Source: Escherichia coli (GTDB lineage Bacteria; Pseudomonadota; Gammaproteobacteria; Enterobacterales; Enterobacteriaceae). From it: a DNA stretch of 64,000 bases. Of this stretch, positions 1-64,000 are shown piece after piece. A model generated the notes under the pieces. That model had not been told where the DNA came from. It saw only the letters and a program-made list of their open reading frames with translations, and did no database searches. Every line of letters starts with the position of its first letter. Position 1 is the first letter of the stretch. The translations under genes were made by a program, and so were the position numbers. The stretch lies in the NCBI RefSeq assembly GCF_003018255.1, contig NZ_CP027440.1; one strand, 5' to 3'.

Positions 1-257
1 AGCGGGGTGGCGTGATGCATTCCGTCTCCTTTTCCTGGTGGTTATTGTCCATTTTTGGCCGGGAAAACCAAAATTACAGGTAATAGTTTATGACAATTTC
101 ATTGATGATGTTTATGAATAATTGTTGAATTTTGCAGAAAAATGGAATTAGCTGCAAAAAAAGCACGGATCGGAAAACTGAAGGCGGTTTAACAGAGGAA
201 AGGCTTATAGCGACTGTAAAACGATGCAGCCAAAGTTTGCCTTTGGCTGCAATGAAA

Positions 258-1478
258 TCAGTCTTTATGCCGGTTATCAGGCAGGAATATGGTCAACATC
301 CCCAATAGTGGCAGGAAAGCACAGATTTTATAGACTAACTCTATGCTGGTGTGGTCGGCGATAAGCCCCAGAACTGCCGCCCCCAGACCTCCCATGCCAA
401 AAGCAAAACCGAAAAAGAGTCCAGAAACCATACCGATACGTCCCGGAAGTAGCTCCTGAGCGTAGACCAGAATGGCAGAGAATGCCGAAGCGAGGATAAA
501 TCCAATAATCACCGTTAAAACCCCCGTCCAGTGCAGGCTGGCGTAGGGTAAAATCAGCGTAAACGGCGCAACGCCGAGGATAGAGCCCCAAATCACATAT
601 TTTCGCCCAATTTTATCCCCTACAGGCCCGCCGATCACCGTACCTGCCGCAACGGCAAACAGGAAGGCAAACAGATGAAGCTGGGCATTCTGGATAGATA
701 ATCCGAATTTTTGCATCAGATAAAAGGTGTAATAGCTGCTGATGCTCGCCATATAGAAATATTTCGAGAAAATGAGGATTAACAGAATGCTGACCGCCAG
801 TACCACTTTGTTGCGCGGCAGTGGATTGATAATCGTCGCTTTGGGTTTTCCTTTATTCATTCGGTGCTGTGCCGAGTACCAACGGCTAATTTGCGCCAGC
901 ACCACGATCGCCAGCAGTGCCGCAAGCACAAACCAGGCAACGTTGCCTTTGCCATAAGGCGCGATAATCACCGCCGCCAGCAAGGGGCCCAGGGAACTGC
1001 CAAAGTTGCCGCCGACCTGAAAGATAGATTGTGCCAGGCCATGCCGCCCGCCGGACGCCATACGGGCCACGCGAGAAGATTCCGGATGAAAGACCGATGA
1101 ACCGGTACCGACCAGCGCCGCCGCCAGCAGAACTGCGCCAAAACTGCCCGCCAGCGCAAGCAGCACCAGACCACTTAAGGTAAAGCACATGCCAATTGGC
1201 AACGACCACGGCATCGGATATTTATCGGTCCAGTAACCGACCACCGGTTGCAGTAGCGAAGAGGCGAGCTGGAAGGTGAGGGTTATCATGCCAATCTGCA
1301 TAAATGTCAGAGAAAACTCTGACTGAAGCAGCGGATAAATCGCCAGAATCAGCGATTGGATCATGTCGTTCAGCAGATGTGAGAGGCTGATAGCACCTAA
1401 AATACCAAACGATGTTCGGGCCTTGGTCGTTGACGCAGCCGCGCCCGCCACAGGCTGGGTTTGTTCACTCATTGCCAT
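258..1478 (-). CDS. fsr: MFS transporter, fosmidomycin resistance protein
   Basis: 406 aa ORF, multi-TM MFS-like sequence, lies upstream of ushA as in E. coli. Confidence 0.85.
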   Translation of the reverse strand: MAMSEQTQPVAGAAASTTKARTSFGILGAISLSHLLNDMIQSLILAIYPLLQSEFSLTFMQIGMITLTFQLASSLLQPVVGYWTDKYPMPWSLPIGMCFTLSGLVLLALAGSFGAVLLAAALVGTGSSVFHPESSRVARMASGGRHGLAQSIFQVGGNFGSSLGPLLAAVIIAPYGKGNVAWFVLAALLAIVVLAQISRWYSAQHRMNKGKPKATIINPLPRNKVVLAVSILLILIFSKYFYMASISSYYTFYLMQKFGLSIQNAQLHLFAFLFAVAAGTVIGGPVGDKIGRKYVIWGSILGVAPFTLILPYASLHWTGVLTVIIGFILASAFSAILVYAQELLPGRIGMVSGLFFGFAFGMGGLGAAVLGLIADHTSIELVYKICAFLPLLGMLTIFLPDNRHKD

Positions 1479-1695
1479 AGGAAAGTCACTTTTTCAGGGT
1501 TGCGATGTAAAGAATGATCTTATTTGTGATTATTACCCGACTAACATACCTGTATGCGTCGCCTGAAGGAAGTCTCAACGCTGAATACAGAATTTCTAAT
1601 CTGGATGCAGATTTATCTTCACCGGACGCAGACTTGTCTATGATGTCGCGTCATACTATTTTTCAACACGTTGAAATCAGGTCAGGGAGAGAAGT

Positions 1696-3348
1696 ATGAA
1701 ATTATTGCAGCGGGGCGTGGCGTTAGCACTGTTAACCACATTTACACTGGCGAGTGAAGCTGCTCTGGCGTATGAGCAGGATAAAACCTACAAAATTACA
1801 GTTCTGCATACCAATGATCATCATGGGCATTTTTGGCGCAATGAATATGGCGAATATGGTCTGGCGGCGCAAAAAACGCTGGTGGATGGTATCCGCAAAG
1901 AGGTTGCGGCTGAAGGCGGTAGCGTGCTGCTACTTTCCGGTGGCGACATTAACACTGGCGTGCCCGAGTCTGACTTACAGGATGCCGAACCTGATTTTCG
2001 CGGCATGAATCTGGTGGGCTACGATGCGATGGCAATCGGTAATCATGAATTTGATAACCCGCTCACCGTATTACGCCAGCAGGAAAAGTGGGCAAAGTTC
2101 CCGTTACTTTCTGCCAATATCTACCAGAAAAGTACCGGCGAGCGCCTGTTTAAACCATGGGCGCTGTTTAAGCGTCAGGATCTGAAAATTGCCGTTATTG
2201 GCCTGACGACGGATGACACAGCGAAGTTAGGCAACCCAGAAAACTTCACCGATATTGAGTTCCGTAAGCCCGCCGATGAAGCGAAGCTGGTGATTCAGGA
2301 GCTGCAACAGACAGAAAAGCCAGACATTATTATCGCGGCGACCCATATGGGGCATTACGACAATGGTGAGCACGGCTCTAATGCACCGGGCGATGTGGAG
2401 ATGGCACGCGCGCTGCCTGCCGGATCGCTGGCGATGATCGTCGGTGGTCACTCGCAAGATCCGGTCTGCATGGCGGCAGAAAACAAAAAACAGGTCGATT
2501 ACGTGCCGGGTACGCCATGTAAACCGGATCAACAAAACGGCATCTGGATTGTGCAGGCGCATGAGTGGGGCAAATACGTGGGGCGGGCCGACTTTGAGTT
2601 TCGTAATGGCGAAATGAAAATGGTTAACTACCAGCTGATTCCGGTGAACCTGAAGAAGAAAGTGACCTGGGAAGACGGGAAAAGCGAGCGTGTGCTTTAT
2701 ACCCCTGAAATCGCTGAAAACCAGCAAATGATCTCGCTGTTATCGCCGTTCCAGAACAAAGGCAAAGCGCAGCTGGAAGTGAAAATAGGCGAAACCAATG
2801 GTCGTCTGGAAGGCGATCGTGACAAAGTACGTTTTGTACAGACCAATATGGGGCGGTTGATTCTGGCAGCACAAATGGATCGCACTGGTGCCGACTTTGC
2901 GGTGATGAGCGGAGGCGGAATTCGTGATTCTATCGAAGCAGGTGATATCAGCTATAAAAACGTACTGAAAGTGCAGCCATTCGGCAATGTGGTGGTGTAT
3001 GCCGACATGACCGGTAAAGAGGTGATTGATTACCTGACCGCCGTCGCACAAATGAAGCCAGATTCAGGTGCCTACCCGCAATTTGCCAACGTTAGCTTTG
3101 TGGCGAAAGACGGCAAACTCAACGACCTGAAAATCAAAGGCGAACCGGTCGATCCGGCGAAAACTTACCGCATGGCGACATTAAACTTCAATGCCACCGG
3201 CGGGGATGGCTATCCGCGCCTTGATAACAAACCGGGCTATGTGAATACCGGCTTTATTGATGCCGAAGTGCTGAAAGCGTATATCCAGAAAAGCTCGCCG
3301 CTGGATGTGAGTGTTTATGAACCGAAAGGTGAGGTGAGCTGGCAGTAA
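1696..3348 (+). CDS. ushA: UDP-sugar hydrolase / 5'-nucleotidase (periplasmic)
   Basis: 550 aa, signal peptide, metallophosphoesterase motifs (DHHG, GNHEFD). Confidence 0.95.
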   Translation: MKLLQRGVALALLTTFTLASEAALAYEQDKTYKITVLHTNDHHGHFWRNEYGEYGLAAQKTLVDGIRKEVAAEGGSVLLLSGGDINTGVPESDLQDAEPDFRGMNLVGYDAMAIGNHEFDNPLTVLRQQEKWAKFPLLSANIYQKSTGERLFKPWALFKRQDLKIAVIGLTTDDTAKLGNPENFTDIEFRKPADEAKLVIQELQQTEKPDIIIAATHMGHYDNGEHGSNAPGDVEMARALPAGSLAMIVGGHSQDPVCMAAENKKQVDYVPGTPCKPDQQNGIWIVQAHEWGKYVGRADFEFRNGEMKMVNYQLIPVNLKKKVTWEDGKSERVLYTPEIAENQQMISLLSPFQNKGKAQLEVKIGETNGRLEGDRDKVRFVQTNMGRLILAAQMDRTGADFAVMSGGGIRDSIEAGDISYKNVLKVQPFGNVVVYADMTGKEVIDYLTAVAQMKPDSGAYPQFANVSFVAKDGKLNDLKIKGEPVDPAKTYRMATLNFNATGGDGYPRLDNKPGYVNTGFIDAEVLKAYIQKSSPLDVSVYEPKGEVSWQ

Positions 3349-3355
3349 TCCGAAA

Positions 3356-3379
3356 GTGCCGGATGTTCGCATCCGGCAC
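3356..3379. terminator. GC-rich hairpin between convergent ushA and ybaK, likely bidirectional terminator
   Basis: inverted repeat gtgccggatg-ttcg-catccggcac read directly. Confidence 0.45.
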
Positions 3380-3384
3380 AATGC

Positions 3385-3879
<495 letters not shown>

Positions 3880-4067
3880 TTAAACAAAAAAACGAAGCAA
3901 GCATACGCCTGATGGCGGTCCAAAAAAAAGAGTCATCTTGCCTAAGAGTATTGGCAGGATGGTGAGATTGAGCGACAATCGAGTTACACCGTCGCTTAAA
4001 GTGACGGCATAATAATAAAAATATGAAATTCCTCTTTGACGGGCCAATAGCGATATTGGCCATTTTT

Positions 4068-4862
4068 TTAGCGCAACATCTGCGGCAAATTCCCTTCTCC
4101 ATACAGGTGTAGTGCACCGACCGCGACCACATATCGCCCCGGCGGCATGGCGCGTAATTTGTCCCGCCAGGCGAGATTTCGCTGATGCATCAGCACATCG
4201 TACAGCGACTGACTGAACGTATTAGGCAGCGTTATTTCATTATTTTGTGGCGGTGTATTCAGCCACCAGCTCATCATTTGTTGCAGCAACCGTGCGTTGG
4301 TGTGCCAGTGGGTCAGCGTATCGTCCAGCAGCGCCAGTCCGTTGTCAGGGAGCTGGAGCAACATGGCAATCTGGTTTTCTGCCCCTTCCAGTTCAATCAC
4401 GGGTTTATGTTGTTGCTTCGCCGCCTGCAATAGCTGGTAATCGATACCGTATTCTGCCCGCAGCCCCAGTTTTTGTGCCTGCGTCGCCTGAAGAACCATC
4501 GCGATTTGCCACAGCGGTTGAGTAGAAAAGAGCGACGGAGAAATGCCCATCTCCTGGCTAATATGCTGCAGATTTTGGAGTTGCTCCTCGCTAATGCGCT
4601 CTTCCAGCGTCTCGCAGGCAGGCAAATTAGCAAAAGGCGTATCGCTGGTGGAAACATCCGCCTCGACGATCAGCGCATCGGCGTTTTTGAGCTTTTTGAG
4701 CAAACGGGTGGGCAGGGGAGCCATATCGTGGCTACCCATATGAATACTGCCAATCAGATGAAAATGGCGATTGCCGGGAAGAGAGATATCGATAGCAGGC
4801 CAGGTGTAATGATTACCGCGCAGCGCGGCCCAAAGCGTTTTTACCCGGTACAACAGATCCAT
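4068..4862 (-). CDS. ybaP: TraB/GumN-family protein
   Basis: 264 aa ORF, conserved position. Confidence 0.8.
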   Translation of the reverse strand: MDLLYRVKTLWAALRGNHYTWPAIDISLPGNRHFHLIGSIHMGSHDMAPLPTRLLKKLKNADALIVEADVSTSDTPFANLPACETLEERISEEQLQNLQHISQEMGISPSLFSTQPLWQIAMVLQATQAQKLGLRAEYGIDYQLLQAAKQQHKPVIELEGAENQIAMLLQLPDNGLALLDDTLTHWHTNARLLQQMMSWWLNTPPQNNEITLPNTFSQSLYDVLMHQRNLAWRDKLRAMPPGRYVVAVGALHLYGEGNLPQMLR

Positions 4863-4994
4863 ACGACCTCCCTTTGTGAAATATCATGCTAGCGCGCGGG
4901 GAGGGATGGCGCAAATGGAGTTGATTGTTGCACTTGCGCACAGTGCTTGTGTGCATTACAATGATTAAATAATGGACAAGGAGATGAGAGAGGA

Positions 4995-5297
4995 ATGGCT
5001 CAAAAGAAAAATATAAGGAGTTTTCGTGATGCCTGGTTGGCTGATTTTTTTGTCCATTCAACGCCACATCGAAAGATCCCTGCTGAAATCCATACCACGT
5101 TATCACGAAAGTTGGACATCATTAATGCTGCCACTTCTCATCGGGATTTACGCTCCCCTCCGGGGAACCGATACGAAGAGTTATCCGGGAAATTACAGGA
5201 ATACTCCTCCATTAGAGTGAATAAACAGTACCGACTGATTTTTAAATGGGTTAATGGCAAGGCCGAAGAATTGTTTTTAGACCCACACAACTACTAA
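4995..5297 (+). CDS. HigB-like (RelE/ParE superfamily, plasmid-maintenance killer type) toxin
   Basis: 100 aa, C-terminal ...IFKWVNGKAEELFLDPHNY typical of HigB killer proteins, directly upstream of HigA-like gene, SD gagagg before ATG. Confidence 0.65.
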   Translation: MAQKKNIRSFRDAWLADFFVHSTPHRKIPAEIHTTLSRKLDIINAATSHRDLRSPPGNRYEELSGKLQEYSSIRVNKQYRLIFKWVNGKAEELFLDPHNY

Positions 5298-5332
5298 AAC
5301 ATAGCTGTCGTATTGACGAGAAAGGTAAAACT

Positions 5333-5674
5333 ATGAAACAGGCAACAAGAAAACCGACGACACCCGGAGATATTCTTCTCTATGAATATCTGGAACCGCT
5401 CGATTTGAAAATCAATGAGTTAGCAGAGTTGCTGCATGTTCATCGTAATAGCGTCAGTGCACTGATCAATAACAATCGTAAACTCACCACTGAGATGGCA
5501 TTCCGTCTGGCGAAAGTTTTTGATACCACAGTCGATTTTTGGCTAAACCTCCAGGCGGCAGTTGATCTTTGGGAAGTTGAAAACAACATGCGTACCCAGG
5601 AAGAATTGGGACGGATTGAAACAGTGGCTGAATATTTGGCACGCCGTGAAGAGCGTGCAAAAAAGGTCGCGTAG
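5333..5674 (+). CDS. ybaQ: HigA-like antitoxin, XRE-family HTH regulator
   Basis: 113 aa, HTH block ...ELAELLHVHRNSVSALINNNRKLTTEMAFRLAKVF..FWLNLQ. Confidence 0.8.
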   Translation: MKQATRKPTTPGDILLYEYLEPLDLKINELAELLHVHRNSVSALINNNRKLTTEMAFRLAKVFDTTVDFWLNLQAAVDLWEVENNMRTQEELGRIETVAEYLARREERAKKVA

Positions 5675-5731
5675 AATAATTTCCCTATAACGGATGCGCC
5701 ACCCTAAAGCAGTGCATCCGCAATGATGTAC

Positions 5732-8236
5732 TTATTCCTTCGGTTTAAACCGCAGCAACCGGTTGGCGTTACTCACTACGGTAATCGACGAGAGCGCCAT
5801 TGCCGCTCCGGCGACCACCGGGTTAAGCAGCGTACCGGTGAACGGCCACAAAATACCGGCGGCGACCGGAATACCAATGCTGTTGTAGATAAACGCACCG
5901 AGCAGGTTCTGCTTCATGTTGCGCAGCGTTGCGCGGGAAATTGCGAGCGCATCCGCAACACCCATCAGGCTATGGCGCATCAGGGTAATCGCCGCGGTTT
6001 CAATGGCAACATCACTGCCGCCACCCATCGCAATACCGACATCCGCCTGAGCCAGCGCTGGCGCATCGTTAATGCCGTCGCCCACCATTGCTACCTGACG
6101 TCCTTCACTTTGCAGACGTTTGATCGCTTCGGCTTTACCGTCTGGCAGCACGCCGGCTATCACCTCATCAATCCCTGCTTCTTTAGCGATCGCATTGGCG
6201 GTGGTCGGGTTATCCCCGGTTAGCATCACCAGGCGATATCCCGCTTTATGCAGGCGTTGCAGCGCCGCCACGCTATCACTACGCAACGGATCGCGTACAG
6301 CCAGCAGGGCTACCGCTTTCCCGTCAACCGCCAGCAGCACAGGCGTTGCCCCTTGCGATGCCTGAGCTGAAATATCTGCTTCAATTGCTTTGGTATCGAC
6401 CTGTTGGTCATTTAACAGCGCCTGATTACCCAGCAATACCGCATGACCTTCAGCTTCACCGCTCACACCCAGCCCGCGCAATGTGCGGAAACCGTTGACC
6501 TGCGGCAGCTGCATATCACCTGCTTTATCGAGGATCGCCCGTGCCAGCGGGTGGCTGGAACCTTGCTCCAGCGCCGCCGCCAGACGCAGCGCCTGCGCTT
6601 CATCAACATCAGCAAATGTTTTTACTGCGACAACCTGCGGCTTCCCTTCGGTCAGCGTCCCGGTTTTATCGAACACCACGGTGTCGAGCGTACTGGCGCG
6701 TTGCAGCGCGTCGGCGTCCCGCACCAGCACGCCAAACTCAGCCGCCCGCCCGACGCCCGAAATAATCGACATCGGCGTCGCCAGTCCCAGCGCACACGGA
6801 CAGGCGATAATCAGCACCGTGGTGGCAATCACCAGGGTATAAACAATTTGCGGTGCCGGGCCAAAGAAATACCAGATTGCCGCACTGACCAGCGCAATGA
6901 CTACCACCACCGGCACAAACACAGCGGAGATTTTATCCGCCAGTTGACCGATTTCTGGCTTGCTGCTCTGGGCCTGTCGCACCATGCGAATGATCCGTGA
7001 CAGCGTAGTATGGCTGCCGACCGCACTGGCGCGAAACAGCACACTGCCGTCCTGTACCACTGTCCCGGCATGGACGCTATCGCCTTCGCCTTTTTGCTGC
7101 GGGATTGGTTCGCCCGTCAGCATCGCTTCATCCAGCCACGCTTCGCCCTGGGTAATTTCACCATCTACCGGCACCCGATCACCCGTCGTCAGGCGCAGCA
7201 ACATACCTGGCTGAACATCTGCCAGCGGCACGTTTTTTTCACCTTCGTTGGTGACCAGGCGCGCCGTCGGTGGGGTTAAATCGAGTAATTTCTCCAGCGC
7301 CTTAGAAGAACGCTGACGTGCGCGCGCTTCCAGCATATGACCGAGATTAATCAGACCGATAATCATCGCACTGGCTTCATAGTAAAGATGTCGCGCTTCC
7401 ATCGGGAACCACTGCGGCCACAGGTTGACGCTCATTGAATAGAGCCACGCCACGCCCGTACCCAGCGCCACCAGCGTATCCATCGTCGCTGCACCGTTCA
7501 GCAGGCTTTTCCATGCGCTGCGGTAAAAATGGCCGCCGGCGAAAACCATTACCGCCAGGGTTATCAGGCCGATAACCAACCACAGGCTGCGGTTGTCGGC
7601 GGTGACCATCATGTTATCGCCGATCATCCCCCAGACCATCACCGGGATACCCACCGCCAGTGCGACAATCGCCTGCCAGCGGAAGCGCTTCATCGTAGCG
7701 ACGGCGGTTTCTTGCTGGCGCTCGCGGCGTTTAGCGTCATCTTCAATCGCTTCCGCGCCGTAGCCCGCTTTTTCCACCGCCTGCACTAAATCTTGTGGGG
7801 AGGCACTGCCCATCACCAGCGCAGTACGCTCCGCCAGGTTTACCCGTGCCTGAGTGACGCCCGGTACGCTTTGCAACGCATTTTGTACGCGGGTGACACA
7901 GCTGGCGCAGCTCATGCCGCTCAGCAGCAACTGCTGGCTGTCATCGTCATCGGCGGTCGCTGCCGGAAGCGCCTCAGAAACCGCTGTCAGTGCTTCCGAC
8001 GGGATTGATGACTCCGCCAGCGGTTTAGCCTTTGGGTGGCTTACAGATGCGTCATAACCCGCTTGTTTGATGGTTTCGATCAGCTGTTCTGCACTGGCAG
8101 TCCCGGTAACGTGCGCTTCAGTGACAGACACATCCGCCTGCTCAACATCCGGGCGCTGTTCGAGACTTTCTTTCACGCGTTTAACGCAGTGACCGCAGGA
8201 CAGGCCGTCCAGGGTCAGGTCGATAGTTTGTGACAT
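5732..8236 (-). CDS. copA: Cu(I)-exporting P-type ATPase
   Basis: 834 aa, two N-terminal GxxCxxC metal-binding domains, CPC motif, DKTGT phosphorylation motif. Confidence 0.97.
8030..8036 (-). other. slippery heptamer C_CCA_AAG at copA codons 67-69, site of programmed -1 frameshift giving the CopA(Z) chaperone
   Basis: heptamer located by frame arithmetic from the copA start; function from literature. Confidence 0.55.
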
Positions 8237-8284
8237 AAAACACTCCTTTTAAGACAGTTTTGACTGGCTGTGATAAAGGTTAAA

Positions 8285-8303
8285 CCTTCCAGCAAGGGGA
8301 AGG
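8285..8303 (-). promoter_or_regulatory. CueR operator inside MerR-type copA promoter (19-bp spacer)
   Basis: dyad ccttccagcaaggggaagg between ttgacc (-35) and taacct (-10) on the copA strand. Confidence 0.75.
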
Positions 8304-8498
8304 TCAAGAAATTAATAAACCAGGCGGGTAAAAGTCCGTAAAGATTAAAAAATCGGCTCGATTTGCATCAGGATTAGACATTTATCTCTTTGTTTTCCTG
8401 TAGTTAAGTTGCGGGTGCTAAGTTAAATCAGGATGCCTGAAAATTGGCACCGGGGTGAGGAATTACCTCCCGCATCTATAAAAAGGAGTTAACAAAAG

Positions 8499-9431
8499 AT
8501 GTTAGATGCAAACAAATTACAGCAGGCAGTGGATCAGGCTTACACCCAATTTCACTCACTTAACGGCGGACAAAATGCCGACTACATTCCCTTTCTGGCG
8601 AATGTACCTGGTCAACTGGCAGCAGTGGCTATTGTGACCTGCGATGGCAACATCTATCGCGCGGGTGATAGTGATTACCGCTTTGCGCTAGAATCCATCT
8701 CGAAAGTCTGTACGTTAGCCCTTGCGTTAGAAGATGTCGGCCCGCAGGCGGTACAGGACAAAGTTGGCGCTGACCCGACCGGATTGCCCTTTAACTCAGT
8801 TATCGCCTTAGAGTTGCATGGCGGCAAACCGCTGTCGCCACTGGTAAATGCTGGCGCTATTGCCACCACCAGCCTGATTAACGCTGAAAATGCCGAACAA
8901 CGCTGGCAGCGAATTTTACATATCCAACAACAACTGGCTGGTGAGCAGGTAGCGCTCTCTGATGAAGTCAACCAGTCGGAACAAACAACCAACTTCCATA
9001 ACCGGGCCATTGCCTGGCTGCTGTACTCCGCCGGATATCTCTATTGTGATGCAATGGAAGCCTGTGACGTGTACACCCGTCAGTGCTCCACGCTCATCAA
9101 TACTGTTGAACTGGCAACGCTTGGCGCGACGCTGGCGGCGGGTGGTGTGAATCCGCTGACGCATAAACGCGTTCTTCAGGCCGACAACGTGCCGTACATT
9201 CTGGCTGAAATGATGATGGAAGGGCTGTATGGTCGCTCCGGTGACTGGGCGTATCGCGTTGGTTTACCGGGCAAAAGCGGTGTAGGTGGCGGTATTCTGG
9301 CGGTCGTCCCTGGCGTGATGGGAATTGCCGCGTTCTCACCACCGCTGGACGAAGAAGGCAACAGTGTTCGCGGTCAAAAAATGGTGGCATCGGTCGCTAA
9401 GCAACTCGGCTATAACGTGTTTAAGGGCTGA
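8499..9431 (+). CDS. glsA: glutaminase 1
   Basis: 310 aa, serine-dependent glutaminase family, operon with ybaT. Confidence 0.9.
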   Translation: MLDANKLQQAVDQAYTQFHSLNGGQNADYIPFLANVPGQLAAVAIVTCDGNIYRAGDSDYRFALESISKVCTLALALEDVGPQAVQDKVGADPTGLPFNSVIALELHGGKPLSPLVNAGAIATTSLINAENAEQRWQRILHIQQQLAGEQVALSDEVNQSEQTTNFHNRAIAWLLYSAGYLYCDAMEACDVYTRQCSTLINTVELATLGATLAAGGVNPLTHKRVLQADNVPYILAEMMMEGLYGRSGDWAYRVGLPGKSGVGGGILAVVPGVMGIAAFSPPLDEEGNSVRGQKMVASVAKQLGYNVFKG

Positions 9432-9433
9432 TC

Positions 9434-10726
9434 ATGATGAACACGGAAGGTAATAACGATAACAAACCCCTCGGTCTATGGAACGTCGTTTCCATCGGTA
9501 TTGGGGCAATGGTGGGGGCGGGGATCTTCGCGCTGCTGGGGCAGGCTGCGTTGCTAATGGAAGCCTCGACCTGGGTCGCCTTTGCTTTTGGCGGTATTGT
9601 GGCGATGTTTTCCGGTTATGCCTATGCGCGCCTAGGGGCGAGCTATCCCAGCAATGGCGGTATTATCGACTTCTTTCGTCGCGGATTAGGCAACGGCGTC
9701 TTTTCGCTGGCACTCTCGTTATTGTACCTGTTGACGCTGGCGGTGAGCATCGCCATGGTCGCCCGTGCTTTTGGCGCTTATGCCGTGCAGTTTTTGCATG
9801 AAGGCAGTCAGGAGGAGCACCTTATATTGCTCTACGCGTTGGGGATCATTGCGGTGATGACGCTTTTCAACTCCTTAAGCAACCATGCGGTAGGGCGGCT
9901 GGAAGTGATCCTCGTCGGCATTAAAATGATGATCCTGTTATTGCTGATCATTGCCGGTGTCTGGTCGCTGCAACCGGCGCATATTTCCGTCTCTGCGCCC
10001 CCCAGCTCCGGTGCGTTCTTCTCCTGTATCGGGATAACCTTCCTTGCCTATGCGGGCTTTGGCATGATGGCGAACGCGGCGGATAAAGTGAAAGATCCGC
10101 AGGTCATTATGCCACGGGCGTTTCTGGTGGCGATTGGCGTTACCACGTTGCTTTATATCTCGCTGGCGCTGGTTTTGCTTAGCGATGTATCGGCATTAGA
10201 GTTAGAAAAATATGCCGATACCGCCGTAGCGCAGGCTGCTTCTCCGCTGCTCGGGCATGTGGGTTATGTGATCGTCGTCATCGGCGCTTTACTGGCGACG
10301 GCTTCAGCCATAAACGCGAACCTGTTCGCCGTGTTTAACATCATGGACAACATGGGCAGCGAACGCGAACTGCCGAAGCTAATGAATAAATCCCTGTGGC
10401 GGCAGAGTACCTGGGGCAACATCATTGTCGTGGTGCTGATTATGCTGATGACGGCGGCGCTGAATTTAGGCTCACTCGCCAGCGTTGCCAGCGCCACCTT
10501 TTTGATCTGCTATCTGGCGGTGTTTGTGGTGGCGATCCGCCTGCGTCATGATATTCACGCCTCGTTGCCGATTCTTATCGTTGGTACGTTGGTTATGTTG
10601 TTGGTGATCGTTGGCTTTATCTACAGTCTCTGGTCCCAGGGCAGCCGTGCGCTGATATGGATTATTGGCGCACTCTTACTCAGCCTTATTGTGGCAATGG
10701 TCATGAAGCGCAATAAAACTGTATAA
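9434..10726 (+). CDS. ybaT: APC-family amino acid permease
   Basis: 430 aa polytopic membrane protein. Confidence 0.85.
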   Translation: MMNTEGNNDNKPLGLWNVVSIGIGAMVGAGIFALLGQAALLMEASTWVAFAFGGIVAMFSGYAYARLGASYPSNGGIIDFFRRGLGNGVFSLALSLLYLLTLAVSIAMVARAFGAYAVQFLHEGSQEEHLILLYALGIIAVMTLFNSLSNHAVGRLEVILVGIKMMILLLLIIAGVWSLQPAHISVSAPPSSGAFFSCIGITFLAYAGFGMMANAADKVKDPQVIMPRAFLVAIGVTTLLYISLALVLLSDVSALELEKYADTAVAQAASPLLGHVGYVIVVIGALLATASAINANLFAVFNIMDNMGSERELPKLMNKSLWRQSTWGNIIVVVLIMLMTAALNLGSLASVASATFLICYLAVFVVAIRLRHDIHASLPILIVGTLVMLLVIVGFIYSLWSQGSRALIWIIGALLLSLIVAMVMKRNKTV

Positions 10727-10850
10727 CATCTCTCTGTGCGCAGTACCTCCTGTATTATTGTGGTGGCGGTCGATATTCGCACTGGCAAAAAAACGTGCTT
10801 GAATATCTGTTGAAACCCTTTAACAAAGCACAGGAGGCGTTGCGCGAACG

Positions 10851-11258
10851 ATGAACATTAGCGATGTAGCAAAAATTACCGGCCTGACCAGCAAAGCCAT
10901 TCGCTTCTATGAAGAGAAGGGGCTGGTGACGCCGCCGATGCGCAGCGAAAACGGTTATCGCACCTACACGCAGCAGCATCTCAACGAACTGACCTTACTG
11001 CGCCAGGCACGCCAGGTGGGCTTTAACCTGGAGGAGAGCGGCGAACTGGTGAATCTGTTTAACGATCCGCAGCGTCACAGCGCCGACGTCAAACGTCGTA
11101 CGCTGGAGAAAGTGGCGGAGATCGAACAGCATATCGAAGAACTGCAATCCATGCGTAACCAGCTGCTGGCGCTGGCGAATGCCTGCCCCGGTGATGACAG
11201 CGCCGACTGCCCGATTATCGAAAATCTCTCCGGCTGCTGTCATCATCGGGCGGGGTGA
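10851..11258 (+). CDS. cueR: MerR-family Cu-responsive regulator
   Basis: 135 aa, N-terminal MerR HTH, C-terminal Cys pair (CPGDDSADC). Confidence 0.95.
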
Positions 11259-11989
11259 TTAAGGCTTGCGAAAATAGTCGTCCATTATTTTCGTCAGCTC
11301 CGGACGTTCCCCGTCATCATTGATGGCAAAATCCAGAAAAAAAGCATCTGCTTGCGGCGTTCGGTTTTGCGCCATCAACCGGAAGGTGAGGGGGCCTGAC
11401 CAGGTTTCGGATGGGCTGATGTGCTTATCAGGGCCGAAACTCTCCCATGCGTTGGGCGGTAATGTTTTGCACGCGGTGAGTTTTGGTATGTGGTATTGCA
11501 GCTCTGTTTTGTGCAGACATTCCCCGCCAGGAAATACCAGGGTTTGTTGCTCATCATTAAAATGGGTTGCCGTGCTGAGCACCAGTGTTTTGAGCGGTCG
11601 CCCTTCCAGCGCGGCGGCAGTAGCCTTATGGTGTCCGTCGAGCAGAACGCAGAGATAGGAATCAGGGAGATACCAGGCCAGAGCGCGGGCGATTCCAGTT
11701 TTCGAGAGCAGACAAAAACCGGGCGGCTCCCTGTTCACCCTCCGCAAAACCGCTGTAGACAAATTCCGCACAGGTAGGGCAACCAGCCTCGGACCAGAAA
11801 CGTATTAACGGGACATCCTTGCCAGCAGAGCGAATGGATAAGACCGTGCGAGTGCGGATCGTAAATCACACATTGACGCAGAAATCCTTTCCCGGACTTC
11901 ACCGAAAAAATGACGCCCGCAGCGGTATTTTTCAGCAGACGTACTTCAGGTTTTCGAAAGGGGAAAAAGCATGGCCACTCCTTAGCCAA
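11259..11989 (-). pseudogene. degenerate, frame-split ORF pair with weak calcineurin-like phosphoesterase resemblance
   Basis: 84 aa and 170 aa ORFs overlap in different frames; motifs DPHSHG, LLDGHH, VFPGGE resemble PrpA/PrpB-type phosphatases but are degraded. Confidence 0.2.
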
Positions 11990-12060
11990 AATTTCAGTTC
12001 CCTGAACTGTGCCAGAAAATTACGCTGGTGACTATTGCTCTGGAAATGGAAACAGTGTCC

Positions 12061-12267
12061 TTACCCATTAATCCCCGTTTGTACCGAAAGAATATGTTGC
12101 AAACTTTCTACCATAATGCGCCCCGACTGAAATAAGCCTTCCTGGATTTCATTGTTAACATTCACAGCGTGAACCAGGGAGGCTAATAACACCACTTGCA
12201 AGAAGGCAAAAATAAACGCACCGATAATCATAATATGCGTCAGGGGGATTTTCCTTTGCTCCTTCAT
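12061..12267 (-). CDS. small single-TM membrane protein (hypothetical)
   Basis: 68 aa, hydrophobic helix IMIIGAFIFAFLQVVLLASLV, start overlaps stop of upstream lipoprotein gene. Confidence 0.4.
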   Translation of the reverse strand: MKEQRKIPLTHIMIIGAFIFAFLQVVLLASLVHAVNVNNEIQEGLFQSGRIMVESLQHILSVQTGING

Positions 12268-12686
12268 TTTAAATAACCCACAAACTGGCCTTCTTTCATT
12301 AAGGCGACTTTTCCTGTGTGATGATAAACAATGACATTATACAGACCCGACTGATAAACCGTGGCATCGGCATTATCTTCATCTATGGCACATAATGAAT
12401 CATTGAGATAAGCAAAATTCTTACTACTCATTCTAAAGGTCATGCCAAATCCTTTATAAATGGCTTTTTTTGCCGCCTGGGCATGTTGTGCGGCTTCTGC
12501 ATTTTTAAATGCCTGCGCTTCAGAAGCACTTAAAATAGCCGTCTGGCGCTGCTGTTCTGCGAGATAACAGGTGTCATGGCTGACGCCCTGCGCCTGACAA
12601 TCTGCGATGCGGGAAGCGGGTGAGCTACAGCCAGCCAGTAATATAACCGCCAGCAGGGAAAAGGATTTAATGGAGCTATTCATCAT
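12264..12686 (-). CDS. lipoprotein (hypothetical)
   Basis: 140 aa, signal peptide with lipobox LLAGC. Confidence 0.6.
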   Translation of the reverse strand: MMNSSIKSFSLLAVILLAGCSSPASRIADCQAQGVSHDTCYLAEQQRQTAILSASEAQAFKNAEAAQHAQAAKKAIYKGFGMTFRMSSKNFAYLNDSLCAIDEDNADATVYQSGLYNVIVYHHTGKVALMKEGQFVGYLK

Positions 12687-12771
12687 TGTTAACCTTAAAT
12701 AATGTGCGAATTAATGAAGAGGTGAAACCCGGCAAGCTTCCTTGCTCTTATTTATATTGAGGATTGAAATA

Positions 12772-13788
12772 TTAGAACGAATATCCTACGCCGACACCTG
12801 CGCCGAAATCAGATTGCGTATCCGCAGAAATACCGGCTTTAAGTACCGTATGCGTTCCGGCATTAAAAGATGTTCCGACAGACACCGCAGATTCACCGTT
12901 GAAGGTTCCCGCTCCCGCTGACACCATCATCACGTCACCGGTTTTAACCTGTGGTTGTGAGGCGATAGCGATGGCAGATGCAGTTCCCGCATTGGCTTCT
13001 TTACGGTTGTCCTCAACTTCGTTTTTCAGCGAACTGTAATGGTTATTGAGCGTGTTAATTTGTTGGCTGTTATCTGCGACCCGTTTTTGCGTGTTGCTTA
13101 ACTGTTGCTGCGTTTGTGCGGAATCTTGTCTCAGACTTTCAATTTGCTCATGTGCCTGGACAGACTTCTGCGCCAGACTTTGCATTTGTTTATCGTATTG
13201 AGCCCTTTCTTTTTGCTGTTGTGCTGCCACATCGGTTGTCAGTGCATTCATTTTCTGCCCTTGTTCCGTGGTAGTGCGCTGATTAGCCTCATTTTGAGCC
13301 GCCAGTCTGGCATTAATCATCTCCTGATAATGCGCAGTATTTTGCGTATCTCCAGTCGCGGCGAGCGTTTTTTGTGTGGCTACGATCTGCGCCTGTTGCT
13401 CTGTAATTTGCGTTTGCTGGGCATCAGTTACCGCAGACTGTCGGGCGTTGATCATGCTCTGATAACGGGCAGGTGTCTGTGTATCACCTGTAGCGGCAAC
13501 GGTTTTTTGTCCTGCGTCAGGATCTGTCTGGACAGTGGGAGTCTGAGTGGTATCAGGTGTTTCAGAAGGGATGTAGTGATGTTCAGTCAAATAGGTATAC
13601 GCAGCGGGGCTGTTGTCTGTGCGTTCTAAAAAGCGGGTAATCTTCTGCTCAATCTCCGATTGCGACATGCCAGAGTTAATGGCTGAAAGCTCTGTTGCCG
13701 CCGCTTCAATGGTATCACCAGCTAAAACAACAGGGCTGGATGTTGCTGAAATTATGAGTGCCAGTAAAGCTACGTTTACAGTTTTCAT
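12772..13788 (-). CDS. short trimeric-autotransporter-like protein (YadA-type C-terminal anchor, coiled-coil stalk)
   Basis: 338 aa; signal peptide; Q/A-rich internal repeats; C-terminus NAGTASAIAIASQPQ...GAGVGVGYSF fits YadA-anchor pattern. Confidence 0.65.
   Translation of the reverse strand: MKTVNVALLALIISATSSPVVLAGDTIEAAATELSAINSGMSQSEIEQKITRFLERTDNSPAAYTYLTEHHYIPSETPDTTQTPTVQTDPDAGQKTVAATGDTQTPARYQSMINARQSAVTDAQQTQITEQQAQIVATQKTLAATGDTQNTAHYQEMINARLAAQNEANQRTTTEQGQKMNALTTDVAAQQQKERAQYDKQMQSLAQKSVQAHEQIESLRQDSAQTQQQLSNTQKRVADNSQQINTLNNHYSSLKNEVEDNRKEANAGTASAIAIASQPQVKTGDVMMVSAGAGTFNGESAVSVGTSFNAGTHTVLKAGISADTQSDFGAGVGVGYSF
13310..13510 (-). repeat. imperfect tandem repeat (~100-120 bp units) inside adhesin-like gene (approximate bounds)
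   Basis: two near-identical DNA blocks encoding ...AATGDTQ(T/N)(P/T)A(R/H)YQ(S/E)MINAR... Confidence 0.4.
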
Positions 13789-14154
13789 TCATTTTCTCTT
13801 GTTCAAAATAAGTCGCATTAATGTTTCTATAAGAAACAAATAATATTATTTTAAGAAATAAACTGCGTTGCAATTTAATCGAAATCTACGCCGCCATTTG
13901 TGTGATGTAAAGCGCATTTTTGTCTGGTGTAAGCGTAAACACCACCAATAAGAAACAAAAAATGTTTCTTATATAAATAAAATCGAAAATCATTTTGTGC
14001 TCTTTCAATGTAAAAAAGAGTAAAGACTTGTTTTGATAAGCGAAATAAATTCTGTTTCTGGACTAAACGTGAAGCGGTTCCTGATGTGTGCTAAAATGCG
14101 TTTCTTTGATAAATCTCAATTTTTAAGAGGTTTACGCCAGGCAGGAAAATTTAA

Positions 14155-14517
14155 ATGAATGAATTTGAGAAGATTTTTAATGAAATGAATCTGGACCGGG
14201 CATTGTTACCGATCCTTTTTCGTTCGAACCGGTCGACAGTGTGGAAGTATTTAAGCGGCGATAGTACGGCTCCTGCCTCTGCCATGTCGCTGATCATGCT
14301 GTTGCAGTTGATCCAGAAACGAAACCCCGATCTGTTAGCCGAATGGTTAACGCTTTCTGATTTCACCATTCCGCCAGAAGTTTACCTGGACCAACCTGAT
14401 TACTGGAAAGGGTGGGTGTATACCCAACACAAGGTCAATAAAAACGTCCTGGAATATCTAAAAAAACACTATCCGGATGAAGACCAAAAAAGTATGGGTA
14501 AAGGCCGGGAAGAGTAA
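14155..14517 (+). CDS. hypothetical protein, divergent from adhesin-like operon
   Basis: 120 aa ORF after AT-rich intergenic region; possible HTH-like segment. Confidence 0.35.
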   Translation: MNEFEKIFNEMNLDRALLPILFRSNRSTVWKYLSGDSTAPASAMSLIMLLQLIQKRNPDLLAEWLTLSDFTIPPEVYLDQPDYWKGWVYTQHKVNKNVLEYLKKHYPDEDQKSMGKGREE

Positions 14518-14539
14518 TTTTGCCTCTACTCGGCTATAT

Positions 14540-14626
14540 GCCGGATGCGGCGCAAGCGCCTTATCTGGCCTACGATTCGGGCATATTTTGTAGGCATGAT
14601 AAGACGCGCCAGCGTCGCATCAGGCG
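14540..14626. repeat. REP/BIME palindromic unit pair
   Basis: gccggatgcggcgcaagcgccttatctggcctac and inverted copy gtaggcatgataagacgcgccagcgtcgcatcaggc. Confidence 0.6.
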
Positions 14627-15078
14627 ATGACCGCACGGATAATCAGCGTTATCCCTTCTATCGCAATCACCTCAACATGCGTACCTGCACTGAGATCCTC
14701 GCTGGCGCTGACAGGCCATGAACTGTCACCGACGCGCATATGACCACGCCCGTTGACCAGCGGAGATTCCAGAACAAAACGTCGGCCAATCAACTGCTGC
14801 CCGCGCTGGTTTAAATGACTGTCGCTGTGCTTTTGTTCGCGCACCCGCCGCGACAACCATTTCCACCACAGCCAGGCGGCGAGCAGCGTCAGGACGGCAA
14901 ACATTACCCCTTGCCACTCCCAACCCAGCGGCAGCAACCAGACCACCAGACCGGTAATCACCGCTGCCACGCCGCTCCACAACAGATAACCATTGCCGCC
15001 CAACATCTCGGCTGCCAGCAGCAAACCGCCGAGACTTAGCCAGAAAATATGTGGATGAACGACCATTAACTCCATCAT
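14620..15078 (-). CDS. ybbJ: NfeD-like membrane protein
   Basis: 152 aa, start overlaps qmcA stop. Confidence 0.85.
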
Positions 15079-15992
15079 GGCTGAGTCCGTTTGTTGGCGC
15101 TGTCTTTCACCAGCTCAGCAATCCCGGCAATCGACCCCATCAGGCTGCTGGCCTCTAATGGCATCATCACCACTTTGCTGTTACTGGACGAACCGATCTG
15201 CTGTAACGCTTCGGTGTATTTCTGTGCGACGAAGTAGTTCACCGCCTGAATATCACCGGAGGCAATGGCTTCAGACACCATTTTAGTGGCGCGGGCTTCT
15301 GCTTCAGCGGAACGTTCACGCGCTTCAGCCTGTAAAAACGCCGACTGACGTTCGCCTTCCGCTTTCAGGATTTGCGACTGTTTTTCACCTTCGGCTTTGA
15401 GGATTTCCGCCTGACGGATCCCTTCCGCTTCAAGGATGTAAGCGCGTTTGGTACGTTCCGCTTTCATCTGCGCGTTCATTGAAGAGATAAGCTCTGCCGG
15501 TGGGCGCACGTCGCGAATTTCAATACGGGTGACTTTAATCCCCCACGGGTTGGTGGCCTCATCGACAATACGCAGCAGGCGTGAGTTGATGCTGTCGCGC
15601 TGAGAGAGCATTTCGTCAAGTTCCATTGAACCCAGCACGGTACGGATGTTAGTCATGGTCAGGTTGATGATCGCCAGCTCCAGATTGCTGACTTCATAAG
15701 CCGCGCGCGGCGCGTCAATCACCTGAATAAAGCACACGGCGTCGATGGTAACGTTGGCGTTATCTTTCGAGATAACTTCCTGGGAAGGGATATCGAGCAC
15801 TTGCTCCATCATATTGATCTTGCGACCAATGCGATCCATAAACGGCACCACCAGACTGAGCCCCGGCTGTAACGTTTTGGTATAGCGACCAAAACGTTCT
15901 ACTGTCCACTGATAGCCCTGCGGCACGATTTTGACGCCCGCGCCGACAATGACCAGCGCGACAAAAATGAGAATCGGGATAAAGATAAGCAT
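15075..15992 (-). CDS. qmcA: SPFH/stomatin-family membrane protein
   Basis: 305 aa, N-terminal TM helix plus SPFH domain. Confidence 0.9.
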
Positions 15993-16137
15993 CGGAAAAA
16001 CCTCCTGTTGTACCGTCCATAATCAGCAAAATTGCTGCTTGATTAAACAAATTATACCTGATTACTGAAAGAGAGTTCCCCCTTATTCCTGCGAAGGATA
16101 AACTGTTTTTAGTAAAAATCAGAAAAAGGGAACAGTG

Positions 16138-16815
16138 ATGCAGGAAAATAGTCCTTTGCTTCAGCTACAAAACGTAGGATATCTGGCGGGTGATGCGAAG
16201 ATTCTTAATAACATCAATTTTTCGCTGCGTGCTGGCGAATTTAAGTTAATTACCGGTCCTTCTGGTTGTGGCAAAAGTACGCTGCTAAAAATAGTTGCTT
16301 CATTGATCAGCCCAACCAGCGGAACGTTACTGTTTGAAGGTGAGGATGTCAGCACACTAAAGCCAGAAATCTACCGCCAGCAAGTCTCTTATTGCGCCCA
16401 GACGCCGACGCTGTTTGGCGACACGGTATACGATAATCTGATCTTTCCCTGGCAGATCCGTAACCAGCAGCCTGACCCAGCCATTTTTCTCGATTTTCTC
16501 GAACGCTTCGCCTTACCGGACACCATTTTGACGAAGAATATCGCCGAGCTATCTGGTGGTGAAAAACAACGCATCTCATTGATTCGTAACCTGCAATTTA
16601 TGCCGAAGGTTTTATTGCTGGATGAAATAACCAGTGCGCTGGACGAAAGTAATAAACATAACGTTAATGAGATGATCCACCGTTATGTGCGCGAGCAAAA
16701 TATTGCCGTGCTGTGGGTGACACACGATAAAGACGAAATTAATCATGCGGATAAAGTGATTACACTGCAACCGCATGCCGGAGAAATGCAGGAAGCACGC
16801 TATGAACTCGCATAA
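16138..16815 (+). CDS. fetA: ABC transporter ATP-binding protein (iron export)
   Basis: Walker A GPSGCGKST, ABC signature LSGGEKQR; start moved to MQENS. Confidence 0.85.
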   Translation: MQENSPLLQLQNVGYLAGDAKILNNINFSLRAGEFKLITGPSGCGKSTLLKIVASLISPTSGTLLFEGEDVSTLKPEIYRQQVSYCAQTPTLFGDTVYDNLIFPWQIRNQQPDPAIFLDFLERFALPDTILTKNIAELSGGEKQRISLIRNLQFMPKVLLLDEITSALDESNKHNVNEMIHRYVREQNIAVLWVTHDKDEINHADKVITLQPHAGEMQEARYELA

Positions 16816-17581
16816 TATTACTAACGAATCATTAGCACTGGCATTGATGCTGGTGGTGGTGGCAATCTTAATTAGCCATAAAGAAAAACTGGCGCTGGAG
16901 AAAGATATTCTCTGGAGCGTCGGGCGCGCGATAATCCAGCTGATTATTGTCGGCTATGTGCTGAAGTATATTTTCAGCGTGGATGATGCCAGCCTGACAT
17001 TATTGATGGTGTTATTTATCTGCTTTAATGCGGCGTGGAACGCGCAAAAACGCAGTAAATATATTGCTAAAGCTTTTATCTCATCGTTTATTGCCATTAC
17101 GGTCGGGGCGGGAATTACCCTGGCGGTGCTGATTCTCTCAGGGTCGATTGAATTTATCCCGATGCAGGTGATCCCTATCGCCGGGATGATAGCCGGCAAC
17201 GCCATGGTAGCGGTGGGGTTGTGTTACAACAATTTAGGGCAACGGGTCATTAGCGAACAGCAACAGATTCAGGAGAAACTGAGTCTTGGCGCGACGCCGA
17301 AACAGGCTTCAGCGATATTGATTCGCGACAGTATTCGCGCGGCTTTAATTCCGACGGTCGATTCAGCAAAAACGGTAGGCTTAGTGAGTTTACCAGGAAT
17401 GATGTCCGGGCTGATATTTGCCGGGATTGATCCGGTGAAGGCGATTAAATATCAGATTATGGTGACCTTTATGCTGCTCTCAACCGCCAGCTTGTCGACC
17501 ATTATTGCCTGCTATTTAACCTATCGTAAGTTTTACAATTCGCGCCACCAATTGGTGGTGACGCAATTGAAGAAGAAATGA
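16802..17581 (+). CDS. fetB: ABC-type iron export permease
   Basis: polytopic membrane protein overlapping fetA; start moved to MNSHNIT. Confidence 0.8.
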   Translation: MNSHNITNESLALALMLVVVAILISHKEKLALEKDILWSVGRAIIQLIIVGYVLKYIFSVDDASLTLLMVLFICFNAAWNAQKRSKYIAKAFISSFIAITVGAGITLAVLILSGSIEFIPMQVIPIAGMIAGNAMVAVGLCYNNLGQRVISEQQQIQEKLSLGATPKQASAILIRDSIRAALIPTVDSAKTVGLVSLPGMMSGLIFAGIDPVKAIKYQIMVTFMLLSTASLSTIIACYLTYRKFYNSRHQLVVTQLKKK

Positions 17582-17643
17582 TGCGATGCCGGACGCGCAG
17601 CATCGCATCCGGCGTTGTGGTTCATGTGCCGATCAACGGAAAC

Positions 17644-18540
<897 letters not shown>

Positions 18541-18558
18541 TTAAGCGCGCGCTTCAAC

Positions 18559-19368
18559 TCACCCCTGCAATATTTTGTCCATCACGCGCCCCGGCAGCAG
18601 GCGCTTAAGCACCATTACCGCCCAGGTCACCAGCGTTACCGGATAGCGCATCTTCGGCTTCTCGCTAATAAAAGCATGGCGTACTTTGTCCACCACCGCT
18701 TCCGGTCCCAACGTAAAGCGGGCGGCGATGCCGGGATTTTCGACTGGTTTATCACTTTGCGTCTGGTTGACGTTGTCGGTGAAGCGAGTACGAATGGGAC
18801 CGGGTTCGATCAGGCTGACTTTAATTCCACAGTGGCGTAGCTCCATGCGCAGCGCGTCTGACCACGCCTCCAGCGCATATTTACTGGCCGCGTAAGCACC
18901 ACGACCCGGCGTGGAGATTAATCCCATCACCGATGAGGTCATCACAATACGCCCTTCACCGTGCGGTAACATCGCGGGTAACAGGCGCATGGTGAGCTGG
19001 TGTGCGCCGAAAAAGTTGGCGGAAAACTGCTGTTCCATCTGCGCACGGCTGATGGTGGAAAGGGGGCCATACATGCCGAATCCGGCATTGTTAAAGATCC
19101 CATACAGACAATTATCGGTCAGGGCGATCACCTCGTTGGCTGCGCGATCAACACTTTCTGGTGAATCCAGATCGATCAACACGCCGGTAAATCCCATGCT
19201 GTTCATGCGCTCAACATCATCCGGTTTCCGGCAACCTGCCAGCACATGAAAACCCTGGCGTTTTAATTCGAGCGCGCTTTCCAGGCCAATTCCACTGGAA
19301 CATCCGGTAATTAAGACCGATTTTTGCATAACTTTACCTGTCAGGATCTCCGTTGCTTTATGAGTCAT
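18559..19368 (-). CDS. ybbO: short-chain dehydrogenase/reductase
   Basis: 269 aa, Rossmann motif TGCSSGIG, YAASK catalytic motif. Confidence 0.85.
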   Translation of the reverse strand: MTHKATEILTGKVMQKSVLITGCSSGIGLESALELKRQGFHVLAGCRKPDDVERMNSMGFTGVLIDLDSPESVDRAANEVIALTDNCLYGIFNNAGFGMYGPLSTISRAQMEQQFSANFFGAHQLTMRLLPAMLPHGEGRIVMTSSVMGLISTPGRGAYAASKYALEAWSDALRMELRHCGIKVSLIEPGPIRTRFTDNVNQTQSDKPVENPGIAARFTLGPEAVVDKVRHAFISEKPKMRYPVTLVTWAVMVLKRLLPGRVMDKILQG

Positions 19369-19984
19369 GATTTACTAAAGGCTGCAACTGCTTCGCCATC
19401 CAGTCGGCAATAAACGGCTGGGCGTCGCGGTTGGGATGAATACCGTCATCCTGCATCCATTGTGGTTTGAGGTAGACCTCTTCCATAAAAAAGGGCAGCA
19501 GCGGAACATCAAACTCTTTGGCGAGTTTGGGGTAAATGGCGCTAAAGGCTTCATTATAACGGCGACCATAGTTTGCAGGCAGACGTATTTGCATTAACAA
19601 TGGTTCAGCGTTGGCGGCTTTGACATCCTGCAATATCTGGCGCAGCGTTTGCTCGGTTTGTTGTGGCTGAAAACCACGCAAACCGTCATTGCCGCCCAGT
19701 TCTACCAGCACCCAGCGCGGCTGATGCTGTTTCAGCAGAGCCGGAAGGCGCGCCAGCCCTTGTTGCGAGGTGTCGCCGCTGATGCTGGCATTGACTACCG
19801 ACGTTTTACTCTGCCACTTATCGTTCAACAAGGCAGGCCAGGCCGCGCTGGCAGACATTCGATACCCGGCGCTCAGGCTATCACCCAGAATCAATAACGT
19901 GTCCGCTGCGGCGGCACGGAAGGTTAACAGGACCAGGAACAGGAAGGGCAAATGCCAGCGGAAAACATTGTTGAAGTTCATCAT
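19358..19984 (-). CDS. tesA: acyl-CoA thioesterase I / lysophospholipase L1 (SGNH hydrolase)
   Basis: signal peptide, GDSLS motif; start moved to MMNFNN. Confidence 0.9.
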   Translation of the reverse strand: MMNFNNVFRWHLPFLFLVLLTFRAAAADTLLILGDSLSAGYRMSASAAWPALLNDKWQSKTSVVNASISGDTSQQGLARLPALLKQHQPRWVLVELGGNDGLRGFQPQQTEQTLRQILQDVKAANAEPLLMQIRLPANYGRRYNEAFSAIYPKLAKEFDVPLLPFFMEEVYLKPQWMQDDGIHPNRDAQPFIADWMAKQLQPLVNHDS

Positions 19985-20638
19985 CTTAAGAAGTCCGTCG
20001 GTCAGGGGGAGCATGAACTCTCCATCCTCACCGGAGTTGAGCTGGTTGTCAAACGTGGCGAGACCATCGCACTGGTGGGCGAGTCGGGATCGGGTAAGTC
20101 AACTTTGCTGGCGATCCTCGCCGGGCTGGATGACGGCAGCAGTGGCGAAGTGAGTCTGGTGGGACAACCGCTACATAATATGGACGAAGAAGCGCGGGCA
20201 AAGTTGCGCGCGAAGCACGTCGGCTTTGTTTTTCAGTCATTTATGTTAATTCCTACCCTTAACGCGCTGGAAAACGTCGAGCTTCCGGCGCTGCTGCGCG
20301 GTGAGAGTAGCGCGGAAAGTCGTAACGGGGCGAAAGCGTTGCTCGAACAGTTAGGGCTGGGTAAACGTCTGGATCATCTTCCGGCACAGCTTTCCGGCGG
20401 TGAACAGCAACGAGTGGCGCTGGCACGAGCCTTTAACGGTCGACCTGATGTGCTGTTTGCCGACGAACCCACCGGCAATCTTGACCGACAGACGGGCGAT
20501 AAAATTGCCGACCTGCTATTTTCCCTCAACCGTGAGCATGGCACCACGTTGATTATGGTGACCCACGACCTGCAACTGGCGGCACGCTGCGACCGCTGCT
20601 TACGGCTGGTGAACGGGCAATTGCAGGAGGAAGCATGA
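19952..20638 (+). CDS. ybbA: ABC transporter ATP-binding protein
   Basis: Walker A GESGSGKST, LSGGEQQR, divergent from tesA. Confidence 0.85.
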   Translation: MPAENIVEVHHLKKSVGQGEHELSILTGVELVVKRGETIALVGESGSGKSTLLAILAGLDDGSSGEVSLVGQPLHNMDEEARAKLRAKHVGFVFQSFMLIPTLNALENVELPALLRGESSAESRNGAKALLEQLGLGKRLDHLPAQLSGGEQQRVALARAFNGRPDVLFADEPTGNLDRQTGDKIADLLFSLNREHGTTLIMVTHDLQLAARCDRCLRLVNGQLQEEA

Positions 20639-23049
20639 TTGCACGTTGGTTCTGGCGCGAATGGCGCTCGCCGTCGCTATTAATTGTCTGGCTGGCGCTA
20701 AGCCTGGCGGTGGCCTGCGTGCTGGCGCTGGGCAATATCAGCGATCGCATGGAGAAGGGCTTAAGCCAGCAAAGCCGGGAGTTTATGGCGGGCGATCGGG
20801 CGTTGCGCAGTTCACGCGAAGTGCCACAAGCGTGGCTGGAGGAAGCGCAAAAGCGCGGCCTGAAAGTCGGCAAGCAGCTGACTTTCGCCACAATGACCTT
20901 TGCAGGCGACACACCGCAGCTGGCGAACGTCAAAGCGGTGGATGATATCTACCCGATGTATGGCGATCTGCAAACTAATCCCCCTGGCCTGAAACCGCAG
21001 GCGGGCAGCGTATTGCTGGCCCCACGCCTGATGGCACTGCTTAACCTGAAAACAGGCGACACCATCGACGTGGGTGATGCCACCTTGCGGATTGCCGGAG
21101 AAGTGATTCAGGAACCGGATTCCGGTTTTAACCCCTTCCAGATGGCTCCGCGTCTGATGATGAATCTGGCGGATGTCGATAAAACCGGAGCCGTGCAGCC
21201 GGGGAGTCGGGTCACCTGGCGCTATAAATTCGGCGGCAGCGAGAACCAGCTCGACGGCTATGAGAAATGGTTGTTACCCCAGCTTAAACCTGAACAACGC
21301 TGGTACGGTCTGGAACAGGACGAAGGCGCGCTGGGGCGATCGATAGAACGTTCGCAACAGTTCCTGCTGCTTTCGGCGCTTCTGACCTTGCTGCTGGCGG
21401 TGGCGGCGGTTGCGGTGGCGATGAATCATTACTGTCGCAGTCGCTACGACTTGGTGGCGATCCTCAAGACGCTGGGGGCAGGGCGAGCGCAACTGCGTAA
21501 GTTAATCGTCGGTCAGTGGTTGATGGTGCTGGCGCTTTCAGCCGTTACCGGTGGTGCGATAGGCCTGTTGTTCGAAAACGTGTTGATGGTGCTGCTCAAG
21601 CCCGTTTTGCCTGCTGCACTACCGCCAGCCAGCCTCTGGCCGTGGTTGTGGGCGCTGGGCACCATGACGGTCATCTCGCTGCTGGTGGGGCTACGACCGT
21701 ACCGCTTGTTGCTGGCAACGCAGCCTTTACGCGTATTACGTAATGATGTGGTCGCGAACGTCTGGCCGCTGAAGTTTTATCTGCCGATTGTCAGTGTGGT
21801 GGTTGTGCTGCTGCTCGCCGGATTAATGGGTGGCAGCATGCTGCTTTGGGCGGTGCTGGCGGGCGCGGTAGTACTGGCTTTGCTGTGCGGTGTGCTGGGC
21901 TGGATGCTGCTGAATGTACTTCGCCGCATGACGCTGAAATCGCTACCTCTGCGCCTGGCGGTTAGCCGCCTGTTACGTCAGCCGTGGTCAACGTTAAGCC
22001 AGCTTTCGGCATTTTCGCTCTCCTTTATGCTGCTGGCGCTGTTGCTGGTATTGCGTGGCGATCTGCTCGACCGCTGGCAGCAGCAGCTACCTCCAGAAAG
22101 CCCGAACTACTTTTTAATTAACATCGCCACAGAACAGGTAGCACCGCTAAAAGCGTTCCTCGCGGAACATCAGATAGTCCCGGAATCGTTTTATCCGGTG
22201 GTGCGGGCGCGGCTGACGGCGATTAACGATAAGCCGACAGAAGGCAATGAAGATGAGGCGCTCAATCGCGAACTCAATCTTACCTGGCAAAATACGCGGC
22301 CCGATCATAATCCGATTGTCGCCGGTAACTGGCCGCCAAAAGCCGATGAAGTGTCGATGGAAGAGGGGCTGGCGAAACGCTTAAACGTTGCCCTCGGTGA
22401 TACCGTGACTTTTATGGGCGATACCCAGGAGTTCCGCGCTAAAGTGACCAGCCTGCGCAAAGTGGACTGGGAAAGTCTGCGGCCTAATTTCTATTTTATT
22501 TTCCCTGAAGGGGCATTAGACGGGCAACCGCAGAGCTGGCTTACCAGTTTCCGCTGGGAGAATGGCAACGGCATGTTGACGCAACTCAACCGCCAGTTCC
22601 CTACTATTAGCCTGTTAGACATTGGCGCGATTTTAAAACAGGTCGGTCAGGTGCTGGAGCAGGTAAGTCGGGCGCTGGAGGTGATGGTGGTGCTGGTCAC
22701 CGCCTGCGGTATGTTGCTGTTGCTGGCACAGGTGCAGGTGGGAATGCGTCAGCGTCATCAGGAGCTGGTGGTGTGGCGCACACTCGGTGCGGGGAAAAAA
22801 CTGCTGCGTACCACGTTGTGGTGTGAGTTCGCCATGCTTGGGTTTGTTTCTGGCCTGGTAGCCGCAATTGGTGCGGAAACGGCGCTGGCAGTGTTGCAGG
22901 CGAAAGTGTTTGATTTTCCGTGGGAGCCAGACTGGCGATTGTGGATTGTGCTGCCGTGCAGCGGTGCACTGCTGCTGTCGCTTTTCGGCGGCTGGCTGGG
23001 TGCGCGACTGGTTAAGGGTAAGGCGCTGTTCAGGCAGTTTGCGGGATGA
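20635..23049 (+). CDS. ybbP: FtsX-like ABC transporter permease
   Basis: 804 aa, two FtsX-like membrane modules, start overlaps ybbA stop. Confidence 0.85.
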   Translation: MIARWFWREWRSPSLLIVWLALSLAVACVLALGNISDRMEKGLSQQSREFMAGDRALRSSREVPQAWLEEAQKRGLKVGKQLTFATMTFAGDTPQLANVKAVDDIYPMYGDLQTNPPGLKPQAGSVLLAPRLMALLNLKTGDTIDVGDATLRIAGEVIQEPDSGFNPFQMAPRLMMNLADVDKTGAVQPGSRVTWRYKFGGSENQLDGYEKWLLPQLKPEQRWYGLEQDEGALGRSIERSQQFLLLSALLTLLLAVAAVAVAMNHYCRSRYDLVAILKTLGAGRAQLRKLIVGQWLMVLALSAVTGGAIGLLFENVLMVLLKPVLPAALPPASLWPWLWALGTMTVISLLVGLRPYRLLLATQPLRVLRNDVVANVWPLKFYLPIVSVVVVLLLAGLMGGSMLLWAVLAGAVVLALLCGVLGWMLLNVLRRMTLKSLPLRLAVSRLLRQPWSTLSQLSAFSLSFMLLALLLVLRGDLLDRWQQQLPPESPNYFLINIATEQVAPLKAFLAEHQIVPESFYPVVRARLTAINDKPTEGNEDEALNRELNLTWQNTRPDHNPIVAGNWPPKADEVSMEEGLAKRLNVALGDTVTFMGDTQEFRAKVTSLRKVDWESLRPNFYFIFPEGALDGQPQSWLTSFRWENGNGMLTQLNRQFPTISLLDIGAILKQVGQVLEQVSRALEVMVVLVTACGMLLLLAQVQVGMRQRHQELVVWRTLGAGKKLLRTTLWCEFAMLGFVSGLVAAIGAETALAVLQAKVFDFPWEPDWRLWIVLPCSGALLLSLFGGWLGARLVKGKALFRQFAG

Positions 23050-23062
23050 TGAGAGTAAATAA

Positions 23063-23094
23063 GGGGCGTTCTGGTTGAATGGAACGCCTTGTTT
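23063..23094 (+). terminator. rho-independent terminator after ybbP
   Basis: hairpin ggcgttc...gaacgcc followed by ttgttt. Confidence 0.45.
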
Positions 23095-23477
23095 AAATTA
23101 ATTCTACAATATGTTTCATTGATGATGTTATTGAATTGGTGATTTCCTATCTTTCTATTGCTGATATTAATCTGAATCGGTGGAGTTTAATGATTTTAAA
23201 TATAGCCCTACAAAAATAACTCAGACTAATAAAATCATAAATCATATGCGTTGAATGGATATTATCCATATAGTGAATTTGTTGATAATGAATTCATCTG
23301 TGCTAAAAATGTTAGTTTAATAAAATATTGAAAGTGACCTGTAATAACAGTTGTTGTTGATTGAGAACAAATAAGTTTATGTGAAAAATATATAAATACA
23401 TTAGCTGGTCTTGTGTGTCATTTTATTTTTTTGTTGCTAACACAGGGATATGAACAATAACTAAAAGGGCACTTTAT

Positions 23478-24971
23478 ATGAGCGGAAAACCAGCGGCGCG
23501 TCAGGGAGATATGACTCAGTATGGCGGTCCCATTGTCCAGGGTTCGGCAGGTGTAAGAATTGGCGCGCCCACCGGCGTGGCGTGCTCGGTGTGTCCGGGC
23601 GGGATGACCTCGGGCAACCCGGTAAATCCGCTGCTGGGGGCGAAGGTGCTGCCCGGCGAGACGGACCTTGCGCTGCCCGGCCCGCTGCCGTTCATTCTCT
23701 CCCGCACCTACAGCAGCTACCGGACGAAGACGCCTGCGCCGGTGGGGATTTTTGGCCCCGGCTGGAAAGCGCCTTCTGATATCCGCTTACAGATACGCGA
23801 TGATGTACTGGTACTCAACGACAACGGCGGACGGAGCATTCACTTTGAGCCGCTGCTGCCGGGTGAGGCGGTGTACAGCCGCAGCGAGTCCCTGTGGCTG
23901 GTGCGTGGCGGTAAGGCAACGCAGCCGGACGGCCACACGCTGGCACGGCTGTGGGCGTCGCTGCCGCCGGATATCCGGTTAAGCCCGCATCTTTACCTGG
24001 CGACCAGCAGCGCACAGGGGCCGTGGTGGATACTGGGGTGGTCTGAGCGGGTGCCGGGTGCTGAGGACGTACTGCCAGCGCCGCTGCCGCCGTACCGGAT
24101 GCTTACCGGGCTGGCGGACCGCTTCGGGCAGACGCTGACGTACCGGCGTGAGGCCGCCGGTGACCTGGCCGGGGAAATCACCGGCGTGACGGACGGTGCC
24201 GGGCGGGAGTTCCGTCTGGTGCTGACCACGCAGGCGCAGCGGGCGGAAGAGGCCCGTAAACAGCACACCGCTTCCTTATTTTCCCCTGACACCCCCCGCC
24301 CTCTTTCAGACTCTGCGTTCCCCGACACACTGCCCGGTACGGAATACGGCCCCGACAGGGGCATCCGTCTTTCGGCGGTGTGGCTGATGCACGACCCGGC
24401 ATACCCGGAAAGCCTGCCCGGTGCGCCACTGGCGCGGTACACGTATACGGAAGCCGGTGAACTGCTGGCGGTATATGACCGCAGCAATACGCAGGTGCGC
24501 GCTTTCACGTATGACGCGCAGCACCCGGGCCGGATGGTGGGGCACCGTTATGCGGGAAGGCCGGAGATGCGCTACCGCTACGACGATGCGGGGCGGGTGG
24601 TGGAGCAGCTGAACCCGACAGGCCTGAGTTACCGCTACCAGTATGAGCAGGACCGCATCACCATCACGGACAGCCTGAACCGGCGAGAGGTGCTGCATAC
24701 AGAAGGCGGGGCCGGGCTGAAGCGGGTGGTGAAAAAAGAACTGGCGGACGGCAGCGTCACGCACAGCGGGTATGACGCGGCAGGAAGGCTCACGGCACAG
24801 ACGGACGCGGCGGGACGGCGGACAGAGTACGGCCTGAATGTGGTGTCCGGCGATATCACGGATATCACCACGCCGGACGGGCGGGAGACGAAATTTTACT
24901 ATAACGACGGGAACCAGTTAACGGCGGTGGTGTCCTTGACCCACGATATTCAGACAGTCGTTGTATCTTAA
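23478..24971 (+). pseudogene. rhsD: rhs (RhsD-like) N-terminal portion, interrupted by IS insertion
   Basis: MSGKPAARQGDMTQYGGPIVQGSAGV... Rhs N-terminus and YD-repeat core; frame runs into IS end and stops at 24971. Confidence 0.85.
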
Positions 24972-25849
24972 GTTGACGTTACCCGCTGACGTCGATATTC
25001 CCTTGGTGAGAGATAACCTAACGCACTATGCGGATGGGTTTCATTGTAATGCTCGATCGCCACTGCAAGGTTATGCAATGCCGTTCTTACATTCGGTTTC
25101 GGCATGAACGCGATGTAGTCTTCTTTCATCGTTTTCACGAACCTTTCTGCCATTCCATTGCTCTGAGGGCTACTGACTGCCGTTGTGCAGGGCTCCAGAT
25201 TCAACTCTCTGGCGAACTGCCGTGTTTCATGAGCTGTATAAGCCGAACCGTTATCAGTCAGCCACTGGATTGGCCGTTCCGCTCCTTTATCGCCAAAGCG
25301 TTTTTCTATTGCTCCTAACATGACATCCTGCACCGTTGCTTTGTCATAACCTCCCGTGCTTGCGGCCCAGTCTATGGCTTCACGATCGCAACAGTCCAGT
25401 GCGAACGTGACACGCAGTTTTGCGCCATCATCACAACCGAACTCAAAGCCATCGGAACACCAGCGCTGGTCGCTTTCCTTCACCGATATTCGGCCTTTAT
25501 GTTCCCGCTGCGGCCGTGAAGGTTTGTCATGTAACAACAACAGGTTATTTTCGCTCATTATCCGATAAACGCGCTTTGCATTCACGAACGGCACTCCTTT
25601 GTTACGGGACTGTCGTCTGAGAATGGCCCAGACACGACGATAGCCATATGTCGGCATATCGCTGATGATATCAAGGATACGTGCTAACACTTCCGCATCC
25701 GCAGCCTCATCACATCTGCGACGACGTTTATTCGGCTTATTACCAGATGTTTTCATCCGTTGTGCCAGTTGCGCACGCGACACGCCCAGAATACGGCTTA
25801 CCAGGGTTATTCCTTGTCCGTTGGCAACAAGGGCGCATGCGCTATCCAT
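24968..25849 (-). CDS. IS3-family transposase OrfB (DDE integrase core)
   Basis: 293 aa, recognised as IS2 InsD-like (recalled similarity). Confidence 0.85.
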
Positions 25850-26232
25850 TTTCGCGACTGACCATACTCCACCGCTTCTTTGAGGATCTCAACTTCCATG
25901 GTTTTCTTACCCAGCAAGCGCTGTAACTCTTTTATTTGTTTTATAGCGGCAGCCAGTTCTGAGGCAGGAACGACATCCTCTCCGGCAGCAACAGCAGTGA
26001 GACTTCCTTCCAGATATTGTTTTTTCCACTTAAACAACAGGCTGGGCTGAATACCATGCAAACGCGCCACATGGGACACCGTCATACCGGGTTCCATTGT
26101 CTGCTGAATAATGGCGATTTTTTCCTGAGGAGTTTTACGTTTACGAAGCTCCTGCCCCAGCAAAATTCCAGTCATCTCAAAATTAGCACTAGTAGACATA
26201 TATCCAAGCCTATCTCTTATTTTAAGATACAT
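25807..26232 (-). CDS. IS3-family transposase OrfA (HTH)
   Basis: recognised as IS2 InsC-like (...[10 protein letters not shown]...[13 protein letters not shown]...); overlaps orfB. Confidence 0.8.
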
Positions 26233-26263
26233 CCACTGTCTGGCGTTTCAAGGGGCCGGTTCA

Positions 26264-29038
26264 CAGTTAACGGCGGTGGTGTACCCGGACGGGCTGGAGA
26301 GCAGCCGGGCATATGATGAGCTGGACAGACTGGTATCGGAGACATCGCGCAGCGGGGAGACAGTACGCTACCGCTACGATGACGTGCACAGTGAGTTACC
26401 GGCGACGACAACGGATGCGACGGGCAGCACCCGGCAGATGACCTGGAGCCGCTACGGGCAGTTGCTGGCCTTCACCGACTGCTCGGGCTACCAGACCCGC
26501 TATGAATACGACCACTTTGGTCAGATGACGGCGGTCCATCGTGAGGAAGGCATCAGCACGTACAATACCTATAACCCGCGCGGCCAGCTGGTCAGCCGGA
26601 AAGACGCACAGGGCCGTGAAACGCGGTATGAATACAACGCCGCAGGCGACCTGACTGCCGTTATCACCCCGGACGGCAACCGGAGCGAGACACAGTACGA
26701 TGCGTGGGGAAAGGCGGTCAGCACCACGCAGGGCGGGCTGACGCGCAGTATGGAGTACGATGCTGCCGGACGTGTCATCAGCCTGACCAACGAGAACGGC
26801 AGTCACAGCGACTTCAGCTACGATACGCTTGACCGGCTGGTACAGCAGCGCGGCTTTGACGGGCGGACGCAACGTTATCATTATGACCTGACCGGAAAAC
26901 TCACGCAGAGTGAAGATGAGGGGCTTGTCATCCTCTGGTACTACGATGAATCGGACCGTATCACTCACCGCACGGTGAACGGCGAACCGGCAGAGCAGTG
27001 GCAGTATGATGGCCACGGCTGGCTGAGAGAAATCAGCCACCTGAGCGAAGGCCACCGTGTTGCCGTCCACTATGGCTACGACGATAAGGGCCGTCTGACC
27101 GGGGAGCGCCAGACGGTGGAGAACCCGGAGACGGGGGAACTGCTGTGGCAGCATGAGACGAAACAGGCATACAACGAACAGGGGCTGGCAAACCGCGTCA
27201 CGCCGGACAGCCTGCCGCCGGTGGAGTGGCTGGCCTATGGCAGCGGTTATCTGGCGGGCATGAAGCTGGGCGGGACGCCGCTGCTGGAGTACACGCGCGA
27301 CCGCCTGCACCGGGAGACGGTGCGCAGCTTCGGCAGCATGGCAGGCAATACAGCCGCATATGAACTGACCAGCACTTACACCCCCGCAGGCCAGTTACAG
27401 AGCCGGCACCTGAACAGCCTGGTGTTTGATTGTGACTATAACTGGAATGACAACGGCGACCTGATGCGCATCAGCGGCCCGCGACAGACGCGGGAATACG
27501 GCTACAGCGCCACGGGCAGGCTGGAGAGCGTGCGCACCCTCGCACCGGACCTGGACATCCGCATCCCGTATGCCACCGACCCGGCGGGCAACCGGCTGCC
27601 GGACCCGGAGCTGCACCCGGACAGTACACTCACAGTGTGGCCGGATAACCGAATCACCGAAGACGCGCACTACCTGTACCGTTACGATGAATACGGCAGG
27701 CTGGCGGAGAAGACGGACCGCATCCCGGCGGGTGTGATACGGACGGACGACGAGCGGACCCACCACTACCACTACGACAGCCAGCACCGCCTGGTGTTCT
27801 ATACGCGGATACAGCATGGCGAGCCACTGGTCGAGAGCCGCTACCTTTACGACCCGCTGGGCCGCCGGACGGGTAAACGGGTGTGGCGTCGCGGGCGTGA
27901 CCTGACAGGATGGATGTCGCTGTCGCGTAAACCGGAGGAGACGTGGTACGGGTGGGACGGCGACAGGCTGACGACGGTGCAGACTGACAGCACGCGTATC
28001 CAGACGGTGTACCAGCCGGGAAGCTTCACACCGCTCATCCGCATCGAAACAGACGTGACCGAACTGGAGAAAGCGCAGCGGCGGAGCCTGGCGGAGAAGC
28101 TCCAGCAGGAAGGGAGCGAGGACGGACACGGCGTGGTGTTCCCGGCTGAACTGGTGCGGCTGCTGGACAGGCTGGAGGAAGAAATCCGGACAGACCGCGT
28201 GAGCAGTGAAAGCCGGGCGTGGCTTGCGCAGTGCGGGCTGACGGTGGAGCAACTGGAAAAACAGGTGGAGCCGGAATATACACCGGCGCGAAAAGTTCAT
28301 CTTTACCACTGCGACCACCGGGGCCTGCCGCTGGCGCTTATCAGCGAAGACGGCAATACGGTGTGGAGCGCGGAGTATGATGAATGGGGAAACCTGCTTA
28401 ATGAGGAGAACCCGCATCATGTGTATCAGTCATACCGTCTGCCGGGGCAGCAGCATGATGAGGAGTCGGGGCTGTACTACAACCGGAACCGGTACTACAA
28501 TCCGTTGCTGGGACGATATATTACTCAGGACCCGATTGGGCTGGCGGGGGGATGGAGTCTGTATGCGTATCCGCTGAATCCGGTGAATGGTATTGATCCA
28601 TTAGGATTAAGTCCTGCAGATGTAGCGTTAATGCGAAAAAAAGAACAATTAAACCATCAAAGAGCATGGGATATATTATCTGATACTTATGATGATATGA
28701 AGAGATTAAATTTAGGTGGGACTGATCAATTTTTCCATTGTATGGCATTTTGTCGAGTGTCTAAATTAAATGACGCTGGTGTTAGCCGATCAGCGAAAGG
28801 GCTGGGTTATGAAAAAGAGATTAGAGATTACGGGTTAAATATGTTCGGTATGTACGGCAGAAAAGTAAAGTTATCCCATTCTGAGATGATTGAAGATAAT
28901 AAAAAAGACTTGGCTGTAAATGAACATGGGTTGACATGTCCATTAACACAAGATTGCTCAAATAGATGTATTGATTATATTAATCCAGAGCATAAAAAAA
29001 CGATAAAGGCTTTACAAGATGCTGGCTATCTCAAGTAA
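26264..29038 (+). pseudogene. rhsD: rhs C-terminal portion: YD-repeat core, DPxGL boundary, variable toxin tip
   Basis: reading frame resumes ...[14 protein letters not shown]... immediately after the IS; no native start codon. Confidence 0.85.
28610..29038 (+). other. Rhs C-terminal variable (toxin) domain, unrecognised family
   Basis: begins just after DPLGL (about 28595-28609); sequence turns abruptly AT-rich; His/Cys-containing ...[10 protein letters not shown]...[11 protein letters not shown]... Confidence 0.5.
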
Positions 29039-29048
29039 CATCTCAAAG

Positions 29049-29510
29049 ATGGTAATATTTATTTTTGCTATTATAATCGTTGTTTTTTTATGCGTGACTA
29101 CTTATCTTTATTTACACAAAGATGAATCTCTTGTAAGTAAGCATTACATAAACTATATGGCAATACCAGAAAGTGATGGGGTTTTTACATGGCTCCCAGA
29201 TTTTTTTCCGCACGTAGCGGTGGATATATCAATATCCACAAATGTAGAAGATGATTATTTTTTTTCTTATTTTTCCCTAACAATCGATGATGGGGGGAGG
29301 TTTAAGAAAACATTGACTGTGAGGGCCAGGGAACAAGTGGCGAAAATCGTATCAGAGAATGATCCAGATACAAAAAAAGTGTGGTGTAAATATGGTAAAA
29401 TACCAGGGCAAGGGGATAGCGTAAACCTTTTTTTTGTTGGTGAAATTAATGTTACGCATTATTTTATAACAAATATTGGAGCTGGGTTACCTGATGCTTG
29501 TGCAGAGTAA
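29049..29510 (+). CDS. putative Rhs immunity protein (hypothetical, N-terminal TM helix)
   Basis: AT-rich ORF directly after rhs stop; start taken at MVIFIF. Confidence 0.5.
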   Translation: MVIFIFAIIIVVFLCVTTYLYLHKDESLVSKHYINYMAIPESDGVFTWLPDFFPHVAVDISISTNVEDDYFFSYFSLTIDDGGRFKKTLTVRAREQVAKIVSENDPDTKKVWCKYGKIPGQGDSVNLFFVGEINVTHYFITNIGAGLPDACAE

Positions 29511-29877
29511 TTGCTTGAATTAAGAGTCTATCCCATATCGAAGTCGTCAACTTCGTAGTGAGGAAAAGTATAATCCCTGACTGAGAAAAGACATGTCGGC
29601 TATTGTGTAAAGCCATATAGCTCAGACGATGAATATCTACTCGTATTCAGTTGTTTATTGAGGGTGAGTTCCGACCCTGAAACAACAAATAAAATGAACA
29701 GCCAGAGAGTTTACATAGAATTGCACTGGTCTTTTACGATATCTGACATTGTGTAATACATATTCAGCCATGCATTAATTAAAATGTTACGTGTTTAATG
29801 TGAGTCCCTATCTGAAAATAAATAATCCTTCCGGATTAAAATAAATTCTCGCCGGGAAAGAAAGAGGAAATAAACCA

Positions 29878-29975
29878 TTAGCGGAAAACCAGCGGCACGC
29901 CAGGGTGACATGCCCCAGTACGGCGGCCCGATAGTCCAGGGTTCAGCGGGGGTACTGATAGTCGCGCCGACTGCA
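29878..29975 (+). pseudogene. orphan Rhs N-terminal fragment
   Basis: DNA near-identical to rhs 5' end (encodes ..PAARQGDMPQYGGPIVQGSAGV..) but ATG mutated to att. Confidence 0.5.
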
Positions 29976-30024
29976 TCGAGAACTCCATACAACTTTTTAC
30001 GGAACGTCACCTGATAAAATTTGT

Positions 30025-30432
30025 TCAGTATCGTCTTTTGAGATTCTCAAGGTTATGGAGTAACCAGACAGAACGGACACCACTGTCGGAGATAAAAACC
30101 CCCTGTTTACGCAGCTCGTTGCTGGCCCGGTGCTGACCATGTGTCGGGAAAGCGACGGCGTAATCAACAACAGCCTGTTCAATTGCCTCATCGGTACGGT
30201 TCTTAAGGTTAGGAGCGCGGCGACTACGATTAATCTGCGCATCCACACCGCCTTCAGCGGCCAGTTCGCGGTAACGATAAAACGTATCACGCGAAACGCC
30301 CATGATTTTACAGGCTTTTGATACGTTGCTGAGTTCTTCAGCCAGATTGAGCAAACCGGCTTTGTGTTTGATGACGGGATTGGCAGTATGAAGCATGAGA
30401 GTTACCTCTTGTTTTGGATAAGGATTCGACAC
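30025..30432 (-). pseudogene. transposase N-terminal (HTH) remnant
   Basis: 135 aa ORF with HTH transposase-like N-terminus (..ACKIMGVSRDTFYRYREL..) and no catalytic domain. Confidence 0.5.
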
Positions 30433-30511
30433 TCATATCAAAACCGGTAACTCTCAACCTTTCAAGGCCATGTGTCAGATCAAGTCGCGACTAATACAAA
30501 TACGTCCCTCA

Positions 30512-31621
<1,110 letters not shown>

Positions 31622-31674
31622 TCAAATCAGCTTGCGCGCTATTTTACGCGCCAACGCGCAAGGAAACTTGATTT

Positions 31675-32601
31675 TTAACTGCGTGGGTTGCCGAAAATTT
31701 CTAAAAATCCGCTGATTTCCGGCCTGCGCTGGGTAAACAAGGTCACAATATCTTCTATCGCTTTGCCGCTGCCAAATTTGCGCCATGCCAGACTCAATGG
31801 TGAAGGAGGGCGCATCGTTGGGATTACCCGGCTGACCAGTTGTTGATTATCGATCATTGACTGGCAAAGTGATTTTGGCAAAAAACCAATGCCAACGCCC
31901 GCCAGATGGGCGGCGATTTTCGTTTCCATATCGGGAACAATAATCTCTTTTTGCCCCGGCAATCGCCAGGCGACGCGTTTGGTTAGTGTGCGGGCGCTGT
32001 CTTCAATATTAACCGCCGGAAAGCGCCGCAACTGTGCTTCTGTTAGCGGCTCTTCAACGTTCGCCAGCGGATGATCCGCCGCCATGACAAAGCGCCATTG
32101 CACCGATCCTAAGGGATCAAGACTAAAGGTATTTGCCAGCGCCTCGGTTCCCGTGACGCCGATAGCCAGTGAAAAACCTTCGTATAATAGCGAATCCCAG
32201 ACGCCCATATAGATTTGTCGGGAGATGTGAAATTGGGTAAACGGGTAACGTTCATTTAGCCACGCCAGCAGCCTGGCAACGGCCTGAGGGTTATAGAGCA
32301 GGTTGTTGATGACGATATTCACCTGGCGTTCCACGCCATCATTCACCTGTTGTAACTCGCTGGGCATACTTTCCAGCCAGCTCAGCCAGTCTCTGGCCTG
32401 ACAAAGTAGATGCTCGCCAGCCGCCGTCAACGTCACGCTACGAGTCGTACGGAAAAACAGCGCTACTCCGGTATTCTCTTCCAGAAGTTTAATGCGATAA
32501 CTGATCGTCGCCGTGGTTTTACATAATCGTTCTGCCGCTTTTGAAAAACTTCCTGTTTCAGCAACCGCAATGAAAGTCCGCAAGGTTTCTGGATCGAACA
32601 T
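31675..32601 (-). CDS. allS: LysR-family activator of allantoin genes
   Basis: 308 aa, N-terminal LysR HTH, divergent from allA. Confidence 0.9.
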
Positions 32602-32708
32602 CTTCAGGTATCCCCTTTTAAATCCGCAAGTTGCGTGATTTTCTTATCCTCTGATTTATCAGTATTTTTACATGATAACCCTGTTCAATTTGTGGACTAA
32701 ATCTAGTT

Positions 32709-32725
32709 TTGGAAAAATATTCCAA
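32709..32725. promoter_or_regulatory. candidate AllR operator in allS-allA intergenic region
   Basis: dyad ttggaaaaatattccaa. Confidence 0.5.
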
Positions 32726-32830
32726 CTTTTGTATTGATGTTGTTCTCTTAAGGTTTTAGATTGCCTGTTATTGAAACCAAGCTGACCGGTCGGCGGTGGT
32801 TGAACGGAATTATGTTACAAGGACAAAGAG

Positions 32831-33313
32831 ATGAAACTTCAGGTATTACCGTTAAGTCAGGAAGCCTTTAGTGCTTATGGCGACGTAATCGAAACGCAGC
32901 AACGGGATTTTTTCCATATTAACAATGGTCTGGTGGAGCGTTACCACGATTTGGCGCTGGTTGAGATTCTTGAGCAAGACCGTACGCTTATCAGCATTAA
33001 CCGCGCGCAACCGGCGAATCTGCCGCTGACCCTTCACGAACTCGAACGTCATCCGCTGGGTACTCAGGCCTTTATCCCGATGAAAGGTGAAGTGTTTGTG
33101 GTGGTCGTGGCGTTAGGTGACGACAAACCAGACCTGTCAACCCTGCGGGCGTTTATTACCAACGGTGAACAGGGAGTGAATTACCATCGTAACGTCTGGC
33201 ATCACCCACTTTTCGCCTGGCAGCGCGTCACCGATTTTCTGACCATCGATCGCGGCGGCAGTGACAACTGTGATGTTGAAAGTATTCCTGAACAGGAACT
33301 CTGTTTTTCGTGA
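32831..33313 (+). CDS. allA: ureidoglycolate lyase
   Basis: 160 aa, conserved position. Confidence 0.9.
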
Positions 33314-33390
33314 CGCCTGCAACCGACTTGCATAAGATAAACGAATTGTTCATTGTTTATGCTCATTTGTAGGTCGGAGTTAACGTAGGT

Positions 33391-34206
33391 ATGACGGAAG
33401 TTAGACGGCGCGGCAGGCCAGGACAGGCGGAGCCTGTGGCACAGAAGGGTGCACAGGCGTTAGAGCGGGGAATTGCGATTCTGCAATATCTGGAAAAAAG
33501 TGGGGGAAGTTCGTCGGTTAGCGATATCTCTCTCAATCTGGATTTGCCGCTCTCCACGACCTTTCGCTTGCTGAAGGTTTTACAGGCAGCGGATTTTGTC
33601 TATCAGGACAGTCAGTTAGGCTGGTGGCATATAGGATTAGGTGTCTTTAACGTCGGTGCAGCGTACATCCATAACCGCGATGTACTCTCCGTCGCCGGGC
33701 CGTTTATGCGCCGCCTGATGTTACTTTCCGGCGAAACGGTCAATGTCGCGATCCGTAACGGCAATGAAGCGGTATTAATTGGTCAGTTAGAGTGTAAATC
33801 GATGGTCAGGATGTGTGCGCCGCTGGGCAGTCGTCTGCCGCTGCATGCTTCCGGTGCGGGCAAGGCGCTGCTTTATCCGCTGGCGGAAGAGGAGTTGATG
33901 AGCATCATTCTGCAAACCGGTTTGCAGCAGTTTACGCCAACTACGCTTGTGGATATGCCCACCTTGCTGAAGGACCTGGAACAAGCGCGTGAACTGGGCT
34001 ATACCGTAGATAAAGAAGAGCATGTTGTAGGCCTGAATTGCATAGCTTCAGCAATTTACGATGATGTAGGTAGTGTTGTTGCCGCTATCTCCATCTCCGG
34101 GCCTTCATCAAGACTGACAGAAGATCGTTTTGTCAGTCAGGGTGAGCTGGTCAGAGACACCGCCCGCGATATCAGCACGGCGTTGGGACTGAAAGCACAT
34201 CCATAG
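33391..34206 (+). CDS. allR: IclR-family repressor of allantoin/glyoxylate regulon
   Basis: 271 aa, IclR HTH plus effector domain. Confidence 0.9.
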
Positions 34207-34216
34207 TGTCTGTCGC

Positions 34217-34243
34217 ATCCCGCTCTGCGGAGCGGGTTTTTTT
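34217..34243 (+). terminator. rho-independent terminator after allR
   Basis: hairpin cccgctctgcggagcggg followed by T-run. Confidence 0.5.
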
Positions 34244-34258
34244 GACAAAATTTGAAAG

Positions 34259-34275
34259 TTGGAAAATTTTTCCAA
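34259..34275. promoter_or_regulatory. candidate AllR operator in gcl promoter
   Basis: perfect dyad ttggaaaatttttccaa just upstream of gcl. Confidence 0.55.
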
Positions 34276-34295
34276 TTAATAGAGGTAGGAATAAA

Positions 34296-36077
34296 ATGGC
34301 AAAAATGAGAGCCGTTGACGCGGCAATGTATGTGCTGGAGAAAGAAGGTATCACCACCGCCTTCGGCGTTCCGGGAGCTGCAATCAATCCGTTCTACTCA
34401 GCGATGCGTAAGCACGGCGGTATTCGTCACATTCTGGCGCGTCATGTGGAAGGTGCTTCGCACATGGCGGAAGGTTATACCCGCGCAACGGCAGGGAATA
34501 TCGGCGTATGTCTGGGGACTTCCGGTCCTGCGGGCACGGACATGATCACCGCGCTCTATTCCGCTTCTGCTGATTCCATTCCTATTCTGTGCATTACCGG
34601 CCAGGCACCGCGCGCCCGTCTGCATAAAGAAGATTTTCAGGCCGTAGATATTGAAGCAATTGCTAAACCGGTCAGCAAAATGGCGGTTACAGTTCGTGAA
34701 GCGGCGCTGGTGCCTCGCGTGCTGCAACAGGCGTTTCACCTGATGCGTTCTGGTCGTCCGGGTCCGGTACTGGTGGATTTACCGTTCGACGTTCAGGTTG
34801 CGGAAATCGAGTTTGATCCTGACATGTACGAACCGCTGCCGGTCTACAAACCTGCTGCCAGCCGTATGCAGATCGAAAAAGCGGTAGAAATGTTAATTCA
34901 GGCCGAACGTCCGGTGATTGTTGCCGGGGGCGGGGTAATCAATGCTGACGCTGCTGCACTGTTACAACAGTTTGCTGAACTGACCAGCGTTCCGGTGATC
35001 CCAACGCTGATGGGCTGGGGCTGTATCCCGGATGACCACGAACTGATGGCCGGGATGGTGGGTCTGCAAACCGCGCATCGTTACGGTAACGCAACGTTGC
35101 TGGCGTCCGACATGGTGTTTGGTATCGGTAACCGTTTTGCGAACCGTCATACCGGTTCGGTAGAGAAATACACCGAAGGGCGCAAAATCGTTCATATCGA
35201 TATTGAGCCGACGCAAATTGGCCGCGTGCTGTGTCCGGATCTCGGCATTGTCTCTGATGCTAAAGCGGCGCTGACACTGCTGGTTGAAGTGGCGCAGGAG
35301 ATGCAAAAAGCGGGTCGTCTGCCGTGTCGTAAAGAATGGGTCGCCGACTGCCAGCAGCGCAAACGCACTTTGCTGCGCAAAACCCACTTCGACAATGTGC
35401 CGGTGAAACCGCAGCGCGTGTATGAAGAGATGAACAAAGCCTTTGGTCGCGATGTTTGTTATGTCACCACCATTGGTCTGTCACAAATCGCTGCGGCACA
35501 AATGCTGCATGTCTTTAAAGACCGCCACTGGATCAACTGTGGGCAGGCAGGCCCGTTGGGCTGGACCATTCCGGCGGCGCTGGGCGTGTGTGCCGCTGAT
35601 CCAGAGCGCAATGTGGTGGCGATTTCCGGTGACTTCGACTTCCAGTTCCTGATTGAAGAATTAGCCGTTGGCGCACAGTTCAACATTCCGTACATCCATG
35701 TACTGGTCAATAACGCCTATCTGGGGCTGATTCGCCAGTCGCAGCGCGCGTTTGATATGGATTACTGCGTACAGCTCGCGTTCGAAAATATTAACTCCAG
35801 TGAAGTGAACGGTTACGGCGTCGACCACGTAAAAGTAGCGGAAGGTTTAGGTTGTAAAGCGATTCGCGTTTTCAAACCGGAAGATATTGCACCAGCCTTT
35901 GAACAGGCGAAAGCCTTAATGGCGCAATATCGGGTACCGGTAGTCGTGGAAGTTATTCTCGAGCGTGTGACCAATATTTCGATGGGCAGCGAACTGGATA
36001 ACGTCATGGAATTTGAAGATATCGCCGATAACGCAGTGGACGCACCGACTGAAACCTGCTTCATGCACTATGAATAA
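34296..36077 (+). CDS. gcl: glyoxylate carboligase (ThDP enzyme)
   Basis: start moved to [18 protein letters not shown] giving 593 aa. Confidence 0.95.
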
Positions 36078-36089
36078 GGGAGATAAATA

Positions 36090-36866
36090 ATGTTACGTTT
36101 CTCTGCTAATTTATCGATGTTATTTGGTGAATATGATTTTCTCGCCCGTTTTGAGAAAGCTGCGCAGTGTGGTTTTCGCGGCGTTGAATTTATGTTCCCT
36201 TATGACTATGACATTGAAGAATTAAAACAGGTGCTGGCGAGTAATAAACTCGAACATACGTTGCACAATTTACCGGCAGGTGACTGGGCGGCGGGCGAGC
36301 GGGGTATTGCTTGTATTCCTGGTCGTGAAGAAGAGTTTCGGGATGGCGTAGCAGCAGCGATTCGTTATGCTCGTGCGCTGGGTAATAAAAAAATTAACTG
36401 TCTGGTTGGTAAAACGCCGGCTGGTTTCAGCAGTGAACAGATTCACACAACGCTTGTAGAAAACCTGCGTTATGCCGCGAATATGCTGATGAAAGAAGAT
36501 ATTTTATTACTGATTGAACCTATCAACCATTTTGATATTCCTGGTTTCCATCTCACCGGAACTCGCCAGGCACTGAAACTGATTGACGATGTTGGTTGCT
36601 GCAATTTGAAAATTCAGTATGACATTTATCACATGCAGCGGATGGAAGGTGAATTAACTAATACCATGACTCAGTGGGCCGATAAAATTGGTCACCTGCA
36701 AATTGCTGATAATCCGCATCGCGGCGAACCGGGAACCGGAGAAATTAATTATGATTATCTCTTTACGGTAATCGAAAATTCTGACTACAACGGTTGGGTT
36801 GGGTGTGAATATAAACCCCAAACCACCACGGAAGCCGGTTTACGCTGGATGGATCCGTACCGTTAA
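36090..36866 (+). CDS. hyi: hydroxypyruvate isomerase
   Basis: 258 aa TIM-barrel isomerase-like ORF. Confidence 0.9.
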   Translation: MLRFSANLSMLFGEYDFLARFEKAAQCGFRGVEFMFPYDYDIEELKQVLASNKLEHTLHNLPAGDWAAGERGIACIPGREEEFRDGVAAAIRYARALGNKKINCLVGKTPAGFSSEQIHTTLVENLRYAANMLMKEDILLLIEPINHFDIPGFHLTGTRQALKLIDDVGCCNLKIQYDIYHMQRMEGELTNTMTQWADKIGHLQIADNPHRGEPGTGEINYDYLFTVIENSDYNGWVGCEYKPQTTTEAGLRWMDPYR

Positions 36867-36965
36867 AACGTAACGCTATTCAGACAATGCTTTTTTAGGC
36901 CGCTAAGTTGGCAGGGGATCGTGTTGTCTGAATTCAGGAAAAGCGAAATTTAAAAGAGGTTAATT

Positions 36966-37844
36966 ATGAAACTGGGATTTATTGGCTTAGGCATTATGGG
37001 TACACCGATGGCCATTAATCTGGCGCGAGCCGGTCATCAACTGCATGTCACAACCATTGGTCCGGTTGCTGATGAATTACTGTCACTGGGTGCCGTCAGT
37101 GTTGAAACTGCGCGCCAGGTAACGGAAGCAGCGGACATCATTTTTATTATGGTGCCGGACACACCACAGGTTGAAGAAGTTCTGTTTGGTGAAAATGGTT
37201 GTACCAAAGCCTCGCTGAAGGGCAAAACCATTGTTGATATGAGCTCCATTTCCCCGATTGAAACTAAGCGTTTCGCTCGTCAGGTGAATGAACTGGGCGG
37301 CGATTATCTCGATGCGCCAGTCTCCGGCGGTGAAATCGGCGCGCGTGAAGGGACGTTGTCGATTATGGTTGGCGGTGACGAAGCGGTATTTGAACGTGTT
37401 AAACCGCTGTTTGAACTGCTCGGTAAAAATATCACCCTCGTGGGCGGTAACGGCGACGGTCAAACCTGCAAAGTGGCAAATCAGATTATCGTGGCGCTCA
37501 ATATTGAAGCGGTTTCTGAAGCCCTGCTGTTTGCTTCAAAAGCCGGTGCAGATCCGGTACGTGTGCGCCAGGCGCTGATGGGCGGCTTTGCTTCCTCACG
37601 TATTCTGGAAGTTCACGGTGAGCGCATGATTAAACGCACCTTTAATCCAGGTTTTAAAATTGCGCTGCACCAGAAAGATCTCAACCTGGCACTGCAAAGT
37701 GCGAAAGCACTGGCGCTGAACCTGCCAAACACCGCGACCTGCCAGGAATTGTTTAATACCTGTGCGGCAAACGGTGGCAGCCAGTTGGATCACTCTGCGT
37801 TAGTGCAGGCGCTGGAATTAATGGCTAACCATAAACTGGCCTGA
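36966..37844 (+). CDS. glxR: tartronate semialdehyde reductase
   Basis: 292 aa, NAD-binding GFIGLGIMG. Confidence 0.9.
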   Translation: MKLGFIGLGIMGTPMAINLARAGHQLHVTTIGPVADELLSLGAVSVETARQVTEAADIIFIMVPDTPQVEEVLFGENGCTKASLKGKTIVDMSSISPIETKRFARQVNELGGDYLDAPVSGGEIGAREGTLSIMVGGDEAVFERVKPLFELLGKNITLVGGNGDGQTCKVANQIIVALNIEAVSEALLFASKAGADPVRVRQALMGGFASSRILEVHGERMIKRTFNPGFKIALHQKDLNLALQSAKALALNLPNTATCQELFNTCAANGGSQLDHSALVQALELMANHKLA

Positions 37845-38013
37845 TACCCGCAATAAAAATGGCCGATATCAGAAAATGAATCGGCCAGCAATATTAAAAA
37901 AAGAAAGCAGCCAAAGATGTTGCTTCAGTATTAAAAATAATATTTTTATTTTATTTGTTCCTCATAGCTAGATTAAAAAGACGTTATTCGATACGTGAAA
38001 TTAAGAGGGATTT

Positions 38014-39468
38014 ATGGAACATCAGAGAAAACTATTCCAGCAACGCGGCTATAGCGAAGATCTATTGCCAAAAACGCAAAGCCAGCGGACCTGGAAAACA
38101 TTTAACTATTTTACCTTATGGATGGGTTCGGTTCATAACGTTCCCAATTATGTGATGGTCGGCGGCTTTTTTATTCTCGGCTTGTCTACCTTTAGTATTA
38201 TGCTGGCAATTATCCTCAGCGCCTTTTTCATTGCCGCGGTAATGGTATTAAACGGTGCTGCGGGCAGTAAATACGGTGTGCCTTTTGCCATGATCCTGCG
38301 TGCTTCTTACGGCGTACGTGGTGCACTGTTTCCCGGATTATTAAGAGGCGGGATTGCTGCCATTATGTGGTTTGGCCTGCAATGTTACGCTGGATCGCTG
38401 GCCTGCTTGATCCTGATTGGCAAAATCTGGCCGGGATTTTTAACTCTCGGTGGTGATTTCACGCTGTTAGGCCTTTCTCTACCGGGCTTAATTACTTTCT
38501 TACTCTTCTGGCTGGTCAACGTTGGTATTGGTTTTGGCGGTGGCAAAGTTTTAAATAAATTCACTGCCATTCTTAACCCGTGCATCTATATCGTTTTCGG
38601 CGGTATGGCGATTTGGGCGATTTCGCTGGTCGGGCTCGGTCCAATCTTTGACTACATTCCGAGCGGTATTCAGAAAGCAGAAAACAGTGGCTTCCTGTTC
38701 CTGGTGGTGATTAACGCGGTAGTTGCGGTCTGGGCGGCACCGGCGGTGAGCGCATCCGACTTTACGCAAAACGCCCACTCGTTTCGTGAGCAAGCGCTGG
38801 GGCAAACGCTGGGTTTAGTTGTGGCCTATATTCTGTTTGCGGTCGCCGGGGTATGTATTATTGCCGGAGCCAGTATTCACTACGGCGCTGATACCTGGAA
38901 CGTGCTGGATATTGTTCAGCGTTGGGACAGCCTGTTCGCCTCGTTCTTTGCGGTACTGGTTATTCTGATGACAACTATCTCCACTAACGCCACCGGTAAT
39001 ATTATTCCGGCCGGTTATCAGATTGCCGCTATTGCACCGACGAAACTGACCTATAAAAACGGCGTACTGATTGCCAGTATTATCAGCCTGCTGATCTGCC
39101 CGTGGAAATTAATGGAAAATCAGGACAGTATTTATCTGTTCCTCGATATTATCGGCGGGATGCTGGGTCCGGTAATTGGTGTCATGATGGCGCATTATTT
39201 TGTGGTGATGCGTGGGCAAATTAATCTTGATGAACTGTACACCGCACCTGGCGATTATAAATATTACGATAACGGTTTTAACCTCACTGCGTTTTCAGTA
39301 ACTCTGGTGGCCGTTATTTTATCTCTTGGCGGTAAGTTTATTTCCTTTATGGAACCGTTATCTCGTGTTTCATGGTTTGTCGGCGTCATCGTCGCCTTTG
39401 CGGCCTACGCCTTATTAAAGAAACGTACTACAGCAGAAAAAACAGGAGAACAAAAAGTCACAGGTTAA
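38014..39468 (+). CDS. ybbW: NCS1-family allantoin permease
   Basis: 484 aa polytopic transporter. Confidence 0.9.
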   Translation: MEHQRKLFQQRGYSEDLLPKTQSQRTWKTFNYFTLWMGSVHNVPNYVMVGGFFILGLSTFSIMLAIILSAFFIAAVMVLNGAAGSKYGVPFAMILRASYGVRGALFPGLLRGGIAAIMWFGLQCYAGSLACLILIGKIWPGFLTLGGDFTLLGLSLPGLITFLLFWLVNVGIGFGGGKVLNKFTAILNPCIYIVFGGMAIWAISLVGLGPIFDYIPSGIQKAENSGFLFLVVINAVVAVWAAPAVSASDFTQNAHSFREQALGQTLGLVVAYILFAVAGVCIIAGASIHYGADTWNVLDIVQRWDSLFASFFAVLVILMTTISTNATGNIIPAGYQIAAIAPTKLTYKNGVLIASIISLLICPWKLMENQDSIYLFLDIIGGMLGPVIGVMMAHYFVVMRGQINLDELYTAPGDYKYYDNGFNLTAFSVTLVAVILSLGGKFISFMEPLSRVSWFVGVIVAFAAYALLKKRTTAEKTGEQKVTG

Positions 39469-39528
39469 TTAATCCCGATATTGAACATTGAGTTAAAAAA
39501 CCAATCTGTATTTTACAAGGAGTTTGTT

Positions 39529-40890
39529 ATGTCTTTTGATTTAATCATTAAAAACGGCACTGTTATTTTAGAAAACGAAGCTCGCGTTGTAGATATCGCC
39601 GTTAAAGGCGGAAAAATTGCTGCTATCGGTCAGGATCTGGGCGATGCAAAAGAAGTTATGGATGCGTCTGGTCTGGTGGTTTCGCCAGGCATGGTTGATG
39701 CGCACATCCATATTTCTGAACCGGGTCGTAGCCACTGGGAAGGTTATGAAACTGGTACTCGCGCAGCGGCAAAAGGTGGTATCACCACCATGATCGAAAT
39801 GCCGCTCAACCAGCTGCCTGCAACGGTTGACCGCGCATCGATTGAACTGAAGTTTGATGCCGCCAAAGGCAAGCTGACTATCGATGCGGCGCAACTCGGT
39901 GGCCTGGTGTCTTACAACATCGACCGTCTGCATGAGCTGGATGAAGTGGGCGTTGTCGGCTTCAAATGCTTCGTTGCGACCTGTGGCGATCGCGGTATCG
40001 ACAACGACTTCCGTGACGTCAATGACTGGCAGTTCTTCAAAGGTGCGCAGAAGCTGGGCGAACTGGGTCAGCCGGTGCTGGTGCACTGCGAAAACGCGCT
40101 GATCTGTGACGAACTGGGCGAAGAAGCGAAGCGTGAAGGTCGCGTAACCGCTCATGACTATGTGGCTTCGCGTCCGGTATTTACCGAAGTGGAAGCGATT
40201 CGCCGCGTGCTGTACCTGGCGAAAGTTGCCGGTTGCCGTCTGCACGTTTGCCATATCAGCAGCCCGGAAGGCGTTGAGGAAGTGACTCGTGCACGTCAGG
40301 AAGGTCAGGACGTTACTTGTGAATCCTGCCCGCATTACTTGGTACTGGATACCGATCAGTTCGAAGAAATCGGTACTCTGGCGAAGTGTTCACCGCCGAT
40401 CCGCGATCTGGAAAACCAGAAAGGCATGTGGGAAAAACTGTTTAACGGTGAAATAGACTGCCTGGTTTCCGACCACTCTCCATGCCCGCCGGAAATGAAA
40501 GCCGGTAACATCATGAAAGCGTGGGGCGGTATCGCTGGTCTGCAAAGCTGCATGGACGTGATGTTCGATGAAGCGGTACAGAAACGCGGAATGTCTCTGC
40601 CAATGTTCGGCAAATTAATGGCGACTAACGCAGCAGATATTTTCGGTCTGCAGCAAAAAGGCCGTATCGCCCCAGGAAAAGATGCCGACTTCGTCTTCAT
40701 TCAGCCGAATAGCAGCTATGTTCTTACCAATGACGATCTGGAATATCGCCACAAAGTCAGCCCGTATGTTGGCCGTACTATTGGCGCGCGTATCACGAAA
40801 ACCATCTTACGTGGTGATGTGATTTACGATATCGAACAGGGCTTCCCTGTTGCGCCGAAAGGTCAATTTATCCTTAAACATCAGCAGTAA
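39529..40890 (+). CDS. allB: allantoinase
   Basis: amidohydrolase motif DAHIH; start moved to [10 protein letters not shown] giving 453 aa. Confidence 0.9.
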
Positions 40891-40939
40891 TCTGGCCCTG
40901 CAATGCCCGTCCTTGTGGCGGGCATTCTCCGGTTAAGGT

Positions 40940-42247
40940 GTGTTTATGTTCAATTTTGCAGTGGGCCGCGAAAGCCTGTTATCAGGATTTCAGTGGTTTT
41001 TCTTTATTTTTTGCAACACGGTTGTGGTTCCTCCTACGCTACTTTCTGCTTTTCAGTTGCCGCAAAGTAGCCTGCTTACGCTCACGCAATATGCTTTTCT
41101 TGCTACCGTACTGGCCTGCTTCGCTCAGGCGTTCTGCGGTCATCGTCGCGCTATTATGGAGGGGCCGGGCGGCCTGTGGTGGGGAACCATCCTGACTATC
41201 ACCCTTGGCGAAGCATCGCGCGGGACACCGATCAACGATATCGCTACCAGTCTGGCGGTGGGGATTGCGCTCTCCGGCGTGCTGACGATGTTGATTGGTT
41301 TTAGCGGATTAGGCCATCGCCTGGCACGGTTATTTACGCCGTCGGTGATGGTCTTGTTTATGTTGATGCTGGGTGCGCAACTGACCACTATCTTTTTCAA
41401 AGGTATGCTCGGGCTGCCGTTTGGCATAGCCGACCCGAATTTTAAAATTCAATTACCGCCGTTCGCGCTCTCGGTGGCGGTGATGTGCCTGGTACTGGCG
41501 ATGATTATTTTCCTGCCACAACGTTTTGCCCGTTACGGCCTGCTGGTCGGTACGATAACCGGCTGGTTGTTGTGGTACTTTTGCTTTCCTTCTTCGCATT
41601 CGCTCTCCGGTGAGTTGCACTGGCAGTGGTTCCCGCTCGGCAGTGGCGGTGCTTTGTCGCCGGGGATTATTCTGACGGCGGTGATTACAGGTCTGGTAAA
41701 TATCAGCAATACCTACGGTGCGATTCGGGGCACGGATGTTTTTTATCCGCAGCAGGGCGCGGGGAATACGCGTTATCGTCGCAGCTTTGTGGCGACCGGA
41801 TTTATGACACTGATAACCGTGCCGCTGGCAGTAATTCCATTTTCACCGTTTGTTTCATCCATTGGTTTATTAACCCAGACAGGCGATTACACGCGGCGTT
41901 CGTTTATTTATGGCAGCGTTATTTGCCTGCTGGTGGCACTGGTTCCGGCACTCACGCGACTGTTTTGCAGTATCCCTTTACCCGTGAGTAGTGCAGTCAT
42001 GCTGGTTTCTTATCTGCCTTTACTCTTTTCCGCGCTGGTGTTTAGCCAGCAAATAACCTTTACCGCTCGCAATATTTATCGACTCGCATTGCCGTTATTT
42101 GTCGGCATATTTTTAATGGCATTACCGCCTGTGTATCTGCAAGACCTTCCATTAACGCTGCGTCCTCTGCTCAGTAACGGCTTACTGGTCGGGATTTTAC
42201 TGGCTGTTCTTATGGATAATCTTATTCCGTGGGAACGCATCGAATAA
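40940..42247 (+). CDS. ybbY: NCS2-family purine permease
   Basis: 435 aa polytopic membrane protein. Confidence 0.85.
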   Translation: MFMFNFAVGRESLLSGFQWFFFIFCNTVVVPPTLLSAFQLPQSSLLTLTQYAFLATVLACFAQAFCGHRRAIMEGPGGLWWGTILTITLGEASRGTPINDIATSLAVGIALSGVLTMLIGFSGLGHRLARLFTPSVMVLFMLMLGAQLTTIFFKGMLGLPFGIADPNFKIQLPPFALSVAVMCLVLAMIIFLPQRFARYGLLVGTITGWLLWYFCFPSSHSLSGELHWQWFPLGSGGALSPGIILTAVITGLVNISNTYGAIRGTDVFYPQQGAGNTRYRRSFVATGFMTLITVPLAVIPFSPFVSSIGLLTQTGDYTRRSFIYGSVICLLVALVPALTRLFCSIPLPVSSAVMLVSYLPLLFSALVFSQQITFTARNIYRLALPLFVGIFLMALPPVYLQDLPLTLRPLLSNGLLVGILLAVLMDNLIPWERIE

Positions 42248-42268
42248 TTTGTTGAAAAAGGATTGATA

Positions 42269-43414
42269 ATGAAAATTGTCATTGCGCCAGACTCGTTTAA
42301 AGAGAGTTTAAGTGCAGAAAAATGTTGTCAGGCAATTAAAGCCGGGTTTTCGACCATATTTCCCGATGCGCACTATATCTGTTTGCCGATAGCGGATGGC
42401 GGCGAAGGGACGGTGGATGCGATGGTCGCCGCGACGGGCGGCAACATCGTGACGCTTGAAGTCTGCGGGCCGATGGGCGAAACAGTGAATGCTTTTTATG
42501 GCCTTACCGGCGACGGGAAAACGGCGGTGATTGAGATGGCGGCGGCAAGCGGCCTGATGCTGGTCGCGCCTGAAAAGCGTAATCCGTTGCTGGCGTCAAG
42601 TTTTGGCACCGGAGAGCTGATTCGTCATGCGCTGGATAACGGCATTCGCCATATTATTCTCGGCATTGGCGGCAGTGCGACGGTCGACGGCGGTATGGGC
42701 ATGGCGCAGGCGCTCGGTGTGCGTTTCCTTGATGCTGACGGTCAGGTGCTGGCGGCTAACGGCGGCAATTTAGCGCGCGTGGCAAGCATTGAGATGGATG
42801 AATTCGATCCGCGTCTGGCGAACTGCCATATTGAAGTCGCATGTGATGTTGATAACCCGCTGGTAGGGGCACGCGGCGCGGCGGCGGTGTTTGGTCCGCA
42901 AAAAGGGGCAACGCCGGAAATGGTCGAAGAACTGGAACAGGGGCTGCAAAATTACGCCCGTGTTTTACAACAGCAAACTGAAATCAACGTCTGCCAGATG
43001 GCGGGCGGCGGCGCTGCGGGCGGTATGGGCATTGCGGCGGCGGTATTCCTCAATGCGGATATTAAACCGGGTATTGAGATTGTGTTGAATGCGGTCAATC
43101 TGGCGCAGGCGGTGCAGGGTGCAGCACTGGTGATCACCGGGGAAGGGCGCATCGACTCGCAAACGGCAGGCGGTAAAGCTCCGCTGGGCGTGGCGTCGGT
43201 GGCGAAGCAGTTTAATGTCCCGGTGATTGGGATTGCTGGCGTATTGGGTGATGGCGTGGAAGTGGTGCACCAGTACGGCATTGATGCGGTATTCAGCATT
43301 TTGCCACGTCTGGCACCTTTAGCCGAAGTGCTCGCCAGCGGTGAAACCAATCTCTTCAACAGTGCGCGAAATATTGCCTGCGCCATTAAAATAGGTCAGG
43401 GAATTAAAAACTGA
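42269..43414 (+). CDS. glxK: glycerate kinase II
   Basis: start moved to [11 protein letters not shown] giving 381 aa. Confidence 0.9.
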
Positions 43415-43429
43415 CTATTACCTTTAAAG

Positions 43430-43458
43430 CGGATGCGATTTATATCGCATCTTTTTTT
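43430..43458 (+). terminator. rho-independent terminator after glxK
   Basis: hairpin gatgcgat..atcgcatc then T7 run. Confidence 0.55.
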
Positions 43459-43473
43459 ACCTGAATTGACTAC

Positions 43474-43500
43474 AAAAAAAGCCACGGAATAAACCGTGGC
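43474..43500 (-). terminator. rho-independent terminator after allE
   Basis: hairpin gccacgg..ccgtggc with U-run on minus strand. Confidence 0.55.
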
Positions 43501-43542
43501 AAAATCCAACATAGCTAAAAATAATCAGGCGAGTGGTATGAC

Positions 43543-44326
43543 TTAAATCTCTACGTCGCGGTTGCAATCTTTCGAGTAAATATAGCTGAACGCTTCACCA
43601 CGCCCTACGCCATAACCAGCCTGTAAAGAATAAGCGCCCATAAAGATGTAATCGCCTTTTTTCACCGGGATCCAGTTATTGTCGAGGTTATAAACCCCCT
43701 GACCGGAAAGAATATAGGCACCGTGTTCCTGAACGTGGGTTTCGATATAACCGTGGCTGGCACCTGGTGCAAAAGAGAGGATATGCATGTTCATATCAAA
43801 ACCTAACTCTTTGGGCAGAAAATCCAGCAGAATAACATCGTCCATGCCTTCATAATGAATGCGTTCCAGTTCGCTGGCATTGCCAGAAACCAGCCACGGC
43901 GCATGACCTTCTACCGGAATATAGCGACGCTTATATAAAAAGATTTGGCTGTCTTCGGCCTGGGCGTTAACAAACGTCATTAAGGAGCCTGGCGGGCAAT
44001 AAAGATAGCCACCTTCACTTAAGGTAAATGTTTTCCCTTCGGCTTTGGCAGTGATATTTCCAGAGATCACATACAGGAACGTTTCAATGCCTTCGCCACC
44101 GAAGCCCTGTTGGTTGCCGCCGTTTTGATGCAGTGTGACCAGATAATCAACAAAAGAGGCACCCAGCTTTGGCGTGGAGAGGATTGTCGCGTCACAATTT
44201 TCAAAGCCCGGAATAATATTTTTTACCAGACCGTCTGGTGTTAACAGTGCGAAATTACCGTGTTTCACAATCGCACGGTTAGCCAGTAAATCTTCGCGGT
44301 AACCGGTGACGTTATTTAAATATCCC
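43543..44326 (-). pseudogene. allE: S-ureidoglycine aminohydrolase gene separated from its start codon/RBS by island insertion
   Basis: cupin ORF; in-frame upstream codons ..KGYLNNVTGYREDLLANRAIVKHG.. preceded by a stop and no ATG; matching GGAG-N8-ATGGGATAT found 14 kb away at 58513-58530. Confidence 0.75.
44320..44326. repeat. attL core (ATATCCC)
   Basis: identical 7-mer at 58513-58519; outer flanks reconstitute intact allC-allE junction. Confidence 0.6.
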
Positions 44327-44453
44327 TTTTATCAAATAGTGTTTTTTGCTGTTTCATAATGTTTCAGGTCGTTCATTATGTTTTTGATTATCAACGGATT
44401 TGCCATTTTTCTTGTTTCAGCTTGTTTCACGTTGTAGCGCTTTGTGCAACGAT

Positions 44454-44479
44454 CGGTGTAGTTAATGGTGTAGTCAATT
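44454..44479 (+). repeat. 26-bp direct repeat cggtgtagttaatggtgtagtcaatt, left copy (candidate Int arm-type site)
   Basis: perfect copy at 58414-58439; flanked by TGTTTCA-like motif clusters. Confidence 0.55.
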
Positions 44480-44500
44480 GTGATGACCGGAATCAAAATT

Positions 44501-45730
44501 ATGAGCAGAGCACTTAACAAACTGAGTGACACACAGCTAAGGAAAATCAACGGCACACCCGCCCAAAAAACAGCCTTTCTTAATGACGGTGGAAACCTGA
44601 GCGTCAGGCATTCAACCAGCGGCCTTTTAACCTGGTATTTCACATACAGGGCCGGAACGGGAAGAGGGACACAACCTGAACGCGTTAAGCTGGGAAATTA
44701 TCCCGATCTGAGCCTGAAAGCAGCCAGGGAAAAAGCCGCACAGTGTCGCGCATGGCTGGCTGAGGGGAAAAATCCACGCTATGAACTGAATTACACCATG
44801 CAGGAAGCGTTAAAGCCTGCAACGGTTGGCGATGCGCTCACCTACTGGCTTGAGTCGTACGCAAAGGAAAAGCGCACAGATTACGAATCACTGAAAAGCC
44901 GGATCAATAAAAACATAATCATCAAAATTGGTGCTATGCCGCTGGATAAATGCGAGCTACGGCACTGGCTGGCCTGTTTTGATCAGGTGGCAAAGCGAAC
45001 ACCTGTTACTGCCGGATTCTTGCTACAGACATGCAAACAGGCGCTTAAATTCTGCCGTAGGCGGCGCTATGCAATCAGCAACGTTCTGGACGATCTGAAC
45101 GTGGCGGACGTTGGGAAAAAACCGGATATAAGCGAACGTGTCTTAAGCACCAAAGAACTGGGCGAGTTATTGCAGGCGCTGGATAAAAAAATATTTTCTC
45201 CTTACTACGTCGCGTTAATCCGCCTCCTGATTGTCTTCGGAGCCAGGACGGTAGAACTGAGGTTATCGGAGATCAGCGAGTGGGATTTTACCGAAATGCT
45301 ATGGACCGTTCCGAAGGAGCACAGCAAAACGAAGGTTGCAATATTCCGGCCCATACCGGAAGCGATCCTGCCGTTCGTCACGCGGCTGGTGGAGCAGAAC
45401 AGGCACACGGGCTTATTACTGGGGGAAGTGAAACAGGAGGCTAGCGTATCGCAGTACGGCAGATTAGCGCACAGGAGGCTAAAACACCTTCAATGGTCAT
45501 TGCATGACATCCGGCGCACCTTTACAACGATGCTGAATGATTTGGGCGTGGATCCTCACGTCGTGGAGCAGCTTACAGGTCATCAGATGCCAGGGATGCA
45601 ACGAGTCTATAACCACTCCCGTTATCTCGATGCGAAACGTGATGCGCTGGATATGTGGACGGAGCGGTTAGGGATACTGGCGGGAGCACATGAAAACGTA
45701 ACCACGCTACCAGTAACCAGAATAAAATAA
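44501..45730 (+). CDS. int: tyrosine integrase (P4-like)
   Basis: P4-type N-terminal arm-binding region and C-terminal catalytic residues (..HDIRRTF.., ..RVYNHSRY..); adjacent to attL; start taken at MSRALNKL (ORF opens at 44480). Confidence 0.9.
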   Translation: MSRALNKLSDTQLRKINGTPAQKTAFLNDGGNLSVRHSTSGLLTWYFTYRAGTGRGTQPERVKLGNYPDLSLKAAREKAAQCRAWLAEGKNPRYELNYTMQEALKPATVGDALTYWLESYAKEKRTDYESLKSRINKNIIIKIGAMPLDKCELRHWLACFDQVAKRTPVTAGFLLQTCKQALKFCRRRRYAISNVLDDLNVADVGKKPDISERVLSTKELGELLQALDKKIFSPYYVALIRLLIVFGARTVELRLSEISEWDFTEMLWTVPKEHSKTKVAIFRPIPEAILPFVTRLVEQNRHTGLLLGEVKQEASVSQYGRLAHRRLKHLQWSLHDIRRTFTTMLNDLGVDPHVVEQLTGHQMPGMQRVYNHSRYLDAKRDALDMWTERLGILAGAHENVTTLPVTRIK

Positions 45731-46094
45731 TTTTTTTCGTGTTTTTTCAGTATGCGCATACTGGATAAGTGCACAGATACAACGTGAAACAATGTGCAAC
45801 AACGTGACACAATCATGAACAAGAGGCCAAAAAGAATACAGATTTATAAGTTACTGATTTTTATTGCTCAACTGGTTTTTTATACATTAGCGAATTACGC
45901 GTTAAAGCGTGCGAAAAAAGGCATAAAACAAGATTTTATGCCTTTGTATTAACATGAATTTAAATGATTTTATCCTGATTATTCCTCTTTCTGTAAACCA
46001 TACGACATCAACATTTGCCATTCACCACACTAGCGGGAACAATACGACACAATAAGACACCTGATGACTCTTTAAGAAACGAAAGGGGGCAATA

Positions 46095-46283
46095 GTGTTA
46101 AGCACTGATCGGTTTATACGTGAAAAAGAATGCGAAAAGCTAACAGGCCTTAGCCGCTCATGCCGCTACCGCCTGGAAAAGGCCGGACAATTCCCATCAC
46201 GTCGTAAACTTGGCGGGCGTTCTGTTGGCTGGTCTTTATCTGAGGTTTTGGCCTGGAAGGATAGCTGCAAGGCAGTTCACTAA
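46095..46283 (+). CDS. alpA: AlpA-family transcriptional regulator / excisionase-like
   Basis: 62 aa, GTG start after SD aaggggg; ..KLTGLSRSCRYRLEKAGQFP..LGGRSVGWSLSEVLAW.. fits AlpA/MerR-type HTH. Confidence 0.7.
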   Translation: MLSTDRFIREKECEKLTGLSRSCRYRLEKAGQFPSRRKLGGRSVGWSLSEVLAWKDSCKAVH

Positions 46284-46526
46284 AAAGACTGGCGGCACAC
46301 AGTCGCCACACATCCACTAATACAGAGATATAACTATGAAGATTGAATATGCGCCCGAACGTGGGCGGGGATTCGTTCGCCCTGGTGAAACTGAAAAACA
46401 ACAAAATTGGGGTTTTTCAGGCATAAAAAAAGCGGCCCCGATATGGAGCCGCCTTTCTGAACAATTAACCTGCTGCGCCTTATGTGTATGTGATCCCAAA
46501 CATAAGCACGGGGATGATAGCCGCTA

Positions 46527-46724
46527 TCAGGCTGGTGGGCAATTCCTGTTTTGTCCGTATTGCGCCGCCATTTTCGCTCGTTCAGAGCGCGAATATTTTT
46601 TTAGAAACTCATCAAGGACAAAAGCGCATGGTGCGAATCTTTCTGATTCATGCTCGAGCGCCATATTTTCGTGCTCTCTGTTCGTTTTTTGCGATGGTGT
46701 ATCGCTTGATTCTTTGTTGGTCAT
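46527..46724 (-). CDS. hypothetical small protein downstream of Arc-like gene
   Basis: 65 aa hydrophilic ORF, same strand as Arc-like gene. Confidence 0.2.
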   Translation of the reverse strand: MTNKESSDTPSQKTNREHENMALEHESERFAPCAFVLDEFLKKYSRSERAKMAAQYGQNRNCPPA

Positions 46725-46781
46725 TGTGTGTACCTGTAAAGCAATGCGCCGTAGTACCTCACACCACGGCGCTGATAGTTT

Positions 46782-46973
46782 TTATCCTTTGGGGTCTATG
46801 CCGCGCCGCTTTAGTTCAGTGCGCCCCAACTCTTTAAGCCAGTTGGCTAGGCTTATGCCGTCGCTCTGTGCTTCTTTGTCGAATTGCTCTTTTAGCTCTG
46901 GAGAAATTCGCATTCTGAATTGTGGGGATTGCCCGTCCCCTTTAGGGCTTTTATCGCGTTTGATTGTTGACAA
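46782..46973 (-). CDS. Arc/MetJ-type ribbon-helix-helix protein (candidate repressor), antisense to neighbouring island genes
   Basis: ..SPQFRMRISPELKEQFDKEAQSDGISLANWLKELGRTEL.. matches Arc N-terminal strand plus helices; start codon uncertain (TTG with SD aggtgg). Confidence 0.4.
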   Translation of the reverse strand: MSTIKRDKSPKGDGQSPQFRMRISPELKEQFDKEAQSDGISLANWLKELGRTELKRRGIDPKG

Positions 46974-47107
46974 GTGGCCACCTATTAAATTAGCCTTTCT
47001 ATTGTTAGGTGGCCACCTTAACACAAGAGCACTTAAAAAAGCAAAGCCCCGCAAGTGCCATTACCACTCGCAGGGCTTCTAACCAACAACGTAAACGAGG
47101 AGCCGTT

Positions 47108-47308
47108 ATGGTTGCCGTAAATCATATACCACACCTTGTACACACACAAACTGCCTTTGTGTGGCGTTTTCTGGCCCTGAGTGCCGGAGAATCTCAAATC
47201 ATCCACGTAACCGCCTGGACGGAACGCGAAGCGCGTAACCGTTGCCCGTCCGGTTGTGTTGCTGTATTTGCCGCCCGTATTCGTCAGGGGGAAACCTATG
47301 CACAATAA
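47108..47308 (+). CDS. small protein resembling Icd-like cell-division inhibitors of P4-type satellites
   Basis: 66 aa from ATG with SD aggag; ..FVWRFLALSAGESQIIHVTAWTEREARNRCP.. (recalled family resemblance). Confidence 0.4.
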   Translation: MVAVNHIPHLVHTQTAFVWRFLALSAGESQIIHVTAWTEREARNRCPSGCVAVFAARIRQGETYAQ

Positions 47309-47528
47309 AACCACACCGGACGCAGCAGAAGAAGCAATGCAAATACTGATACGTGCGCTCGTTGATGTTACCCACATGGTGGAGATTATGGAGAGAAAAT
47401 CACAGTCGGAGCACGACAAAAGAAAACTTAAAACAATAAAAATAATTGCCAAAAACTCGCTGATAAAAGTTACAGACATCCTTAATGAGGACATTAAAAG
47501 AATAAGGGAGAAAATTTGTGATGCATAA
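47298..47528 (+). CDS. hypothetical protein (island accessory)
   Basis: 76 aa, AT-rich, SD ggggga, overlaps neighbours. Confidence 0.4.
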   Translation: MHNKTTPDAAEEAMQILIRALVDVTHMVEIMERKSQSEHDKRKLKTIKIIAKNSLIKVTDILNEDIKRIREKICDA

Positions 47529-47748
47529 AATCCCTTTTGAAGTATTAATCCACTCTGAAAACGCATTAATTAAAGCACGCGAAATGAATGCGTTGTTAAT
47601 TAAATTAATTGAAGTGCCGGAAGGTGGTGAGGAATCAGGTGTATTAATGTTTGCAGCCATTCAGACATTACTATCGCCTGTTATTGATGAACTGGATAAG
47701 GCAATGGCAATTCACGAAAATAATAACGCGCCCCACACCGGAGAATAA
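47518..47748 (+). CDS. hypothetical protein (island accessory)
   Basis: 76 aa, AT-rich, start overlaps previous stop. Confidence 0.4.
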   Translation: MMHKIPFEVLIHSENALIKAREMNALLIKLIEVPEGGEESGVLMFAAIQTLLSPVIDELDKAMAIHENNNAPHTGE

Positions 47749-47753
47749 AAATA

Positions 47754-48053
47754 ATGAAACTTAAATATTCTGGCTTAACTGCCAGTGGCAAAACTCGCAC
47801 TAAATTCATGCGCGGTGATATTTACCGCGACCAGTACGGCGGCACGGTAATGATTAAGGGCGTGGAGGAACGGCGCGTAACTTACCGCCGTGAAGGTTAC
47901 GAATATGATTGCGTGATGCCCGTTTATCAGTTCGACCGTGATTTTTCTCTGGTGCAGGCAGCGCAACGCAGCAAGCCCACCAGCAGGGAGAAAGCACGCG
48001 CCAATATTCAGGAAATAAAAAAGATGCTTAACGTATTCAGGGGTAAAAAATGA
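47754..48053 (+). CDS. hypothetical protein (island accessory)
   Basis: 99 aa basic protein, stop overlaps primase start. Confidence 0.4.
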   Translation: MKLKYSGLTASGKTRTKFMRGDIYRDQYGGTVMIKGVEERRVTYRREGYEYDCVMPVYQFDRDFSLVQAAQRSKPTSREKARANIQEIKKMLNVFRGKK

Positions 48054-49804
48054 AACTGGCACCGAACGTAAAACAGCAGTCACGCGGCATAAAACACAAA
48101 GAAACAGAAGTCATTATTTTTGCGGGTAGTGATGCCTGGTCACACGCAAAACAATGGCAGGAACATGACGCGCGTATGGCCGGAGATAATGAGCCTCCTG
48201 TGTGGCTTGGGGAGCAGCAGTTATCAGAACTGGATAAGCTGCAAATTGTGCCGGAAGGCAGAAAATCCGTGCGCATATTCAGGGCCGGATATCTTGCACC
48301 AGTAATGATAAAGGCGATTGGTCAAAAGCTGGCGGCGGCTGGTGTACAGGATGCAAATTTTTATCCTGAGGGTATGCACGGCAAGGAGGTGCAGAACTGG
48401 CGCGAATACCTGGCCCGTGAACGCCAGAATCTTTCTGATGGTCTGGTCATTGAGCTTCCGGTAAAGCAAAAGGCGCAACTTTCGCAGATGGCGGACAGTG
48501 AGCGCGCGCAGCTGCTTGCCGATCGCTTTGATGGCGTTTGCGTACATCCTGAAAGTGAAATTGTTCACGTATGGCGCGGCGGGGTATGGTGTCCGGTCAG
48601 CACAATGGAACTTAGCCGCGAAATGGTGGCGATCTATTCAGAGCACAGGGCCACTTTCAGCAAGCGCGTAATCAATAACGCCGTGGAAGCGTTAAAAGTT
48701 ATTGCCGAACCAATGGGCGAGCCGTCCGGCGATTTGCTGCCGTTCGCCAATGGTGCGCTTGACCTGAAAACGGGGGAATTTTCCCCGCACACGCCGGAGA
48801 ACTGGATCACCACGCACAACGGCATTGAGTACACGCCACCAGCACCAGGGGAGAATATCCGCGACAACGCGCCAAACTTTCATAAATGGCTTGAGCACGC
48901 AGCCGGAAAAGACCCGCGCAAGATGATGCGTATATGTGCCGCGCTGTACATGATTATGGCGAACCGGTACGACTGGCAGATGTTTATTGAGGCCACCGGA
49001 GACGGCGGGAGCGGTAAAAGTACATTCACACACATAGCCAGCCTTCTGGCAGGGAAACAGAACACGGTAAGCGCTGAAATGACATCGCTTGATGATGCTG
49101 GTGGACGTGCGCAGGTTGTCGGGAGTCGTCTTATCGTCCTGGCTGACCAGCCGAAATATACAGGCGAAGGAACGGGCATCAAGAAAATCACGGGCGGCGA
49201 CCCCGTGGAAATTAACCCGAAATATGAGAAGCGTTTTACGGCGGTAATCAGGGCGGTGGTGCTGGCTACCAACAATAACCCGATGATATTCACCGAACGG
49301 GCCGGAGGTGTGTCACGTCGTCGCGTAATTTTCCGTTTCGACAATATCGTCAGTGAGGCCGAAAAAGACAGGGAGCTACCGGAAAAGATTGCGGCTGAAA
49401 TCCCTGTCATTATCCGCCGATTGCTGGCGAACTTTACCGACCCTGAGAAGGCACGGGCTTTACTACTGGAACAGCGTGACGGTGATGAAGCTCTGGCAAT
49501 AAAGCAACAGACGGATCCGGTTATTGAGTTTTGCCAGTTCCTGAATTTTCTGGAGGAAGCACGCGGCCTGATGATGGGCGGCGGTGGCGATTCAGTGAAG
49601 TACACGACCAGGAACAGCCTTTACCGCGTCTATCTGGCGTTTATGGCATACGCAGGCAGGAGCAAACCGCTAAACGTGGCTGAGTTCAGCAAGGCCATGA
49701 AGCCAGCGGCGAAAGTTTACGGGCATGAATATATTACGCGAAAAGTTAAGGGAGTAACGCAGACCAACGCAATTACAACAGACGATTGCGACGCGTTTTT
49801 ATAA
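48050..49804 (+). CDS. primase-helicase replication protein (P4 alpha-like C-terminal NTPase)
   Basis: 584 aa, Walker A GDGGSGKST, Walker B-like LIVLAD. Confidence 0.85.
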   Translation: MKLAPNVKQQSRGIKHKETEVIIFAGSDAWSHAKQWQEHDARMAGDNEPPVWLGEQQLSELDKLQIVPEGRKSVRIFRAGYLAPVMIKAIGQKLAAAGVQDANFYPEGMHGKEVQNWREYLARERQNLSDGLVIELPVKQKAQLSQMADSERAQLLADRFDGVCVHPESEIVHVWRGGVWCPVSTMELSREMVAIYSEHRATFSKRVINNAVEALKVIAEPMGEPSGDLLPFANGALDLKTGEFSPHTPENWITTHNGIEYTPPAPGENIRDNAPNFHKWLEHAAGKDPRKMMRICAALYMIMANRYDWQMFIEATGDGGSGKSTFTHIASLLAGKQNTVSAEMTSLDDAGGRAQVVGSRLIVLADQPKYTGEGTGIKKITGGDPVEINPKYEKRFTAVIRAVVLATNNNPMIFTERAGGVSRRRVIFRFDNIVSEAEKDRELPEKIAAEIPVIIRRLLANFTDPEKARALLLEQRDGDEALAIKQQTDPVIEFCQFLNFLEEARGLMMGGGGDSVKYTTRNSLYRVYLAFMAYAGRSKPLNVAEFSKAMKPAAKVYGHEYITRKVKGVTQTNAITTDDCDAFL

Positions 49805-49809
49805 TTTTT

Positions 49810-50050
49810 TGTAAAAGCCCTCTACCCCATCTACCTGAATGAAGTAAACGCATATTATTCAACATGATAAGTGGGTAGAGGGCTAGGTAGAAGGCTAATA
49901 AAAGCTCTCTACCCCTTCTACCTGATTTTATCAGTTTCAGGTAGCAGGGTAGACGGCAGGTAGAGGAGCCCAAAAAGCTATCTACCCGCTGAAAGCCGCG
50001 CCATTACTGACATGATGAGCATTCGGGTAGATGGGTAGAGGGGGGGGAGG
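49810..50050. repeat. iteron cluster, putative island origin of replication
   Basis: at least 10 copies of GGTAGA/TCTACC-containing units in both orientations, e.g. cctctaccccatctacctga, ctctctaccccttctacctga, gggtagatgggtagaggg. Confidence 0.6.
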
Positions 50051-50082
50051 CACAACTAAAAACTTTTTAAACGAGGGGGGGG
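50040..50082 (+). repeat. two G8 homopolymer tracts just upstream of ORF 50090
   Basis: G8 at 50040-50047 and 50075-50082, the second 7 nt before the ATG. Confidence 0.4.
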
Positions 50083-50089
50083 AAAATAA

Positions 50090-50404
50090 ATGCGCATACA
50101 TCAAAATCACTTAACAAATATGCCAGCCGAAAACATGAATCAGGGGCGACAAATGACCAAAATTCGCAGAGACAGAACACAGGCAAAATATAAAGCGTTA
50201 GACATGACAGAGCTTTCCTTAAAGGTGGCAATCAAAGCGATAGACCACCACACACGGGCAGGATACGCGAAGGAACATCCCGACCTGATAAGCGCATTCA
50301 TGACCACGGCGGCGGCAAACTTTGCCACGTTGACAGAACGTGAGATTGCCGAAGCGGAACAGGTAACAACCATCAACGTTAAAACCGGAGAGGTGGAATC
50401 ATGA
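50090..50404 (+). CDS. hypothetical protein (island accessory)
   Basis: 104 aa ORF, stop overlaps SSB-like start. Confidence 0.35.
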   Translation: MRIHQNHLTNMPAENMNQGRQMTKIRRDRTQAKYKALDMTELSLKVAIKAIDHHTRAGYAKEHPDLISAFMTTAAANFATLTEREIAEAEQVTTINVKTGEVES

Positions 50405-50811
50405 CAGCACAGATAGCCGCTTACGGGCGGCTGGTGGACGACCCGCAGGTAAAACAGACCAGCAAGGGCACACCGATGACGCTGGTTCGTATGGCGGTAT
50501 CGCTGCCATGCAGCCAGGCACATGACGGACAGGCGACGTTATGGTTATCGGTTATCGCATTTGGCAAACAGGCCGATTTCCTGGCTAAACATCAAAAAGG
50601 CGATGTTGCCAGCGTATCCGGCACGATGCAGGTAAGCCAGTGGACCGGACAGAACGGGGAAACGCGGCGGGGGTATCAGGTTATTGCAGACAGCGTAATC
50701 AGTGCCCGCGCGGCACGTCCAGGCGGGAACAGACGCAAAACCACAGGCACACAGGGTAATCAGCCACCAGCGGGAGGCGATGACCCTTACGGTGACGGTA
50801 TTCCGTTCTGA
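50401..50811 (+). CDS. SSB-like single-stranded DNA-binding protein
   Basis: 136 aa, OB-fold-like N-terminus, Gly-rich linker, acidic tail ..DDPYGDGIPF like SSB DDDIPF. Confidence 0.55.
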   Translation: MTAQIAAYGRLVDDPQVKQTSKGTPMTLVRMAVSLPCSQAHDGQATLWLSVIAFGKQADFLAKHQKGDVASVSGTMQVSQWTGQNGETRRGYQVIADSVISARAARPGGNRRKTTGTQGNQPPAGGDDPYGDGIPF

Positions 50812-50821
50812 GGGGGTGACG

Positions 50822-51070
50822 ATGGTACATGACCGCATAGCGGAGGAACTCGAGGCAAAAGGCTTTTACCGGAGGGCGTCGGCGCGATGGGGTGAAGTCA
50901 TGCAACTGGTGGAGACAGACAAGGAACGGCATCAGGTTACGATGCGACGGCTGGAATGTTCCAGGAAGGCACAGAGGCCACCGGAGCCGCCAACGGAGAA
51001 CTACGCAGACCTGAGAAATGCAGTAAATCGCACTTACGCAGACATGGGGCTGAGCAAATTAGCAGAGTAG
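50822..51070 (+). CDS. PerC-family-like transcriptional regulator
   Basis: 82 aa from internal ATG with SD gaggggg; ..LEAKGFYRRASARWGEVM..TDKERHQVTMRRLEC.. (recalled PerC-like pattern). Confidence 0.4.
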   Translation: MVHDRIAEELEAKGFYRRASARWGEVMQLVETDKERHQVTMRRLECSRKAQRPPEPPTENYADLRNAVNRTYADMGLSKLAE

Positions 51071-51141
51071 GAATATCAGAACCACACCACGCAGCCGGAG
51101 CAATCCGGCTTTTTGTTATTTTTTGTAAATTATTTGTTCGT

Positions 51142-51158
51142 GGTTGTTCCACGTTGTT
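51142..51158 (+). promoter_or_regulatory. copy of TTGTT(C/T)CACGTTGT motif upstream of capsid operon
   Basis: gttgttccacgttgttcac; similar motifs near 44423, 45782 (inverted) and 58385. Confidence 0.35.
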
Positions 51159-51374
51159 CACTGAGCGGATCGGCATATTTTACCCGAACTGAATCATGAT
51201 TATTCTCGCCCGTGGTGCCAGGACGCTGGGGCCACTTTCCCGCCTGTTAATGTGCTCGCCAATATTCATTACCAGGCGGGAAAACGATCGGTGCGATTGC
51301 TGATTTCCTTATGAAAAACGGTTGAGTGTTTGCCGCGTCCTGGAGTTCCTTACTTAACCCCAGGACTTTTTTTT

Positions 51375-52532
51375 ATGCCGAGAATAATCGAATTACGCCA
51401 GCAGAAAACCGCCATTAAAAATCAGATGCGCGACATGCTGGAGAACGCTGAAAAAGAAAACCGCAGTCTTAACGATGCTGAGGGCGCAAAATTTGACGAA
51501 TTACGCGCTAAAGCTGAATCCCTCGATAAAGACATTTCCCGCCTTGAAGCCATTGCAGACGAAGAGCGCAGCAAGCCAGGTAAAAGCAGCCAGACCACTG
51601 ACCCCGCAGAACTACGCAGCTACATTCTGACAGGTGAAACCCGCGCATTAAGTACAGGCGTTCCCGCTGATGGTGGTTATACCGTTATCCCCGAACTGAA
51701 CACCGAAATCATGCGAATGCTGGCGGATGAATCCACCATGCGCCGCATCTGTACCGTGAAAAAAATCAGCAGCAACGAGTTTAAGCAGCTTGTTTCCGCT
51801 GGCGGTGCGACCGTTAACCACGGTGAAGAGGGTAAGGCACGCGAACAGACCAGCACCCCGCAGATTAACGAGGTGAGCATTAAGCTGTATCCGGTCTATG
51901 CGTACCCGCGCACCACACAGGAAATCGTGGATTTTTCCGATGTGGACATCCTTTCATGGCTGACGGGTGAGATTGGCGACACCTTCACGGAAACCGAAGA
52001 AAGCGATCTGGTTGTGGGCGACGGTGACAAAAAAGCAAAAGGTTTTTTATCCGTACCCCGTGCAGAGAAGAACGACAAAGAGCGTGATTTTGGTACGTTG
52101 CAGGTAATTAAACCTTCCGAATCTCTGGCGTGGACATCTGCGGACCCGCTGATCGACCTGAAATTTGCATTACGTAAAAAATACCGCAAAAACGCGGTCT
52201 GGGTGGTTAACTCCACGACGGCGGCAAAACTCCAGAAGGTGAAGAACGCGAACGGTGATTACATCTGGCGTGACCGTTTACAGGCGGGTGATCCTGATAC
52301 GTTGCTGGGCCTTCCGGTCGAATATCTGGAGTTTATGCCTGATAACGTTATTGCCCTGGGTGACTTCAAACGCGGTTACTACATTGTTGATCACGAAACA
52401 GGTGTTCGCACCAGACCGGACAACCTCACAGAGCCGGGCTTCATCAAAATTTTCACGCAGAAATATTTAGGCGGTGGCGTGGTGGATTCGAACGCGATCA
52501 AGATTCTGGAACTGCCACAGGACGACGATTAA
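51375..52532 (+). CDS. major capsid protein, HK97 fold, coiled-coil N-terminal delta domain
   Basis: coiled-coil N-terminus then HK97-like capsid core; start taken at MPRIIELRQQK. Confidence 0.85.
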   Translation: MPRIIELRQQKTAIKNQMRDMLENAEKENRSLNDAEGAKFDELRAKAESLDKDISRLEAIADEERSKPGKSSQTTDPAELRSYILTGETRALSTGVPADGGYTVIPELNTEIMRMLADESTMRRICTVKKISSNEFKQLVSAGGATVNHGEEGKAREQTSTPQINEVSIKLYPVYAYPRTTQEIVDFSDVDILSWLTGEIGDTFTETEESDLVVGDGDKKAKGFLSVPRAEKNDKERDFGTLQVIKPSESLAWTSADPLIDLKFALRKKYRKNAVWVVNSTTAAKLQKVKNANGDYIWRDRLQAGDPDTLLGLPVEYLEFMPDNVIALGDFKRGYYIVDHETGVRTRPDNLTEPGFIKIFTQKYLGGGVVDSNAIKILELPQDDD

Positions 52533-52571
52533 CAGCATACAGAAGGGGCTTAAAAGCCCCTTTAGTGTTTT

Positions 52572-53144
52572 ATGGGTGAAAAAATTATGAAGAGTATGGA
52601 AATCCGGTCATCGGAAATCACCACCAGCGGAGCCGGTACGCTGACGGGCTACGTTGTTCGCTGGGATAAGCTTTCAGAACTGTTATGGGGTGAGTTTTAC
52701 GAAAAATTCCAGCGGGGGGCGTTTACTGAATGGCTTGCGGCGGGTAATGACGTTCGCGGCCTGTATGAGCATGACCACAGCATGTTACTGGGGCGCACCC
52801 GTTCCGGCACGCTGAAACTGGAAGAGGACGAAACAGGGTTACGCTTTGAACTGACCCCACCGGATACCAGTACAGGGCGCGACGTTATCGAACTGGTTAA
52901 GCGTGGGGACATCTCGGGGATGAGCTTTGGCTTTCGCTCCCGTAAGGATGTATGGGATACCACAACAGATCCATGCGTGCGCACCGTGCTGGTGGCGGAA
53001 CTGTACGAAATTACCGTTACATCGGTACCGGCTTACCCCGATTCCGGCGTGGAGCTGGCCCGCCGTTCCCTGTATGAGCAGCACCCCGAAAAAATGCCGC
53101 GTGCGGATAATCGCCGCTGGTGGGTGGATTTAGCGGGGGTGTGA
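52572..53144 (+). CDS. prohead protease (HK97 gp4 family)
   Basis: 190 aa, ..LYEHDHSMLLGRT.. and ..ISGMSFGF.. Confidence 0.8.
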   Translation: MGEKIMKSMEIRSSEITTSGAGTLTGYVVRWDKLSELLWGEFYEKFQRGAFTEWLAAGNDVRGLYEHDHSMLLGRTRSGTLKLEEDETGLRFELTPPDTSTGRDVIELVKRGDISGMSFGFRSRKDVWDTTTDPCVRTVLVAELYEITVTSVPAYPDSGVELARRSLYEQHPEKMPRADNRRWWVDLAGV

Positions 53145-53145
53145 T

Positions 53146-54357
53146 ATGTGGCCTTTCAGAAGAAAAAAAGAGCAGCGCAGCATGACGCTTGATAAGTTTA
53201 TGGCGCTGGCTGGCACATCGAACACGGGGGCGGGTGAGTACGTATCATCGGGGACAGCGGAATCACTGCCCGCCGTCATGAACGCCGTGACGGTCATCTC
53301 TGAGGCGGTGGCTACCATGCCGTGTTACCTGTACCTGGTACGCAATGAGAAGGGGAAGGAGGCCCGCGAGTGGCTTGATTCTCATCCGGTCGATCACATC
53401 CTCAACGAGCGCCCGAACGCGTGGCAGACTCCCTACCAGTTTAAGCGAATGATGATCCGCCACTGCCTGTTAAACGGTAATGCTTATGCGGTGATTCAGT
53501 GGGGGCGTGATGGTTTTCCGGTGGCTTTACATCCTTACCCGCCGCAGTCGGTGAACGTGGAGCAGACAGGTGATCATAACTGGCGCTACTGCATCACTGA
53601 CGCCTACACCGGAAACACCCGCAACTATTTACCGTGGGAGGTTCTCCACCTTCGTTACTCCACGGATGACGGTTTTATGGGGCGCTCACCTGTAACCATC
53701 TGCCGCGAATCGCTGGGGCTTGGGCTGGCCCAACAACGCCACGGCGCGAGCGTGATGCGTGATGGCATGATGGCGGCAGGGGTTATCACGTCAGGCGAAT
53801 GGCTGGACGGCGTGAAGGGCAAACAGGCATTAGCCGCACTGGAACGCTACAAAGGGGCCAGAAACGCCGGAAAAACGCCCATCCTTGAAGGGGGGATGAG
53901 CTATCAGCAGCTGGGCATGAGTAATCAGGATGCCGAATGGCTGGCCTCCCGTCGCTTCACCATTGAAGACATCGCCCGAATGTTCAACGTCTCGCCGATT
54001 TTTTTGCAGGAATACAGCAACAGCACCTACAGCAACTTCAGCGAGGCAAGCCGCGCATTTCTCACCATGACGATGCGCCCGTGGCTGGCGAACTTTGAGC
54101 AGCAGATAAAAAACGCCCTGCTGGTGGCCTCGCCTGTACCTGGTATCCGGTATCAGGTGGAGTTTGACAGCGCGGACCTGTTACGGGCCACACCTGGCGA
54201 ACGCTTTGCCACCTATGAACGCGGCATCAAATCCGGCGTTATGTGCCCGAACGAAGCCCGCGAACGTGAAGGGCTGTCCCCGCGTGATGGTGGTGATGAG
54301 TTCAGCCAGGCATGGAAACAGGAAGTAAAAATCAGCGAGGGAGAAAAACCGGAATGA
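53146..54357 (+). CDS. portal protein (HK97 family)
   Basis: 403 aa, follows protease, precedes head-completion genes. Confidence 0.8.
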   Translation: MWPFRRKKEQRSMTLDKFMALAGTSNTGAGEYVSSGTAESLPAVMNAVTVISEAVATMPCYLYLVRNEKGKEAREWLDSHPVDHILNERPNAWQTPYQFKRMMIRHCLLNGNAYAVIQWGRDGFPVALHPYPPQSVNVEQTGDHNWRYCITDAYTGNTRNYLPWEVLHLRYSTDDGFMGRSPVTICRESLGLGLAQQRHGASVMRDGMMAAGVITSGEWLDGVKGKQALAALERYKGARNAGKTPILEGGMSYQQLGMSNQDAEWLASRRFTIEDIARMFNVSPIFLQEYSNSTYSNFSEASRAFLTMTMRPWLANFEQQIKNALLVASPVPGIRYQVEFDSADLLRATPGERFATYERGIKSGVMCPNEAREREGLSPRDGGDEFSQAWKQEVKISEGEKPE

Positions 54358-54692
54358 ACATAGGGCGACTGCGTGACAGGATAACGATTCAGACCCTGAA
54401 ACAGACCAGGGATATAACCGGCGAAATACTCGAAACGTGGGAGGACGGTCACACACTCTGGGCAAGCGTGAACATGGTCAGCAGCAAGGAGGCCATTTCA
54501 TCGGGCGCAGAGCTGGCGATTGGTACCGTAAGGATCTGGATACGGTACCGGAAGGACATCAACGCCACCTGCCGGATAAAGGTCAGTACGGGGCCGCTGG
54601 CGGGGCGTGTACTGAATATCATCGGGCAGCCGCTGCCGGATGCCGCCAGGACACGCCTTGAAATTCTTTGTCGTGAGGGCGCGGAAAAATGA
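54354..54692 (+). CDS. head-tail adaptor / head closure protein
   Basis: start MNIGRLRDRITIQ overlaps portal stop; ..IWIRYR.DI.. pattern. Confidence 0.65.
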   Translation: MNIGRLRDRITIQTLKQTRDITGEILETWEDGHTLWASVNMVSSKEAISSGAELAIGTVRIWIRYRKDINATCRIKVSTGPLAGRVLNIIGQPLPDAARTRLEILCREGAEK

Positions 54693-54985
54693 CAGAAGAA
54701 CTTATCACCCTGGAAGAAGTGAAACTCCATTGCCGCATCGATGGCGACGATGAAGACCAGTTAATCAGCGGATACATTGCCGCATCGCTTGAGGCGTGCC
54801 AGATACACATAGGCAGGCGCTTTGATGACGGGCTGGAGTTCACGCCAGCCATAAAGATTGGCTGCATGATGTTTATCGCTCACCTGTATGAAAATCGCCA
54901 GATTGTCGCGGATAACGCAAAAACACGCGTACCCATGACGATAGGCGCACTCTGGACGGCTTACCGTGATGTGGGGGTGTACTGA
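54689..54985 (+). CDS. gp6-like head-tail connector protein
   Basis: 98 aa; ..ITLEEVKLHCRIDGDDEDQLISGYIAAS.. Confidence 0.65.
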   Translation: MTEELITLEEVKLHCRIDGDDEDQLISGYIAASLEACQIHIGRRFDDGLEFTPAIKIGCMMFIAHLYENRQIVADNAKTRVPMTIGALWTAYRDVGVY

Positions 54986-55425
54986 TGCCGTGGCAACCAT
55001 TAAGACGATGCACAGAACCAGGCTGTAACAGGCGCGTTAAATCCGGCAAGTGTGAGGAGCACAGGCGGGCGGCATGGCGTGCAGAGGATGCCAGACGAGG
55101 ACACCGCCGCGCGCGTGGATATTCCAGACAGTGGGACAAATACCGCGCCATGTATCTGAGTAAAAACCCGTTATGCGTGCGATGCCTTGAGAAGGGGATA
55201 TATACGCCCGCCGTGGTGGTGGATCACATTATCCCGATTAATGGCGGTGATGATGTTCTCTTCTGGCCCGAATGGAACCATCAACCATTGTGCCAGGCGT
55301 GTCATAACCAGAAAACGAAATGGCTTGATCCGGCAACAAAAAGCAAGCGTGCCGCAGGTGGATTTCGTGAAGAGGAAGAACGGGCTGCTAACCGCAATAA
55401 CTGGATGTATGACGCTGATGAATGA
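54985..55425 (+). CDS. HNH endonuclease (packaging-associated)
   Basis: Cys-rich zinc motifs and ..VVDHIIPINGG..NHQPLCQACHNQKT.. HNH core, next to terminase. Confidence 0.85.
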   Translation: MPWQPLRRCTEPGCNRRVKSGKCEEHRRAAWRAEDARRGHRRARGYSRQWDKYRAMYLSKNPLCVRCLEKGIYTPAVVVDHIIPINGGDDVLFWPEWNHQPLCQACHNQKTKWLDPATKSKRAAGGFREEEERAANRNNWMYDADE

Positions 55426-55591
55426 GCGGGAACAAAACCGCCTTATCCGTGGACTTATAAGGCAGCGTGACGCATGGAAGACACAGGAAACAGGGCATAA
55501 AGATAAAGCGTCAGGACGCGCAGAACGCATCACAGCGAAGCGATTAACCGACCGTGACCGCGAGGTTATGGAATGTTTCCGCAATCGCTGA
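55409..55591 (+). CDS. possible small ORF overlapping HNH 3' end
   Basis: 60 aa basic peptide (MTLMNEREQNRLIRGL...), no recognisable domain. Confidence 0.2.
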   Translation: MTLMNEREQNRLIRGLIRQRDAWKTQETGHKDKASGRAERITAKRLTDRDREVMECFRNR

Positions 55592-55713
55592 TGAGGCTGT
55601 ATGACGGGGTGGGGGGCGTTTTCAGGACAAACCCGACCCCGCCGGGCACCGAACGCCTCCTCAAATTTTTATGCACGGGAATTTTTTGAAAAATAATCTG
55701 GCGAAAAATAAGC

Positions 55714-56070
55714 ATGGCAAGACCACCGAAAGCCCCCGCCTACCTGGATGATATCGCCGTGAAGCAGTGGCGGGAAAAATCTAGGCAGCTTGCGGAACGG
55801 GGAGACCTGACCCCCGCCGACTGGAGCAATCTGGAACTGTATTGTGTCAACTACTCCATTTACCGGAAAGCCGTTGCAGACCTTGCGGCGCGCGGGTTCA
55901 GCATTGTTAACAGTCAGGGCGGCGAGAGCAGAAACCCCGCATTAAGCGCAAAATCCGACGCTGAAAGAGTGATGATAAAAATGGCCTCTTTGCTCGGTTT
56001 TGACCCGATAAGCCGCCGTAAAAATCCACCGGAAACAGAAGAAGAGGACGAGCTTGACCGCCTGGAATAA
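55714..56070 (+). CDS. terminase small subunit (P27-like)
   Basis: 118 aa; ..DLTPADWSNLELYCVNYSIY..LLGFDPISRRK.. fits P27-family TerS. Confidence 0.7.
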   Translation: MARPPKAPAYLDDIAVKQWREKSRQLAERGDLTPADWSNLELYCVNYSIYRKAVADLAARGFSIVNSQGGESRNPALSAKSDAERVMIKMASLLGFDPISRRKNPPETEEEDELDRLE

Positions 56071-57715
56071 GTACGCAGAAGACGTAAAAACGGGCAAAAT
56101 TCCGGCCTGTAAACGGCTGAAACAGGCCGTTAAACGGTACTTTTCGGACCTTGAAAGCCCCCTTTACACGTTCGATCGTGAGGTTGTGGAGCGGTTTATT
56201 GCCTTTTCCAGGGTGTGCCCGCACGTAAAAGGGCCGATGCGTGGCAGACCCATTGAGCTGGAGCCGTGGCAGCAGTTCGCCTTTGCGTGCATCCTCGGCT
56301 TTAAGGTTAAGGCCACCGGACGGCGCAAATACACGAGCGCCTTTATCGAAGTGCCGCGCAAAAATGCGAAATCCACGACCGCCGCGATTCTGGCTAACTG
56401 GTTTCTGATTATGGAGAACGGGCAGCAGGATATTTACACCGCAGCGGTGAGCCGTGACCAGGCGCGGATCGTTTTTGATGATGCGCGTCAGATGTGCCTT
56501 TTATCCCGACCGTTACGCAGGCGGGTGAATATTCAGGCCCACAAGGTGATGCACCCGAAAAGCAACAGCCTGTTAAAGCCGCTGGCAGCAAAAGCGGCAA
56601 CCATCGAGGGAACAAACCCCAGCCTTTCCATCGTGGACGAATACCACCTACACCCCGATAACGGCGTTTATTCCGCGCTTGAGCTGGGGATGGGCGCACG
56701 TCCCGAAGGGCTGTTATTTGCCATTACCACATCGGGCAGTAACGTCGTTTCAACCTGTAAACAGCACTATGATTATTGCTGCCAGATCCTGGACGGCGAA
56801 GAGGTCAACGATTCAATTTTTGTGCTGATTTACGAGCTGGACGACGAAAACGAGGTTGATGATCCGGCGATGTGGATAAAGGCTAACCCTAACATCGATG
56901 TTTCCGTGGATCGTGAAAAACTGGCCTCAACCATCCAGAAAGCGCGGGGTATTCCGTCGCAATGGGTGGAGATGATGACAAAGCGATTTAATATCTGGTG
57001 CCAGGGGGCTACCCCGTGGATGGGTAACGGCGCATGGGCTGAGTGTGCCGGAACGTTCACGGAGGAAGATTTACACGGGCAGGAGTGTTACGCGGGGCTG
57101 GACTTATCATCAACCAGCGATATTTCCAGCGTGTGCTATGCCTTTCCGGTCGGTAAAAATATCATGCTGGTTTCCCGTCATTATCTGCCGGAGTTCCAGC
57201 TACAGAACCCCGCCAATAAAAACCGCGCTGTCTATCGCCAGTGGGCTAAAGCGGGCTGGATACGCACAACGCCAGGTGACTGCATTGATTACGACCGGAT
57301 CAGAGATGACATCATGCAGGATGCGGAGAAATTTAATATCAGGCTGGTGGGCTTTGATACGTGGAACGCCACGCATCTCAGGACGCAATTACAGGGGGCT
57401 GGTTTTGAGGTGGAGCCGTTCCCGCAAACCTACCTCAGATTCAGTCCGGCGGCGAAATCGTTCGAAGTTTTTGTTAACCGCAGGGTGATTGTGCATCGTG
57501 GCGATCCGGTGTTGTCCTGGTCGATGAGTAACGTCGTGATGCAGAGTGACGCGAACGCCAATATCAAGCCGAACAAGAAAAAATCACCGAACAAGATAGA
57601 CCCGAGCGTAGCGGCGCTGATGGCGTTTGGTACATTCCAGGCAGAGCATGAGGATTTTGCTTTTGATATAAGCGACAGCCACCGCCAGAAACTGGAAGAA
57701 TTTAGCGGGGTGTAA
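56054..57715 (+). CDS. terminase large subunit
   Basis: 553 aa, ATPase N-terminus and nuclease C-terminus, overlaps terS. Confidence 0.9.
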   Translation: MTAWNKYAEDVKTGKIPACKRLKQAVKRYFSDLESPLYTFDREVVERFIAFSRVCPHVKGPMRGRPIELEPWQQFAFACILGFKVKATGRRKYTSAFIEVPRKNAKSTTAAILANWFLIMENGQQDIYTAAVSRDQARIVFDDARQMCLLSRPLRRRVNIQAHKVMHPKSNSLLKPLAAKAATIEGTNPSLSIVDEYHLHPDNGVYSALELGMGARPEGLLFAITTSGSNVVSTCKQHYDYCCQILDGEEVNDSIFVLIYELDDENEVDDPAMWIKANPNIDVSVDREKLASTIQKARGIPSQWVEMMTKRFNIWCQGATPWMGNGAWAECAGTFTEEDLHGQECYAGLDLSSTSDISSVCYAFPVGKNIMLVSRHYLPEFQLQNPANKNRAVYRQWAKAGWIRTTPGDCIDYDRIRDDIMQDAEKFNIRLVGFDTWNATHLRTQLQGAGFEVEPFPQTYLRFSPAAKSFEVFVNRRVIVHRGDPVLSWSMSNVVMQSDANANIKPNKKKSPNKIDPSVAALMAFGTFQAEHEDFAFDISDSHRQKLEEFSGV

Positions 57716-57728
57716 TGAGGTCAGCAGC

Positions 57729-58010
57729 ATGACAGAAGCCGAAATACTGCGATTAATCCGCCGCGTCTCTGGAATCAGCCAGCAGGCTGACGAACAGACC
57801 ACGCAGCCGGACAGCGTGACAGCCGAAAATTATGCGCGTGTTGTTGCTGAGGTGATGCGCCGTGATGGTATCCAGCTTAATGATGCGGATATGCGCGACA
57901 TACGGATCCGCGTTCTTGAAATGCTGGCCTACAATCGCCGTGTAGAGATGTACAGGGAGAAAGAGAAAATTACGTACAACTGGAAGAAGCCGGAGCGGTT
58001 ACGGCGGTAA
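57729..58010 (+). CDS. hypothetical protein, last gene of island
   Basis: 93 aa ORF right after terL. Confidence 0.35.
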   Translation: MTEAEILRLIRRVSGISQQADEQTTQPDSVTAENYARVVAEVMRRDGIQLNDADMRDIRIRVLEMLAYNRRVEMYREKEKITYNWKKPERLRR

Positions 58011-58413
58011 CGTGTTGATTTAAAGGCGGCTCAATTTTGAGCCTCGTAACTGGTTGATATTTCCGGCAACCTCAATTTGAGGAGAGCGGAAACATCATCC
58101 CTCACATTCTGAATGGTCATAATGACCACGCAGGCCATCGAGGCAACCATAGCGATCATCGTTACGGTTGGAGCTTTCCGCCATTGGTGGAAAAGGTGCA
58201 CATCTGGATCATCATTACGGTGATCAAGGGTATGTAAAACCCACCAGCCTGATTAAAGGTTAACCGGAAAAAAAATCCGGTAGCCCCGTTATGGGGATCC
58301 CCATATCGACATTAACGCCCCTCATGAATTGGTGCGCTTCCCCCTGGAAAGATTACCCGCCTGTATATTTCTTGTGTCTATTTGTTCCACGTTGTTTCAT
58401 ACAGTGCACCGAA

Positions 58414-58439
58414 CGGTGTAGTTAATGGTGTAGTCAATT
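58414..58439 (+). repeat. 26-bp direct repeat, right copy (candidate Int arm-type site)
   Basis: identical to 44454-44479. Confidence 0.55.
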
Positions 58440-58512
58440 TGCGATTTTTGGCACTTTTTGTAGTGCGGGTTATTTAATTAAATCAATGTGTTATTGAAAA
58501 TAAGTTATAGAT

Positions 58513-58519
58513 ATATCCC
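58513..58519. repeat. attR core (ATATCCC) carrying native allE RBS and ATG
   Basis: minus strand reads TAA(allC stop)-GGAG-N8-ATG GGA TAT then island sequence. Confidence 0.6.
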
Positions 58520-58531
58520 ATTTATAACTCC

Positions 58532-59767
58532 TTATTTCTGCCAGGCAAGTTGATAAAGCATGAGTGCCAACGTTTTGACCCCTTCGGCAAGGTCGGTAAT
58601 ATTGGTGCGTTCCGCCGGGTTATGGCTGATCCCGTTGATGCTGGGAATGAAAATCATGCAGGTCGGCACGCGAGGCGCGAAAATTTGCGCGTCGTGCCCG
58701 GCACCACTGTGCATTACCCGGTAGTTCTGTTTTTCACTTTCACACAATTCTGTCAGGGTGGCGACCAGCTCCTTATTCATCGGCACGGGTTCTTCGTCCA
58801 TCCATAAATCGATATCAATACCAATGTCCATTTCATCGCAAATCGCCCGCATGTCGTTTTCTAACTGCTGGGTGAAATCGCGCAGCACGGCAGCGTCGGT
58901 ATGACGACAATCAATGGTGAACGTGGTTTTACCCGGTACCACATTCACCGTATTCGGACGCGGCTCCACCTTGCCAAAGGTAAGCACCAGCGGGTCGCCC
59001 ATCTTTTTCGCTTTTTCGATCGACTGATGGCAAATGCGACTGAAAGCGTAAACCGTATCACGACGATAACCCATCGGCGTGGTGCCTGCATGGTTTGATT
59101 CGCCGTTCAGCGTCACCGTATAACGACGCTGCCCGACAATTGCATTCACCACGCCAATTGACTGCCCATTACTTTCCAGCACACAGCCCTGTTCGATATG
59201 CAGTTCGACAAAGGCTTTAATATCCTGACGCGGAGTTAGTGGGGCGTTCGGCAGAGTAAATCCGCAAGCCTTCATCGCATCGACAAAACTATTTCCTTTG
59301 GCATCACAGATATTCCGCACGTCGTCAGGATTCGCCAGCCCAAAGATATTTTTACTGCCCCAGAAGACATACGGGAAGCGGCTGCCTTCTTCTTCTGCCA
59401 TCGCCACCACTTCGACCGTACGTAACGGCGCGCCGTATTGCGTTTTCAGCCAGTCAATTGCCAGCCACGCCGCCAGCGCACCGAATTGCCCGTCGAGGTT
59501 ACCGCCGTTAACCACGGTATCGATATGCGAACCGCTCAGAACCACTTCCTGTGGATATTCGGTGCCACTCAGGCGACCGTATAAATTCCCCACTTCATCG
59601 AAACGTGTTTCCAGCCCGCTTGCTGCCATTCTTTTTTTAAACTGCTGCTGAGTTTCCAGCCATTCCGGCGAATAAAGTAAACGGGTCATCCCACCCGCTG
59701 GGTCAGCGCCAAAAGAGGAAAGCCAGGGCAGCGTTTCTTCTATGGCTTGACGGAAATGTGTAATCAT
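58532..59767 (-). CDS. allC: allantoate amidohydrolase
   Basis: M20-family peptidase-like; start moved to MITHFRQ giving 411 aa. Confidence 0.9.
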   Translation of the reverse strand: MITHFRQAIEETLPWLSSFGADPAGGMTRLLYSPEWLETQQQFKKRMAASGLETRFDEVGNLYGRLSGTEYPQEVVLSGSHIDTVVNGGNLDGQFGALAAWLAIDWLKTQYGAPLRTVEVVAMAEEEGSRFPYVFWGSKNIFGLANPDDVRNICDAKGNSFVDAMKACGFTLPNAPLTPRQDIKAFVELHIEQGCVLESNGQSIGVVNAIVGQRRYTVTLNGESNHAGTTPMGYRRDTVYAFSRICHQSIEKAKKMGDPLVLTFGKVEPRPNTVNVVPGKTTFTIDCRHTDAAVLRDFTQQLENDMRAICDEMDIGIDIDLWMDEEPVPMNKELVATLTELCESEKQNYRVMHSGAGHDAQIFAPRVPTCMIFIPSINGISHNPAERTNITDLAEGVKTLALMLYQLAWQK

Positions 59768-59788
59768 AAGAAAGTCCTGTCTCAATAA

Positions 59789-60838
59789 TTATTGCGCAAA
59801 GGGATTTTTCGTTTCGTATGACGTGTTATAAAGCGCGTCGGAAATTAAATACTGGTAAATATCATCAACAATTTCGATGCCTTCGACGGCGGCTTTGCGT
59901 TGTTTAATATCCTGATCCTGTCCGGGATAATAAACCTGATTAAAACCGGGCGCGGGGGTAATGGCATTTAATTCGCGCATGGTCTGGCTAAGATGTTGAC
60001 GGAATAATTCGCTGGAGGAGAAAAAGTTCGGATTAATAACGATATGTAATTGCCCCAAATTACGCCCGGCGTGTAAATCGTCATACATCGAACTAACCTG
60101 TCGCCCGAACGGTAAGCCGAGTAAGACGCCTGAGAGGACGTCAATCATCATCATCAGGCCATACCCTTTCGGTCCGGCGGCAGGGAGCAGGGCGTTAACT
60201 GCAAATGGATCGGTTGTTGGTGCTCCGTTTTTATCGACCGCCCAGGTATCCGGGATAGACATATTACGCGAGCGGGCGTCGAGCACTTTTCCCCATGCCT
60301 GTACGGTAGTCGCCATATCAAAGGTAAGGATCTCGTCGCCTTCTCCCGGCGCGGCAAAGGTCAGTGGGTTAGTACCGTAGTAAATTTCCGCGCCGCCAAA
60401 CGGCACCACCATTGGATCGGACTGGCACATCGAAATGCCAATTAACCCGGCGCGAGCTGCCTGCTGCACAAAATAAGAGATTGCGCCGCTGTGACCCATC
60501 CGGCTGATACCGACCACCGCAACGCCATTTTGCTGGGCGGTTTTGATGGCATGTTCCATACCCATTTTCGCCGCGACCTGTCCGGCGGCATTGTCGGCAT
60601 GTAAAATTGCCGAGCACGGCCCGGTTTCCTCAAGACGAAACTCCGGTTCGCGGTTGGTGCCGCCTTTTGAAATGCGTTCCGCGTAGTATTCCACGCGCAC
60701 CGCGCCATGAGAGTGGATCCCTCTGGCATCGGCGTAAACCAATACTTCAGCCACGGTTGCAGCGTGCTCACGTTTTAACCCAGCCTGGCAGAGTTTATTC
60801 TCAATTAGCTGGTGGAGTGTTTCCCGACTGATTTTCAT
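59789..60838 (-). CDS. allD: ureidoglycolate dehydrogenase
   Basis: 349 aa, upstream of allC in same operon. Confidence 0.9.
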   Translation of the reverse strand: MKISRETLHQLIENKLCQAGLKREHAATVAEVLVYADARGIHSHGAVRVEYYAERISKGGTNREPEFRLEETGPCSAILHADNAAGQVAAKMGMEHAIKTAQQNGVAVVGISRMGHSGAISYFVQQAARAGLIGISMCQSDPMVVPFGGAEIYYGTNPLTFAAPGEGDEILTFDMATTVQAWGKVLDARSRNMSIPDTWAVDKNGAPTTDPFAVNALLPAAGPKGYGLMMMIDVLSGVLLGLPFGRQVSSMYDDLHAGRNLGQLHIVINPNFFSSSELFRQHLSQTMRELNAITPAPGFNQVYYPGQDQDIKQRKAAVEGIEIVDDIYQYLISDALYNTSYETKNPFAQ

Positions 60839-61154
60839 CTGTCTTCCTTTTTAACGACGGTGTGAAGCATGACTGCAATTAACATACAGGGAAAATATCT
60901 GGATTATGTGATCCAGACAGGCAAAAAAATATAGTTAGAATTTATTTGATAATCCGCTCGCTTTTAACCTAGTTTTTAAAACAACCACGCTTATTAAAAA
61001 ATAACACGTAATAGCATGGCGGTTATTTGAATTCTTTTGTTAATAATCCCTGTGTGATATTCATCACCTTATTTACTCGTTGTCATCGATACCGTAATCG
61101 CCACATTAACACTGCTCGTGCAATTGCCATGGGTGCAATTTTTAAGGAGTTGTT

Positions 61155-62822
61155 ATGATCCACGCCTTTATTAAAAAAGGGTGTTTTCAGGATTCGGTCA
61201 GTTTAATGATTATTTCACGAAAACTCAGCGAATCAGAAAATGTTGATGATGTTTCCGTAATGATGGGTACGCCCGCCAATAAAGCGTTATTAGATACCAC
61301 AGGTTTCTGGCATGACGATTTTAATAACGCCACGCCGAACGATATTTGCGTGGCAATTCGTAGCGAAGCGGCGGATGCGGGGATCGCGCAGGCGATTATG
61401 CAGCAGCTTGAAGAGGCGCTAAAACAACTGGCGCAGGGGTCAGCCAGCAGCCAGGCGTTGACGCAGGTGCGCCGCTGGGACAGTGCCTGTCAGAAATTAC
61501 CCGATGCCAATCTGGCGCTGATTTCAGTGGCTGGTGAGTATGCGGCGGAGCTGGCGAACCAGGCGCTGGATCGCAACCTCAACGTGATGATGTTCTCCGA
61601 TAACGTCACGCTGGAAGATGAAATCCAACTTAAAACCCGCGCGCGGGAAAAAGGCTTGCTGGTGATGGGGCCGGACTGCGGTACGTCGATGATTGCCGGC
61701 ACGCCGCTGGCTTTTGCTAACGTGATACCGGAAGGCAACATTGGCGTCATTGGCGCTTCCGGTACCGGGATTCAGGAGCTGTGCTCACAGATTGCGCTGG
61801 CAGGGGAGGGAATTACTCACGCGATTGGCCTTGGCGGGCGCGACCTCAGCCGTGAAGTGGGCGGCATCAGTGCGCTGACGGCGCTGGAAATGCTCAGTGC
61901 AGACGAGAAAAGCGAAGTGCTGGCATTTGTTTCAAAACCACCTGCCGAAGCGGTGCGTCTGAAAATTGTTAATGCCATGAAAGCAACTGGCAAACCGACG
62001 GTGGCGCTGTTTTTAGGTTATACCCCGGCGGTGGCCCGCGACGAGAATGTCTGGTTTGCCTCCTCGCTGGATGAGGCCGCTCGTCTGGCTTGTCTGCTTT
62101 CACGCGTCACTGCGCGACGTAACGCGATAGCGCCTGTCAGCAGCGGATTTATTTGCGGTTTGTATACCGGCGGTACGCTGGCTGCTGAAGCTGCGGGATT
62201 ACTTGCCGGACACCTTGGCGTGGAAGCCGACGATACCCATCAACATGGCATGATGCTGGACGCCGACGGACATCAGATCCTCGACCTGGGCGATGATTTT
62301 TACACCGTCGGGCGTCCCCATCCGATGATCGACCCGACCTTACGCAACCTGTTAATTGCCGATCTCGGCGCTAAACCGCAAGTGCGCGTGTTGCTGCTTG
62401 ATGTCGTGATTGGCTTCGGTGCGACCGCCGATCCTGCCGCCTCGCTGGTGAGCGCCTGGCAAAAAGCCTGTGCCGCGCGTTCAGACAATCAACCACTGTA
62501 TGCCATTGCCACGGTGACAGGCACTGAACGTGACCCGCAATGCCGCGCGCAGCAAATCGCCACGCTGGAAGATGCGGGGATCGCGGTAGTGAGTTCGCTA
62601 CCGGAAGCCACCTTGCTGGCTGCGGCGTTAATTCATCCGCTCTCGTCAGCCACACAGCAACACACACCGTCATTACTGGAAAACGTCGCCGTGATTAACA
62701 TCGGATTATGCAGCTTTGCGCTGGAGCTACAAAGCGCCAGCAAACCGGTTGTGCATTACCAATGGTCGCCAGTCGCCGGCGGCAATAAAAAACTGGCTCG
62801 TTTATTAGAACGTTTGCAATAA
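61155..62822 (+). CDS. fdrA: FdrA protein (acyl-CoA synthetase-like fold)
   Basis: 555 aa, conserved position after allD. Confidence 0.85.
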   Translation: MIHAFIKKGCFQDSVSLMIISRKLSESENVDDVSVMMGTPANKALLDTTGFWHDDFNNATPNDICVAIRSEAADAGIAQAIMQQLEEALKQLAQGSASSQALTQVRRWDSACQKLPDANLALISVAGEYAAELANQALDRNLNVMMFSDNVTLEDEIQLKTRAREKGLLVMGPDCGTSMIAGTPLAFANVIPEGNIGVIGASGTGIQELCSQIALAGEGITHAIGLGGRDLSREVGGISALTALEMLSADEKSEVLAFVSKPPAEAVRLKIVNAMKATGKPTVALFLGYTPAVARDENVWFASSLDEAARLACLLSRVTARRNAIAPVSSGFICGLYTGGTLAAEAAGLLAGHLGVEADDTHQHGMMLDADGHQILDLGDDFYTVGRPHPMIDPTLRNLLIADLGAKPQVRVLLLDVVIGFGATADPAASLVSAWQKACAARSDNQPLYAIATVTGTERDPQCRAQQIATLEDAGIAVVSSLPEATLLAAALIHPLSSATQQHTPSLLENVAVINIGLCSFALELQSASKPVVHYQWSPVAGGNKKLARLLERLQ

Positions 62823-62831
62823 GGGGTTCCC

Positions 62832-64000
62832 ATGTTTACATCAGTGGCGCAAGCCAATGCTGCGGTTATCGAACAAATTCGTCGCGCTCGTCCACACTGG
62901 CTGGATGTGCAACCGGCTTCTTCACTTATCAGCGAACTAAACGAGGGCAAAACACTGCTTCACGCCGGGCCGCCAATGCGCTGGCAGGAGATGACCGGAC
63001 CCATGAAAGGGGCATGTGTGGGCGCATGTCTGTTTGAAGGCTGGGCGAAAGATGAAGCGCAGGCGCTGGCAATGCTGGATCAGGGGGAAGTGAACTTCAT
63101 TCCTTGTCACCATGTGAATGCCGTCGGGCCAATGGGCGGCATTACTTCTGCCAGTATGCCGATGCTGGTGGTCGAGAACGTGACCGACGGCAACCGGGCG
63201 TACTGCAACCTCAACGAAGGTATCGGCAAAGTGATGCGTTTTGGCGCTTACGGCGAAGATGTTCTGACTCGCCATCGCTGGATGCGCGATGTGTTAATGC
63301 CAGTATTAAGCGCGGCGCTGGGGCGCATGGAGCGCGGTATCGATCTCACCGCGATGATGGCGCAGGGCATTACCATGGGCGATGAGTTCCATCAACGCAA
63401 TATTGCTTCCTCAGCACTGTTAATGCGTGCGCTGGCCCCACACATTGCTCGCCTCGATCATGATAAACAGCACATCGCGGAAGTGATGGATTTCCTCAGC
63501 GTGACCGATCAGTTCTTCCTTAACCTCGCGATGGCTTACTGCAAGGCGGCGATGGATGCTGGTGCGATGATCCGCGCAGGCAGCATCGTCACGGCTATGA
63601 CCCGCAACGGCAATATGTTCGGGATTCGGGTAAGCGGGCTGGGCGAACGCTGGTTTACTGCGCCTGTAAACACTCCCCAAGGGCTGTTTTTCACCGGCTT
63701 CTCGCAGGAGCAGGCGAACCCGGATATGGGCGATAGCGCAATTACCGAAACCTTTGGTATTGGCGGTGCGGCGATGATCGCAGCGCCTGGCGTAACGCGC
63801 TTTGTCGGTGCGGGTGGCATGGAAGCGGCCAGAGCGGTATCTGAAGAGATGGCGGAAATCTTCCTTGAACGCAATATGCAGTTGCAGATCCCCGGCTGGG
63901 ATTTCCAGGGCGCGTGCCTGGGGCTGGATATTCGTCGCGTGGTAGAAACCGGCATTACGCCGCTCATCAATACCGGAATCGCCCATAAAGAGGCGGGGAT
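62832..64000 (+). CDS. ylbE: DUF1116-family protein, 3'-truncated by window edge
   Basis: open frame from ATG at about 62832 runs without stop to window end. Confidence 0.75.
   Translation, partial: MFTSVAQANAAVIEQIRRARPHWLDVQPASSLISELNEGKTLLHAGPPMRWQEMTGPMKGACVGACLFEGWAKDEAQALAMLDQGEVNFIPCHHVNAVGPMGGITSASMPMLVVENVTDGNRAYCNLNEGIGKVMRFGAYGEDVLTRHRWMRDVLMPVLSAALGRMERGIDLTAMMAQGITMGDEFHQRNIASSALLMRALAPHIARLDHDKQHIAEVMDFLSVTDQFFLNLAMAYCKAAMDAGAMIRAGSIVTAMTRNGNMFGIRVSGLGERWFTAPVNTPQGLFFTGFSQEQANPDMGDSAITETFGIGGAAMIAAPGVTRFVGAGGMEAARAVSEEMAEIFLERNMQLQIPGWDFQGACLGLDIRRVVETGITPLINTGIAHKEAG

Follow-up and report, generated by a model that had tools for sequence, protein, structure and literature searches.

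A putative replication origin of inverted GGTAGA iterons directly 3' of the primase gene of a capsid-forming PICI in Escherichia coli

We analysed a 64,000-nucleotide stretch of E. coli DNA (hereafter the window) that carries a 14.0-kb island bounded by 26-bp direct repeats and inserted between allE and allC (Table 1). [quoted passage not shown] Gene content of this kind defines a capsid-forming PICI (cf-PICI), as for EcCIEDL933 (10.1101/2022.09.08.507074), and on its genes, att repeats and size the island is a cf-PICI. Its integrase is 89% identical to that of a related element, the closest relative in a complete genome (L001; 4986-5891 and 21119-21262), which sits in tqsA; because the insertion sites differ despite this identity, the comparison suggests either related integrases with different targets or a core sequence common to the two sites. 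Between alpA and pri-rep lie two sizeable ORFs whose ends overlap (46336-47082 on the plus strand and 47033-47566 on the minus strand); they are unlike the L001 genes in the same position and have no NCBIfam match, the only hit being phrog_4106 (unknown function) for the minus-strand ORF. The 501 bases around the repeat array described below were found in 525 of 5,426 complete E. coli genomes, chromosomal in every case.

Table 1. Features of the satellite and of the region between pri-rep and ORF 50090 (positions in the window; a dot marks features without a strand)
Feature	Position	Strand	Description
allE	43543-44268		flanking gene
attL	44454-44479	.	26-bp direct repeat CGGTGTAGTTAATGGTGTAGTCAATT, exact copy at 58414
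Tyrosine integrase	44480-45730	+	PHROG 1 integrase, E 5e-76
AlpA-like protein	46095-46283	+	excisionase/transcriptional regulator, PHROG 2790, E 1.7e-17
Pri-Rep	48050-49804	+	584 aa, P4-alpha-like primase / SF3 helicase / origin-binding protein; PHROG 864 DNA primase, E 7e-175
C-terminal winged-helix origin-binding domain (coding region)	49511-49777	+	residues 488-576 of Pri-Rep; 1KA8 match
Iteron array, proposed ori	49821-50039	.	11 GGTAGA/TCTACC and 1 GGTAGC, three inverted modules
Module 1	49821, 49830 (-); 49874, 49886 (+)	-/+	two TCTACC, 38-nt spacer of 29% GC, two GGTAGA
Module 2	49908, 49917 (-); 49940, 49948, 49959 (+)	-/+	two TCTACC, 17-nt spacer of 24% GC, the variant GGTAGC (49940) and two GGTAGA
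Module 3	49981 (-); 50026, 50034 (+)	-/+	one TCTACC, 39-nt spacer, two GGTAGA
AT-rich spacer, module 1	49836-49873	.	candidate melting site between two TCTACC and two GGTAGA
AT-rich spacer, module 2	49923-49939	.	contains the palindrome TGATTTTATCA
Non-iteron block within module 3	49988-50011	.	GCTGAAAGCCGCGCCATTACTGAC, GC-rich; nearly invariant in 60 distinct relatives
G run 1 (G8)	50040-50047	+	3' flank of the last iteron; lineage-specific expansion
Block between the G runs	50054-50074	.	AACTAAAAACTTTTTAAACGA, A/T-rich; 50058-50074 invariant or nearly so in 60 relatives
G run 2	50073-50082	+	within GAGGGGGGGG; Shine-Dalgarno of ORF 50090, expanded from ancestral GAGGGGG
ORF 50090	50090-50404	+	first gene after the proposed origin, 104 aa; PHROG 1231, unknown function
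SSB	50401-50811	+	PHROG 44, E 3e-38; TIGR00621 55.3 bits (cutoff 53.95)
Capsid and packaging module	51330-57715	+	major capsid, protease, portal, head closure, adaptor, HNH, TerS, TerL
attR	58414-58439	.	right copy of the 26-bp repeat
allC	58532-59785		flanking gene

Pri-Rep carries the Pfam domains D5_N, DUF5906 and Pox_D5 and scores 109.1 bits against the NCBIfam model of P4-family primases (TIGR01613, cutoff 108.7). Its residues 188-432 align with the helicase of SaPI Pri-Rep (7OLA, E 4e-15), and a phmmer search matched its C-terminal domain to the origin-binding domain of P4 alpha (PDB 1KA8, E 8.4e-6). From these matches it follows that the gene immediately upstream of the array codes for an initiator whose origin-binding domain can be recognised.

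The array begins 17 nt past the stop codon of pri-rep. The hexamer GGTAGA occurs 26 times on both strands of the window, and 11 of these exact copies fall within 219 bp, where 0.05 would be expected from the background rate (Poisson P(>=11) = 1.6e-22); a twelfth copy differs by one mismatch. Within the satellite, 11 of the 12 exact sites belong to the array, the remaining site in 44000-58500 being isolated. The original prediction of ten or more direct and inverted copies of a GGTAGA/TCTACC unit is thus borne out, and so are the composites of about 20 bp that it described: longer repeats of about 20-28 nt recur in the array at 75-93% identity, among them 49812-49838 against 49899-49925 (27 nt, 93%) and 49936-49963 against 50022-50049 (28 nt, 75%). 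Since its copies are inverted, the array folds as a single strand beyond shuffled controls (z = -4.9). Patterns for IHF, DnaA, Fis, GATC and 13-mer DUE elements gave no convincing site over the region, and Rfam searched at a permissive threshold returned chance-level matches only, all far under the gathering scores. Two minus-strand ORFs (49773-49973 and 49982-50110) were considered as genes and rejected on the single-base indels that they carry in relatives.

To assess conservation, we collected 80 loci with primases 88-100% identical to Pri-Rep and 37 loci sharing a 21-mer anchor, and computed mean column entropy over the 60 distinct intergenic sequences. Entropy was 0.25 in the hexamer cores against 0.71 elsewhere, in the spacers (Mann-Whitney P = 7e-11); nine of the 12 cores were essentially invariant among these 60 relatives, and the three bases on each side of them varied freely. 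The module 1 spacer differed in sequence between relatives but kept its AT-richness. Relatives with another allele of the downstream gene still have the array beside their primase gene. The selective conservation of the cores points to iterons that are under selection. The two non-iteron blocks listed in Table 1 are strongly conserved as well and may reflect a further function of the region. The GC-rich block gave no IHF, DnaA or GATC match, and the A/T-rich block, which is kept even in relatives with other iteron spacers and another downstream allele, gave no match to the sigma-70 consensus; this second block may serve in melting, priming or regulation. Two relatives (L023 and L028) keep primase and iterons and roughly the first 60 nt past the ATG, then run into unrelated sequence (TTTTTTGCGGGTCC...), which places a recombination breakpoint shortly after the start of the first downstream gene.

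Distant homologues were retrieved by searching 1.84 billion representative proteins (50% clusters), from which eight loci with primases 33-52% identical to Pri-Rep were fetched; a separate search with the full primase returned near-identical E. coli proteins only and no distant relatives. The comparison set was completed with vB_KppS-Ant (primase 41% identical) and P4. Six of the eight distant loci, and vB_KppS-Ant, have iteron arrays of their own just past the primase stop codon. Five of the arrays lie within about 300 nt of the stop, that of L117 reaches about 430 nt, the array of L118 is doubtful, and no clear iterons were seen in L119. The repeats occur in both orientations, and the clearest arrays have the same minus-minus/plus-plus layout as the window. 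In L116, all nine GTGACAA sites present in 7.8 kb fall 93-277 nt past the stop; L113 has eight copies of RGTAGA past the primase stop, and many copies of TGTTCACC/GGTGAACA follow the primase gene of vB_KppS-Ant. This last element (LR881103.1, listed as an Escherichia phage; L131) is a 16.5-kb induced satellite that encodes capsids, and its array (4280-4520) lies between the primase and capsid genes. What follows the arrays differs from locus to locus: Mrr/HsdM in L116, an acid phosphatase in L112 and a capsid gene in vB_KppS-Ant.

We then grouped 11 proteins of this set by their last 115 residues. P4 alpha, vB_KppS-Ant and L112 form a group whose repeats share the core GGTGAACA, vB_KppS-Ant having the C-terminal domain closest to P4 alpha among the primases compared; the window groups with L113 and L115 (core GTAG), and L114 with L116 (core CAGTG). 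Helicase-domain identity varies little, most of the compared proteins lying at about 49-55%. The type of iteron core thus appears to track similarity of the C-terminal domain, as iterons specific to their cognate initiator would, a match that is suggestive and not proof since it involves 11 proteins only.

[quoted passage not shown] The island resembles these elements in its int, alpA and pri-rep genes, its att repeats and its unidirectional transcription, and its initiator has a helicase core homologous to that of SaPI Pri-Rep. As in the origins of SaPIbov1, SaPI1 and EcCICFT073 (PMC6092414), short iteron sets border AT-rich stretches directly 3' of pri-rep, here with 12 hexamers and spacers of 29% and 24% GC, and in sequence terms the array appears to fit the published design on every feature examined. 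The differences, for EcCICFT073 judged from its published description, are the cf-PICI host, the GGTAGA iteron and the three inverted modules, against two sets around one AT-rich region in the known origins.

P4, the best-studied member of the protein family, has the same arrangement in its GenBank record, where crr is annotated directly 3' of alpha, with type-1 repeats in both orientations; the position of the array is therefore common to both. The two initiators are also related, Pri-Rep passing the P4-family primase model and sharing a homologous C-terminal winged helix, although P4 alpha is longer (777 aa) and Pri-Rep has a different N-terminal primase part. The P4 type-1 iteron is TGTTCACC with variants, a type carried by vB_KppS-Ant as well, in place of the GGTAGA found here. 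P4 has two elements, ori and crr, about 4.5 kb apart, and a 120-bp duplication, whereas the satellite has a single cluster with neither a second distant ori nor a duplication.

Two other roles were weighed for the array. It could be an operator or enhancer for a regulator (AlpA, the PerC-like protein or a host factor), instead of or besides an origin. The array does lie between two gene blocks, directly upstream of the ORF 50090-ssb-perC block, the two conserved non-iteron blocks could be regulatory, and initiators of iteron plasmids are often autoregulated through their own iterons. Scanning 49600-50300 for promoters and terminators, however, returned none, sigma-70-like promoters included; the array keeps with the primase while the downstream allele or the whole context changes (L116, L112, vB_KppS-Ant), and its iteron type tracks the C-terminal domain of Pri-Rep. 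Since it is the primase that the array accompanies, whatever lies downstream, we consider an operator very unlikely. The repeats could also be the packaging site (cos/pac, or small-terminase repeats) of the satellite's HNH-TerS-TerL proteins. Terminase recognition sites are sometimes arrays of short repeats. In support, cf-PICI DNA is packaged by the satellite's own terminase (10.1101/2022.09.08.507074). Against it, 5.7 kb separate the array from terS, L116, L112 and L113 have arrays without terminase or capsid genes in the DNA fetched around the primase, and the P4 counterpart, crr, is a replication element. Arrays in relatives that show no terminase in the fetched DNA, together with the distance to terS, make a packaging site extremely improbable.

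We conclude that the array is very probably the vegetative replication origin of the 14-kb cf-PICI. The original prediction of a PICI/SaPI-like origin placed 3' of its initiator gains support from the position, the inverted iterons, the AT-rich spacers and the selective conservation of the cores, and is further backed by the arrays of distant homologues and by the agreement between iteron type and C-terminal domain. In the cf-PICI literature that we searched, origin, iterons and primase are not mentioned, and a full-text literature search combining GGTAGA with iteron gave nothing relevant. Because the design fits and the literature is silent, we take the array as an uncharacterised example of an origin kind already known from PICIs, of which the GGTAGA origin of this cf-PICI would be a new case.

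A mechanism can be proposed from these elements. After induction, Pri-Rep of the satellite would recognise the GGTAGA hexamers via its C-terminal winged helix; we infer this binding from homology and from the co-variation in 11 proteins. Each spacer has TCTACC copies to its left and GGTAGA copies to its right, so that bound Pri-Rep would face inward and bracket the AT-rich spacers of modules 1 and 2, on which the SF3 helicase part would assemble, melting and unwinding the DNA. The primase part would lay the first primers, and the satellite SSB would coat the single strands. The G runs would not be core parts of this origin. An analogy is offered by the initiators of SV40 (large T antigen, which binds GAGGC pentamers) and papillomaviruses (E1), which also combine an SF3 helicase with an origin-binding domain and act at inverted short sites near AT-rich DNA. 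Their DNA-binding domain has no sequence relation to that of Pri-Rep and the hosts differ, so that the likeness is one of analogy only; as such it suggests a head-to-head assembly of Pri-Rep.

The window has only two runs of eight G, at 50040-50047 and 50075-50082, with 7 nt between the second and the ATG at 50090. Chance alone would give about this number in the window (shuffle mean 1.9), but both lie within 43 nt. The two runs had been described as following the array; both are there, but run 1 is the flank of the last iteron (GGGTAGA-GGGGGGGG) and not merely downstream of it. Run lengths were read in 30 informative relatives and the window from anchor scans, and in 7 more elements from metagenomes. 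Run 1 was G7 in 24 and G8 in 7 of the relatives and window taken together (metagenomes: G7 in 4, G8 in 3). Run 2 took the form G(n)TG in the relatives, with G5 in 13, G6 in 4, G7 in 8, G8 in 4 and G10 in 1, and in five metagenomic elements (G5 in 4, G7 in 1); it was uninterrupted as G8 in the window only and as G9 in 2 metagenomes. Lengths among close relatives thus range from 5 to 10 for run 2 and from 7 to 8 for run 1. Even between elements whose flanks are identical over 1,000 nt, run 2 (6, 7, 8 or 10) and run 1 (7 or 8) differed in length, so the G runs mutate far faster than the surrounding bases. The uninterrupted G8 of the window derives from G6-T-G by substitution of G for the T. In the two metagenome contigs (L123 and L126), on a different flanking haplotype, this substitution yields the uninterrupted G9, which points to recurrence or recombination.

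In the wider family, run 1 is absent from most members, which have GCAAGG or GGAGGTG at this place (GAGCAAGG or GAGGAGGTG), and run 2 is mostly a stable G5 or G6 (GAGGGGG), with GAGGG only in some; the long runs are therefore not a conserved part of the origin. Run 1 would have arisen recently, by expansion of the G-rich sequence that flanks the last iteron. Run 2 would grow on its 5' side with its 3' end fixed before the ATG, which would leave ribosome binding unaffected.

Run 2 belongs to the ribosome-binding region of ORF 50090. No Pfam or NCBIfam match was found for this ORF, and its function consequently gives no clue to a role of run 2. The ATG that lies 7-11 nt past run 2 is the first start in all alleles inspected and the sole possible start in several, which upholds the choice of ATG 50090 as the start codon; RefSeq/PGAP places the start at an internal ATG (50153), 63 nt later, for a product of 83 aa (compare L001, 12453-12704). 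The sequence GAGGGGGT(A/G) followed by the ATG is conserved across alleles of the family, and pairing of GGGGGUGA with the 16S 3' end can extend over eight bases. Given a first or only start at this position and a strong, conserved Shine-Dalgarno, the 104-aa form is probably the real product, and the RefSeq start would then be 63 nt too late.

We modelled the duplex with the 16S 3' end for G(n)TG forms from G5 to G11 and obtained -16.2 to -16.8 kcal/mol, with the same Shine-Dalgarno spacing (5 nt) and local accessibility (0.56-0.57) throughout; the window's own form, at -11.6 kcal/mol, is weaker than the G(n)TG forms and still strong. Effects that a long G run may have on mRNA structure, on ribosome pausing or on transcription are outside the model. 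Searching by hand for a -35/-10 pair spanning run 2 gave no acceptable pair at any run length.

These results bear on whether run 2, perhaps together with run 1, is a phase-variable switch for ORF 50090 and ssb/perC, acting on translation or transcription. The original prediction had proposed slipped-strand variation that changes translation initiation: the variation is real, and run 2 does lie in the ribosome-binding region of a gene with a supported start, at lengths of 5, 6, 7, 8, 9 and 10 that differ even between elements with identical 1-kb flanks, but the effect on initiation does not follow. Because the distance from the 3' end of run 2 to the ATG is constant, with modelled pairing and spacing unchanged (and accessibility equal from G5 to G11), a switch in translation is not supported by the model. 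Homopolymer contingency loci likewise have G runs of 7-10 that differ in length among otherwise identical elements; unlike them, run 2 lies outside any reading frame and not between promoter hexamers, its long form is not conserved in the family, and its length polymorphism comes without a placement that would alter modelled expression. Any neutral homopolymer of at least 7 would vary likewise. We therefore regard a phase-variable switch as unlikely, and near-neutral slippage is, on the model, the most likely account of the length variation.

The last two iterons and run 1 together also form a four-run G3 motif of G-quadruplex type on the plus strand (GGGTAGATGGGTAGAGGGGGGGG, 50025-50047). Perhaps with run 2, it could fold into a G-quadruplex, or stabilise an R-loop on the non-template strand, and so tune origin firing or read-through transcription in the manner of mitochondrial CSBII. 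The motif is canonical, and the run lengths are polymorphic. It occurs, however, only in the run-1 lineage; most relatives that share the primase and iterons lack it and have the sequences given above in place of run 1. Since these relatives do without it, the origin needs no G-quadruplex, and such a role for the motif is highly improbable. A combined role, in which both runs jointly tune the satellite, run 1 via presentation of the last iteron pair to Pri-Rep (for example by a G-quadruplex) and run 2 via the output of the ORF 50090-ssb-perC block, is decidedly doubtful; if true, it would mean subpopulations that differ in replication readiness or in interference with helper phages.

The G runs also carry a caution, that a polymorphic homopolymer beside a start codon is not necessarily a switch. 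For annotation, the comparison suggests a rule for the P4-alpha/Pri-Rep family, namely to search roughly 300 nt past the stop codon of the initiator gene for the origin. The relation between C-terminal type and repeat core (GGTGAACA, GTAG or CAGTG) suggests a specificity code that may be readable from sequence. cf-PICIs are widespread, build their own capsids and spread between species, and an origin at 49821-50039 with GGTAGA as its recognition unit would define a minimal replicon for their engineering, made up of pri-rep and about 285 bp.

Follow-up and report, generated by a model that had tools for sequence, protein, structure and literature searches.

Which part do three small genes play in an Escherichia coli satellite whose replication origin and capsid operon they separate? 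The question arises in a 64,000-nucleotide stretch of E. coli DNA, called the window here, in which the ORF list and the sequence place three co-oriented + strand ORFs between an iteron origin and a capsid operon. A preliminary description had read them as an accessory cluster of an uncharacterised 104-aa protein, a single-stranded DNA-binding (SSB)-like protein and a PerC-like regulator that could support replication or cross-talk with host or helper regulons. The trio is, in our judgement, probably the ECs1586-ECs1587-pchE-type operon of a capsid-forming phage-inducible chromosomal island, with the roles for SSB, ORF1 and PerC that are proposed below. The features concerned are as follows.

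48050-49804, upstream of the origin: primase gene, D5_N/DUF5906 (Pfam)
49812..50049, no strand assigned: replication origin of the island with iteron repeats, the left border of the three-gene cluster
50090..50404, + strand: ORF1 (phrog_1231), 104 aa from ATG 50090 or 83 aa from the in-frame ATG 50153
50401..50811, + strand: satellite SSB, 136 aa (Pfam SSB, TIGR00621)
50822..51070, + strand: PerC-family regulator, 82 aa (Pfam PerC), of the PchE (group 3) type
51093..51125, + strand: intrinsic terminator T1 from the terminator scan, hairpin 51093-51110 plus T run
ATG at 51375, downstream of T1: HK97-type capsid gene

The arrangement of the three ORFs was described correctly, and pN/pS in the annotated frames (0.26 for ORF1, 0.18 for SSB and 0.21 for the first 55 codons of PerC) against 1.2-2.6 in shifted frames shows that they are not chance ORFs; by these ratios, all three genes are under purifying selection. 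Their host element, judged by gene content, is an EcCIEDL933/OI-51-like capsid-forming phage-inducible chromosomal island (cf-PICI) inserted in tqsA. It carries int, alpA and pri-rep with an iteron origin, and its own capsid, protease, portal, head-tail connectors, HNH, TerS and TerL; it has no tail or lysis genes and measures ~14-15 kb. The comparison drew on the annotation of a 99.5% identical RefSeq island, which has the same annotation and also sits in tqsA, on the ORF map of the window, on Pfam for the primase and on Sakai Sp7. At the origin (49812-50049), direct and inverted iterons of the CTCTACCCC and GGGTAGAGG types flank an AT-rich spacer, forming the direct repeat families D1-D3 and D12 and the inverted pairs I2, I7-I10, I15 and I22-I24, and two G8-G10 runs are also present. 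An origin 3' of the primase gene is the published layout of Gram-negative PICI origins (PMC6092414).

The middle ORF is, by homology, a true SSB-family protein. It scores 62.2 bits (5.5e-17) against Pfam SSB (PF00436), with a cut-off of 26, and 55.3 bits against TIGR00621, with a cut-off of 53.95; 25 solved SSB chains match it at E <= 0.001, among them 1z9f (6.8e-11) and E. coli 1eqq (7.8e-07). The OB fold, on which the preliminary description had let its SSB-like reading depend, is predicted because of this homology to solved SSBs. The protein has an OB-fold domain (residues ~4-100) followed by a short linker of Gly/Pro/basic composition and the acidic tip DDPYGDGIPF, its C-terminal end being ...GDDPYGDGIPF (GGDDPYGDGIPF), so that the acidic tail noted earlier is also borne out; a D/E-x-IPF tip of this kind is found in nearly all of 64 distinct PICI SSBs. 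In E. coli SSB, W40, W54, F60 and W88 are the aromatic residues that stack on single-stranded DNA, H55 is a tetramer-interface residue, and the acidic I-P-F tip docks partner proteins. By alignment, every PICI SSB variant has counterparts of W54, F60 and W88, but W40 is not kept, so that three of the four aromatic DNA-contact positions are retained; the H55 equivalent in the satellite SSB is Leu. The protein has a basic net charge (pI 9.5). Its lineage is missing from 50,697 sequenced phages, where no match exceeds 35% identity, and it is rare on plasmids (25/72,556), for which reason we regard it as specific to satellites.

ORF1 was called uncharacterised, and this description stands. Pfam, NCBIfam and PDB sequence searches returned no relative, PADLOC-DB no family match and tblastn against the 50,697 phage genomes no match. 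Its one assignment is phrog_1231, a PHROG family labelled 'unknown function', which it matches over the full profile (positions 1-83 of 83, 2.5e-49) and whose signature G-x-G-Y-A-[KR]-x-H-P-x-L it carries. All 91 of 91 members of a wider alignment match phrog_1231, without a consistent Pfam family, and the family has matches in 522 representative clusters at E <= 0.001; the close homologues (n=155) come almost all from E. coli or Shigella. The N-terminus is variable and basic, and the core (..IDxxxGxGYAKxHPxLISAFMTTAAANFATLTEREIAEAEQVTTINVKTGE) is nearly invariant. AlphaFold2 on the 91-sequence alignment predicts a helical hairpin (pLDDT 84, core 95-98), as against a poor model on a shallow alignment (pLDDT 63), and Foldseek against PDB and BFVD found no analogue with known function; we are confident of the predicted helical hairpin, an addition of the present analysis, as a fold without known structural relative in these two collections. 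The length of 104 aa given earlier is uncertain. An 83-aa protein is called by RefSeq/PGAP in the 99.5% identical island, the phrog_1231 profile begins at ORF1 M22, and transcription in O157:H7 PA20 was mapped to begin 10 nt before the start codon of the 83-aa form (PMC7369912), although this transcription start is not transferable to the window because the origin/promoter sequence differs. For 104 aa speaks the strong GAGGGGGGGG Shine-Dalgarno sequence ahead of ATG 50090, homologous to that used by CFT073-type variants. A link between the type of ORF1 N-terminus and the type of replication protein was considered and rejected, the same type occurring with D5-type, Sakai-type and RepA-type genes among the few sequences inspected.

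ORF1 and SSB form a pair whose constancy is the first new observation made here. In a survey of 114 IMG/VR loci, collected with degenerate DNA patterns on viral contigs, a D5-type primase or RepA-type helicase gene lies <=800 nt upstream of ORF1 at all 109 of 109 assessable loci. SSB follows ORF1 in 100 of 108 satellites and is lacking in the remaining 8/108 related islands; in 92 of these 100 the genes share a 4-nt overlap, as in the window, where the SSB ATG overlaps the ORF1 stop as ATGA. The two genes, which are translationally coupled, form an almost constant pair immediately following the primase/helicase gene and origin, and this pair persists despite swaps of replication protein, attachment site or downstream morphogenesis module. 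Among 5426 complete E. coli genomes, 1245 carry the pair, compared with 360 that carry the window-type capsid gene. More distant phrog_1231 genes likewise lie directly 3' of primase genes; about a dozen distant phrog_1231 genes have no recognisable SSB neighbour, with one exception (contig L047), so a general ORF1-SSB association was rejected and the partnership may be specific to enterobacterial PICIs. The same exception bears on whether ORF1 and SSB serve recombination or repair, protecting and processing satellite DNA after its entry or excision, in the manner of SSBs from phage Exo/RecT modules. This distant phage-like contig has the order PD-(D/E)XK nuclease, RecT, short ORF, SSB and phrog_1231-like gene, the SSB stop codon overlapping the phrog_1231 start by one base. 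Such a role is nevertheless very unlikely: L047 is a single case, the satellites have no recombinase nearby, and their pair always follows the primase/helicase gene and origin.

We return to the reading as a PICI operon, in which the trio closes the early/replication region, with the primase gene and iteron origin immediately before it, and would form one transcription unit ending at T1. The SSB would coat the single-stranded DNA exposed as the primase-helicase unwinds the island origin. Through its conserved ...D-x-IPF tip it would attract the usual binding partners of E. coli SSB from the host, and the satellite would thereby have its own SSB supply during replication in competition with a helper phage. 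ORF1, as a small two-helix protein, would be made in fixed proportion with SSB through translational coupling; its gene position makes an accessory role in primase-type replicons the most likely one. A replication role for both proteins is what we infer, and Mageeney et al. class PICI SSB under 'Replication' (PMC10111431). In EcCICFT073, rep and ori alone sustain plasmid replication (PMC6092414), so the SSB can be at most a helper of replication and not a requirement.

Alternatively, the three genes could be cargo of a variable 'hot spot' before the packaging module and act in anti-phage defence or helper interference, for instance with the SSB as a decoy that sequesters replication proteins of the helper or the host. 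The satellite specificity of the SSB lineage would fit such a function, as would the extra small ORFs that are inserted at this site in some islands. We nonetheless consider it very unlikely. None of the three proteins has a family match in PADLOC-DB at E <= 0.1, ORF1-SSB is conserved rather than variable, and purifying selection together with translational coupling fits a housekeeping role in the element. Moreover, when the post-origin genes of EcCICFT073 were expressed singly from pBAD18, only c1503 (rppA) lowered lambda plaquing (PMC6739421).

The third ORF, likened earlier to PerC-family activators, is placed well above the Pfam PerC cut-off (PF06069, 122.3 bits against 22.6, 1e-35), over profile positions 1-77 of 90, and its 82 aa fit the ~80-90 aa usual in this family; the longest ORF in its frame begins at GTG 50702. 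Its C-terminal end is that of the CFT073 c1498 allele, and the C-terminal ~20 residues diverge from Sakai PchE. The N-terminal ~50 residues are weakly similar to ANR, the AraC negative regulators (NF033650, E = 0.0024), but membership in that family was rejected at 17.7 bits, below the curated cut-off of 32; an ANR-like, repressor-type action has been proposed by Pick et al. for the EcCIMP1 PerC-like protein (PMC11773190). The anticipated cross-talk with host regulons has experimental backing for the orthologue PchE, whose basal expression is detectable in the lysogen and whose overexpression raised flagellar genes 12-24-fold and repressed csgD, curli and adhesion (PMC7369912, PMC6265319). By analogy, the window allele expressed in a lysogen would reprogramme host regulons in the same direction, with flagella up and curli and adhesion down. 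Its targets may differ, because family members differ in effect and its C-terminus is unlike that of PchE. On LEE1, PerC activates, EcCIMP1_025 represses and the PchE/CFT073-type copies are neutral (PMC11773190); as relayed by later papers, Porter (2005) and Iyoda and Watanabe (2004) likewise found no LEE1 activation by group 3 (PchE) and PICI copies.

The label 'accessory' suits this gene and not the ORF1-SSB pair of the replication region, since PerC is present in 26/104 satellites (~25%). The second new observation is that PerC, optional overall, is nearly constant before the EDL933-type capsid module: PerC, leader and capsid start are contiguous in 351 genomes, against 357 with the capsid gene. 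Within the trio, 10 nt separate SSB and PerC, and the terminator scan found a single terminator on the + strand, 3' of PerC. This T1 (AGCCGGAGCAATCCGGCT + TTTTGTTATTTTTTG) is kept after PerC or an ECs1589-like gene in most of 14 aligned islands, and the CFT073 DNA match to PerC extends through its hairpin and then ends; on this evidence, T1 is inherited together with the PerC gene, and it closes the three-gene unit. Expression, which the preliminary description required to be detectable, has been documented in the orthologues: in O157:H7 PA20 a single polycistronic RNA spanning ECs1586-ECs1587-pchE was seen by 5'RACE and RNA-seq (PMC7369912), and the window genes probably form one transcription unit too. 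A promoter scan found no sigma-70 consensus promoter for the trio or the capsid operon, and the trio in the window island may be read only from upstream.

Between T1 and the capsid gene, at 51111-51374, lies a leader of ~250 nt that is conserved in all EDL933-type islands. As RNA it is unusually structured (z = -5.06), an Rfam scan of 49700-51600 found no known RNA family, and a second hairpin with a U8 run directly adjoins the capsid ATG and includes the sole Shine-Dalgarno-like AGGA of the capsid gene. This succession of PerC, T1 and a conserved, terminator-rich leader recalls the position of lambda Q and suggests that PerC might mainly be the satellite's own late switch, acting on RNA polymerase start at, or read-through of, the leader into the capsid/packaging operon, with host effects secondary. 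The missing consensus promoter upstream of the capsid gene and the near-constant contiguity of PerC, leader and capsid start are in keeping with this, and in some Stx-phage contigs a Q-like gene comes next after a phrog_1231 gene (Q and Stx2 being identified by sequence motifs). Yet ~75% of related satellites do without PerC, in CFT073 a PerC gene with 98% DNA identity is followed by an entirely different late leader, and the conserved leader begins after T1 and is retained where another gene precedes it (L062, L096, Sakai type). Expression of pchE is low in uninduced lysogens and drops on SOS induction (PMC6265319), which also speaks against a late switch. The leader also holds three 10-bp-phased TTGTTC repeats that recur at the two ends of the island and in the interval from int to alpA, the TTGTTC-N4 sites standing at 44412, 45775-45815, 51134-51159 and 58382, a placement that points to AlpA or Int as the putative binder, and alpA overexpression alone yields cf-PICI capsids, a result with which a PerC cascade is still compatible. 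We judge a late switch to be unlikely. A broader version, in which the PerC/PchE-type protein, perhaps with the ORF1-SSB pair, is primarily the early-to-late switch that opens the conserved leader, and the flagella, curli and LEE effects are side effects of a general activity that counters silencing or modifies RNA polymerase, is to us just as doubtful; if true, PerC-family proteins would have a native function within a mobile element's life cycle.

For the PICI operon reading, the three-gene unit is already known: RefSeq carries its annotation, the transcript of the orthologous operon has been mapped, and PchE has been studied in E. coli O157:H7 motility and adhesion. Because the trio is an already annotated operon beside a PICI replication origin, the finding is correct but ordinary. 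Its residual interest lies in the reason why almost all enterobacterial PICIs have a divergent SSB of their own, in translational coupling with a conserved phrog_1231 protein, and in the possible part of a PerC-type gene in the satellite's own cycle.

Among known systems, the closest is Sakai Sp7 (O-island 51, CP-933C, the cf-PICI EcCIEDL933) of E. coli O157:H7, where ECs1586-ECs1587-pchE lie in the same order and spacing between primase/origin and HK97-type capsid operon. The SSB and PchE of this element were annotated by Flockhart et al. (2012), and the polycistronic transcript and PchE regulon were described by Andreozzi and Uhlich (2020; PMC7369912). Protein identities between window and Sakai are 85.5% for ORF1/ECs1586, 97.8% for SSB/ECs1587 and 81.5% over 81 aa for PerC/PchE (ECs1588), and both elements have an RgdR (DUF4222) gene upstream (94.9% identity). 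In contrast, the Sakai primase is another allele with 43.5% identity, its origin and promoter sequence are different, and the insertion site is roxA-phoQ instead of tqsA. PchE has 90 aa and a different C-terminal end compared with the 82 aa of the window PerC, and an extra 74-aa ORF (ECs1589) stands ahead of the capsid leader only in Sakai.

EcCICFT073, a classical, non-capsid-forming PICI, likewise has the trio (c1496-c1498) after a D5-type primase and origin, with 98% DNA identity to the window through the PerC gene and T1 and a homologous Shine-Dalgarno/ATG arrangement at the ORF1 start. It differs downstream, where lambda-like capsid/decoration genes and rppA follow an unrelated late leader, whereas the window has a full set of HK97-type head and terminase genes. 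The E. coli chromosomal SSB has in common with the satellite protein the OB fold, the W54/F60/W88 equivalents, a flexible linker and an acidic tip ending in IPF; the two are only 26% identical, and the satellite SSB has 136 instead of 178 aa, its linker being much shorter. Five residues are deleted ahead of its W54 equivalent, and the W40 and H55 equivalents are not kept. Finally, EPEC PerC and EHEC PchA/B/C (group 1) belong to the same Pfam family (PF06069) as the window PerC, a short variant by comparison, and all are encoded on horizontally acquired elements; unlike group 1, PchE (group 3) represses curli and adhesion, raises flagella and does not activate LEE1.

Between about 44.4 and 58.5 kb the window carries a capsid-forming phage-inducible chromosomal island (cf-PICI), with genes in the order integrase, AlpA, small early genes, DUF4222 protein, D5_N/DUF5906 primase, iteron origin, the ORF1–SSB–PerC trio and a head/packaging module (HK97-type capsid, prohead protease, portal, head-closure and connector proteins, HNH, TerS and TerL). 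An island 99.5% identical to it, with exactly matching annotation, sits in tqsA of E. coli OkiPb01677. The preliminary description had placed three ORFs between the origin and the capsid operon, which is correct, coordinates included, as judged from the ORF map, overlaps, Shine-Dalgarno sequences and terminator:

47754-48053: DUF4222 protein, 99 aa, overlapping the primase start; orthologue of RgdR/ECs1581 (94.9% identity)
48050-49804: D5_N/DUF5906 primase
50090-50404, + strand: ORF1, 104 aa (83 aa if translation begins at ATG 50153)
50401-50811, + strand: SSB gene, 136 aa
50822-51070, + strand: PerC-like gene, 82 aa
51093-51110: intrinsic terminator T1, 3' of the PerC gene

Flockhart et al. 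(2012), who also annotated the SSB and PchE of OI-51, identified RgdR, a regulator encoded there that acts on type III secretion and motility. In the IMG/VR sample, nearly all related satellites have a DUF4222 gene 5' of their replication gene.

Each gene of the trio is preceded by a good Shine-Dalgarno sequence; ORF1 and the SSB gene overlap by ATGA, and 10 nt separate the SSB and PerC genes. Across the collected related islands, pN/pS is 0.26 (ORF1), 0.18 (SSB) and 0.21 (PerC) in the annotated frames and 1.2–2.6 in shifted frames; because it is low only in the former, antisense ORFs such as 50140-50523 are by-products. Where translation of ORF1 begins is ambiguous. The 83-aa form is favoured by the PGAP call in the 99.5% identical island, by the phrog_1231 family profile, which starts at M22, and by the O157:H7 PA20 transcript start 10 nt 5' of the 83-aa start (PMC7369912). 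For the 104-aa form, the ATG at 50090 retains GAGGGGG(N7)ATG, the same arrangement being the sole possible start in CFT073-type variants, and the origin variant of the window differs from that of PA20. The origin also contains two G8–G10 homopolymer runs (50041-50050 and 50074-50083), the second of which serves the 50090 ATG as Shine-Dalgarno sequence. Neither run is equally long in the window and in the 99.5% identical island (G8 versus G7, and GGGGGGGG versus GGGGGGTG); slippage or sequencing noise could account for this, and a change in length could affect translation of the long ORF1 form.

The middle protein, described earlier as SSB-like, is by its family matches a genuine SSB: its Pfam PF00436 score is 62 bits against a cut-off of 26, it also exceeds the TIGR00621 cut-off, and 25 solved SSB chains match it. 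Identity to E. coli SSB is only 26%; equivalents of W54, F60 and W88 are kept, the linker is short and the acidic end reads ...DGIPF, with the acidic IPF tip kept in nearly all of 64 distinct satellite SSBs. Judged from its relatives, the lineage is satellite-specific, as the closest match among 50,697 phage genomes reaches about 35% identity (in contigs of uncultured gut phages and in Firmicutes phages) and relatives are present on only 25 of 72,556 plasmids, most of them in Enterobacterales.

ORF1 had been called uncharacterised, and its sole family match is indeed phrog_1231, 'unknown function'. Searching 1.8 billion representatives with a profile gave 522 clusters of small proteins sharing the motif G-[ED]-G-Y-A-K-x-H-P-E-L, among which no Pfam membership was found. 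AlphaFold2 (91-sequence alignment) predicts a confident two-helix hairpin (pLDDT 84, core 95–98), for which PDB and BFVD yielded no informative match. Distant phrog_1231 genes tend to adjoin primase genes on the 3' side; a contig carrying DUF5906, an element with an integrase and apparent Stx2-phage contigs are examples. An SSB neighbour is not consistent, with one exception in an Exo–RecT module. In three IMG/VR contigs that read as Stx2 phages (L133, L134 and L137), the order is a 739-aa primase, the distant gene, a Q-like gene and stx2A/stx2B, so that the family is not confined to satellites; here the Q-like and Stx2 proteins were identified by eye from sequence, without a family scan.

Among 5426 complete E. 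coli genomes, ORF1 and SSB occur together in 1245, the PerC gene in 827 and the window's capsid gene in only 360. The pair is thus general to enterobacterial PICIs rather than to cf-PICIs alone. A degenerate-motif scan of IMG/VR recovered 114 satellite loci, among which 71 different ORF1 sequences occur. All 109 assessable loci carry a D5-type primase or RepA-type helicase within 800 nt 5' of ORF1, and SSB follows ORF1 in 100 of 108, with the window's 4-nt overlap in 92 of those 100. This order indicates that ORF1–SSB stays with the replication region even when the replication protein, attachment site or late module is a different one. PerC is optional (26 of 104 satellite loci); 5' of the EDL933-type capsid module it is present almost always, PerC, leader and capsid start being contiguous in 351 genomes versus 357 with the capsid gene.

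Islands with a RepA-type helicase and without the D5-type primase (L002, H19–H25) are about 97% identical in DNA to the window from the start codon of the 83-aa ORF1 (50153) to at least the query end at 51330, and show no similarity 5' of that codon, which places a module-swap breakpoint at the origin/ORF1 boundary. In E. coli 13E0725 (L005, NZ_CP020092), a related PICI with the ORF1–SSB pair lies inside a prophage terminase large-subunit gene, the 'helper-embedded PICI' arrangement of Mageeney et al. (2023).

The features of the stretch between the PerC gene and the capsid operon, and the repeats found both there and elsewhere in the island, are:

51111-51374: leader, roughly 250 nt, from T1 to the capsid ATG at 51375; conserved part from about 51111, just after T1
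51236-51252 / 51267-51283: 17-nt inverted repeat in the leader
about 51336-51366: second hairpin, then T8 (U8 run), abutting the capsid ATG
51198-51208 versus 51379-51389 (capsid codons 2–5): 11-nt perfect complement
44412-44440, + strand: TTGTT(C/T)NNNG repeats, tandem, 10-bp-phased, just 5' of int
45775-45815, − strand: the same repeats, between int and alpA
51134-51159, + strand: the same repeats, in the capsid-operon leader
58382-58397, + strand: the same repeats, at the right end of the island

The leader looks like a cis-regulatory element of the packaging operon, acting by antitermination or translational control. In the related locus L096 the loop of the 17-nt repeat is replaced and the stem retained with a repairing change, and the second hairpin covers the sole Shine-Dalgarno-like AGGA of the capsid gene; no Rfam family was matched. 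PerC occupies the position of Q in lambdoid phages, followed by T1 and this conserved leader, which as RNA is unusually stable (z = −5.06), and no consensus promoter was found 5' of the capsid gene. A Q-like late switch by PerC is a rival worth retaining but nevertheless improbable: in CFT073 the PerC gene is 98% identical in DNA, yet an unrelated leader follows it; PerC is missing from three quarters of satellites; the leader varies hardly at all among 14 EDL933-type islands, including where other genes precede it; and capsids were obtained with alpA overexpression alone. The three 10-bp-phased TTGTTC repeats of the leader, recurring at either end of the island and in the int–alpA interval, point instead to AlpA or Int as binder. 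The strict pattern matches three times in the window versus 0.33 expected; Sakai Sp7 and L002 carry the repeats at the same four positions, and CFT073 at three, its different late leader lacking them. These are candidate sites for AlpA (an excisionase-like regulator) or the integrase arm-binding domain, and such binding would bring AlpA or Int into direct contact with the late leader.

Homology assigns the window's SSB to a family with a partner-docking tip, and Mageeney et al. (2023; PMC10111431) file PICI SSB under 'Replication'. The protein would coat DNA unwound at the island origin, its IPF tip could recruit host replisome and repair proteins, and it may represent the satellite's own supply during the replication burst; ORF1 would be held at a fixed ratio to SSB by translational coupling, as a putative accessory of primase-type replicons. 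This is limited by EcCICFT073, where rep and ori alone sustain plasmid replication (PMC6092414), and by the absence of SSB from some related islands (8 of 108 satellite loci), so that ORF1–SSB probably enhances replication without being essential. A defence or interference system is unlikely, as the trio's proteins match nothing in PADLOC and, among the post-origin genes of EcCICFT073, only rppA blocked lambda (PMC6739421).

With 122 bits on Pfam PerC, the third protein bears out its first assignment. Allelic PerC variants in E. coli PICIs were noted by Fillol-Salom et al. (2018; PMC6092414). Co-transcription and host regulon control have been demonstrated for the orthologues only, and the suggested cross-talk with host regulons holds to that extent: a polycistronic ECs1586–ECs1587–pchE RNA was mapped with RNA-seq and 5'RACE, and pchE overexpression raised flagellar genes 12–24-fold and lowered adhesion (Andreozzi and Uhlich, 2020; PMC7369912). 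The same group reported repression of csgD and curli, with pchE expression basal in the lysogen and lower on SOS induction (PMC6265319). PchE and CFT073-type copies do not activate LEE1, and the more distant PICI homologue EcCIMP1_025 represses it (PMC11773190).

The earlier finding is accurate and its interpretation essentially right; interest in the trio is confined to the putative roles of the satellite SSB and the phrog_1231 protein. The trio is already known, as an operon that has been annotated and in part characterised and that belongs to a known family of satellites: ECs1586, ECs1587 and pchE (ECs1588) of the prophage-like element Sp7 of Sakai are orthologous and syntenic to it (85.5%, 97.8% and 81.5% identity), c1496–c1498 are its counterparts in EcCICFT073, and Sp7 is O-island 51, or CP-933C, the prototype cf-PICI EcCIEDL933.
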